Shown piece by piece: positions 1 to 64,000 of a stretch of 64,000 bases of DNA. Source of the stretch: Eledone cirrhosa (Eukaryota); contig OZ024741.1 of NCBI GenBank assembly GCA_964016885.1, positions 198,834,001 through 198,898,000 of the forward strand, written 5' to 3'. Below the pieces are notes generated by a model that saw nothing but the letters and a program-made list of their open reading frames with translations, did not search any database and was not told the origin of the DNA. Within the stretch, counting starts at the first letter, position 1. Each line of letters opens with the position of its first letter. The translations under genes and the position numbers were made by a program.

Positions 1-697
1 ATATATATATATATATATTTTGAAAATCATGGTCATTCATTTATTCATAGATTTGGCTTATAATCTTCTAAGGATATTAGAAATGTGATTGGTTAATTAA
101 CCTTTTATATAGCCAATAATTTATAATAAATTAATCTGTGAATAAGTAGTTTATTGCTATTTTCTACATTGTTTCAGACGATCTATTCTTATATAAGCTG
201 ATATCTTTTTAAAAAAATTGTTAATAACTTTATTATATGTGTTTATATTTGTGTTTATATTAATGAATACAAGTAATTATTGCTAGGAACCACACAAATA
301 TAATGTACAAAAATATAGGATCAAAGCAAACCAACAAACTAAAACAACCATCAATTCACCACCAAGTATGATAATCGGTTGCATACTACAAGGGTTAATG
401 GAAAATGTTGAGACAAGCCAACCTGCTCACAACATTACTGTAGGTGATGGTGAGACTAAAGCGCTGAAACAACTAGGCACCCTCATGGGTATCACTTGAC
501 ACCTCGGTAAGGCGAACCACCAACAATGACAAGAAATTCACTCTCAGCGGTTTGGTCCACCAAATGTCTCAAACATCACAGGCTGGAAAAACTAGGTTAT
601 TTGATATCTAAGTCTGGGTGAACACATACCAATTAGTTTGAATGCAGTGATTGTGACATACTGGCTAAGAGAGTTCAAACCTTGCATTAGAAATAAT

Positions 698-880
698 TGT
701 TTCTACTTTTGGCACAAGGCCAGCAATTACCCAGTGCATTACTGGTACTTTATTTTATCGACCCTGTAAGGATGAAAGGCAAAGTTAACCTCGGCGGGAT
801 TTGAACTCAGATCGTAAAGGGACGTAACTATGTGTCAAAGCATGTCTGACCCTCTACCGATACTGCCAATCCACCGCCTT
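698..880 (-). mobile_element. tRNA-derived SINE, family A (Deu/Nin-like central domain), with 18-bp target-site duplication
   Basis: Minus strand has A-box-like TGGCAGTATCGG, B-box GTTCAAATCC and central GCCTTTCATCCTT..GGGTCGATAAAATAAAGTACCAG. CCTTGCATTAGAAATAAT is duplicated at 680-697 and 881-898. About ten copies in the window. Confidence 0.85.
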
Positions 881-929
881 CCTTGCATTAGAAATAATGT
901 TCTGTGTTCAAACCAATCCATGCTAGACA

Positions 930-989
930 TACATACATACATTTGTGTATATATATAAATATAAACATAGATACATACACACATATGTG

Positions 990-1045
<56 letters not shown>

Positions 1046-1082
1046 TACATATATATATACATATATATATATACATATATAC

Positions 1083-1178
<96 letters not shown>
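930..1178. repeat. (TA)n/(TACA)n microsatellite; one of dozens of TA, CA, CAT, GATA and TATG tracts in the window
   Basis: Direct reading; source of the YI/IY-repeat ORFs. Confidence 0.95.
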
Positions 1179-1467
1179 CACCCTACTAACAGAGAACGAA
1201 GGACAAACATGGACAGAGATATGAACTCTCCTCTCTAAATATGTATGTAAAAACTAATAATTTTTCTTCCCCTTTTTATTATTTGTATAAATATGCAACA
1301 TAACTACATTATGATATCTGCAGTTGAAAAAGCATATAATGTTGAAACCGGTACCATTATTAAATGCGGAAATATCCACTTTATAAATAAATGTTTTGAT
1401 ATACTGAAAGAATTTCTTCAGCATTTTCTACTGAAAAAATCTTTTCCTCTCTACTATTTGTTTATTT

Positions 1468-1549
<82 letters not shown>

Positions 1550-1551
<2 letters not shown>

Positions 1552-3388
1552 CTTCCTGAAAGTTAATCTGGTTTTCATGCTGGACACGGCACTACTGATA
1601 TGATCTTCTGAGCTAGACAGCTCCAGGAGAAGTGCATGGAACAAGGTTTGGATCTGTATCAGGCTTTTGTCGATCTGACAAAAGCTTTCGATACTGTTAA
1701 CAGAAATGCATTATGGAAGATACTCCAGAAACTTGGCTGCCCTGATAAGTTCCTTGCATTAGTTAGGTCTTTTCATGACAACATGAAGGCTTGGGTTAAT
1801 GTCGGAGGTAACATGTCGGAGCCTATCTCAGTAAAAAATGGAGTGAAACAGGGGGATATTCCAGCACCGACTCTGTTTGCCATATACTTTGCAATGGTTT
1901 TCTATATTGCATTCAGGAATTGCGAGCATGGTGTTTACATCCGATATCAAACCTCAGGCAGCATATTTAACATCAGGCGCTTTGCTGCAAAAACAAAAGT
2001 ATTTACATCAATCATAAGAGACCTCTTGTATGCTGATGATTGCAATCTTGTAGCGCACACAGAGAGTGATATGCAGCACATTTTGAATGCATTTTCTGAT
2101 GCTTGCACTGCCCTAGGATTGACTGTCAGTCTCAAGAAAACCGTCGTCATGTACCAGCCTGCCCCTGGTAAGCAGTACAGTGAACCAAATATCTATGTGT
2201 ATGGCAAACGACTTGGAGTGGTTGATCAGTTTGTCTACCTGGGAAGCACTGTCAATCGATACAGCAACCTTGATAATGAAATCCCACTCAGGATTAGGAA
2301 AGCAAGTGATGCTTTCGGAAAGCTAGAAAGGGGACTCTGGGGTCGGCGAGACATATGCAAGAAGACAAAGGTAAAGGTGTACAAGGCATGTGTGCTCTCT
2401 TCTCTTCTTTATGCCTGCAAGACCTGGGTCACATATCGACACCATCTTAAGCAATTGGAGCGTTTCCATCAGATGTGTCTCAGATGGCTCCATGGCATTC
2501 ACTGGAGGGACCACATCAGTGTTGTCGAAATTTTGGAAAGCTCTCTGTGTTACAGTATAGAAGCTCTTATGCTTAAGCAACGACTCCGTTGGAGTGGTCA
2601 CCTTGCCAGGATGAAGGATCCTAGAATACCAAAACAACTCTTTTATGGAAAGTTAGTTAAAGGAAAACGACCGCCACATAAACCAAAAAAGAGGTTTAAG
2701 GATTCCTTGAAAGCCTCTTTGAAAGACGCTAACATCTCTGCTGATACATGGGAAAATGTTGCTACTGATCGTTATAAAAGGAGAAAGACTGTATATGAGG
2801 GGAAAGTTGCCTTTGAGGCATCTCGAATCGCATACGAGAAAGTAAAGCGGGATGTGAGGAAGGGCATTGCTGTTGCATTTCCAGACGGCAAAGGTCCTCC
2901 TATGGTGCTGACATGCAGCGTCTGTGCGAGACTCTGCCTAAGCAAAGCTGGACTCGAAAGTCATCTTCACAGTCATAAAGTAAGACCAGTGGTTGACTAC
3001 CAGGCTGCTGTTGGAGATGCTACTCATCATGCTTGCCAAACATGTGGTAGAGAATGTAAATCAGCAGGAGGGCTCAAATGACATGCAAAAGTACATGAAC
3101 TCCAACCACAGCCGGCTATTCCCAGTGAATGTTTTGGTTGCCAACTCTGTGCAAGACACTTTAGATCATTGGCTGGGCTAAAAAGCCACATTCGATCGCA
3201 GCACTGTTAATTGCTATCGTGTGTGTGTAGATATGTTTATGTGTGTGTGCGTGTGTGTATATATATATGTATATTATTATTGTTGTTGTTGTTGTCGTTA
3301 TTATTATTATTATTGTTATTATTATGGTTTTTTTTTTTTTTTTTTTTCCGTGCAATGGCCATACTCGATAACTAAGGGGCAGCCATCA
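1550..3388 (+). mobile_element. 5'-truncated RTE (BovB-like) LINE: reverse transcriptase plus C-terminal C2H2 zinc fingers
   Basis: ORF 1636-3081 has AFVDLTKAFD, GVKQG, LLYADD, FVYLGS and LRWSGH. Fingers CSVC..H..H and CQTC..; after the stop, CQLCARHFRSLAGLKSHIRSQH. Flanked by (TA)n on both sides. Confidence 0.9.
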
Positions 3389-3407
3389 TATATATATATA
3401 TATATAT

Positions 3408-4966
3408 AGGAACCAGTAAGACCCCGACAGCTGAGCTCAAGCCGTTTCGACGGCTAATTCTGGACTAAATGAAAATTTATCCTGGTATTTAAATAGCCGA
3501 TCTTCTCAAGGGGTAATTCCATATATGGTCAAAGTGATTGTCAAAAATCAGTAGTAATTCTGTGATTGCAAATTAGTAGGGGAGATGGTGGCTAAACCTG
3601 CCAGTAGGAGAAAGAGGGGAGGGGGTGGAGTAGACCCAATCAAGCGTTGGTAGTGCCAGCTACAGCTGGGCATGAGGTCAAAGAAGATACTGGGGAGGGG
3701 GAGGAAGTCGGAACGGTAGGTAGAACAATGGGGGGTAAAAATATATATGAAAGAAAAAATACTGAGAGTGAAGAAAAGCGAATAAGTGTAAAGAAAAAAG
3801 TAAAGCAAGTTCTACGACCTAGGTCTCTAGCTATTGTTAGGCTAGAATAAATAAATAAATAAAGAAAGAAAGAAAGAAGTAAAGAAAGAAAGAAAGAAAT
3901 AACGAAATAAGTAAAAGAACTAGGTGGGACGGAATAAGCGAGGACCCTTTTAAGAGGTATAAGTACGTAAATGATACGGTGACGGGTCAACAAAAGGGGC
4001 CAAAATACTAAAGAGACTACCACGAAATAAATAATAAAGGTTTCTATCCCGAGCACAATGCCAGCAACCACCCAGTGCAGCAAAGTGAACTAGTACGAGA
4101 TAATAATTCTGAGTCCCGAAAAAAATATATACTAATGCTAACTCTAAAAGATCTAAAACAAGCTACATGAAAGTTCGTACGAAGTAAAGGTAGAATACGG
4201 AAAAATAAATTCAGAATCCACCCCGCCCAAAAGAAAAGCGAAGAAAGAAATACTGAAACGAAAAAATAAGGCATAAGTGCCACTAAGAAATATAGAAGGC
4301 ACGGAGAAAGGTGGGAGCGGTCGGAAAAAGGGGGCAAGTATCCGGGGTCTAAACCAACTGCTATAAAAGGCGGAGTCCGCCAAATCTATCATAGACTAGG
4401 GGAGGGGGTGGGGGTACTAAGGCTACAAGGGACCAAAGGGCAGCCTCGGGTGGGCGAGAAAAGACGCCGACAAAGGAGAAGAGCTGGGGTAGAAGGACTA
4501 AGGAGAGAAGGGGGAAGGAAATAAAGGAAGCGATAAAAGAATAAAAAGAAGATCTTACGTCTCCCTAGCCTAACAATAGCTAGAGACCTAGGTCGTAGAA
4601 CTTGCTTTACTTTTTTCTTTACACTTATTCGCTTTTCTTCACTCTCAGTATTTTTTCTTTCATATATATTTTTACCCCCCATTGTTCTACCTACCGTTCC
4701 GACTTCCTCCCCCTCCCCCTCCCCAGTATCTTCTTTGACCTCATGCCCAGCTGTAGCTGGCACTACCAACGCTTGATTGGGTCTACTCCACCCCCTCCCC
4801 TCTTTCTCCTACTGGCAGGTTTAGCCACCATCTCCCCTACTAATTTGCAATCACAGAATTACTACTGATTTTTGACAATCACTTTGACCATATATGGAAT
4901 TACCCCTTGAGAAGATCGGCTATTTAAATACCAGGATAAATTTTCATTTAGTCCAGAATTAGCCGT
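3408..4966. mobile_element. ORF-less fold-back element, probably PLE-derived: ~400-bp inverted arms 3450-3845 / 4565-4966 around a 719-bp purine-rich spacer
   Basis: Arms are reverse complements apart from a 6-bp CCCCCT indel; the mirrored ORFs 3548..3808(-) and 4602..4868(+) confirm this. Left end abuts (TA)n; right arm is cut by an RTE 3' end. Confidence 0.85.
3421..3514 (-). ncRNA. Type I hammerhead ribozyme with U3-A8 core variant
   Basis: Minus strand: stem I ACCCC / core UUGAGAA / stem II GAUCGGCUA..UAGCCGUC / GAAA / stem III ACGGCU-UGAGCUC-AGCUGU / C17 (GUC triplet) / GGGGU. Confidence 0.75.
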
Positions 4967-7900
4967 GTTTAACGTCCATTTTCCACGCTAGCATGGGTTA
5001 GACGGGAGTTGTCCCACTTGAGGCAAGGTTGGTCGGGTGACCATGTCTCGCTCATATAGGACGATCTGGCAGGTTTTCTACAGTTGGATGCCCCTCCTAA
5101 CACCAACCACATTTACAGTGTGGAACTGGGAACTTTTTACCGTGTTACCGACACGGCCACATTACACCGTGGACTGTGTGTTTTTTTCTCGTGAAACCTA
5201 CATGATCTCAATCTCATTATCTCATTTATTTGGACTGGATGTTGTGGTACCAACTTTATAGAGAGGGGGTGGTGTGTATCACGTGGCCATACCAACGTAG
5301 TCTTCTCTCGAGTAAACAGCATCTGATCCCTCTTATTCCTAATTTCTCACTTAGTTCATTTATGCTTTGCCGTTCACGTATATTACTATTACACATCCAA
5401 CAGAGCATGCATGCTTCGTTCCTTTCCAGTCTACGAAGGTCTTCTGCACGTAATGCCCATGTCTCACTGCCATGTAACATTGCTGTTAGTATACAGGCAT
5501 CATACAATCTGCCTTTCATTTTTAGAGAGAAACCTTTTGTGGCCAACAGCGGAATAAGCTCTCTGAACCTTTTCCATCCCGTTCTGACTCTGCTACTGTA
5601 CTTTCAGAACACCCTCCACCACTGCTAATTTTGTCACCCAGGTAACGGAAAGTGTCTTATATTTCTATAGAACCATCTGGGCAATAGAAGGGGCTAGTAT
5701 CCTGTGGACACTTGCTATTGCACCTGAGCATCGGCCACATATAAAGTCTACGTTCTTAGATAGTTTACCTGTGATCCCACTACATCTTTTATGTACCCAT
5801 ACTTTGCATTTGGGACATAAAATTGAATTTCTGCCTACTCCTTTCCTACATACTGAGCATGGCCATTTCCCTGAGGGTACCTGTGCCTTATTTTCCTTTC
5901 TATAAACTAGGACTTTAGTCTTAGACAAGTTAACTTTAAAGCCTTTTGATTCTAGACCATGCTTCCATGTTTGGAATTTCTTTTCTAGTTCAGCCATTGA
6001 TTCAGCTATGAGCGTTAGATCATCTGCGTATAGGAGTTCCCATGGGCAGCCGGCCTTGAACTCCTCTGTTATAGCCTGAAGGGCAATATTAAATAGGAGA
6101 GGGCTAAGGACAGAGCCTTGGTGAACACCAACTTTTACACTAAATTCTTCACAATATTCATTGTTAATTCTAACCTTACTGATTGTTTCATTATACATAG
6201 CTTGTATAGCTCTCACAAGCCATTCATCTACACCTAATTTTCTAAGAGCCCACCAGATAATGGAGCGGGGGACTCTGTTAAAGGCTTTTTCCAGGTCTAC
6301 AAAAGCTAAGTAGAGGGGTTTACTTTTAGCTAGGTACTTCTCTCGTAGTTGTCGTACAAGGAAAAGAGCGTCTGTGGTACTTTTACCTGACACAAACCCA
6401 AACTGCATTTCATCTAGATCAATTCGCTCTCTGATTAGTTAAGCTATAACTCTTTCTGTGACCTTCTTTTTCCCACTTATTCTCTTCATTTAGTAGTCTC
6501 TCGTAGTGACACTTCCAGGCTATCTTCTTATCAGCATCAATGAGGGCAAGTACACCGTTATCATTATGGACACACTTCTCCCCGACAATATCACAGCTTT
6601 CCTTGACACATTGTCTAGCAATCCTGAACACCTTGCGTTTTTGGTCCTCACGTTGTAGAACATGCTTGAACTTTCTTTCCTCTGCTTCCCTTTTTGCAAG
6701 GTACACTTGTCTCCTAGCTTTTCTCCTGACCACTTGATAGTGCTCTCTACTTCCCCCATTCTGCCATACTTTCCAAACCTGCTTTTTGGCCTTGATTGTC
6801 TCTTCTACCTTACTGTTCCACCACCAAGTTACTCTCCTCCTGCCAATAGGTCTGCTCCAGCCACAGATTTCATCCGTTGCTTTCAGCAGGTTCATTTTCA
6901 AGAATTGCCACTGTTCCTAAATATCGCACGTCTCTAATCGCTCTTCCTTATTGTCAAAGGCATCAAGTAATAAGCTTTTAAATTTGTCTCTGACTATGGG
7001 GTACTTCAACTTCCATATTCTTCTCCTCAAGGTAGGTCTCCTCAGTCGTCGAGTACGTCTATTCCTGACTGTGAGGTCACTAACTACTAGGCTATGTTAG
7101 GAGGTGCATTCTTCACGGGGAGGGATTTAGTGTTTACAACAGACACTTTGTCCCATCTTCTAGTAAGGATATAATCTATCTGGCTGGCGTGTTCCCCTGA
7201 TCTATAGGTGATCAAGTGGTTTTCACGTTTTTTGAAGTTTGTGTTACAGATAGTTAGGTTATTGACGTCACAGAATTCCAGGATTCTAAAGCCTTCGTCA
7301 TTTCTATTTCCAACCCCATAGCCTCCATGGATTCCATCATAGCCATCACTATGTTGTCCAACGTGGCCGTTTAGATCGCCAGCAATAATTAGGTAGTCAC
7401 TGTCGGTTATTTGGGAGGTAGTGTACATTAGCATCTCATAGAACCTGTCCTTTATAACGTCAAATAGACCAGATTGGGGTGCATAAGCGGATATTATTGT
7501 CACAGTAGTTTTATTTAGAACTAGCCTTATTTTAATTATTCTGTCATTTACTCTATTTACGTCGATTACCCTATCTACCCATTTTTCAGCTAACATAATT
7601 CCTACTCCACCCAGTCCTTTGTCATTTCCCACCAAGAAAAGTTTATAGCATCGTTTTTTACCCATGATGAATCTGGCAGACCCCCCTCTCCACCTAGTCT
7701 CTTAAATACAACAAACATCAACTTCTTTACGTTCAAGCATCTCTACAACCTCATTTGAGCGACCTTTTAATGTGCCTATGTTCATGGTACCAACTCTGAA
7801 GTTGGGAGGGTGGGATGGATGGTTAGAGGGGCAGGGAGGGGTGTGGGAGACGGAATTATGTTGGTCATTCGTGTCTGAAATACAGAGGGCTCTTTGTATT

Positions 7901-8000
7901 CTCGTCCTGCAGCCTGGAGGTGAATTTATCTTTATCTGTGACATCGTCATTGAATGCTTAGACTTTCCTAATCTCCGCAGTCAACCCATCAAACAGGTCT
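4967..8000 (-). mobile_element. Near full-length degraded RTE LINE (APE + RT + PHD-like finger)
   Basis: 7702-7950 VGTMNIGTL..VDVCCI; 7087-7665 GDLNGHVG and QIDYIL (APE); 5665-6408 QFGF, VDLEKAF, GVHQGS, LLYADD and CSVC..CPKC..HKRC..CGRC; 5256-5546 thumb. Frameshifts and stops present; 5' boundary approximate. Confidence 0.92.
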
Positions 8001-8492
8001 AAACTTAAGGAGTAGTAACCGGGGCGGTAGCTTTGCTGTACTGATTTATTAGGGAACTTACTAAAGCCGGTGAGTTATGATTGGACACTGCTCATTGGGA
8101 AGACTGCGGAATATGGAAGACAATGCTTAAATTCTCAAAATCAACAGGTCGCCGTAATATAATTTAGATAGATAAATTCTCTCCTTGGGAAACAGCAAGA
8201 TGTGTTTTATACCTGTGATCAGGCGGGTGGGGTGGGGTGAGGTGGGGTGGGGTATGAGAGAAAGAGCAAAGTGATTACGAAGTTAGGGAGCGAGATGCAG
8301 GAAGGTTCTAGAATAATTAATTAATAATAATACTAGAAGGATTATATTTAGGAGAAGGATTTGATTTAGGAAGGGTCCAACAGAATGAGACAAATAATTT
8401 AAAAACATTGTAAATATTAATTGAAAATCCGAGATAAACAAACGGTGAATTTGAATTGTAGACTAGCATATCATAATTGTAGACTACCATAT

Positions 8493-8539
<47 letters not shown>

Positions 8540-8540
<1 letters not shown>

Positions 8541-9418
8541 CATACGTCAAGACGGGCGGTCTGGAAAGTGAAAGTCATTTTTGACACTGAATTTTTTTTT
8601 TTTTTTTTACAACAGGTCTCAATAGTGAAAGTTACGATACACACGCAATTGTATGGATTTCTTAGTATATATATATATATGTGTGGGTGTGTATATGTTT
8701 GTTTATTTACAACAGGTCTCTATAGTGATATGGTGTTAATTAGTATTGCGTGTGCGATTTTTTTTTTTTTTCTTTTTTGTGTATTGTGTGTACGGAAATG
8801 TTTTTTAAAAATAATGACATTGTGTGTTTTTAAATAATTGTTTCTACTTTAGGCACAAGGCCAGCAAATACCCAGTGCATTACTGGTACTTTATTTTATC
8901 GACCCCGTAAGGATGAAAGGCAAAATGACATAAATAACTACATAGTTAGACGTTTGTTGCATATAAAATATAAATTGACGTACCTTATGAAAATCCTTAT
9001 TACACCGTATAAATAGCTGAAATACAGTTGATCATCTCGCCAAACTTGTTGGTGACCCGACCTTAATTTCTTTGGGGACAGAGAGTTGGTGCCAACAATT
9101 TTGGCGAGATGTACAAACACATATATACACACAAACATATATATACGTCTAAACCCATGCTTGCGTGGAAAATAGACGTTAAACAATGATGATGACACAA
9201 ACACATATATATATACAAACACACATATATATATACATACAGACACACATATATATACACACATATACACACCCACACATATATATATATATATTAAGAA
9301 ATCCATACAATTGCGTGTGTATCGTAATTTTCACTATTGAGACCTGTTGTAAAAAAAAAAAAAAAAATTCAGTGTTGTCAAAAATTACTTTCACTTTCCT
9401 GACCGCTCGTCTTGACGT

Positions 9419-9422
<4 letters not shown>
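8540..9422. mobile_element. MITE-like element with ~160-bp inverted termini (8540-8697 / 9262-9422) in (TA)n, containing a SINE A fragment and an RTE-tail fragment
   Basis: GCATACGTCAAGACG..ACAACAGGTCTCAATAGTGAAA..GGATTTCTTA recurs reverse-complemented at the right end. Confidence 0.7.
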
Positions 9423-9492
<70 letters not shown>

Positions 9493-9615
9493 GGAGGTGA
9501 GTTTTATTGTAGTACAATAAAGCAATGCAGATATCGGATAAGAAGCACTCTACAGTATGTGGGACTGGAGTATGCATAATATAAGATCAAAAGATGGTTA
9601 AAGGAGTTCAATATA

Positions 9616-9682
9616 TTTTATTATGCGCATTTCAAAAACAAACATCATCAAACAATAATATTTGTGTTTTCATCAGATAAAA
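9616..9682 (-). ncRNA. Opposite-strand copy of the same hammerhead
   Basis: Reverse complement of 9812-9878 (TCATCAG at 9670-9676, TTTC at 9630-9633). Confidence 0.8.
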
Positions 9683-9811
9683 CAGGAGAACATGATATGA
9701 AGGCTAAAAAAACACTTGTTGATAGTGCAGTTTTAAATCAACATATGATATGTTGATTTAAAACTGCACTATCAACAAATGTTTTTTTAGCCTTCATATC
9801 ATGTTCTCCTG

Positions 9812-9878
9812 TTTTATCTGATGAAAACACAAATATTATTGTTTGATGATGTTTGTTTTTGAAATGCGCATAATAAAA
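9812..9878 (+). ncRNA. Minimal type I hammerhead ribozyme (PLE type, palindromic stem III loop)
   Basis: UUUUAU / CUGAUGA / AAACACAAAU..GUUUGUUUUU / GAAA / UGCGCA / UA / AUAAAA: canonical core, 6-bp stem I, self-complementary loop III. Confidence 0.8.
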
Positions 9879-9910
9879 TATATTGAACTCCTTTAACCAT
9901 CTTTTGATCT

Positions 9911-9958
<48 letters not shown>

Positions 9959-10212
9959 ATAATAATAAATTTGAAGACTAAAATCTATATATATATATAA
10001 AAGATATGAAATGAGATTTAAAATCTGCAAAAATTGGAAGTGAGGCTGGAAAAATAACGGGAAATATACATAAGAAAAGAAGGGTAGAAAAATAATATAT
10101 AAAAAATAAAAATATAAAGCAATATAGAAAAAGACATGTGTACATACATATACACACACATACAGACATTTAGATAAAAGGAAAAAAATATATATGTATA
10201 TATATACATACG

Positions 10213-10243
<31 letters not shown>

Positions 10244-10469
10244 ACACAAACATACATGTACACGGACATACACATATACATACACATATATACAGATACA
10301 CACAGACATATAAAAACATATACAGACATAAAAATAGACATATACAGATACATATACACACTCACATATATCATATACATATATATACATGCATATATAC
10401 ATATATATGTATATATGGCACAGACACAAGTGTATAGACACACTAGTCTGCAAAAACATACATACGCGA

Positions 10470-10512
<43 letters not shown>

Positions 10513-10514
<2 letters not shown>

Positions 10515-10761
10515 GTTATGTAATAAACAACATAAGATAATTATTTCATTTACCAGTGGTTTCTTGAAGATGTCGGAAAGATACAGGAAAAAAGAGTGCT
10601 CTATGTAGGCTATATAGAGCACTCTTTTTTTCTGTATCTTTCCGACCTCTTCAAGAAATCACTGGTAAATGAAATAATTATCTTATGTTGTTTATTACAT
10701 AACTAATAAGCTCTGTAGCCTACATAGAGCACTCTTTTTTCCTGTACCTTTCCGACGGAAA
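10513..10761. repeat. 193-bp palindrome (10513-10705, centre 10609) plus a third arm (10716-10757); degenerate HHR-like motif
   Basis: TAGTTATGTAATAAAC..GTTTATTACATAACTA. TTGAAGA at 10564-10570 is followed by ~42 nt that also pair with 10716-10757, which is followed by GAAA. Confidence 0.8.
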
Positions 10762-11042
10762 TACTTCATTTATATATATATACGAAATGATACGGAGACG
10801 TCACACACATAGAGTTTTACATAAATACAATCACATACGCAAAACTACAAATAGATACATGCATGTATATGTTCATCTTGGAGCATGCAAAAATACAAAT
10901 GAACACACGCAGATAACCACACACATAAATACATATTTACATACACACGCAACCACATATATATATATAAATATATGTATATACACATGCGCACATATAT
11001 ACATGTATACATAAAATATATATAAAAATATGTGTTAGGTGA

Positions 11043-11845
11043 TTCCGAAGAGAAAGCAAAGGAAGAAACGAGTGTTCTATGTATAGAACAGAGCATTAAA
11101 AATATATAAATATATTTTGTTGTTGAAAGAATGTGATAAAGGCAAAGGAAAAACGAGTGCTCTATGTATAGAACAGAGCTGTAAAAATATTTTATTGTTG
11201 AAAGTATGTGATAAAGGCCCGGGGTGGTAAAAAAAGAGAGAATGTTCAGGAAAAGATGAAGTCAAAAGGTGAATAATATAAGTGTAAAATAAGTATAAAA
11301 TAAAATAAAATAAAGTAAAATAAAATAAGTGTTGAATATGTAAAGTAAGAGAGATTGTTCAAGGTAAAAGTAAGGGAAAAGAAGAAATGAATAAAATAGG
11401 TGTAATATAAAATAAGGGCTTAATATAAGTGTTGAATGTGTGATAAAGATTCAAAATGTTTAAAGTAAGAGAGTGTTCAAGGTGTAATATATGATAAGTG
11501 TTGAATGTGTGAAAAGGAGAGAGTGTCCAAGGTGGGTAAGTGTCCAAAATGGTGTTTTGATACCGAGAAAGAAGGTGAGTTCTTATATGTGGGCAAATTT
11601 TAAATATCTCAGAATTAGAGTTAAGACAAGAGTTGGGAGATTTCAGATTTTGTAGAATTCTATATTTTTCTGTTACGCACAAGGTACACCTTCTTGTGCC
11701 TTTAACATATTCTTTTGATTGGTCTAATATAGACCAATCAAACTTTGGTAATGGAGTAATTATATTTTGTGTTGTTCACTTTCTAATTATATATCTCTGT
11801 TCTATACATAGAGCACTCTTTTTCCTTAGCTTTTTCTTCGGAATA
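11043..11845 (-). mobile_element. Truncated Neptune-type PLE 3' end with short inverted termini (11043-11095 / 11795-11845)
   Basis: Minus strand ~11560-11750 reads PKFDWSILDQSKEYVKGTRRCTLCVTEKYRIL..LNSNSEIFKICPH, the C-terminal Cys/His motif of Neptune GIY-YIG domains. Termini resemble the 10.5-kb fold-back arm. Confidence 0.7.
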
Positions 11846-11859
11846 CACACACACACACA

Positions 11860-13434
<1,575 letters not shown>

Positions 13435-13575
13435 TCAATACTCATCTTTTTCCATTTATCTGCGAGTTCCTAACTCCATTATCAGGCTAAAATTTCTTTA
13501 GTAAAAAAAATACGGTGAAAGGTATTCTATTTTCTAATTTCAAACCTCCTCACTGTTTCAAAACATACTTACTTG

Positions 13576-13650
<75 letters not shown>

Positions 13651-13940
13651 TCAAAATTATGCATACAAACTAATTGAAGAGGAGAGATAAGTGATTAGTT
13701 AGGAGAATGATATGCTAGTAGTGAGGGGGACAGTGTGCTCAATGCGTATTAGATGCAAGACAAGCAATCAATGTGAGTAAGCCAGAGAAATAATTTTAAG
13801 CCAAAAATTGTATAAGTAGAGCTTTAATACATAAATTTAATGTTAGAGAAAACAATACCAAATTCTTGAACAAATATATTCAATGGTTAACAATTGTTTC
13901 GGGAACCATATCAGTATTCTTCACATACAGATGATAATTA

Positions 13941-14534
13941 TCTATATATATATAAAACTGAGGATGTCTGTCTGTGAGTTTGAATCCCTAAAACTAGAGA
14001 AGTACCCAAATCGACTGTTTTCAAACTTTACACATGTAATACTTATGTTTTAGGGAGTGTTCTGAGCAAAAGAATTTTCAAATTTTCAATGCCCTAGGGA
14101 CTGCATTAGGCGATTTAGCGATCTGTCTCTTTATTATATAATTCTTAGTCTTTCTCTTTTTAGATAGATACATACATATAACATCGCACCCTTATACTAT
14201 CTGTCTGTATGTCTGGCTGTCTGCATGACGTTACTTCCTACAATTCGCTCTGCGTCCAGAACGCGCCCTTATAATATCTGTCTGTATGTCTGGCTGTCTG
14301 CTGCCTCCGGTTATTCTGCCACCTCGGCTCAAGACAAATCTCACACTCATTCCCCAAACAGTTTGTAAGTGCACACAACTTCTTCCGCACGTTTTAAGCC
14401 ACGGTGTTGCTTACTTACGTACCACCAGATCTTTACTTCTTTGCCAGCCGTGGTTGTGGCAATACTAAGCTTAGCTAAGGCGGTTATATATTTCACAATA
14501 CCTTATCCCGTACAACGCCGGGTACCACTGCTAG
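13941..14534 (+). mobile_element. Non-autonomous Helitron inserted at an A|T site inside a PLE terminal repeat
   Basis: A|TCTATATATATATAAAACTG ... CCCGTACAACGCCGGG..CTAG|T, no TSD. The flanks rejoin to match 18470-18610 in reverse complement. Confidence 0.85.
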
Positions 14535-16765
14535 TTGATTATAAAATCGATAATAGTAAGTGATATTAAAAAGAAAAGTTTAATATGGTCTCCTCATTTG
14601 AGTCGAAAAGAAAAAAAAACAAACATAAAAATTCAAAAATACATGTCACTGAAAATAGGGACTACAATACATGTAAAACTTGAAGAATACCTGTCCTTAT
14701 ATTAAAGATGTAAGTAGGATAATTATACATTATAAATCCTAAGAATTTAACCGTTTAAAAAAAAAAAAAATGGAGAACCCGGAAGTAGTTATAACAGAAA
14801 AATAACTAGAGAAATATAATAGGTAATTAAGGATTTAAAAAAATATTTAAAAGAATTAAAAAGGGGTGTTAATAATAATAAGAAAATTATAGATAAAATC
14901 AAAATTAATGATTTAAAATAAGGGGTATATAAAGAATATATTCAAAGAGTGTATAGAAGCAGAAGAAAGGCCAAAGTAGTAATAGTTAACACTAAAAAAA
15001 AAAAATATTATAGGGGGATACTATAGGAAGTGTATTGTAAATAATTGTAAAAATGAGTGAGTTAAAAGGAGTATAGGGGATAAAGGATCAAGAGTATAAA
15101 TGAAAATAATATCATAAATGGAAGTAAAGAAAAAAAATGGTATAAATATAATATGAGTAAAAATAAAATATCAAAAAAGAAAAATAGAATATAAATTAAT
15201 TAGGAAGAAAATTTTAATTAGTTAAAATGTGAAGGTAAGGTTGAAAAGGAATAGTAAAAAAAGGGAAAGGAAAATAGTCAATTTAACTAATGGAATCTAA
15301 GTGGAATCAAAAACCCTGTTGGCGAACAAATATATTAAACGATGATGGCAGTTAATTACAATCTCGCTGCGATCATTTATTGGGCTGAGTTTAGACATAG
15401 TTATGAAATAAGCTTCTGATAAACAGAGATCACATTGCCCTTTACAACCTTTGTAAGGAGAGAATTTAGCTAAGATATCCCAGACTAAAGAGTATTCACT
15501 ATTAAAGAGTTTTAGTGTATTTATATGTCCGGTTAAAGAAGTAGAAAATTTAAATTACTATTCTTAAATGAATGTCTGTGAGAATTAAAACGAGCCTTGA
15601 AAGGGCTAGCAGTAACCCCAATGTATGTTCTTATGTCATTATCGATTTTAACAGTGCATCTATATACTACATTGTTAGTAAGGCATTGACCATTCAGAGG
15701 GCAGTTGTTAGGATTTCTACAATTATAGTTACGGTTAGAAGCGGTAGAGATTGTATGTAAAGGGATAGAATTAGTGGGCATATCATTTGACTGTGAGGTG
15801 ATAGGAGAATTACAAGAAAAACTATTAATTTACCTCTACCACTTAACCATTTATATACGAATAATTCTAAGTGGTAGAGGTAAATTAACAGAAAGGGAGG
15901 CACTATGTTTTTTTAGTTTCTTATGGTTACTGAAAGCAATATCATTGGCCAAGTTAGGGGTAGTAGAGAAAGAAATCTTATCGTTATTAAGTCGATTAAT
16001 ATAAGTTAAGATCTCATCGGGTTTATGATAAGGACGGTAGAGTCCTGTACCTAGATTTTATGGTTAGCCTCAATTGTGATAGAAAGACCAAAGCTTTTAA
16101 AAAATGTATGCAAATGTTTCTTAACAATCTCAATTCTACGTGGGTTAAAGTTATCTACAGTAAATAGAGCATCGTCTCTATATAAGTCTCCTTGCAGAGC
16201 GGGTAAATCCTCCTTTAGCTTGTGTAGGAGGTAAATTCCCACAAAGTCAGTAACTTGTGCAGAGTCACTTGACCCCATAGTGATGTGAAAGTTATCCGGT
16301 CTATTTGCCATAGCCAATAACAACCATTGAACTTTATTATAGTGCGTCTAGCAGTTAATATAATGTCTGTTTTTTCCTTGATAAATCAGTATTAGTACTT
16401 GCTAATATTAGGGCTTTATTAAGTAAAATAGGGGTTATGGAGACATAGTAGCTATCTATGTCAAATTGAATAAATCTAAGATGATTCTTATTCTTAATGC
16501 TAATGAACCAGTCACTAACCTGGTCAGTATTAAGCGAAAGTTTAAAGCAAATTCTGCCTTTCAATTTAGGTATTTTTACAATCAAGGATACACTTACTAA
16601 TTCGACCTACATCACATGTAGAAGGGCTTATAAGTCTATCAGAGAGGTTTTCTAAAAAGTTGCATTTATGGTCTTTCAGAGAAAATCTAGGGGTCATTGG
16701 TTTATAGGGGTCAGTGTATTTATCAATATCTAAATCCTTCACAATGGCCTTAGCTTTATTATTAA

Positions 16766-17500
16766 CTAGCTGCAGTACCCGGTAATATCTGGGAAAGGTG
16801 GGGTTATTCGCAGTTTCCAGAGTGTGCCTGAAAATGCTAACGACCCTGGGTGCCCATACTGGATTTTCAATAGCAACCTTTGCTAGGTGTGTTTATGGTA
16901 GATCAATTTTTTGTGTGGAACTATCAATAACTGTTTAAGTCATAAGTCTTTCTAAACCGGGGAAGTTTGAGCTCGAAGAGTATCGAACATATTCAACAAA
17001 CTTATGTATAAGAATAGCAAACTTACGGCCTTAGCGATCAAGAAAAAACACAGAACAATTATTGAAGTCATCGCAATTATTGAAGAAATTATAACCGAGT
17101 GAACATATTCAGGTATTGTTCAAGCACCCTGTATATCACCGTTTGTAATGCCTTTCGAATGACTGAAGCAATTCAATAAAACCATCCCATTTTCCCCCTA
17201 TAGTAGACATAACCCAAGAAAACACACCATAATAAGTTGGATAAACAATCAGAAGTGTTGGCCCTAAAGAGGGCCTTGTAACGTTCACTGTTGCAAAATG
17301 TCAATAACGGGAGAGAAGTTACATCTTCTTAATTCGTGCTAATCTTCCCATGATCCGACACCTCAAAATATCGACATTCGTCAACATATGATTTGGGTTT
17401 TATTTTTCTGACTAATCTCATAGTAAGCAAACTTCCAGGTAACTTTTTTTAGAACTTATCACCGGTTCCTGCAGTTGACCTTAATGTGACCTAAGCGTGT
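16766..17500 (-). mobile_element. Helitron-like insertion interrupting the PLE RT (3' end clear, 5' end uncertain)
   Basis: Minus strand ends CCCAGATATTACCGGGTACTGCAGCTAG|T, the same hairpin+CTAG pattern as the other two Helitrons. Confidence 0.55.
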
Positions 17501-17542
17501 GCATGTGTTCAGAGTATATATCAGTGGATGTGATATATGTGT

Positions 17543-17875
17543 CATCATCATCATCATTTCATTTTACGTCCACTTTTCCCTGCTTGCAAGGGTGGGACGG
17601 GAACTGATTCTGGCTTGATTTCTACAGCTGGATGCCCTTCCTAACACCAACCTCATTTATCATGAGTGCTGGGTGTTTTTTTTTTTTTGCCGTGGCACCT
17701 CCGCGAATGATAGGGATCCCAGTCCCTATAATCTCATTTCTACAGCTGAGTAAACTGGAGCAACGTGAAATAAAGTGTCTTGCTCAAGGAAACAATACAT
17801 CACCCGGTCTGAGAATTGAACTCACAACCTTTCGATTGCAAAGCCAATGCTCTAACCACTAAGCCATGTGCCTCC

Positions 17876-17878
<3 letters not shown>
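17543..17878 (-). mobile_element. tRNA-derived SINE, family B (CORE/V-like domain, RTE-like tail, (TGA)n end)
   Basis: Head GTGGAGGCACATGGCTTAGTGGTTAGAGC..GAGTTCAATTC; CCTTGAGCAAGACACTT; tail GGAAGGGCATCCAGC..GGACGTAAAATG. Matches the 48574 and 49468 copies. Confidence 0.85.
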
Positions 17879-17971
<93 letters not shown>

Positions 17972-18462
17972 GACTTCTGTTCAGTTGCCAACCAAAATTA
18001 GATTGTCATCTGCTTTGTTTGAAATTTCTTTACGTATATTTCTAATAAGTTATTGCCTCGTTTTGGAGGATTGGGTTGTGGGAGGAGGAAGGGGAGTAGT
18101 GGGAGGGAGGGTTTAACATACAGCAGTAGTATCTCTTCTTCCCCCTCTATCACTGAAGCGTCTTCTCTTTCCTTCTCCATTGTAAAGATGTCCCCAGGGG
18201 TTCCATTATTGATTTTTATTGAAATACAATTAGCCAATCCTGTTTCTGAATATTAGCTTAAATGTGTGTAAAGGTTCATCAGGATCAGAACACTGGTGTA
18301 GGCACCAACTGGTTATACACAGATACACAGACAGACAGGAATTGCAATTTACATAGTAGATTTCATTGAGGGTGGATAAGGTAGTTTTTTTTTGTAATTC
18401 TTGTTAAGTTCTTTAAGGATTAAAGAGTTGTAAGTTGAATTTTTCTATTTATTTTATCTTTT

Positions 18463-18565
18463 TGGCTCCGATGAGGAGACCATATCAAACTTTTCTTTTT
18501 AATATCACTTACTATTATCATTTATAATCGATAATTATCATGGTTCCCGAAACAATTGTCAGTCA
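18463..18565 (+). ncRNA. Type I hammerhead-like motif with U4C core and long loop II
   Basis: UGGCU / CCGAUGA / GGAGACCAU..AUGGUUCCC / GAAA / CAAUUG (palindromic) / UC / AGUCA. Confidence 0.7.
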
Positions 18566-18615
18566 TTGAATATATTTGTTCAAGAATTTGGTATTGTTTT
18601 CTCTAACATTTCATT

Positions 18616-18717
<102 letters not shown>

Positions 18718-18747
18718 TATAGGAATATATACATACAAACATACATA

Positions 18748-19080
18748 CTGATTAATGTTCAGAGCCATCCTCAGCATTCTATGTAGCACCCATCCACCAT
18801 CTGAGTGAGTTTCTTGGTCTGTGTTCAAGTCTGAGACCTGTACAGCAACACAGACTCCACTACAGCAATAAAGAGGCGGATCTTCAGGTCTTTACGAAGG
18901 TCCGACTTCCACACTGATCTCAAGCTGGACACACTGGAAAAGGAAGACCGAGGTTAACATATGTTGATGCCCTAAGGACAGACACTGGTCTGTTGGAGTC
19001 GCAGAACATGGCAGTGATAATGAGGGACAGAGACCGCTGGAGAGAACTCGTCCATGGATCTCGGGAATTTTACCCACCCT
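18748..19080 (+). mobile_element. Short RTE-type LINE insertion with inverted 5' segment
   Basis: 18748-~18930 minus strand: [32 protein letters not shown]. ~18930-19080 plus strand: GRPRLTYVDALRTDTGL..DRDRWRELV, ending in (GATA)n. Confidence 0.7.
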
Positions 19081-19419
19081 AGATAGATAGATAGATACAT
19101 ACATAATACATACATACACACATACACACATATATACATACATACATACATACATTCATACAGGCATGCAGGCATACATACACACAGACATATGCACACA
19201 CACACACACACACACACGCACACATATATGTATTTACGGTGCTAATCCTGGAAAGACCACTAATCAAGGTTATACTCAATGTATAATGAGATGCAGAGTT
19301 GGTATATTTAGGAAGGAAATATTCAAACACGAGCTCCTACAGTTTTTGCAGAAACCGTAGGAGCTCAGAATAAAATATTTTTCTCCTATACACACACACA
19401 CACACACACATATATGCAT

Positions 19420-19900
19420 GTAGGAATAAGAGGGATCAGATGCTGTTTACCTGAGAGAAGATTACGATGGTATGGTCACGTGATGCGCATGAAAGACGAC
19501 AGTTGTATAAAAAAGTGCAGGGCGATCGAAATTGATGGAAGTTACGGAGTAGGTAGACCCAGAAAAACCTGGGACGACATGATAAATTCCAACCTTGCAC
19601 ACTTGCATCTCTCTGAGACAATGTCACTGGATCAAGATCTTTGGCGCTACGCAGTAAAACAGAAGACCTGCCTTCCCTACGTGCAAAGTTAACCTATAGT
19701 CAGTAGGCCCCTCCAAACCAAATATACACCCCCAACCCACTACCCCTACTCTATCCTCCCACTCCCACCAACACCTCCCTTTCTCTATAAAGTTATGTTC
19801 GAACCACAACATCCAGTTCAAACTAATGAGGTTGTGTAGGTGTCACGACAAAAAAACCACACAGTCCATGCTGTAATGTGGTCATGTAGGTAACACGGTA
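19420..19900 (+). mobile_element. RTE LINE 3' fragment
   Basis: RRLRWYGHVMRM..GRPRKTW. Confidence 0.8.
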
Positions 19901-19992
19901 AAATTATGCTAATAGTAGTAAAATGATTAAACATAAAGATACTGAAGATATTAATAATAGTAAAAATAATAATAATGATGAAAACAATAACA

Positions 19993-20727
19993 GTAATTGT
20001 TTCTACTTTTGGCACAAGGCCAGCAATTACCCCAGTACATTACTGGTGCTTTATTTTATCGACCCCGTAAGGGTGAAAGGCAAAGTTAACCTCGGTGGGA
20101 TTTGAACTGAAATCGTAAAGGGCCGTAACTCTATGCTGCAAAGCATGGCATCCAACCCTCTACTGATTCTGCAAATCCATAGGGTCAAGGCAAACAACTT
20201 TGTGGGAGAGGAAAGCTGATTAAATCGATCTCAGTGTGCTACTAGTACTTTGTTTCATTGACCTTGTACAGTTTAAAGGTCAAGCCAATCCTGGCGGGAT
20301 TTGAACTCAGAATGTAAAGGGCCGTAACTCTATATCACAAAGCATGTTTGATGCTTCACTGACACTGTTAATCCACCGTAATAATAATTGTTTCCACTTT
20401 TGACACAAGGCCAGTAATTACCCAGTGCATTACTGGTACTTTATTTTATTGACCCCCGTAAGGATGAAAGGCAAAGTTAACCTCGATTTGATTTGAACTC
20501 AGACCGCAAAGGGACGTAACTCATTGCTGCAAAGCATGGCGTCTGACCCTTTACCGATACAGCCAATCCCCCGCCATAATAATAATAATATCAAAAATGG
20601 TAATAATACTAGCAATTATAATAATAAATAATTGTTTCTACTTTAGGCACAAGGCCAGCAATTACCCAGTGCATTACTGGTACTTTATTTTATCGACCCC
20701 GTAAGGATGAAAGGCAAAGTCAACCTC
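19993..20727 (-). mobile_element. Cluster of four co-oriented SINE A copies or fragments
   Basis: AATTGTTTC(T/C)ACTTT..CACAAGGCCAG starts at ~19995, 20386 and 20630, plus a diverged copy at 20200-20380. Confidence 0.85.
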
Positions 20728-20912
20728 GAATAAATAATAATAGGCTAATACTAATAAGCAAGGTAAATATTTTTGGAGTAAAGACTAAGGTTGGACTAAT
20801 CGTTGAAATCATAAGTATGTGCTGACTGGTGCGGGTGTATGCATTAATGAAAACATAAAGTATGAAAATTATACACACATATACATACCACCATGTATGT
20901 ACATACACATAC

Positions 20913-21410
20913 ATCATCATCATCAGCAGCATTTTACGTGCTTTTCCCTGCTTGCAAGGGTGGGACGGGTCCTATTCAACACAGCATCTCTCCATTCGTC
21001 ACGGTCCTTCGTCATCTCCTCTGTGAGCTTCAGTGATCTGAGGTCAGCTCTCACCACCTCCACCCGTGATTGTCGTGGTCTTCCTCTACTGTGTCTTCCT
21101 TTTACTGAGATTTCTTGGCACTTCTTTACCCAGCGGTCATCCTCCATGTGCATCACATGTCCATACCAACACAGTCTTCTCTCTCGCACACTACAGTTTA
21201 TCCCTCTTATACACAGTTTCACTCTCAACTCATCTATGCTTGGTCGTTCACACACATTGACATTGCACATCCACCTATGCTTGCTTCATTTCCCTCCTGC
21301 TGTTGCATATCCTCAGCAGTTGCTGCCCATGTTTCACTACAATGCAGCATTGCGCATCTTACACAGGCATCATATAACTGGCCTTTCATTCATAAGGAGA
21401 AACCCTTCTT
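20913..21410 (-). mobile_element. RTE LINE 3' fragment with (TGA)n tail
   Basis: RRLCWYGHVMHM..GRPRQS..DRDEWRDAV. Confidence 0.85.
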
Positions 21411-21729
21411 TGTACATGTGTATATGTGTACATGTGTACATGTGTATATGTGTATATATATACATGCATATATATATACACATATACACATGTACACACA
21501 TAAATACATATACATTTATATATACACCTATATTTTCATATATATATACATATACACATACACACACACATGCATATATATATAAATTGAGTATAAAGTT
21601 TGATTGTTCTTAGCTACTACATCATGACATATATTGTCTGCATAGTGTCCATACTATCTGTTAAGATATAATGTTAGACTGTAATATAAAAATGTTTTAT
21701 ACAGTTTATCTTTATAGCCTCAGATTTTT

Positions 21730-23450
21730 TTGTTTAAAATACATTTGTTGATGTAAAGGATTTCCAGGGCTTCTGTGGCACAAAGATCACAAGGTCTTTT
21801 ATTTCCATTATAAGATCTACTCCCAGTGTAATCTATACAGGATGTTATTGTCTTTTAAACTCCAGATTTAGGTCGAAAGTGAAGTCACATTTCTTCTTGA
21901 AGGGTTTTGAAATGAATGAGAGTGCATGTATAAATGCTGCTTAAATCTATTGGCAGTTAACCTATGTAAGACTTACTAGTCATGGTTGTATCAACCTTAC
22001 ATTTATAAACTATATTGTTTGATAGTCATTTCCTGGCTAGAGGGAAGTGTTCCTTAGTGATACAATTGCAGCTAGAACTAAGTTCAGGATTGTTTGTATT
22101 ATTACACCTATGTAATTTAGCTAGGTTCAATGCAGCAATATTGTGTGCGAGGTTGAGAGTTGTGGAATAGGATATTTTAACTGTGTTTCTATTAAAATTC
22201 TTGTGATATTTATGTGCTAGGAGGAAATGCTTTCTAATTAAAGTAAGGAAAGTTTTAGCTACTGGTGTGGCCACTTCCATATTATAATGCGCCAGGATCT
22301 AGTTTTCTTAGTTTTATGCTATTTTATCTAGAAATATTCTCCAAGCTAGAGCTTCATTGTAACATGAAGAATGATCAGTGAAAATATGCTTATTAGCTGA
22401 TAAACAAGAAAGTCTCAATGAAATGTTTTTGACCAGATTTTTAGTTATGCTGACTGGATGGTTAGAATGCTTACTAATGTAATTTAACATATTTGGCTTT
22501 TTATACGGGTAGTACAGGCCATTCGACATATTGAGTGTCACATCAAGGAAATTCAGTACAGATAGGTTGGCGTCAACTTGAATGGAAAAGTTGAAAACTT
22601 TAAAGAAAGCAATAAGCTCCTTTCTAAACCTATCGATAACTTGGAGTCTGCACTTATTCATAATCAAAAAGCCATTATCATGGTACAGACCCTACCTACA
22701 TTGAGGAATTCACCCTTGATAGAAAAAAGTAAAAATAGACCAATAAGGTCTGTGACCTCTGCCAAATCACTGGAAACCATGCACACATCGAAGGGGGTAA
22801 TATTTGATTTCTTAAGCTAAAATAGAGTTGTCAATATTTGTCACAGACTTACAAGCATTCAAGATGACATCAATTTCAAAATCCTTTATCTCTATGAGCG
22901 TTTTGGCGCAATTAATATCCCTAAGAAGGAGTGGTGAGGTGATAGAAGAATAATAGTTGTTGATGTCGAAATGGATAAAGCCACTCTGTTCCTTGTTATG
23001 TATGCCCCTAAACCAATTAATCACAATGAAAAAATTATTCCACAAGGCTAAAGGGGCTATATCTCTAATTTCTATCTAATTCTATCTAAAATTCTTTTAC
23101 TAAGTCTACCTCAAGCAGACTTAGTGGGGTTAATAAGCTGAATAGATAGGTTGTTATCAAGATTGAGTTTATAAACCTTCAGAGTAAAATGAGGAGTAAC
23201 AGGGTTCAAGGAATCAGTCTGGTCCTGGATATTTAGTTCTGAAGTGATATTTAAACCAGTGCTGTTGATATCGTTAATTACACTCTGGCCATTTATTGTA
23301 AGTTTTAAATCCAAACCTTTCCTGGGTGGTTGAAATAGAAGACATGCCAACGCATCCTTTTTAGGAAAGAACCAGTTTTTTGGATGTGCATTTTCAAGTA
23401 TGTCTTCCTGTTTGGTACCAGAATATTTTTTGTAGAAATATTTAAGTTTT
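21730..23450 (-). pseudogene. Degraded Neptune-type PLE RT + GIY-YIG
   Basis: LINPTKS, FIHFDINNYYSSI, NFLDVTLN..YISKHSNHP, FNRNTVKISYSTT..CNC; many stops and frameshifts. Confidence 0.85.
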
Positions 23451-23904
23451 GTTTCTATATAGTAGTTTTAAGTCTGAAGAAGGCTCTACTGAAGGAGCCA
23501 GATAGTAGTAATAATGATAAATACAAAAACCAAAATCCAGAGAGGACTTGATAAGGGTTGTATATATATATATATAAATATATATAAACCCGTAGAGAAA
23601 ATATTTATCATTAGCACAGATTAAAAGTTTAAGCAACTAATTTCTGCTTTCTTTCAAAGTGGGATCTTCTGAAACTGAAAAATATCAATCTGTGGATTCA
23701 GAAGTAAATATTTCAAAAACATTCAAAATAAGTTCATACATACATACTATTCTGTCTCAATTTCCTTCCAAGTTATACAGTGTATGTACAGAATTTCAAA
23801 TGATTCTACCTAGATAACTATACCAGGTAACAATGGAATAATCCCTATCTACATTCCTTGTACAAACGCATACTAGTAGGGAAAGATGCCAACATCTGAG
23901 CAGT

Positions 23905-24093
23905 CAGTGGATTGGCAGTATCGGTAGAGGGTCGGACGCCATGCTTTGCAGCAAAGAGTTACGGCCCTTTATAGTCTGAGTTCAAATCCCGCCGAGGTTA
24001 ACTTTGCCTTTCATCCTTACAGGGTCGATAAAATAAAGTACCAGTAATACACTGGAATAATTGCTGGCCTTGTGCCAAAAGTAAAAACAATTA
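23905..24093 (+). mobile_element. SINE family A
   Basis: GTGGATTGGCAGTATCGGTAGAGG..GTTCAAATCCCGCCGAGG..AAACAATTAT. Confidence 0.85.
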
Positions 24094-25483
24094 TTGCTAT
24101 AACAGCTACATTTTCCTCAAATCCCAACACTCTACTCTCTTAACCCTTTTGTTGCCACATTTCTCAGGAAAGATACTGTATATGATTTTCAAATAATTTT
24201 GAAAATAAAAATTTGAAAAAATTTAGTAATATAACAAAGAAGTATAATGAAAGGTTTTTAAAAAGCTATAAATGCATTAAAATAGTTTAGTATCTTAGAA
24301 CCAGGAGCAGTGTCAGGCTGTTTGGTATTAAAAGGAAGAACACATTTGACATTGGAATTTTGGTATAAGCACCCTGTAACTTTTTAAAATCTTTATAGGC
24401 TTTTTTCCCTGTAAATTTCTTCTGATTTCTGTGTATCAAATATTAGAGATTATTATTCTGCAAAAACACACAATTACTGGCTCACATAGATTACATTCAC
24501 TCATTAAAAAAAAAAGGCATTTATCTACAGTATTTAACCATTTGGCAGCTAGTGAGCACATCAAGTTAAAAACCTTTCATATGGTGTAATAACCAGTTTA
24601 GTATGTTATGTATAAGTCAACTGACTAAAATGTTTACATTTCCAATATAGTGAGAAATGGGTGTAGGATTTTTGTATTTCATTTTATGCATGACTAATCA
24701 CAGATGGTCAGTTCCCTCTGAATATAAATAGAACTCTGCTGCATAGTATATTGAGACTAATAAACCTGCAAAACAATTTTAAAGTATTCCATCACTGCTA
24801 GCTTTACAATAATATAAAAGTCAAATATTTTCTATGAATAAAATAAGAGTTAAATATATTTATGTGATATGAAAATTTACAGAATCAGATTTTTTCCTGT
24901 TATTTATTGATAAAAACAACAAGCATTTTTCAAATATATGTCTTTATTTCTTTTAGTTTTTATATAATTGCTTATTGATATATTTTGCTACTGAAAATAG
25001 CAACTACATCATGTTTGCTGGTGATTGCCATAAGCCATATGGCTGTAGCGAGTTCCCGCAGTATTTTGCTTTTATGTAGAAATAAATAGGGTTGTTGTTT
25101 AGACCTAGGTCAGCCCTGATTCAGCAGACATATCATCAAAAGTATTTCAGCCATTCCATTCATTATCTTTTACAAGCATCTAGAACTGCAATGTCAATGT
25201 GTACTTTCTTTTTAAGACAGTGGAATGTAATAGGAGGGAGATTTAACTGTTGTTTCTAGCAGGTTGAGTGGCCACATAGAGGCTCCCCTTACATTGGTGG
25301 AACTCTTTCTTCAAATAACCACAACAGAATCTGAAACTAGCATACTAATTCAAACAAGTAAAATAATCACAAATTAAACAGTGCTCCCAAGTACTGGGAT
25401 TAATTTCATTGATTTTCCCTTTCCCTTAAATGTTCTGCCTTGTGCCTAGATTAGAAGCCATTATTTATCTTAGTATAAGATAA

Positions 25484-25672
25484 GGGCGGTGGATTGGCAG
25501 TATCGGTAGAGGGTCGGACGCCATGCTTTCCAGCATAGTTACGTCCCTTTACGATCTGAGTTCAAATCCCGCCGAGGTTGACTTTGCCTTTCATCCTTAC
25601 GGGGTCGATAAAATAAAGTACCAGTAATGCACTGGGTAATTGCTGGCCTTGTGTCTAAAGTAGAAACAATTA
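25484..25672 (+). mobile_element. SINE family A with TSD
   Basis: Full head to tail; ATTATTTATCTTAGTAT duplicated on both sides. Confidence 0.88.
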
Positions 25673-25770
25673 TTTATCTTAGTATTATACATGCCCAGTG
25701 TGTTTAAATTCCACAAAACTATTTAAATAAGTAAGTTAATGATATTTTTGGTCTCTAATATATGTGTGCC

Positions 25771-25771
<1 letters not shown>

Positions 25772-25806
<35 letters not shown>

Positions 25807-26688
25807 CAGTTTTACGTCCCTTTTTCCACACTAGCATGGGTTAGATGAGTTGTCCTGTTGTGGGCAATGCTAGGTCAGGTGACCATGTCTGGCTCATACA
25901 GAACTAATTTTGGCTTGTTTCTACAGCTAGATGCCTTTCCTAACGTCAACTTTACAGTGAGTACTGGGTGCTTTTTATCATGACACCTACATGACCACTT
26001 TACAGTGTGGGCTGGGCATCTTTTGCTGTGTCACCGGCATGACGACTTTGCAGTGTGGGATGGAGCTTCACTGGATGAATACTTCAGCCTGTCCTCATGG
26101 GAAATGTATGGAAGGGTGGGAGGGGTGGCGCATACTGTATATATGCTTCAGCTTTGGCCTATGCCTGTGGGAAGTTAGGTCTTCTCTATTACTGCTTAAT
26201 GCCAGAGATCTTGATCCTTTGAGAGGTGCAATTGGGCAAAGTCAGCTTTTATCATCTCATCCCAAGTCTTCCTGGGTCTCCCCACTCCAAGTCTTCTATT
26301 GACTTTGAGTGCTCTGCACCTTTTTATGCAGCTGTCATCCTTCATATGCATCACATGTCCATACCAACATAATCTCCTCTCTTGCACACAGCATTTGATC
26401 CTCTTATGCCTAGTTTCTCTCTCAGTTCGTTTATGCTTTACTGTTCACATATTACTATTACACATCCATTGGAGCTTGCAAACTTCATTTCTTTCCAATC
26501 TACACAAGTCTTCTGCTCACAGCACCCACGTCTCACTACCATGCAACATTGCTGTTCGTATGCATGCATCATACAGTGTGCCTTTCATTTTGAGGGAAAA
26601 GCTTTTTGTAAGCTAGCAGTGGTAGTAGCTCTCTGAACTTCTTCCATCCTGTTCTTTCTCTGTATACTCTACTTTCAGAACACCCACC

Positions 26689-26746
<58 letters not shown>

Positions 26747-27350
26747 TAAATCATTAAATATATACGTATATATATACTTCTTCCTGTCCTTATCCTAGAT
26801 ACTATGGCCTCGAAGCATCCTTCTCCCTTGCTAATTTGATCACCTAGATATCGGAACCACCTCTATAAATCCTACCTGCATTTGAAAAATGTGCCTATCA
26901 CTGACACTTCTACTAACAATTTTCCCTGAAAATTTACTACATACAAAGTTTTCCTTTCCTGTTAGTTTGTCTGCTATCCCACTGCACCTCTTGTGTACCC
27001 AAGATTTGCATTGTGTACATTCTATAGAGTTTATGTCAACTCCTTTCCTACATATCGAGCATGGCCATTTCCCTGATGGAATCAGAGTCTTGTCCTCTTC
27101 CTTACTTATCAACACTTTAGTCTTTGCTAGGTTCACTCTCAGTCCTCTTGATTCCAACAGCTGTTTCCATAATCGGAATTTATCCTCTAGTTCCTCTACT
27201 GATTCTGCAATAAGAACCAGATCGTCAGGAAAGAGAAGTTGCCATGGGCATCCAGTCTTAAACTCCTCTGTTATGGCTTGGAGGACTATAATGAACAAGA
27301 GCGGGCTGAGGACCGAACCCTGATGTACTCCTACTTGTATCTGGAATTCA
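25772..27350 (-). mobile_element. 5'-truncated RTE LINE (same group as 4967-8000), interrupted by (TA)n
   Basis: GVHQGSVLSPLLF, PDDLVL, KWPCSICRKG..HKRC, RLCWYGH; (TGA)n tail. Confidence 0.88.
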
Positions 27351-27544
27351 ACAACCAACAACTTAACCAACAACTTAATTTATAAAATAATTTCTTTTAA
27401 GAAAAATAATTTTTTTTCTTATCCAGAAAAAAATTCTTTTGGGATTTTGTGAAGAAAATAAATTTGTTGAAAGCACAAGTGAAGCCATTTTTTTCTTCCC
27501 TGCTGTCTTGATATACCTAACTGTACCAAGGATTACACACATTT

Positions 27545-27601
<57 letters not shown>

Positions 27602-27609
27602 TATATATA

Positions 27610-28534
27610 TATTGTTATACTTGGGGAGGGTCATATTTGTGTAATATTGCCAGAATTAATGACAGAACACACTCACTGTTTGGTTGGTTTTCGCTTCTGT
27701 GTCTTTTATATCGGTAATCTAATTTATTCGGTCCTCAATGTTGCCATTGACTGACCAACGGTAAAAAATAATACAGATACAATATAGACACAAACACATA
27801 TATATAGTTTATCAAAGTTCTTTCGTTGCACATCTGCCAGACAACAACACGACGGTAACATAGACAACATAGAAATTAGAATAATATCTAAACATAGAAA
27901 TGACCCAGCAGATAGGCAAATCAGAGAGGCCAGTGAAATAGAACTTAGAAGGCCAAGGCTAAACAGAAAGAATGAATGGAATAACAACAACACCCAAACA
28001 AACAACACTGACCTAAGAGAAGTATAAATAAATAAATAGATAAATAAATAAATACATACACAAGCTCAATAACAACAAACACATATAAACACACACTAGT
28101 AAAGATAGAATACATTAACCAATACACAGTCACCCAATCACGAACACACATCAAACAAAACACTATACACACACGTAAACGCATGCGCAAAGAAGACAAA
28201 ATAAAATAAACAAATAAATAAATATATAAACAGACTAAATTAAGATGGCGTAGAAACTAGAATGCAACGGGAGGAAACAATAGCACCACTGACGATGTTG
28301 CAGATGTGCAACGAAAGAAGTTTGATAAACTATATATATGTGTTTGTGTCTATATTGTATCTGTATTATTTTTGACCGTTGGTCAGTCAATGGCAACATT
28401 GAGGACCGAATAAATTAGATTACCGATATAAAAGACACAGAAGCGAAAAGCGAAAACCAACCAAACAGTGAGTGTGTTCTGTTATTAATTCTGGCAATAT
28501 TACACAAATATGACCCTCCCCAAGTATGACAATA
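27610..28534. mobile_element. ORF-less fold-back PLE-tail element: ~230-bp inverted arms 27610-27837 / 28300-28534; HHR-like motif at 28286-28324 (+)
   Basis: Arms are reverse complements. CCA / CUGACGA U / GUUGCA-GAUG-UGCAAC / GAAA; stems I and III are weak. Third copy of the terminus at 57146-57346. Confidence 0.8.
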
Positions 28535-28579
28535 TTTGTTTCGACACACGATTTCATATCAAAAACCTCGCAAAACTAA

Positions 28580-28663
<84 letters not shown>

Positions 28664-29057
28664 CGAGGGCAATCCCAAAAGTAAGGTCTCCTTCCGATAT
28701 TGCAACTTTTCCATTAAAATCCTGTGAATGGTGCTTCGGGAAACCTCAGGAACCAAAATGCAGAGAGCATCCAGAGTGATCCGCCGATCTTTACGCCTGT
28801 TTTCCTCGGAAGGAGACCTTACTTTTGGGATTGCCCTCGTATATAATAACTGCGCGAAATTTGCACTTGGCAGTAGTGTTCAACGGGAGCTCCATTCTCA
28901 ACGGCTGCCAAGCCAAGATTGAGCATCCCAGTGAAGCGTGCACATGCTTGTTTGGGAGTGAAGGAAGCACCAATCACAACAGTGTTGCCAACAGCCGTAC
29001 AAACAGTTTCTCTGCGTCCCCATCGCTTTAGAGACGTTACTTTTGGGATTACCCTCG
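28664..29057 (-). mobile_element. Deleted mariner transposon with three TIR copies
   Basis: TA|CGAGGG(C/T)AATCCCAAAAGTAA at 28664 (+), 28839 (-) and 29057 (-). Remnants MELPLNTTAKCKFRAVI and RITLDALCILVPEVSRSTIHRILMEKLQYRK. Confidence 0.85.
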
Positions 29058-29060
29058 TAT

Positions 29061-29318
29061 AAAGAAAAACGATGAAGTTTTGTTTACAAGTATCTAGTTT
29101 TTTTATTGTGTATCGACCTGTTACGAGCATTTCGCATAGGATTGGTTCAGGGTCACCCTAGAAGTTATGGACCCAACTGCTATCGATCTACTCTTCCAGA
29201 TCAATGATGGAGTCGGGTTCATAACTTCTAGGGGTGACCCTGAACCAATCCTCTGTGAAACACATGTAACACAATAAAAAACTAAATGCTTGTAAATGAA
29301 ACTTTATCATTTTTCTTA
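29061..29318. mobile_element. Imperfect fold-back MITE
   Basis: AGGATTGGTTCAGGGTCACCCTAGAAGTTATG / CATAACTTCTAGGGGTGACCCTGAACCAATCCT, with imperfect pairing continuing to both ends. Confidence 0.75.
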
Positions 29319-29986
29319 ATATTTACACCCTGCCTGTGCACCGAGTGCTTATTTTGGTACCACCACCAGTAATTCACTGAATCACATACACTACACACAC
29401 ACACATATATATATAGTGTATATATAGGTGGGGGAAGAGGTATAAGGAAGTATCATATAAAAGGAGGTTTATGAAACAAAATTACATCTTATTGTGTAAG
29501 ATAATAAAGTTGAGACAGCTGCTATATTTCATGTGATGTATCTCTGATGTGTGACCCCTCCCTCCACATATGTAGAATCATTATGTGACAGTCATTGTTT
29601 TTTAAATATAGGGGCATTTGGCTGCTGTAATTAAAATGATAAACAGGTTTTTTCCTTTTTTCCTTTTATTATATTTGTTTTTTCTCTTCCTTTTATTTAA
29701 TTTGTAAGCCAGAATGCAAAAAAGTGTAATATTAATGTTGTTTTATTTTATTTCCTAAAACAATCTGATTGCTTGAGGGATGATTCAGAAATATGCACCT
29801 CACCCATAAAGTAATCAGTTGGACAGATAATTAAGCTAAAGAGCAAAAAAAGCAAAAAACAACAAAAAACAACAACAAAAAACACAAAAACAAAACAGTA
29901 CTAATTTTAATCTTCTTTAAATAAATTCCTTTTGTAGCTCTAATAGCTTGTTTCCTCTATTTTATCTCTGAGCTTTGACCGTTTAA

Positions 29987-30167
29987 CTCTTAACATCCTG
30001 TTAATTCAAGTGTTTATAGTATCTTTACCAGTGGACAGATTGTAGATACTTGCAGTATTAGAATAAATACATTAATTTTAAATGTGATGCAGCCATAGTG
30101 CTGCTTTTTTTTTACTTCTCAAAAATATCTTGCTAATGTGTTTTTATATGGAACATTATATTAAGAG
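29987..30167. mobile_element. piggyBac-like (TTAA) MITE, copy 1
   Basis: TTAA|CTCTTAACATCCTG ... ATATTAAGAG; internal similarity to 35446-35663. Confidence 0.55.
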
Positions 30168-30858
30168 TTTTACTTCTCAAGAATGCCTTGCTAATGTGCT
30201 TTCATATGGTACAGTATATTAAGAATTTCATGATTGTGAAAAATTGCTAAAGATGTAGAGAAAAAACTGAATTGATAATTTTTATGTACTGTATTATATA
30301 ATTTGTTAAAAATTAGTGAAATACTTGTTTGTTTTATAACCGCCCATAAGGAAATGTTCAATTTGTTAAATAGATCATAAGAAGGGGTTGCATTGGAAAT
30401 GTGAAAAACATAGGCCAATACAGCTTGACACCTGTGTCATTGCAAGTAGACTGGAGTAATGTGAAATAAAGTGTCTTGCTCTAGGTCACAGTATGACATC
30501 CAGTCTAGGAATGAAACTCATGACATTACTATCAAGAGGCCAGCACCCCAACTACTAAGCTAAAGAGTTACAAAATGTATAGAGAACATTTTTAGTTCCT
30601 GAAATCAATAGAACGGTGTCAATCCTAGCTAGAAGTAATTTCAGAATCCCTGGAAAGGAAGGGGAATGGTATGTCTAAGTGGGACTTTTTAAGAGGAAGG
30701 CCAAGTGGAAAGTTGTGAGATGTTATGATAAGTTAAAAACCTCCATTGACACAGAAGCTCACTTATTGTTATAAGATAACAAAAGTTATGGTGTGTTTGT
30801 GTGTGGGAATGTGTGTTATTTAAATAGATAGATTAGATAGATTAGAGATAGATAAATG

Positions 30859-30889
<31 letters not shown>

Positions 30890-30912
30890 TAGATAGATTA
30901 GAGATAGATATA

Positions 30913-33600
30913 TTTCTTTATTAGCCACAAGGGCGCACAAAAAAAGGGGACAAAACAAAGACATGCCGGGGATTTTAAATACAATCGTATAAAAATATAA
31001 AACAAACAATTATAACAATCGAAATCCCCAATAGGGGTGAGGCGCCACAAATGGGTTGTTTAATACCCCGTCGATAGAACAACCCTCAACTTCAGGAGCG
31101 TGTTGTGCAAGTGCTCCTTTCTTCCTTTTGCTCTCTTCTTCAACCTACAGGTTTATATACAGAGAAGGCCCAATCACTTGGGCCATTTTTGCCACATTCA
31201 CCCACCTTTCAGTAAATTTACTGGGGTGCAGTGCCTCTCTCTCCACTCTGATTCTCCTTCTAAAGTGGTATCTAAAGAAGGGAATAAGTTGTTGTCCGGA
31301 GAGAAAGGCATCTGTCCTCAGTCCACTATAGAGAGGAAAACCGCCTCTCTTTCGTTTTTGAAAGAAGTTGGCGGCTTGATCCTTACTATGGACTCGGCAG
31401 TCAACTGGATTTGTCCCATATGCGACAGCAGTTGTTCCGCGTAGTTCCACAGGTTGGTTACGCCCGGGCAGTGTACTATTGCGTGCAGGATGGGTTCAAT
31501 GTCCAGCGGGCATCTTGGACACGTCCTCTTGGAAGGATCCCTGCCGAGGCGTCCGTGCCTGTAGATTTTGTCACAAACTGGTAGAACTCCTCGGTAGCAC
31601 TGGAAGTTGTCCATAGGTCCCGGGCGGAAAGTCCTACCAAGCAGACTGGTGAGTACATTGTCTTCGACGCCTAGAGTCTCTCTGAGCACGTCGTTGCCCT
31701 TGTGATGTTCTAACCCTTTATAGAATGTCGAAGTGGAGTCTGTGCCCGCTTGACAAAGGACTGTGAGCACCTGAGTGCATTCAATGTGCCAGGCACCCAT
31801 CTTCTTTGTCTCTCTTCGCAACTCCGTCAGCGAGACAAGTTGCGGGAAGGCCTATCCCACAAACGGTGGACACACCGGTTGGGGGTCGGTGAGGAATACC
31901 TGTAGATGCCGTAGCCTCAGCGCATGCTTGCGCATCATCAGCTACGGCATTCCCAGCTCTCCACTGAAAGGGTGCTGACAGCAGACAGATCTCCTCACCA
32001 GTGGAGCCTGCTTCTTCCAAAGGAACTGGAAGAGCATGCGTTCGATCTTGGTGAGGTGGTCTCGGGGACACGGCACGACGGTCAAGCGGTAGTAGATGAC
32101 GGACGCTATGAAAGTATTCGCCACCTCCATTCGACCTTTCAAGGATAGTTTGCACTCTGCCCACTTCTGGGTGAGCGCAAATACCGTGGCCATGACCTCG
32201 TTCCAGTTTTTCTCCACCTGGAGGTCCGGACTGAACCAGACCCCAACCAATTTCACTGGTCCGTCCATCCAGCATCTGACGACGCTGTCGGACGGCATCG
32301 GTTTGCCTCTCCACGTTCCGAGCAGCAAACCGACAGACTTGTCCTGAGTTCAGTTTTGCTCCTGTGAGCCTTTCATATTCCTGCAGTTGCCGATCACCAC
32401 GATTTCCGAGGTTTCCGACACCATTACTGTTACGTCGTCGGCATAATCTGACGCCGCTTTCCACAGTCCCGGTTCCAACAGGATGCCCTGCAGCAGCTCC
32501 AACTTCCGCAGTAGTGGCTCTAGAGTCTAGAGAGGCTCTAGAGAGGGCATCCTTGTCGGATGGAACGCATGATTGCGAACGGCTCCGATAGGTAGCCGTT
32601 CACCTTGACCATCGAGCAGATGTTGGTGTGCATTGCGGTGATCCAGCCTCTGAAGACGGGTCCGAAACTGGCTGCCTTGAGAACCGCTTCCAAGTATCGA
32701 TGGTCGACCCTATCGAACGCCTTAGACTGATCTAAATTGATCAGAGCCCCACCAAAGCCAGGTTTACACCCCACCCTCTGTATGATGTATAGCATGAGGT
32801 GGAGGTTGTCGTGTATGGATCTGGTCGGGATTGCACATGTTTGCGCTTTCCCTACCAGGTTCTCGACGACAAGCGCCAACCTCGTTGCTAGCACCTTGTC
32901 CAAAATCTTTAATTCTGTGTTGAGCAGAGTTATGGGCCTAAAGTTGCTTAGTTCGTCCCCTTTGTTCTCGTCTTTCCTGATCAGCGTTACTACGCCGCCC
33001 TTGCCTGCAGAACTGGGAATTCTCCCGTTCTGCTGCCAGTTGCAGTAGACGGCCTCAAGGATGCCAGAGAACAAGTCCAGCATGCCTATGTAAAACTCAT
33101 AGGGTAGACCATCTAGACCGGGTGATTTGCATTTCCCGCAGCAGCCCAGAGTGTCCCGTATCTCAGTGGCTGTGATCGGACTTTCGCAGAACTCGGCGTC
33201 CAAGCTCGAGAGACGTGGCAATCCGTCGAGGTATGAACCAAAGTCCATTACCACGTTTGACGCACTGCCACTCTGCTCGAACAATTGCGCAAAGTGCCGC
33301 TGAAAGGCCGCGCACATCCGCTTGGGGTTAAGTAGCACGTGCCTGTTTTGGTCTTTCAAAGACCAAATTGTGGACTTGTTGCCACTTTTCGCCTCTGCCA
33401 CTCGGGGCCCAGCTAACAGCTTTCACTCCCTCATTTCCTAGAGCACGTGATTTACTTCTGACCACGCAGCCTTTGTGTTTCGCGTCGAAGAACTGGTCCA
33501 GTGCCGTTCTCGTTGTGCTAGTACTCTAGCTACATTGCCACTCCTAAGCGCCTCCTCTACCTTGGCTACTAGTTTCGTTTCTGTTTTGTTCCTCTCTAAG
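30913..33600 (-). mobile_element. 5'-truncated Tx1/L1-clade LINE in a (GATA)n array
   Basis: KSPGLDGLPYEFY, NFRPITLLN, LDQSKAFDRVDH, IRQG, YADD (32436-32447), LSLKGR, CPRC..EPILHAIVHC. 3' end TGTGGCTAATAAAGAAA joined to (TATC)n. Confidence 0.92.
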
Positions 33601-33642
33601 ATAGATAGATGGATAGATATGTTTCTTTATTAGCCACAGGGG

Positions 33643-33673
<31 letters not shown>

Positions 33674-35445
33674 TGATTGATTGACATAAACACATACACA
33701 CATGTGTGAGTGTGTTTTTCATGTATGGGAGAAATAGATTAGTAAGTATTATAGAATAGGAGTGCAGTTAACATATGGTTCTTATACAAAATTTTAACTT
33801 AAATTGGAACTCTTTAAAATGGATGGTTTCATAGGATCTGAAGTGGTTTTAGCCAGGATGGTGTTATAATGAAATTGTACAATAACCAATTTGTTGTTTT
33901 CAAAATGATGGCTATTTTCTTATTTCATGCATTGGCATATAAATATTCCTCATTTTCATTGCAAATTACTAGGAACGGTGAGCAGAAATGGGATTCCTTA
34001 GTCACATTAGTGGCAACCTTTAAAGTGGTCAACAGTTTCATCCTTGTGATGAAGATAGATGAGCTGCAACTCAGTAGCCAGCTTTCAAGTAATGGGAATT
34101 GAAAATAAGAGGTGCAGATTTGATTCCCACACATGTTGATGCCCATTTTTTTCCACTATGGGGGTTTATATTCCCTAATATTAGACTATTTTCTGTAGTC
34201 AAATTATGCTGAAAGCTAATTCTATTTTCAAAATTATCAATTGCCACTGTATACTAATTAACATGTGCTTTATATATAGATACATAGTATATATATTTTA
34301 CAAAAGGATATTAAAATATGTAGTTTATCAGCTTATTGCTCTGGAAGCAAATTACACCAGAGATGATGTAACATTCCATTTTTTTAAGAGTGTACAAAAT
34401 ATAATATCTAATTGCAAAGTGAGTTAAGTGGTTTATCAAGTGAACTGAGTTTGTGAGTCAGCTCTAAGTGTTTAGTTTTGGTTTTCATGAATATACTACA
34501 ACTAAGAAGCAATATGTATCACAGTAAGCCCCTTAAGTAATCAACAACTACAATAATGAGAATCTCTATGTGGTATCTCAAACTACTGGAAATAATAGCC
34601 AAATTTCCTTCAAACCCCTACCTTTAAAACAAAGGAAGAACACATTGGAAAAGGTAAATTTTAGATAGAAGGTCCCGAATGGAATGCTTTTGCTTTTAGG
34701 TTAGCAGATAAACAACAAAATCAACAGCAATTTCAAAACCTGGTGTAAATATATATATTCAGAGTATATTATCAATGCACTTCTATATTATTTCTATAAT
34801 TTTTTCTGTCCTGTTTATTATATTCACAGAAAACCATTAATTAAACATAACATTTACAAAACCAAGGGCATGAAACTAAATTCAACAAGATATTTAGTGC
34901 AGTGATCTGCTTTTTTCATTGTCATTATTTAGTTCTATGACAGCCTTAATTGAGCAAACTTATCATCAAAAGCATTCCAACTATGGCTATCCCATCTTTT
35001 TTTGTATATCAATAATTACATTATCCAATGTGTCTTTCCTTTTTTAAAAGGGTTGTGTGATCTGAAGACTGAGTGACCAAGCAGACACTCTCTCCTGTCA
35101 GTTCTTGATATCTTGGTCATCTCCACAGCCACCAGTTGAGTATTTAGAATCAAGAATGATTTTGTAAAAACATGTGTCATCATCAGTGTTCATTGCTTAA
35201 CATCTGCTTTCTTTGCTAGCAAAGGTTGGACAGGGCTACACAGACCGAATCAGTATTGAAGCTGGGTTTACTGGCCTCCTAGACAGGCCAGTGGCTTGCA
35301 CCTTGCTTACGTATGGTCTCACATTCTACCAAGTGTACAGGAAAGGTTAGCATGTTTTTAACAAATGATATAAACTCAGAATAAAATAACATTTAGAAAA
35401 TAAAGGAGTAATAATATCTGTGGAAATGGTGTCTGATTATATTAA

Positions 35446-35663
35446 TTCTTAACATCCTGTGATGATTTAAGAGAAAATCTCTAAAAAATAACAGTTTTGT
35501 TAATTCAAATGTTTATAATATCTTTACTAGTGGTCTGATTGTCATGAAGATCTGTAATATTAGAGTAAAGACTTTATTTTTAATGGGATGCACTCATAGT
35601 GTTGTTTTATACATTTCAACAATGTCTTGCTAATGTGGCTTCATGTGGAACAGGACGTTAAGA
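35446..35663. mobile_element. piggyBac-like (TTAA) MITE, copy 2
   Basis: TTAA|TTCTTAACATCCTG ... CAGGACGTTAAGA|TTAA. Confidence 0.6.
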
Positions 35664-36374
35664 TTAAATTGACTACTTTATTATTCTGAGACACATTTCA
35701 TAGATGGCAAATTTGTTGGGAAACTTTGTGTTCACATTTTCTCAACATCAGTGAAATGTATTGAGCTGAAGTATCAATTGAAACTGGCTTATAGGCTGTT
35801 GCTTCTTGCATATGAGACTGTTACTGTCTCAGGTTATTGTAGTTTGCCTGATCAAGATCAGAGATCAGTGATCAGTTTCCAGCGCCACCATGAGGTGGTC
35901 GACAACAACAAAAAGATGGCTGTTGTTTGATGGCAATTGCTTCTTGTTCCACAGCATCTCTGCATTATACTGTAGTCTTATCAACAACTTACCAGGTTCA
36001 TCAGTAATTTTGTAGTTGCATCAGTAACTGTGTATTATTAGAACAGCAAATTTAAAGTTGCTTCAGAAGCCAAAACATAATTGGATTTTTTTATGAGATA
36101 TATCTATCCTAAGTGTCTTATGCTACTAACCAACACAAAGAAAAGAATTAAAGATGAAAACATCTTAATTCTCACTTAATCCATATGTAGATATATTTCA
36201 TCAACAACAGAACTAATAAATTTAGTGGTAAACTACATTATCCATTGAAATATATGCTCATGTATATCTGTATATGCTAATGAATGTCTGTATATGCTCA
36301 TGTATGTCTATATATATATTTTAATGGAGTGTAGCTGTACATGTAGATACATATATGGATACATATGTATGTAT

Positions 36375-36830
36375 TGTAAGAAGCAAAGGGACCTACCTTA
36401 GCATTGTAGTGGCTAGCACCACCTTTGCCCGGGGAACAAAACTAATTGGAGTTACTTCCCCGTGGCCCGAGTATAAGGGAGTGATCTGGCTCCTCTCTCT
36501 CTTTTGCAGCTTGACCTTGCTAAGGTAAACACCCATTCTTCTTTTGCTCTGAAAGCACGAACAATATGTAATGACAAAACATTACTACGGGCCTGGCCAA
36601 CGCCTCAGCCAGTCAACCGTACCTTCTCTTGCAATCTTAATTGGTTTATTTCATTTCTTTTGGCATGCCAGCTTAATCCACCTCTTAAGCCTTTGTTAAT
36701 AAATTATGTACAAACATGCTAAAGTCTTGGTGATATCTCTATTATACCTTATTGCTAAAGCATCTTCACTTGTGTCTGGACTGAATCTCCCTGCGTGATG
36801 CTCACCTATTTTGCATCTAGCCAGAGAACA
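36375..36830 (+). mobile_element. Possible LTR
   Basis: Starts TGTAAG, TATAAG at ~36471, AATAAA at ~36698, adjacent to a Gypsy remnant; no TSD found. Confidence 0.3.
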
Positions 36831-36869
36831 TAGCAAAGGTCAAACACTAATCCGTACCTGTCATCACAG

Positions 36870-38330
36870 GACGTCCACACTCTGCTGCTCCACGTGGACA
36901 AAAAGAGAGACCCAACCTGCACTTCTGATGTGACATCACGGGTCCTTCATTTCTGGCAAGACATCCCCTGCCCTTCCATCTCCCTATCCCCACATGTTCC
37001 CCTGATCTCATTTCACTCTATGTCAAAGTATGTCATCCACTTGGGTGAGTGGCATTCTCATTGTAATCTCTGCAAAGTTGGAGCGAAGCTTTCATTCTCC
37101 TCTTCTCCGAAATCTGTCAAATCAATGATTCTGTGATCATCCAAGATGTGACACAGCATTCCACCCACAGATGCATTGTTTTGGGAATTTACAGTTGTTA
37201 CTGTTCCCTTTCCCCATTGAGATGTGCAGTGTGCATTTGGTGGCTTGACCCAGACTTCCTCAGCCACACCCACAAATGCATTTGCTCTCTTTCTTTTACA
37301 GGTCATGTTGCCATTCATATTTATATATCACCTTGTATGGCACCAATTCCTCAGCCTGTCCCAACCAAGGTGACATATTGTACCAGTACTTCGCCTCCAT
37401 TGGTGAAATGTGTCCCCTCTTTGCCATGGCATTGATCATGTGATGGTGTTCCTCCATGATCCTGTTTCCACTTGGCCTGTATGCCACTCTGAAGAAGCAG
37501 TTCAGATTCCACCCATTGAGCATCTCCTCCACCACCTCCAAGTGAAACGCCATGCTTTTATCCATCAACAGTTCATCCACAGGGCCTCCGCTACAAGAAT
37601 AACTCTTTCAGCATCCATGCGATTTCTTCTGCAGTCCCCATCTTCATCTCACCATCCATCCGAATCTGCATTCAATCATATATCCCTTGACATGTCCCTT
37701 GTTGTTAGTGCATCACTTCCAGCTGTGCTCCACTGGGATGTTACCTGTCAGGTGCATGCCCAGGGTGAGGTTGATAGACTGACATCTGTCACAACAACCA
37801 ATCACTTTCTGGACAGACTCTGTCTGGTAACATAGGAATCAACTTTCCTGGCTAGGAACTGGGTCCTATCCATGCCGATATGATATATAGTATGTAATCT
37901 CCTCAACTCCGAACACTCAGCTGACACACTGCAGCTCTCCTCTTTTCTGCATCCTCTGGCATTTTCAGCAAGGCTTTCTTCACCCTGGTTAGGTTGTCTA
38001 TCTTATTTTTTTTCAAGGGCACAAAGACCACACTCAACTTCAGGCTGAACTCAGTAGCTAGCTCTCCCAGCATCTCTGCTGCCCTTTTCATTTGCACCCT
38101 CCACTCACTGGTAAGCATTGATCTCATACATCCAAGTACGGTGGCTGAATATGTATGAATCTCTATAATGGGTAGCCCCCATCTCAGGGCAAGATTCACA
38201 CACTCCAATTCAGCCACATTGATGTGGTTGCAGTCCGTCTTCTTCCTGAGCCAGGTTACATCCTTAATCTTGACACTGCCTATTTCCAGAATGACCATGG
38301 CATCACACCATACTGTCCCATTCTCCAATT
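36870..38330 (-). pseudogene. Degraded Gypsy-type pol (RNase H, integrase)
   Basis: HINVAELE..IHTYSATV..VFVPLKKNKIDNLTR (RNase H); AYRPSGNRIMEEHH..YN (integrase). Confidence 0.7.
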
Positions 38331-39135
38331 TGAAGAGTGTATTGGTGAGACATGTGATGCATACAAAGAATGACAGCTGTATAAAAAAGTGCAGAGCACT
38401 GAAAGTTAATGGAAGCTATGCAGTAGGAAGACTTGGGATGAGGTGATAAAAGCTGACCTTGCACAATTGCATCTCTTAAACGGTGATGACACAGGACCGA
38501 TATCTCTGGCATTTTGTAGTAATACAGAAGATCTGCCTTCCCCGTGCACGGGTTGAAACATACATCTAGTATGCACCTTCACCTCCCATGTCCTAACACC
38601 CTAGCTACGCTCTAACACCCCACCACTCACCTATGTCCCTAGATCTATCTCCCCAATCCCCACCTAAGTCCCCACCCCACACTGTAAAGTAGTCGTGATG
38701 GTGTCACAACAAAAGGTGCCCAGCACACACTGTAAAATGGTTATGTAGGTGTCACAACAAAAAGCACCCAGCCCACACTGTAAATATGGTCAACATTAGG
38801 AAGGGCATCCAGCCGTAGAAACCAGGCCAGAACCAGTTCTGTATGAGCAGGACATGATCACCTGACCTGACTTGTCTCACAATGGGACAACTCATCTAAC
38901 CTATGTTAGAGTGGAAAAATAGACGTTAAATGGTGATGATGATGATAATTGTTTCTACTTTTGGCACAAGGCCAGCAATTACTCAGTGTATTACTGGTAC
39001 TTTATTTTATCGACCCCGTAAGGATGAAAGGCAAAGTTAACCTTGGCGGGATTTGAACTCAGAATGGCAAGGGCCGTAACTCTATGCATCAAAGTATGGC
39101 GTCCGACCCTCTACCGATACTGCCAATCAACTGTC
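38331..39135. mobile_element. RTE 3' fragment (+, 38331-38945) tail-to-tail with SINE A (-, 38945-39135)
   Basis: HVMHTKNDSCIKKCR..; GACGTTAAATGGTGATGATGATG followed directly by ATAATTGTTTCTACTTTTGGCACAAGG. Confidence 0.8.
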
Positions 39136-39214
39136 CTAATGATGATGATAATGATGCTAAACATACTTTGTAACAACAACTGAACACACACACATACACA
39201 TATATATATAAGTG

Positions 39215-39252
<38 letters not shown>

Positions 39253-39275
39253 CACACTTATATATATATATATAC

Positions 39276-42200
39276 AGGAAATTTCTTTAAGTCGTTTGGA
39301 AGCCTCGACAATGCAGATGGGTAAATCTCCAGGTAACAAGAACCGGTGGTGGAGAGAGAGATGTAAGTGGGTGTACGTTGAGATGCGTGGCGTGTATAAG
39401 ACTATAGCGTGTAGAGGAATGAAGGAAAGAGCGTAAAGGATAAAAATAAAAATAAAATAACAACACGAGTTAGAGTTACCTTGGGAGAGATTTAATTGTC
39501 CCTATATATTTCGGATTCACATCCATCAACTGGGGTTTTTTTCCGGGGTGGGGAAAGGTTGTCTGTCGGAAAGGTGCGAAACGTGTCCTCCGCTGTTCGT
39601 TGTTTGGAATATCTGAGGTATTCAGCAGAGCGCGCGTGCGCGTGAAATGGGGTCGGTCAAGCAGAGGTCAGCGGCCGAAGTAGTTCTTTCAATTGTGGGA
39701 GTGGGGAGGCGCTAGCTGTCAGTCCATAGTATTCTCTGCTTGTTTGGTGAATGTTACTGTGTGTGTGTGTGTGTGCGTGTGTAGTTGTCTCGCTTGAGTG
39801 TGTGTGTGTTGTTGCCTTGTTCCTCTGTATTGGCAGTGTAGTATGTTCGTATGGTGGAATGCTACTGTGTGTGTGTGTGCGTGTGTTACTGTCTCGCTTG
39901 TGTGTGTGTGTGCGTGTGTTGCTGCATCGTTTGTTAACTTAAACCAACCACCTCATTTCGCTTCTCTCGGATCGGTTGTTTAATTGTGGCCCTAGGCGTT
40001 TGATCCAAAGTGCTTCCTTGATACGTAACGTACCGACGTTTCTTTCTGTTGCTAGAATTGTGACAACGGGCCTTCCGTCTTTGTTTCCGCATTTGGCTAT
40101 GTGTTTCCGGAAAGACGAGGTTAGTGTGCTCCTTGATCCGGATGTGCAACGGCCGGATTGTGCTACCTATATAGTATTGGTTGCACTTGTTACATTCTAT
40201 CTTATACACAACGTATGTGCGTAGGCAACAGTTCGCATGGCGCATCGGGCAGTCTCCGAGGGAGCACGTGTCAGTTGATTTCCCGGGTTTCCTGGAGAGG
40301 CATCTTCGCAGGGAAGGAGCCAAGTGGGCCAGGTGGATATCGAGGCCCTCCCTCCGTATAGCCTTGCGGATAGCGTTGGTGGTATTCTCGCCCAGGTGTG
40401 GAATTTTAAGGAAGCACTTGCCTTGGGTGCCTCTCTGTCTCTTGTGTCTGGTGTCTCCTATTCTGTCTGTGAGCGAGGTAGGGTACCCGTTCGTCTCCAG
40501 CACCTCAAGGAATCACTTGGTATGAGTGACACCACTTGCGGGGTCGCTGCAGCTGTTTTTAATTCGCGCGATCTCGTTCGTGATGTATCCTCTTATGGCA
40601 CTGTTAGGGAGGGCGGACTTGTAGTGGACGAACAGCTCCCTGCAGGCTGCCTTTCGGTAGAAGTTGCAGTGGATCCCTCCCTGTTCCGTGATGTTGATTC
40701 GGCAGTAGAGGAGGGCAAGTGACCCGTCGTCGTTGGGGTGTTCAACACTGAAGTCAATGTTCTCGTCCGTGTTGTTGAACGTCTCATAGATTCTGTTCGC
40801 CGTATCTTGGGAAGATGTGAGGATGAGGATATCGTCCACATACCTTGAGAAAGGCGACGGCGTTGGGGTGGCAGGCGTTGAGTGCCTTGCGCTCGAGGCT
40901 GTCCATGTAAGAGATCGCTAGCACACCTGACAGGCTTGATCCCATGGGCAGTCCCGAGGTTTGTTGGTATGTTTGGTCAAGGAATCCGAAGTAGGTGTTG
41001 TCGACGACGATGGATAGGAGTTGGTGGATGTCAGTGGTGGTGAGCCCGAAGCAGTGTAGGTCGGTGGATTGGACGCGTTCCATCAGTATATTAACGGCCG
41101 GGAGTGCCGGGACCGAGGTGTAGAGAGCGACTACATCAAGGCTGAAGGCATATCTGTTATTCCTTCTGGTGTCGGGATCCATTTGATGCAGGCGCTTCAA
41201 CACCTCATCGGAGCTGTTAACGTGTCCCGGCAAGGTGTCTAAGATGGGTTTGAGTATTCTGGCTAGGAGCCATGAAATTTTGTAGAGTGGTCCTTCCACG
41301 CTCGATACAATGGGTCTGATCTTCAGGTCAGGTCCCTGTTTGTGTGTTTTCACGAGGTGGTAGAAGGCGGGTAGTCTGCTGTTCCTCGTGAGGAGGTTAT
41401 ATCTCAGCTTCTTCGGGAGCTTCCGCCGGTCGCAGATGTTGGTCCAGGCGGCGTTCATGTGCTCTTCTATCTGCGCGGGAGTGATTCCCGTGACCTTGGA
41501 GTAGAGGTTGTCATCGTCAAGGTGTTGGAGGGCCAGGGTGTTGTAGGCCTCTCTGCTGATGACACAGAATTCTTTTCCCTTGTCGGAGGGGAGGTAGATG
41601 CGGTTCTTCGATTTTAGGTTGGAGAGACTGGTGAGTTGAGATTTGGTGAGGTTGTGTGTTGTGCGTGTGTGTGTGTGTTTGTGAAGTATATCTGAGATGG
41701 AGTGTTTTAACCTGATGAGTTTAGTGTCGAGTTCGTGGTTGGTGGGGGGGGGGGTAAGTGGGGAACTTGGGGGGGGTTGCGTAGGCGCTGTTATTTTCTG
41801 TGGCGCTGTTGAAGGCGGTCACCCATTTAAGTTGGTAAGCGGCTCGACAAAAGTTGGCCTCGATGTCGAGTTTAAGTCTGTCGTCGAGTCGTTGTGAGAC
41901 GATGAACTTGGGTCCGAGGTGTAGGAGTTTCAGCTCGTCGCTCGTGAGAGTGCCGGTTAGGTCGGTGACCAGGTGCGTTGCATCGTTGAGGTGTGGCTCG
42001 GTGTTGGTGGATGCGGCGTGGCGGTTGTTACGTTGTTGTTTTCCACGTGGTTCTGGTCCGTCTGTTCGTTAGTGTCGATGTTCTCGTTGTGGAGTTTAGA
42101 CAAGATCCACTCATATTTCCGCTTGAGCCGTTTTTTCTCGTATTGGACTCTGGAGTGGTAGCATTGGTCGATTGCTTTAGTGATTTTCAGGAGCAAGTCG

Positions 42201-42789
42201 CCGGGTGTTATTGAAAGTCGATGTGTCCGCTCTGACAGTGTCCGCTTATGGATGTGTAATTGGCGGTTGAGATGTCTCAGGATCTGTTTAATACACGTGC
42301 GATGTATGCGGTTAGTGGTGTTTTGGAAAGCTGGTGTACGTAGGCTTACTGGTAAGCGGATGTTCCTGATGGTGTTGGGGATGACATCGTTTTTTAGGCA
42401 GCGTTTCAGGAAAATAATTTGACAGCCAGCATTGGCCCATTTCTCCGAAAGTCTAAACAGTTCCTTTGCGGAAGCAAACAATTCCTGGCTCCGGTGTAAG
42501 GTCGTGTATAAGATAGAATGTAACAAGTGCAACCAATACTATATAGGTAGCACAATCCGGCCGTTGCACATCCGGATCAAGGAGCACACTAACACCAGGG
42601 CCTCGTCTTTCCGGAACACATAGCCAAATGTGGAAACAAAGACGGAAGGCCCATTGTCACAATTCTAGCGACAGAAAGAAACGTCGGCACATTACGTATC
42701 AAGGATCAAACGCCTAGGGCCACAATTAAACAACCGATCTGAGAGAAGCGAAATGAGGTGGTTGGTTAAAGTTAACAAACGATGCAGCA

Positions 42790-42829
<40 letters not shown>

Positions 42830-43459
42830 GCATTCGACCATACGAATATACTACACTGCCAATACAGAGGAACAAGGCAACAACACACACACACTCAAGC
42901 GAGACAACTACACACGCACACACACACACACACAGTAACATTCACCAAACAGGCAGAGAATACTATGGACTGACAGCTAGCGCCACCCCACTCCCACAAT
43001 TGAAAGAACTACTTCGGCCGCTGACCTCTGCTTGACCGACCCCATTTCACGCGCACGCGCGCTCTGCTGAATACCTCAGATATTCCAAACAACGAACAGC
43101 GGAGGACACGTTTCGCACCTTTCCGACAGACAACCTTTCCCCACCCCAGAAAAACCCCCCAGTTGATGGATGTGAATCCGAAATATATAGGGATAATTAA
43201 ATCTCTCCCAAGGTAACTCTAACCCGTGTTGTTATTTTTATTTATATTTTTATCCTTTACGCTCTTTCCTTCATTCCTCTACACGCTATAGTCTTATACA
43301 CGCCACGCATCTCAACGTACACCCACTTACATCTCTCTCTCTCCACCACCGGATCTTGTTACCCGGAGATTTACCCATCTGCACTGTCGAGGCTTCCAAA
43401 TGACTTAAAGACATTTACCTTATTATTCCACAATCCTTCAAGCAAACTTCAATACTCTC
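39276..43459 (-). mobile_element. Near-complete Penelope/Poseidon-type PLE with ~0.9-kb inverted terminal arms (39276-40212 / 42500-43419)
   Basis: N-terminal FLKRCLKNDVIP (41957-42497); RT FYHLVKTHK..IRPIVS, SLDVVALYTSVP, GLPMGS, YVDD across a frameshift; GIY-YIG VVYKIECNKC..YYIGST.RPLH.RIKEH. Both ends are in TA-rich microsatellite. Confidence 0.93.
43157..43192 (+). ncRNA. Minimal hammerhead-like motif with non-canonical core (mirror copy 39500-39535, minus strand)
   Basis: CCC / CAGUUGAU / GGAU-GUGA-AUCC / GAAA / UAUA / UA / GGG. Confidence 0.6.
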
Positions 43460-43558
43460 ATATATATATATTTATATATATATATATATATAAGTAGAAG
43501 GGGTATTTAATTTATTGGAAGTCTAACAAATATAAATGTTTATAACTGATTTAGAGCA

Positions 43559-43617
<59 letters not shown>

Positions 43618-43833
43618 GGTCTTGGATGCTTAAAGCGTCCGTATGCGGTAGGCGATATCCTTTCGTCGCAACACTGATTCTCTTTTTTCTGTGATATATA
43701 TATATATATATATATATATGTAATGCTTATATATGTTTGAGTGTATAATATATGTATTTATATGCACATATGCATGCTTGTGAGTGTGTATGTATTTGCG
43801 CATGTATCTATGTATGTATTTGTGTGTATATAT

Positions 43834-43865
<32 letters not shown>

Positions 43866-43911
43866 TTTACGTCCGCTTTTCCCTGCTTGCAAGGGTGGGA
43901 CGGGAACTGAT

Positions 43912-43954
<43 letters not shown>

Positions 43955-44179
43955 ATGTATGTATGTATGTATGTTCTTCTGGTTTTATAATTTCATAAAT
44001 TTTTGCCAATAGAGAGAGAGTCGGTTTCTAACATAGTTACAATACTCTCTCATTGGAATTTACTCAACATCAGCTAGGTGCATGCATGTGTGTGCAGGTA
44101 TGGATGTTATGGTATGTGTGGATGTGGATGTTTTGAGTTATATGTGTGCATGTGCATACGCTTTGTATCTGTACATGTG

Positions 44180-44480
44180 TATATGCAGTTATTAGATGCA
44201 ACATTTTTGGAATGTTTTACATATTTTTACTCTTCCATTAATGGATTGTACTTGTAATTTCCTAACTGTGTTCTTTCTGTTTCTGTAAAGCCCATCTTCT
44301 CAAGATTTGTATTGAGGCAGTTACTAACATATCCCAGTGTGCCAATAATCACAGGTATAAATCTGAAGGTGTAGTCAGGGTGGAGTATCTGCAGATTTCT
44401 TATTAGTTCTGCATAGATATTCTCCTTTTCGCTAATCTTTAATATTATATTGGCATCTGCTTGGCAGCTAACTTCCAATA
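44180..44480 (-). mobile_element. RLE-type non-LTR retrotransposon (R4/Dong-like) C-terminal fragment
   Basis: EVSC..NI..K..EKENIYAEL..L..FIPVIIGTLG; adjoins (TATG)n. Confidence 0.7.
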
Positions 44481-45654
44481 ATGTGCATGCCTTCTATGTA
44501 TGTATGTATGTATGTATGTATGTATGTATGTATGTATGTATGTATGTATGTATGTATGTATGTATGTGTGGTTGTATATATGTATGTATGTATGTGTGGT
44601 TGTATGTATGCATGTATGTATGTATTTGTGTATGTATGCATGTGCATATGTATGTATATATATATGTATGTATTTATGTATGTATGTGGGTATGTGGTTG
44701 GAACAGTTAGTGAGATGACCAGCCAGTGTTAGTTGAGTAAAAACAAAACAAGAAACAAAACAAAACAAATCCTCACCAAAATATCTCAAAAGTGAGATGA
44801 GGTGTCTATAAACGATATTTCATGGTGGCTGTGAACTGTGGAGTATTACTATAACTACACTAGAATTAGAGAAGATAATGTCCTTACCAATATGTACTCT
44901 GATCAAGATAAGAAAGCTGTTTATCTATTTCTTCTGCCAGCAAATAAAAACATGTTATTTAAAGATGTTAATAACGCTCTATGAATCTGTACTGGAAAGA
45001 ATTTGAACATATTCCACACTTAGAAAACATACAAATTATCAAAATCAGTAATCAGTAATCATTAAATGGAAGATCTTAAAACAACACTTCCATTTGCACT
45101 TTTTTTCATTTTCATGCTGCTTCAACAAATATGTTTTTTGGTAGAGAATTACCTATTTATGTATGTATTTAGGAAAGTGTATATGTTTGTATGTATATAT
45201 GAATATATATTTATGCATGTATATTTGTGTGTAATTATAAACTCATGTATGCAGGTATATAAGTATATAGGAAAATATGACATATATCATCATCATTGTT
45301 TAACATCCATTTTTCCATGCTTGCATGAGACAAGTTAGGTTTGGAGATCAACATGCTCATACGTATCTGTATTTTAGCTTGGTTTCAACGGTTGGATGTC
45401 TTTCCTAACACTGACCACATTACAGTGTAGATTAGGTGCTTTTTATCAAGGCACAAAAATGACCACCTAATAGAGTGTTCCTGGGCGTTTTTTGTCATGT
45501 TACCAACATCACCACCTTAAAGAGTAGACTGGGTGCTTTTTGTCATGCAACCAGCATAACCACCTTAGAGGATGGACTGAGCACTTTTGTTGTGGCACTG
45601 GATCAGCACATATATATGTATATAAATAAATATGATACACACACATACACTTCA

Positions 45655-45870
45655 CTTCTTCTTCTTCTTCTATCAGAAGCAACCATCTCCCCAAGCGAGC
45701 CCAGCCAAGCTCATAATTGTTATCAACTATCTTGCTCGGGGTCTACCCCTGGGTCTCCTGGCGGTTGGTTTTGCCTGTGAAATCTGTCCAGTGATTCTTT
45801 CCTGAGACATTCTAACCACATGTCCATAGTATTGGAGCTGTGATCTCTCAATTCAGAGAAGTAGTGGCTC
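45655..45870 (-). mobile_element. RTE (Expander-like) 3' fragment with (GAA)n tail
   Basis: ERSQLQYYGHVVRM..RRPRGRPR. Confidence 0.7.
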
Positions 45871-45874
45871 TACC

Positions 45875-46780
45875 TGAAGAGAAGGCAGACTTGGAGTCTG
45901 AGAGAACCCTCTGTAGGTAACAAATTTAGGGAAATCCTTCTTGACACCTGTGACAGTAAGGAAGAAGAGCTGAGGATATATGACAGAGAAATATTGGGAA
46001 TTTCTACAGGACAACTTGCTGGAATAATGAGCCAGATCATTGGCTGGAGAAAGGTCCCATCAAGATGGAGGGTGACATGGTGGTGGAATGACAAGGTAGT
46101 AAAAAGAGACATTAAAATAAAAAGACAAGCTTGGAGAAAATGAAAGAATGGAGGAGACAGAAAGCAGTACCAGATAGCTAGAATGGAGGCCAGGTGGCAA
46201 GTATATCTAGTGAGGGGAGACACAGAAAAGAAGAAGTTTGTACATGTTCTGTGTCATGAGGATCAGATGTGTGAAATATTCAACATTGCAAGACAGTATG
46301 CTAGAAAAAAATCATGATGTGGTTGGAGAGAAATGTGTCCAAAATGATAGCAGAGTACTTGTTCTGTCTGATGATTAAAAGAGACATGGAAGACATACTA
46401 TGAGAGACTGCTGAATGAGGAAAATGAATGGGACAGTGGGGGCTTACCCCATGCAGACCCTACAGAGGGATCAGCCATAAAAGTTGACAGCAGTATAATA
46501 GATAAAGCAATTAAGGACATAAAGGTAGGGAAAGCATTGCTGAGATGCTAAAAGCATCTGACATGGTAAGATACAAGATATTCAGATGCATAGTTAATCA
46601 AGTAGTACATGGTGTCATACACAACGACTGGTGCAGCTATGCCATTGTAAATTGCTACAAGGGCAAAGGGGATTCACTAGAGAGAAGTAACTATAGAGCT
46701 ATCAAACTGATGGACCAGATCATGACAGTTGTTGAAAGGGTTATAGAACAACTAATAAGAGATAGAATCAAATTAATAAG
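45875..46780 (+). mobile_element. Internal RTE fragment (APE-RT linker and RT start)
   Basis: VTWWWND, YKGKGDSLERSNYRAIKL. Confidence 0.8.
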
Positions 46781-47167
46781 TGGAGGGGCAACAGAGACGA
46801 TCATTCAAGACCCAAGAGTACATATAGTCCATCACAGCACTACTCCATGCTGCGGTGATATTAAAAATAAAACTTTGGCTTCATTATCAACATCATTTAA
46901 CGTCCGTTTTCCATGCTGTCATAGGTTGGATGGATCACCATGGTCTGAGATAATACATGGTTGGATAACTATATTCCATATTTTTGTATGATTTCTATGA
47001 CTGAAGGCCCTTTTTAATGTCAGCCACATTACAGAGTGTAGTGGGTGCAGTTTATCATGTATAAAACATAGGTAATGGTCATAATTTTCTTTTTTTAAAG
47101 TTGTTTTATTTCAATCCTTACTTAATAACCAATTAAGTTGTGTAATTTAAAGTTAAGGTTAAAGGCA

Positions 47168-47359
47168 ATAATTGTTTCTACTTTAGGTACAAGGCCAGCA
47201 ATTACCCAGTGCATTACTGGTACTTTATTTTATCGACCCCGTAAGGATGAAAGGCAAAGTCAACCTCAGCGGGATTTGAACTCAGATCGTAAAGGGACGT
47301 AACTATGCTGCAAAGCATGGCGTCCGACCCTCTACCGATACTGCCAACCCACCGCCCTT
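47168..47359 (-). mobile_element. SINE family A with ~22-bp TSD
   Basis: AGTTAAGGTTAAAGGCAATAAT at 47151-47172 and 47360-47381. Confidence 0.9.
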
Positions 47360-47609
47360 AGTTAAGGTTAAAGGCAATAATACTTTTTACATAGAAACAA
47401 AATCAACTATCACAACAAAAGGATATTGTTAACTGGAATAATCTCAGCATATTACTGGTATCTATTTTATGTGGACAAAATTAATTATCATAAGATATTT
47501 CAATCTAAAACTCATTATACTTTTGCTAACTTTCAGCCCCCCTCCCTCTCCTTCTCCTCCTCCTCCTCCTCATCATCATCATTTAACAATACAGCCCTCA
47601 TATAAGGCA

Positions 47610-47870
47610 CTAACCTCTCTCAAAGGGAGTGGGTGTCCTTGAATTGGCTATGCACAGGTGTCAGTCAATTCAATGCAGCTATGCACCACCACAGCAGACT
47701 GCAGAACACAGATTGAGTGAGTGCCCGGATCACCCCACCCCTGACAGTGTGGACCTCACATACCTTCACCATACCCCTCATTCCACTACAGTGAGCTGGT
47801 GGCAGCACCTGGTTGCTGTCTCATATGGATGATGAAGAAGAAGAAGAAGAAGAAGAAGAAGAAGAAGAAG
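47610..47870 (+). mobile_element. RTEX/Ingi-like LINE 3' end (degenerate zinc knuckle, (GAA)n tail)
   Basis: MHR..QC..QQTAEH.LSECP..W, then (GAA)n. Confidence 0.55.
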
Positions 47871-48412
47871 ATCCTTTAACGTCTGTTTCCCTTGTTGCTG
47901 GCAAGGGTGGTAATCAATTATTGAATCAACAAGCTGAGAATGACTCTAACATGAGTGAGTGGTACAAACTATAGTAAAATATCCATTTCTTGTAGTTTTA
48001 TTTATTTGCAAGGTCATCTTTGCATCATACTTGATGTGATGATATAAAAATAGAAGAAAATGTTATCTCTAAGACTTAACAACTGAAATACTGGCCTCTA
48101 AAGAACACTGTTGATTTAATCTGTTATAGAAGGATATTTATGGAGGGTTCCTGTAATATTATAAAGACTGAAACACCAGCCAGCATTTCATAGGTTTCAT
48201 GTTACTGAGCTGAAGATCTTTTAGTATCAACTTCCTGAGTAGAAAACTATTTGAAATATTATAAATAAGGACTCCTCTTCCCCAGAGAAAAACAAACAAA
48301 GCAAAACAAAAGGTTGTTGGATATTTGAAAGAAATATCTATTTATATATTTATTCGAATGTCTATTCATTTGTCTGTTTGTCTGTCTATCTACCTGTCTA
48401 TCTATGTATCTA

Positions 48413-49097
<685 letters not shown>

Positions 49098-49467
49098 TAT
49101 ATATAGATATATATATATTTAAAAGAGTCGAAGTCTCTTATATATTAATCATCATACACATGAAATGACATTCAAAGGATATTAATATATGGATATCAAA
49201 TTTAATGATATATCATGAAATGAAATACTCCAACACTAATTACATCATCAGATCGAGACATAGATTAAGCTTCTAAAAGTGCAACATCTTAAATTGTAAG
49301 TACTAATTTTGATATGGGAAATTATGGTAGACAAGTGCTAGAATGAGAACAACAGCTGGCCAAGGTGTTAAGATATCAACTTGCCTTTTGAACTGTCAAC
49401 CAAAAAAGGAAAGGAGTTGTTTGTCAGATCAAACCAAAGAAATAATGTTTGTGTTGGTCTTTCCATT

Positions 49468-49813
49468 CATCATCATCATCATCATCATCATTTTACGTCC
49501 ACTTTTCCCTGCTTGCAAAGGTGGGACGGGAACTGATTCTGGCTTGATTTCTACAGCTGGATGCCCTTCCTAACACCAACCTCATTTACAGTGAGTGCTG
49601 GGTGCTTTTTTGCCGTGGCACCTCCACGACCACTTTGCAGTGGAATGATATGAGCCCCAGTCCTATCATCTCATTTCTACAGCTGAGTAAACTGGAGCAA
49701 TGTGAAATAAAGTGTCTTGCTCAAGGAAACAACACATCACCCGGTCTGAGAATTGAACTCACAACCTTTCGATTGCAAGGCCAATGCTCTAACCACTAAG
49801 CCATGTGCCTCCA
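49468..49813 (-). mobile_element. SINE family B
   Basis: Reverse complement of the 48574 copy without the amplification. Confidence 0.9.
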
Positions 49814-50171
49814 TGCTGATATTATCTACTAGTCACAATTTCTGCTAGACGTAGATGGTATTTGAACTCAGAATGTTCAGAACCAGAGTAGATATTAACG
49901 CATTAATAACTTTGTCAATCAACTGGCTGGTGTTTTTTTTTATCAGCCATTGCTGAACTGGTTCTTTTTTTATTGACTCCAAAAGGATGAACGGTAAAGT
50001 TGACCTTAGTGGGATTTGAACTCAGAACAAAGTGAGCCAGAATGAATACTGAGGCATTTAATCTAATGCTCTAGTGACTGCCAATACAGTACATTAGTTC
50101 TAGCAATAAAAAAAAATCCCAATGGTTTAATCCACCTCTAAATAATCATTATAGTAATGCAAGTAATATTA

Positions 50172-50765
50172 TTTTACTCTTTCACCATTTTCGGCCATTA
50201 GACTGTGGCCATGCTAGGACACTGCCTTCAATAGTTTTAGTTGATCATATCTATTCAAGTACTTATTTTAATGCCTGGCACTTATTTCAATGATCTTTGT
50301 TTGTTGAACTGCTAAGTTACAAGAAATCAAATAACCCTGGTTGTTAAACATTGTAGACATAAACACAGACACAAACACACACACGCACACACACACAGAA
50401 ACACACACACGCACCGAAGCACAGACACACAGATACACACACATCCATAGACACAGACACACAGACACACATACATGCAGAGGCACAGATACACACACAG
50501 GTACAGGCACAGATCTACACAGACACACATACCCACCCACACACACACATAAACAAACAGACACACACACACAGGCACAGACAACACACATACACACATA
50601 CGATAGGTTTTCACAGTTTCCATCTACCAGATTTAATTCACAAGGCATTGGTCAACCCAAGGCTATAGTAGAAGGCAGTTGACCAAGGTGCCATGAAGTA
50701 GAACTAGACTTGAAACCATGTGATTGTGAAGTGAACCCCTTATTCATACAGCCATACCTGCACAT
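50172..50765 (-). mobile_element. Third SINE-like repeat with internal (CA)n tract
   Basis: Degenerate tRNA-like head at ~50700-50765; body resembles a common octopus-type repeat (from memory, unverified). Confidence 0.5.
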
Positions 50766-52109
50766 GCTAAAATACATGCTAAAATAATTCAAACAGTTGC
50801 ATCTCAGTTTTTGAGTACACCCAAACATTGCTCTTTTCTAATCTTGTTTAGTTTGAGATTACAATATTCTTGACATTCTATGAAAAGCAGCTGAAGTTAC
50901 TTTTTCTACTGATTATTAAAGCTGATGTCTCCGATAAGAAATTTGTTTGATAAAATGGATGTCATTGATGGCAATGATATTGTTGATAAGAGGATATCAC
51001 TGATAATAGAGAAAGGGGAAGAAAAAGAGGGTCTTTTCGGATATCTGCTGCCTGGCTGTATTATATTACTTAATAGGCTCAGAAAAACTTTTTGGAATTT
51101 CATCAGCCGCAGCTAATCAAAATATTCTAATATCATAGTAGTGTAACAGATCTTACTTCTTTAACTGCAAGCAGAGAATGGACCTACATTAATGTTAAAA
51201 CATTTTATTGACTATTTACTGATGACTCACTGTCCAATTCCGCAAAAATTCATAATGAATATTAACTACATTAATTTCATCCATTTGTATCTATCATCCA
51301 ATTTAATACAAGTGGTACCCTTCCCCATGATGAAAATCAGTAATAATATTTTTTTTATTGATCAAGTATGCATACAGTCTGATTAACATTTAGTCTTATA
51401 AGACTGAATCTAATGCTTCCCTTTCAACCCTTTTGATACCAAACTGCCTGAAACCACCCCTGGTTCTGTGATACAAAACTGTTTGTTTTAATAATCATCA
51501 TCATTATCATCGTTTAACGTCTGCTTTCCCTGCTAGCAAGGCTTGGACATGTCTTCATAGACCAAGTCAGTACTGAAGTGGGGTTACTGACCTCCCAGAT
51601 AAGTCAGGGGTCTGCATTTAGCTTACATATGGTCTCACATTCTATCGAGTGCAATTTCCATATCATTTTGAAAATAATTAAGAATTTGAAGATATTTAGT
51701 AATATTACTAACTTTTTCATTATCAAGCTGATGTTTGGAATGTAATTTAGCAAAGGTTCTTATATAAAATCAAGATAGAGTTTTTCGAATAGGTACCCCA
51801 TATCCCTGTATGTCGTAAGTGGAGACTAAAATGATTGGCTGTAAAACATTGTCTCTAAACATCCTGTCCAACCCCCAAACAATGATGATAATGATAATGA
51901 TACAAACACTATAAAATATACAGCTTTTTATTATAAAACCAGGGGAAGTTTCAAACGAATTGGTAGCAAAACAGTTGTTTTCACTGTTTTCTCTGATCCC
52001 AGAGTTATTATGGTAGATAAATGATAGATAAGACAGTTTGGTAGACTTCGTCACTCTTTCTTGTAGAGAATACAGCTACACTCTTATTATTATCAAATCT
52101 GAATGGCTT

Positions 52110-52685
52110 AGTGGTGGTAATAGTGGAGTGGTGGTAATGTGGGAGTGGTGGTAATGTGGGAGTGGTGGTAATGTGGGAGTGGTGGTAATGGAGGAATGGT
52201 GGTAATGTGGGAGTGGTGGTAATGGTGGAGTGGTGGTAATGGTGGAGTGGTGGTAATGGAGGAATGGTGGTAATGGGGGAGTGATGGTAATGGCGGAGTG
52301 GTGGTAATGGAGTGGTGGTAATGGTGGAGTGGTGGTAATGGGGGAGTGGTGGTAATGTGGGAGTGGTGGTAATGGTGGAGTGGTGGTAATGGTGGAGTAG
52401 TGGTAATGTGGGAGTGGTGGTAATGGAGGAATGGTGGTAATGGAGTGGTGGTAATGGTGGGGTGGTGGTAATGGTGGAGTGGTGGTAATGTGGGAATGGT
52501 GGTAATGGGGGAGTGATGGTAATGGCGGAGTGGTGGTAATGGTGGAGTGATGGTAATGGAGTGGTGGTAATGGTGGAGTGGTGGTAATGGTGGAATGATG
52601 GTAATGGGGGAGTGATGGTAATGGCAGAGTGGTGGTAATGGGGGAGTGATGGTAATGGTGGTAATGATGGAGAGGTGGTAATGAT
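52110..52685. repeat. Low-complexity minisatellite, ~18-bp unit GGAGTGGTGGTAATGGTG and variants
   Basis: Direct reading; yields HHYHHS/PPLP pseudo-ORFs. Confidence 0.9.
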
Positions 52686-52689
52686 GAAG

Positions 52690-55600
52690 TCAGGGCATCC
52701 AGCCAGTAAAACCCAGCCAGAATTATGAAAAGCACAACCAATATGATTTCCACTAGTGGTGACCACTAGTCATGTTAGTGCGGTGCATGGTAGTGGGGTG
52801 GCTAGAGTAGCCATGTGTGAGAACCCCTCAACTGTCATCAAGCAATCATACAGCCACTTACCCTTTCAGGTACATAGAACCTCTAACCAAAGAAGTAACA
52901 ACTATCAAGGTACAAATCTCAGGAGTGCCACCCTCAATGTTGGTACTTTGAAAGGCAAATCAGGTAAAATTGTGGAACTGTTAGAGAGAAGAGGAGTAGA
53001 TGTATGCTGTGTACAAGAAGTGAGGGGGGGGGGGGTCAGCAAGACTAATCTCGCGCAAGCAACTTAGATAAAAACTCTACTGGATAGGAAATGACAATGA
53101 GGTGGAGGCATCCTAGTAGCTGAGAAATGGATAGATAAGGTAATAGAGGTAGTTAGAGTAAGTGACAGAATCATCAAGCTTAGATTAACTGTAGGAAATA
53201 TACTGGTGACAATAACATCTACCTATGACCTGCAGGCAGGACTGGGTAAAGAACCAAAGGACAGGTTCTATGAGGAACTTTTACAAACAACTTCAGGTAT
53301 TGATGAAAGAGACCTCATCATGCTAGCAGGTGACTTTAATGGACATGTGGGACAGTACCAGGGTGGATTCAATGGAGTTTGTGGTGGCTATGGTTATGGC
53401 TCAAGGAATGAAGAAGGAATGAGGCTCCTGAAATTCTGTGATGCAATTGAAGTAACCATCTGCAACACAAATTTCAGGAAACCAGCCAATCACCTGATTT
53501 CATATCAATCTGGTGAACCCACAAGCCAAATTGATAACTTGCTTGTTAGACAACAAGACAAACGGACTAAGACCTTCCCTGGGGAAGAATGCACTGCCCA
53601 GCACAAGTTAGTTAGTGACATCAAAATAAACAAAAGACAGAACAAGACATGCAGAAAAATATGGAGACTGAGAGTGTGGAAGCTAAAGGACCTCTCAGTT
53701 AAATATAGATTTAGAAAGATCCCATGGAATGCGCTTGATGAGAAGGATGACGAGCTAGATACATATAATGTAGAGGACAACTAGAAATTCTTATGTGACA
53801 ACTGGTGAAACTTGTGGCTGGAGTACAGTGCCAGCCAGACAGAAGGGGACCTGGTGGTGGAACAGCACAGCAGATACAGCCATCAAAGCCAAGAGACAGG
53901 CTTGGAAAGACTAGAAAACTGGGAGTAGCAGAGACTGGTACTAAGTAATTAAGAAAGAAGCTAGGTGACAGGTATACACAGCTGAGAGAGAGGTGGAAGA
54001 AAGTAAATTTGCCAATGTCTTGAGACGTGAGGATCAGAGCTGTAAAGTGTTCCATATTGCAAGGCAGTGTGTTAGTGCAAATCGAGATGTTGTTGGGGAA
54101 AAATGTATTAAAAATGATGTTGGTGTACTTAGCACCACTGATACCCAAAAGAGAAGAGGCCTGGAAACGTAACTATGAGAGATTGATGAATGTAGAGAAT
54201 GAAAGGGAGGAAGAGAAACTAACCCAACTTACTCAAAGGAAGGACAGCTATTGAAGTTGATAGTTTTAGAGTCAAAGATGCAATCAAGGAGTTGAAGAAT
54301 GGTAAAGCTGTTAGACCATCAGAAATCAGGAGAAGTAGGAGTCAAACTTGTAACCCGTATAGTAAATCAAGTAATACATGACGGAGTCAAACCCAATGAC
54401 TGGTGCAGAAGTACAATCATAAATTGCTACAAGGGCAAAAGTGATGCTCGAGAAAGGAGCAACTATAGAGGAATAAAACTAATGGACCAAGTTATAAAAT
54501 AAACCGAAATAGTTATAGCGCAGGTAATTAGGGAAAGATTCAAAATAGATGAGATGCAGATTGGTTTCTGGGAAAAGTACTACTGATTACCTCTTATTAG
54601 AGAGGCAACTACAAGAGAAGTTCCTAGCTAAACATAAACCACTATATTTAGCTTTTGTTGATCTAAAGAAGGCCTTTGAAAGAATACCTCAATCTATTAT
54701 CTGGTGGCCCTTAAGGAAATTAGGTGTAGAAGAATGGCTTGTGAGAGCAGTACCAGCTGTGTACAGTAAAGTGAGAGTAGGAAATGAGTTTAGCAAGGAA
54801 TTCAAGGTACAGGTAGATGTTCAACAAGGTTCAATTCTTAGTCCAGTGCTGTTCATCATAGTTCTTCAGGCCATAACAGAGGAGTTTCAAATGGGCTGCC
54901 CATGGGAACTTCTCTATTCAGATGATTTGGTCCTTATAGCTGAAACCAAAAAAGAGCTAGAAAATAAATTCCGATTATGGAAACTGAATTTGGAATCAAA
55001 AGGTCTGAGAGTAAACTTAGCCAAAACTAAAGTGTTAATGAGTAGGAGAGAAGATAGGACCCAGGTTCCCTCAGGAAAGTGGCCCTGCTCAGTATGCAGA
55101 AAATGAGTAGACATAAACTCCATACAATGTACACAATATAAATCTTGGGTACACAAAAGATGTAGTGGGATAACAAGTAGAATAACAGGAAGGGAGAACT
55201 TTACTTGTAGAAGTTGCACAGGAGAAATAGAGAGGGAGGCTGCTAATGATATACACATTTTCCAGACACAGGAAGGATCCATAGATGTGGTTGATAGCTT
55301 CTGCTTTCTAGGTGACCTAATTAGCAGCAGAGGAGGGTGCTAGAATAAGGATAGGATGGTAGAAATTTAGAGAACTGCTCCCACTGCTGACAACAAAAAG
55401 TTTCTCTCTACATACAAAAGGATGATTGTTTGCTGTGCGTGATGCTGCATGGAAGTGAAACATGGGCTGTGGCTGCAGAGGACATGCATAGACTGGAGAG
55501 AAATGAAGCAACCATGCTTCATTGGATATGCAATATAAATGTGAGAGAAAGGCAGCTTGGATGAACTGAGGGAGAAGCTAGGATTAAGAGGAATCCAAGA

Positions 55601-55853
55601 TGGTGTGCAGGAGAGAAGACTGCATTGGTGATGTGCATTGGTGATGTGCATGGACAATGACCAATGGGTGAAGGAATGCCAGGAAATCTGAGCGGAAGGA
55701 AGCCACATTAGAGGACAACCAAGAAAGACCTGGGCAGAGTTTGTGAGAGCAGACCTCAAATCACTACAACTGGCAGAGGAGATGATGAAGGAACGCAAAA
55801 AGTGGAGAGATGGTGTGCTCAGAAGGACTTGTCCAATCCATGTAAGCATGGAA
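52690..55853 (+). mobile_element. Near full-length degraded RTE LINE (APE, RT, PHD-like finger)
   Basis: TLNVGTLKGK..VCCVQE, GDFNGHVG, NYRGIKL, VDLKKAF, LLYSDD, KWPCSVCRK; many stops. Confidence 0.92.
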
Positions 55854-55854
55854 A

Positions 55855-56195
55855 ATCATCATCATCATCATTATCATCATCATCATCGTTTAACGTCTAT
55901 CTTCCACGCTAGCATGTGTTAGATGGGTTTGCACCAATTGAGGCAAGTTGGGTTGGTTGACCATGTCTCGCTAATATAGTACTGTTTCTCGGTGGTTTTC
56001 TATGGCTGGATGCCCTTCCTAACGCCAACCACATTTACAGAGTGGACTGGGTGCTTTTTGTTGTGACACCTACACAACCACTTTACAGTGTGGGCTGGAT
56101 GTTTTGTAACTATACTACAACACTATCTGGATGTTTTGTGGTACCAACATAACTTTACACCTGATCCCTCTTATGCCCAATTTCTCTCTTAGTTT
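55855..56195 (-). mobile_element. RTE 3' UTR fragment, tail-to-tail with the preceding LINE
   Basis: (CAT)n-CGTTTAACGTC..CCACGCTAGCATG matches 4967-5140. Confidence 0.8.
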
Positions 56196-56240
56196 GTTAA
56201 GCGGATGTAAAAACGATGATGAGTGTATATATATATATAC

Positions 56241-56281
<41 letters not shown>

Positions 56282-56472
56282 GGGTTAGGGCACCTGCACT
56301 CTTTGGTCATGAATGACCAATGAGGCACAAGTCCAGGCAAGGTTGTGTGTAGAAGACCAGCAGTCACCCATGCATACCAGTCTCTCCTCCTCATGCCACT
56401 GATGTTCTCCAGGGGAAAGGCAAAGGCCAATACAACTTGGCACCAGTGATGTCGCAACTCATGTTAGTATGC

Positions 56473-56533
<61 letters not shown>

Positions 56534-56576
56534 AGAGCTGCAGTGTCAGTAGGAGTTTGATGAAAGCATCCTGGAA

Positions 56577-56677
56577 GAGCACTTCTGGCATGGTCATTTT
56601 TATCAATTTGAGCACTTCTGGCATGGTCATTTTTATCAATTTGAGCACTTCTGGCATGGTCATTTTTATCAATTTGA
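56577..56677. repeat. 33-bp tandem repeat x3
   Basis: GAGCACTTCTGGCATGGTCATTTTTATCAATTT three times. Confidence 0.95.
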
Positions 56678-57145
56678 ATTAGCGCCACACATATATTCAC
56701 TGTAAATGGTCAGGCTTGGTTTACCTTCTCCTTGATGTGACATCACCCATCACCGAAAGTTGAGGACTACTATTACATCCACGTGTATCCATCAACGTGA
56801 TGTACTAGCACGCCGTATGAAACTTTCTATTCGAGGGAGGTGAACTCCTGCTGACGACTCATTCCTGCCTATGTAATGCATAATAACATTACCTAGTTTC
56901 TGCACTTTGTGGTTCCATTTGTCAGCAGATCAGAATCATAGAAACTGGTGCATCGGTCTGGCTGTTACAAAGTTCCTACCCACGCAAAGTCGTCTTCCTC
57001 ACTGATTAACGTATGTATATACTCTAATCAGTTAGGTTCAAATTTTAATAATACAGACTTAATTAAATTATTGAGTGAGTGAGGAAAAGGCTGATGCTAT
57101 ACCATTCTATTTGATAAGTTTTACACACACACAAACACACACACA

Positions 57146-57340
57146 TATATATGTGTTTGTGTCTATATTGTATCTGTATTATTTTTGACCGTCGGTCAGT
57201 CAATGGCAACATTGAGGACCGAATAAATTAGATTACAGATATAAAAGACACAGAAGCGAAAAGCAAAAACTAACCAAACAGTGAGTGTGTTCTGTTATTA
57301 ATTCTGGCAATATTACACAAATATGACCCTCCCCAAGTAT

Positions 57341-57346
<6 letters not shown>
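57146..57346 (+). mobile_element. Solo terminus of the 27.6-28.5 kb fold-back family, fused to (TA)n
   Basis: Near-identical to 28325-28534; ends CCCCAAGTATAACAA|TATATA. Confidence 0.88.
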
Positions 57347-57434
<88 letters not shown>

Positions 57435-57472
57435 AAAGGATAACAAGGACGATTTATTACTCCTTCATTGAT

Positions 57473-57559
57473 AGGTGACGTGCGTTTCGCCACTGATCAG
57501 CTCAAGGTTCGATCTGTATCGATCCTACCCGACTCAATAATCGGCGGCTTGACGGACCC
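57473..57559 (-). ncRNA. Degenerate hammerhead-like motif
   Basis: GGGU / CCGUCAA / GCCGCCGAUU..GAUCAGUGGC / GAAA / C-GCAC-G / UC / ACCU. Geometry is intact but the core is mutated. Confidence 0.5.
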
Positions 57560-57669
57560 TCTTAAAATGCTATAAGAAAATGAAATACATGCTATGTGGT
57601 AAAGTCAGAGTTTCAAGAGTTTGACAAAATGAGTTGTTTTGATTGGTGGGAAGGATCAAGGCGATGTAC

Positions 57670-60600
57670 TGGCCTGTGGTGTATATGGGGGTGGGTGTGA
57701 TGGTGAGATGTTGGTGATGGTCGGTGGATGAGATGGGCTGTGGTGTGGTGGTGGCGGGTTGACCTTGGTCTGTAGTGTATGTAGGGGTGGATGTGATGGT
57801 GAGATGTTGGTGACGGTCGGTGGATGTGATGAGCTGTGGTGTGGTGGTGGCGGGTTGGCCTTGGTCTGTGGTGTATGTGGGGGTGGATGAGATGGGCTGT
57901 GGTGTGGTGGTGGTGGGTTGACCTTGGCCTGTGGTGTATGTGGGGGTGGGTGTGATGGTGAGATGTTGGTGACGGTCGGTGGATGTGATGGGCTGTGGTG
58001 TGGTGGTGGCGGGTTGGCCTTGGTCTGTGGTGTATGTGGGGGTGGATGTGATGGTGAGATGTTGGTGATGGTCGGTGGATGAGATGGGCTGTGGTGTGGT
58101 GGTGGTGGGTTGGCCTTGGCCTGTAGTGTATGTGGGGGTGGATGAGATGGGCTGTGGTGTGGTGGTGGCGGGTTGACCTTGGCCTATAGTGTATGTGGGG
58201 GTGGATGTGATGGGCTGTGGTGTGGTGGTGGCGGGTTGGCCTTGGCCTGTAGTGTATGTGGGGGTGGATGTGATGGGCTGTGGTGGTGGCGGGTTGACCT
58301 TGGCCTGTGGTGTATGTGGGGGTGGATGTGATGGTGAGATGTTGGTGACGGTTGGTGGATGAGATGGGCTGTGGTGGGGTGGTGGCGGGTTGACCTTGGC
58401 CTGTGGTGTATGTGGGGGTGGATGTGATGGTGAGATGTTGGTGACGGTCGGTGGATGAGATGGGCTGTGGTGGGGTGGTGGCGGGTTGACCTTGGCCTGT
58501 GGTGTATGTGGGGGTGGGTGTGATGGTGAGATGTTGGTGACAGTCGGTGGATGAGATGGGCTGTGGTATGGTGGTGGTGGGTTGGCCTTGGCCTGTAGTG
58601 TATGTGGGGGTGGATGTGATGGTGAGATGTTGGTGACGGTCGGTGGATGAGATGGGCTGTGGTGGGGTGGTGGCGGGTTGACCTTGGCCTGTGGTGTATG
58701 TGGGGGTGGGTGTGATGGTGAGATGTTGGTGACAGTCGGTGGATGAGATCGGCTGTGGTGTGGTGGTGGCGGGTTGACCTTGGCCTGTAGTGTATGTGGG
58801 GGTGGATGTGATGGTGAGATGTTGGTGACGGTCGGTGGATGAGATGGGCTGTGGTATGGTGGTGGTGGGTTGGCCTTGGCCTGTAGTGTATGTGGGGGTG
58901 GATGTGATGGGCTGTGGTGGGGTGGTGGCGGGTTGGCCTTGGCCTGTAGTGTATGTGGGGGTGGATGTGATGGGCTGTGGTGGGGTGGTGGCGGGTTGAC
59001 CTTGGCCTGTAGTGTATGTGGGGGTGGATGTGATGGGCTGTGGTGGGGTGGTGGTGGGTTGGCCTTGGCCTGTAGTGTATGTGGGGGTGGATGTGATGGG
59101 CTGTGGTGGGGTGGTGGCGGGTTGGCCTTGGCCTGTAGTGTATGTGGGGGTGGATGTGATGGGCTGTGGTATGGTGGTGGTGGGTTGGCCTTGGCTTGTA
59201 GTGTATGTGGGGGTGGATGTGATGGGCTGTGGTATGGTGGTGGTGGGTTGGCCTTGGCCTGTAGTGTATGTGGGGGTGGATGTGATGGGCTGTGGTATGG
59301 TGGTGGTGGGTTGGCCTTGGCTTGTAGTGTATGTGGGGGTGGATGTGATGGGCTGTGGTGGGGTGGTGGCGGGTTGGCCTTGGCTTGTAGTGTATGTGGG
59401 GGTGGATGTGATGGGCTGTGGTGTGGTGGTGGTGGGTTGGCCTTGGCTTGTAGTGTATGTGGGGGTGGATGTGATGGGCTGTGGTATGGTGGTGGTGGGT
59501 TGGCCTTGGCCTGTAGTGTATGTGGGGGTGGATGTGATGGTGAGATGTTGGTGACGGTCGGTGGATGTGATGGGCTGTGGTGTGGTGGTGGTGGGTTGGC
59601 CTTGGCCTGTAGTGTATGTGGGGGTGGATGTGATGGGCTGTGGTATGGTGGTGGTGGGTTGGCCTTGGCCTGTAGTGTATGTGGGGGTGGATGTGATGGG
59701 CTGTGGTATGGTGGTGGTGGGTTGGCCTTGGCTTGTAGTGTATGTGGGGGTGGATGTGATGGGCTGTGGTGTGGTGGTGGTGGGTTGACCTTGGCTTGTA
59801 GTGTATGTGGGGGTGGATGTGATGGGCTGTGGTGGGGTGGTGGCGGGTTGACCTTGGCTTGTAGTGTATGTGGGGGTGGATGTGATGGGCTGTGGTGTGG
59901 TGGTGGTGGGTTGGCCTTGGCTTGTAGTGTATGTGGGGGTGGATGTGATGGGCTGTGGTGTGGTGGTGGTGGGTTGGCCTTGGCCTGTAGTGTATGTGGG
60001 GGTGGATGTGATGGGCTGTGGTGTGGTGGTGGTGGGTTGGCCTTGGCTTGTAGTGTATGTGGGGGCGGATGTGATGGGCTGTGGTGGGGTGGTGGCGGGT
60101 TGACCTTGGCCTGTAGTGTATGTGGGGGTGGATGTGATGGGCTGTGGTGTGGTGGTGGTGGGTTGGCCTTGGCCTGTAGTGTATGTGGGGGTGGATGTGA
60201 TGGGCTGTGGTGTGGTGGTGGTGGGTTGGCCTTGGCTTGTAGTGTATGTGGGGGTGGATGTGATGGGCTGTGGTGGGGTGGTGGCGGGTTGACCTTGGCC
60301 TGTAGTGTATGTGGGGGTGGATGTGATGGGCTGTGGTGGGGTGGTGGCGGGTTGACCTTGGCCTGTAGTGTATGTGGGGGTGGATGTGATGGGCTGTGGT
60401 GTGGTGGTGGCGGGTTGACCTTGGCCTGTAGTGTATGTGGGGGTGGATGTGATGGGCTGTGGTGGGGTGGTGGCGGGTTGACCTTGGCCTGTAGTGTATG
60501 TGGGGGTGGATGTGATGGGCTGTGGTGGGGTGGTGGCGGGTTGACCTTGGCCTGTAGTGTATGTGGGGGTGGATGTGATGGGCTGTGGTGGGGTGGTGGC

Positions 60601-61615
60601 GGGTTGACCTTGGCCTGTAGTGTATGTGGGGGTGGATGTGATGGGCTGTGGTGGGGTGGTGGCGGGTTGACCTTGGCCTGTAGTGTATGTGGGGGTGGAT
60701 GTGATGGGCTGTGGTGGGGTGGTGGCGGGTTGGCCTTGGCCTGTGGTGTATGTGGGGTGGATGTGATGGGCTGTGGTGGGGTGGTGGCGGGTTGGCCTTG
60801 GCCTGTGGTGTATGTGGGGGTGGATGTGATGGTGAGATGTTGGTGACGGTCGGTGGATGAGATGGGCTGTGGTGGGGTGGTGGCGGGTTGACCTTGGCCT
60901 GTAGTGTATGTGGGGTGGATGTGATGGGCTGTGGTGGGGTGGTGGCGGGTTGGCCTTGGCCTGTGGTGTATGTGGGGGTGGATGTGATGGTGAGATGTTG
61001 GTGACGGTCGGTGGATGAGATGGGCTGTGGTGGGGTGGTGGCGGGTTGACCTTGGCCTGTGGTGTATGTGGTGGTGGGTGTGATGGTGAGATGTTGGTGA
61101 CGGTCGGTGGATGAGATGGGCTGTGGTGTGGTGGTGGCGGGTTGGCCTTGGCCTGTGGTGTATGTGGGGGTGGATGTGATGGGCTGTGGTGTGGTGGTGG
61201 CGGGTTGGCCTTGGCCTGTGGTGTATGTGGGGGTGGATGTGATGGGCTGTGGTGTGGTGGTGGCGGGTTGGCCTTGGCCTGTGGTGTATGTGGTGGTGGG
61301 TGTGATGGTGAGATGTTGGTGACGGTCGGTGGATGAGATGGGCTGTGGTGTGGTGGTGGCGGGTTGGCCTTGGCCTGTGGTGTATGTGGTGGTGGGTGTG
61401 ATGGTGAGATGTTGGTGACAGTCGGTGGATGAGATGGGCTGTGGTGTGGTGGTGGCGGGTTGGCCTTGGCCTGTGGTGTATGTGGGGGTGGATGTGATGG
61501 TGAGATGTTGGTGACGGTCGGTGGATGAGATGGGCTGTGGTATGGTGGTGGCGGGTTGACCTTGGTCTGTGGTGTATGTGGGGGTGGGTGTGATGATAAG
61601 ATGGTGGTTATGGTC
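57670..61615. repeat. ~3.9-kb G/T-rich minisatellite of 63-bp units and 96-bp (63+33) variants
   Basis: 63-mer GTAGTGTATGTGGGGGTGGATGTGATGGGCTGTGGTGGGGTGGTGGCGGGTTGACCTTGGCCT; optional 33-mer TGAGATGTTGGTGACGGTCGGTGGATGAGATGG. Confidence 0.95.
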
Positions 61616-62082
61616 ACTTACTGGGATGGGCTGTGGTGTGAGGTTAGTGGGTTGTCGGTAGACGGCTTTCCGTGTGTGGGGGTGTGGTTGTGGTGTTGTT
61701 GTTTATGGTAGTGGCGTTTGTGGTGGTGTGGTGGATGTGTTGGTGGTGTCGAGTCCTTGCGGAGATACAAAGCTAAATGCTCTTCGTCTGACAAATACGC
61801 TGTATATATGTATACACACACACATATGTATATATGCGCATATATATTGATGTATAAACACACACAACACATACGCATATATATATATATATATATCGCA
61901 TCTCCCCTTGTTTTGGAATTCAAAACATAAGTTTTTTAGATTATTGCCCTTACTAGCAGGAAGAATGGATGCTAAACGATGATGATGATGATGCACACAG
62001 ACATACATACAGACACACACACACAGACACACATACACACCCACCCACCCACACCCACCCACACCCACCCACACCCACACAC

Positions 62083-62123
<41 letters not shown>

Positions 62124-62439
62124 TAATTGCCATGTTACTTGAGGAAGTCCTTAGCTTTCTTTGGAAAAAATGTTAACTATCTTTTAAATCATAATCACTA
62201 TCTTATACAAAGTCTTCTTCTCTGGCCTTTTACTCAGTTGTACAATTGATGTTGAGAGTAAATCTGTGACTTATAAAACAGAATTAAACCACTTTCTTTA
62301 CATCAGTACATTCAATAGCAACTCGCCAATCAAGCAAGAGCAAACATTTGCATGTAATTTAAATACAAAATCCAACAAACAAACAAAAAATTGGTCTTTC
62401 TTTGTTGTATTTGTATATGTCTATGAAGTGTTTATGTAT

Positions 62440-63115
62440 ACACATGTGTGAGTACTTGTATGTTTGTATATATACACACATGTGAGTGCTTGTATGTTTG
62501 TATGTATGCAGATGTGTGAGTGTTTGTATGTTTGTATGTATGCAGGTGTGTGAGTGTTTGTATGTTTGTATGTATGCAGATGTGTGAGTGTTTGTATGTT
62601 TGTATGTATGCAGATGTGTGAGTGTTTGTATGTTTGTATGTATGCAGATGTGTGAGTGTTTGTATGTTTGTATGTATGCAGATGTGTGAGTGTTTGTATG
62701 TTTGTATGTATGCAGATGTGTGAGTGTTTGTATGTTTGTATGTATGCAGATGTGTGAGTGTTTGTATGTTTGTATGTATGCAGATGTGTGAGTGTTCGTA
62801 TGTTTGTATGTATGCAGGTGTGTGAGTGTTTGTATGTTTGTATGTATGCAGATGTGTGAGTGTTTGTATGTTTGTATGTATGCAGATGTGTGAGTGTTTG
62901 TATGTTTGTATGTATGCAGATGTGTGAGTGTTTGTATGTTTGTATGTATGCAGATGTGTGAGTGTTTGTATGTTTGTATGTATGCAGATGTGTGAGTGTT
63001 TGTATGTTTGTATGTATGCAGATGTGTGAGTGTTTGTATGTTTGTATGTATGCAGATGTGTGAGTGTTTGTATGTTTGTATGTATGCAGATGTGTGAGTG
63101 CTTGTATGTTTGTAT
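62440..63115. repeat. 34-bp tandem repeat, ~19 copies
   Basis: TGTATGTTTGTATGTATGCAGATGTGTGAGTGTT. Confidence 0.95.
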
Positions 63116-63699
63116 GCATACACATATATGTGTATATATGTGTGTAAGGAGGAAGACAATAGAAAAGTCCTAATCTTCATACAAACAATAAACTAAGCAG
63201 AAAAGAAAATTTAAATATTTTACAAACAAGCCTCTTTGTTGACCATGTAGAGGGACATGCTGACATATATTCACAGCGATTTTGTATATTTCTGCAGTTT
63301 TTATCACAGAGCGTCATTTAAACAGTAACAAGAGTCTTTACAGAACTTTTACTCTCTAATGTATAACCGGTTTAATATAGGTAGAATATCATCTGTTGAT
63401 GTCAACTTTGTCTTTTATCCTAAAGTAACAATTTGGTACTGGGGCCAATAGTTCCTATATCCTTTTCATACTTCCTCATTATCCTTCTCACTTTCACTCA
63501 CTCACTCTCTCTCTTTCTCTCTCTGTCTCAGTCTGTCTCTCTCTGGAAGAAATTGGTTGTGTTCAGACCTGAAGATGGGTATAGGCTCACCAGGTTTAAA
63601 ATGTATCATTACAACGCCCCTACAACTCCATAAAGAGATACATACATGATGGCTACATCTCAATTTAAAGAATTGTCCTGACCTGATCACCCCCCCCCC

Positions 63700-64000
63700 C
63701 CCTCACACATGGGTGGCACGAACATGACTCTTTAGCCCTGCTAAGGACTTACATTCCTTTCCTCATATGCTGCAGCATTAAACATTAATTCCACTTTGGT
63801 TCCCTGTTTTGTCTTGGTGAGTTTTTAAATGATGTTGGGGTCCACCAGCCAAGGCACATTGTTTTTCACACTTCTGACAGAAAGAAATGCCAAAGAAATC
63901 ACAATTGGCAGTATTTTGTACATGGTTTCTAAAACAAGCTTTACTGAAGCAAATCCGACCATACTCATTGCACATAAAGTCATTTTAAGCATCTCAAAAT
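63700..64000 (-). mobile_element. RTE (BovB-like) 3' end with degenerate C2H2 fingers; continues beyond the window
   Basis: CNEYGRICFSKACFRNH and CQKCEKQCALAGGPQHHLKTH resemble the tail of the 1550-3388 element. Confidence 0.65.

Follow-up and report, generated by a model that had tools for sequence, protein, structure and literature searches.

The palindrome at positions 9576–9918 of the window (the whole 64-kb stretch of DNA analysed here) is a short head-to-head insertion in (TA)n of the terminal repeat (pLTR) of a Hydra-clade Penelope-like element (PLE), probably made when two internally primed reverse transcripts of a capped RNA were joined at their ends. The hairpin is not unique: short PLE insertions that are nearly identical number at least 1,300 in this genome, and it is one of them. 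The locus is real, young and ordinary within a large Hydra-PLE family, its structural kind having already been published. The value of the locus and its family lies in the copy statistics, the locus itself being ordinary for this genome; its DNA anatomy, as read from the sequence, is explained as a retroelement duplication.

Structure of the palindrome

Recomputed coordinates bore out the two 171-bp arms, 1-nt spacer and single mismatch described in the sequence-only reading: the arms lie at 9576–9746 and 9748–9918, with G9747 as the spacer, and they differ at one pair (C9715 against A9779). The extent given in that reading stands for the palindrome (9576–9918) and falls short for the element, which goes 86 nt further left (9490–9575). 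The left arm (9576–9746, minus strand) comprises element positions 1–171 of the pLTR and is the only one to carry the 86-nt PLE tail, which occupies element positions 172–257 (9490–9575, minus strand), contains an AATAAA at 9503–9508 and, in a tandem copy, continues into the ORF leader. The right arm (9748–9918, plus strand), likewise positions 1–171 of the pLTR, is tail-less and runs into (TA)n. The whole inserted unit spans 9490–9918, with both ends in (TA)n, between an (AT)33 target microsatellite on the left (9424–9489) and a (TA)23 microsatellite on the right (9911–9955) that overlaps the final bases of the arm; a target-site duplication is not legible inside (TA)n.

The spacer (9747, plus strand) immediately precedes the +1 of the right arm. 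It is likely to be a copy of the RNA cap; considered at the window locus in isolation, the base could instead have arisen as the complement of the left arm's natural −1 C. At arm position 32 the left arm carries the common family allele and the right arm a rare G-to-A change (9779): an exact pattern at arm positions 20–39 counted 11,295 pLTR copies genome-wide with the left-arm allele and 72 with the right-arm allele. A seeming A/G mismatch that recurred at this position in many palindromes, considered as a trace of editing or strand-specific mutation, was rejected as a search artefact of a query that bore the rare allele (72 versus 11,295). The recent age proposed for the palindrome is upheld by the arms, which differ at 1 of 171 sites, and by the tail region, which is 100% identical at 21 loci including the window.

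The parent element

The proposed PLE origin was substantiated by full copies of the parent element in the genome, which occur in both tandem and inverted form in the order pLTR–tail–ORF–3′ UTR–pLTR. In one of these (L032), a pLTR with the same 86-nt tail is followed by a leader, an 800-aa ORF and then, after a long 3′ UTR, another pLTR that lacks the tail; an additional inverted copy has it. The 800-aa ORF, found in L031 and L032, contains YRDD and the series IYE...YFG...R...H...E...N, corresponding to an RT and, at the C-terminus, a GIY-YIG-type endonuclease. We found 19 homologs at 30–39% identity, none of them named, and used eight of the 19 in an alignment; searches of Pfam and the PDB with the ORF returned nothing meaningful.

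The diagnostic set laid out for the Hydra clade in the pertinent part of PMC8557442 consists of DKT, YRDD, CxCX5C, a GIY-YIG-like endonuclease, CxxC and CxH, together with RWK. The ORF contains SDKT, CNCRIKNKC (the CxCX5C linker), CNLCLNEK and NRRSDLFSICLH (CxxC and CxH around the conserved E and N); at the RWK position it reads RWT, and most of the homologs read RWK or RWE. Further Hydra features of the element are its (TA)n insertion site and its pLTR hammerhead, and the partial tandem pLTR, the inverted 5′-truncated copy and the one-sided tail are those of a PLE. By its motifs, and by its likeness by eye to the Hydra rows, we assign the element as a Hydra-clade endonuclease-positive PLE.

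In the L032 copy (1606–4005), a ~70-aa Asn/Pro/Thr-rich insert lies between the RT and the linker at residues about 600–670; it is missing in the eight aligned homologs and is reminiscent of Asn-rich inserts in the ORFs of Adineta Penelope. A full-ORF copy at L031:2115–5847 has a sense part that begins at about position 260, the putative tail-end priming site, and looks, in this one case, as if a long cDNA had stopped there.

The hammerhead motifs

Helix-checked scans agreed with the earlier description of one hammerhead motif per strand (CUGAUGA...GAAA-UGCGCA-UA on plus and on minus) and found no hammerheads beyond these two in the 64-kb window. The minus-strand type I motif lies at 9616–9682 (core CUGAUGA 9676–9670, predicted cut after 9622) and the plus-strand type I motif at 9812–9878 (core CUGAUGA 9818–9824, predicted cut after 9872). 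Each arm contains CUGAUGA, GAAA, UGCGCA and UA, a long helix II and a helix I of 6–8 bp; helix II consists of 3 bp, a C-U mismatch and then 12 bp. The term 'canonical' suits the core and helix III, which is palindromic; it does not suit helix II, which is long and closed by an A-U rather than a G-C pair, where canonical motifs have a short helix II with a G10.1–C11.1 closing pair. No Rfam hammerhead model matched; nothing in Rfam reached gathering score, and what appeared below the cut-offs was limited to generic models of hairpin microRNAs and weak matches to other models.

Helix III is self-complementary over 8 bp, and two copies can pair across 8 bp. The conserved core, helices I–III and palindromic helix III are those of the type I dimer-dependent hammerheads, and the dimer type proposed earlier is in line with the hammerheads described in PMC4209133. 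We compared 21 motifs, hand-picked from 103 variants in the fetched loci and including sister families and related sequences. The three helices covary. Helix cells were paired in 95.6% of cases versus 85.7% after shuffling (40–62% in slid controls), and double changes numbered 36 versus 11, counts that are inflated because the motifs are related. Position 4 of helix II was paired in 0 of the 21, helix III was self-complementary in nearly all, and pairing among six family representatives was 0.96 versus 0.62 across families. The predicted lowest-energy fold of the isolated monomer differs from the three-way junction (z −0.65).

At L189:2114–2298 and L146:2583–2973 and in L057, L123 and L173 we observed sister hammerhead families whose core is the same; they have a self-complementary helix III (UAUAUA, UAUGUA, UGAUCA) and the same helix II C-pyrimidine mismatch, and some of them occur as opposite-strand pairs.

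A read-through transcript of the window hairpin is predicted to fold into a rod of −262 kcal/mol with both motifs buried. Such a 170-bp rod would need read-through from an outside promoter; a transcript from the centre or from +1 would hold one arm only.

Copy number, ends and junctions

The arm has many matches of 93–100% in the 3.0-Gb genome (40 of 171 candidate matches were scored), and exact patterns identified 1,304 head-to-head palindromes centred near +1 genome-wide. The repeat content would suit a cephalopod host. End positions were surveyed in the 50 centred palindromes that come first on contig 1. Exactly one tail was present in 43 of them and two tails in none; in those 43, one end lay at 257–260 and the other at 167–180, both abutting TA repeats. 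Six of the remaining seven were interrupted, and one was scored as having two tail-less ends, with one arm cut by the fetched region. Raw reads also contain both end positions running into TA.

Arm divergence was 1.3% at the same locus (45 loci) versus 6.0% between loci. Minor subfamily alleles were shared between partner arms 201 times and discordant 18 times, and in 65 of 90 cases no arm was closer than the partner. Seventeen junction types occurred among 50 palindromes: a 4-nt ATAT overlap in 21 (the commonest centre, a perfect palindrome), the window type in 9, a 2-nt overlap in 6 and single variants in 14. In short-read contigs of run X1, which may be the assembly's own sample, the +1 of one arm is joined to the other arm at 15 or more different points.

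A further recurrent junction, found in L154/L155 and L173/L174, has both arms starting with G and AT between them; this G-AT-G junction could come about if an internal GATATG site were copied briefly ahead of the final join.

Arm starts and the G before +1

By exact pattern, at least 4,191 arms read through into the natural upstream sequence, and in 4,334 a non-natural base replaces the C before +1 (G 2,143, A 578, T 1,613). If the base came from the partner at random, the expected counts would be G 955, A 1,909 and T 1,470, which places G above expectation (2,143 versus about 955) and A below it (578 versus 1,909); T and A, unlike G, are partly ambiguous because of ATAT overlaps. When 30 G contexts were inspected by eye, 13 were untemplated by either arm, 6 were ambiguous (the window type among them), 8 also fit partner microhomology and 3 were start duplications. 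Inspection of 30 position-ordered arms gave 14 starting at +1, 10 reading through and 6 others. The sharp start at +1 and the frequent non-encoded G fit a capped transcription start, with the RNA 5′ end at +1; an extra G is described as the mark of capped full-length L1 insertions (PMC11702581). Against a start at +1, the sequence upstream of the first pLTR is natural in L032, the sole tandem copy examined, and not one of four hits (two loci) with a tail running into the ORF begins at G+1.

Self-complementarity alone as the cause of the centre hotspot was ruled out by the few junctions at the 8-bp palindrome of the hammerhead, a stronger annealing site than ATAT: 64 junctions fell in that zone overall, and 5 of 50 among those listed were centred on it. 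At the ribozyme cut site, 65 arms had a non-natural preceding base versus 8,623 reading through (<1%), and hammerhead-cut RNA was rejected as the template on these counts. A small contribution from such RNA is possible; 9 of 12 cut-site cases inspected were true junctions, most of them with microhomology. We infer that the hammerheads are passengers of the pLTR and that their cleavage does not set the template ends. In the in vitro experiments described in PMC11167929, hammerhead mutants left insertion unaffected.

Mechanism of insertion and alternative explanations

In the mechanism that we favour, a capped RNA would begin at the pLTR +1 (natural context TTTC/ATAT) and both strands of (TA)n would be cut by the GIY-YIG endonuclease. 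Priming would take place on the transcript's first pLTR, near +170 for one strand and near +258 for the other, so that the cDNAs would be limited to 170 or 258 nt. The +170 cDNA would usually get to the cap and acquire a C, whereas the +258 cDNA would have to displace the +170 cDNA and would often halt early; the two 3′ ends would then anneal via ATAT or other microhomology and copy each other. Longer inverted copies would correspond to priming at the downstream pLTR.

We evaluated this mechanism on 50 arms starting at +1 (30 after G and 20 after A, with two loci counted twice). Half of the pairs (25 of 50) were uneven, with a partner start at position 10 or beyond, and in these the complete arm was tail-less in 22 and tailed in 3 (p = 1.6e-4). 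In 7 of the 50, the partner begins at 173–227 and has no sequence overlap with the other arm. The entire series is accounted for by two cDNAs with primers at +170 and +258 on opposite strands of the target. A single RNA on which the downstream enzyme displaces the upstream cDNA explains both the one-tail rule and the completeness bias; two RNAs from one active source are also possible as templates, and the two arrangements are inseparable because the shared alleles fit both. PLE protein is described as cutting and extending both strands of AT-rich DNA in vitro, with starts at two internal RNA sites flanking the tail (PMC11167929). Against twin priming, the in vitro start sites reported there were used equally on both strands, from which alone no one-tail rule follows, and the tailed arms could have been shortened by later deletions.

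The same pairs disfavour the snap-back inferred in the sequence-only reading, in which one tail-primed cDNA would reach +1, fold on itself and be copied back to +170 before a join through TA microhomology. Near-identical arms and the one-tail rule follow from it directly, and it is compatible with symmetric loci such as the window, but under it the tailed arm must never be the shorter of the two, the opposite of what was found in 22 of the 25 uneven pairs, where the tail-less arm is the complete one. Moreover, 7 of the 50 partners lie wholly within the tail region, and because these do not overlap the other arm, snap-back from the tail end fails without later deletion; one begun at the other end has no way to provide the tail. 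The perfect palindrome with a 4-nt overlap (21 of 50) would also suit two annealing ends better than self-priming, and we consider snap-back unlikely overall. Self-priming on an antisense RNA template, argued for the junction palindromes of Adineta Penelope from head-to-head palindromes and intron retention in the relevant part of PMC3846280, predicts neither the G before the sense +1, nor sense 3′ ends fixed at +170 and +258, nor the complete-arm bias, and is very improbable here.

It is distinctly improbable that the palindrome or its tailed arm is a non-autonomous mobile unit with an internal promoter, moved by the Hydra protein in trans like a retrozyme or MITE. The very high number and fixed length of the copies would fit such a unit, as would the presence of the +1, the hammerhead, both priming sites and AATAAA in the tailed arm and the internal promoter described for Penelope (PMC2377424). 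However, the 17 junction types in 50 palindromes imply that junctions are remade at each insertion, the tail variant of the window is found in long read-through copies too, and no tandem arrays of the short unit were present among the fetched loci. An assembly fold-back artefact is hardly credible: although no read or contig bridges the window locus, its two flanks differ, the tail is on one arm only and the centre is common to 1,304 loci. Opposite-strand joints from few start places also occur in the raw Illumina reads of other samples (X22 and X23), and a fold-back centre occurs in one contig of a second organism (organism B).

Neighbouring repeats in the window

A second TA-flanked palindrome, of another repeat family, lies about 600 bp away at 10513–10705 (193 bp, 95%; with 10716–10756), and a relative of it in L046 (717–892) contains head-to-head hammerhead-like cores. 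It probably arose by the same process in a sister PLE, with a truncation that falls inside the ribozyme. On the minus strand there are two broken Hydra-type RT/endonuclease remnants (15336–16775 and 21814–23448), whose longer matches to the parent ORF have 31–54% identity. At 39279–43416, 945-bp inverted repeats (93%) surround a broken RT-like ORF (about 39937–42538, minus strand), likely an inverted-form PLE of another clade. Further long inverted repeats with unique middles are present at 3450–4966, 8489–9475, 27549–28630 and 48575–49813, several of them TA-flanked, and the palindrome locus directly adjoins the one at 8489–9475. G-rich minisatellites are found at 57670–61640 (63/96 bp period), 62433–63116 (34) and 52110–52661 (17).

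Comparison with known systems

Inverted pLTRs, tails and opposite-strand hammerhead pairs are already published features of PLEs, and inverted truncated copies with one-sided tails are described as typical of them (Craig et al. 2021, PMC8557442). Like the Hydra-clade PLEs presented in that paper (e.g. Hydra-1_Obim), the element has a single RT ORF with a C-terminal GIY-YIG-type endonuclease, the DKT, CxCX5C, CxxC and CxH motifs, a (TA)n target, a pLTR hammerhead and an inverted 5′-truncated copy with a one-sided tail. By eye, against the supplement of PMC8557442, it is a separate family from Hydra-1_Obim. It has RWT where the Hydra-clade PLEs described there have RWK, and a tail of 86 nt where theirs is usually 30–40; it also differs in its ~70-aa Asn-rich insert before the linker, its long 3′ UTR and its more than 11,000 pLTR copies.

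The PLE remnants of Schistosoma (Cervera and de la Pena 2014, PMC4209133) similarly contain hammerhead pairs 100–700 bp apart on opposite strands, with a long helix II and a palindromic helix III that is read as dimer-dependent; weak, dimer-dependent cleavage is reported for them, and the passages of that paper on the opposite-strand pairs leave these without explanation. The motifs described here differ in the presence of helix III (UGCGCA), the A-U closing pair and the conserved C-pyrimidine mismatch at helix II position 4. Adineta Penelope (Arkhipova et al. 2013, PMC3846280) shares head-to-head pLTRs with a junction palindrome, an initiator-like pLTR motif, a tail at one end and Asn-rich ORF inserts. 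Few copies and an antisense self-priming model are given for it in that account, whereas here pLTR-only palindromes occur in thousands and carry the signature of a sense, capped template. A type I hammerhead in a short non-coding repeat, and a ribozyme motif in each polarity, recall animal non-LTR retrozymes and ambisense-ribozyme rod RNAs. In place of the tandem direct repeats of retrozymes, each with a hammerhead and cut to monomers, we found head-to-head pairs, with no tandem monomers bounded by cut sites and <1% of arms starting at the cut site; the rod, unlike those of ambisense-ribozyme RNAs, is a perfect DNA inverted duplication and not an evolved circular RNA.

The segments joined in L1 twin priming are not known to overlap, whereas here they usually do, giving a palindrome, and priming here would be internal rather than at the poly(A) end. 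Shared with the 5′ inversions of L1, as described in PMC11702581, would be two primers on one RNA, an internal microhomology junction and an extra G at capped 5′ ends.

Significance

The origin of the inverted pLTRs and one-sided tails of PLEs is called open in passages of PMC8557442 and PMC11167929. In the open literature we found no statement of twin priming or of a cap-derived G for PLEs. The thousands of young junctions described here point to a sense, capped template and to paired internal priming (+1, +170, +258), and their statistics offer a specific, testable model for the open step of PLE transposition. They also speak, at genome scale, against hammerhead cleavage as the step that defines the copied RNA.

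More tentatively, and as a minority possibility, the mini-palindromes might themselves give rise to ~270-nt capped RNAs and, via the Hydra protein, to fresh palindromes, because the tailed arm keeps the start site, the hammerhead, both priming sites and the poly(A) signal. If this were true, a self-reseeding, non-autonomous hairpin retroelement would have placed more than 1,300 near-perfect 170-bp hairpins in one genome, and it may feed host dsRNA pathways.
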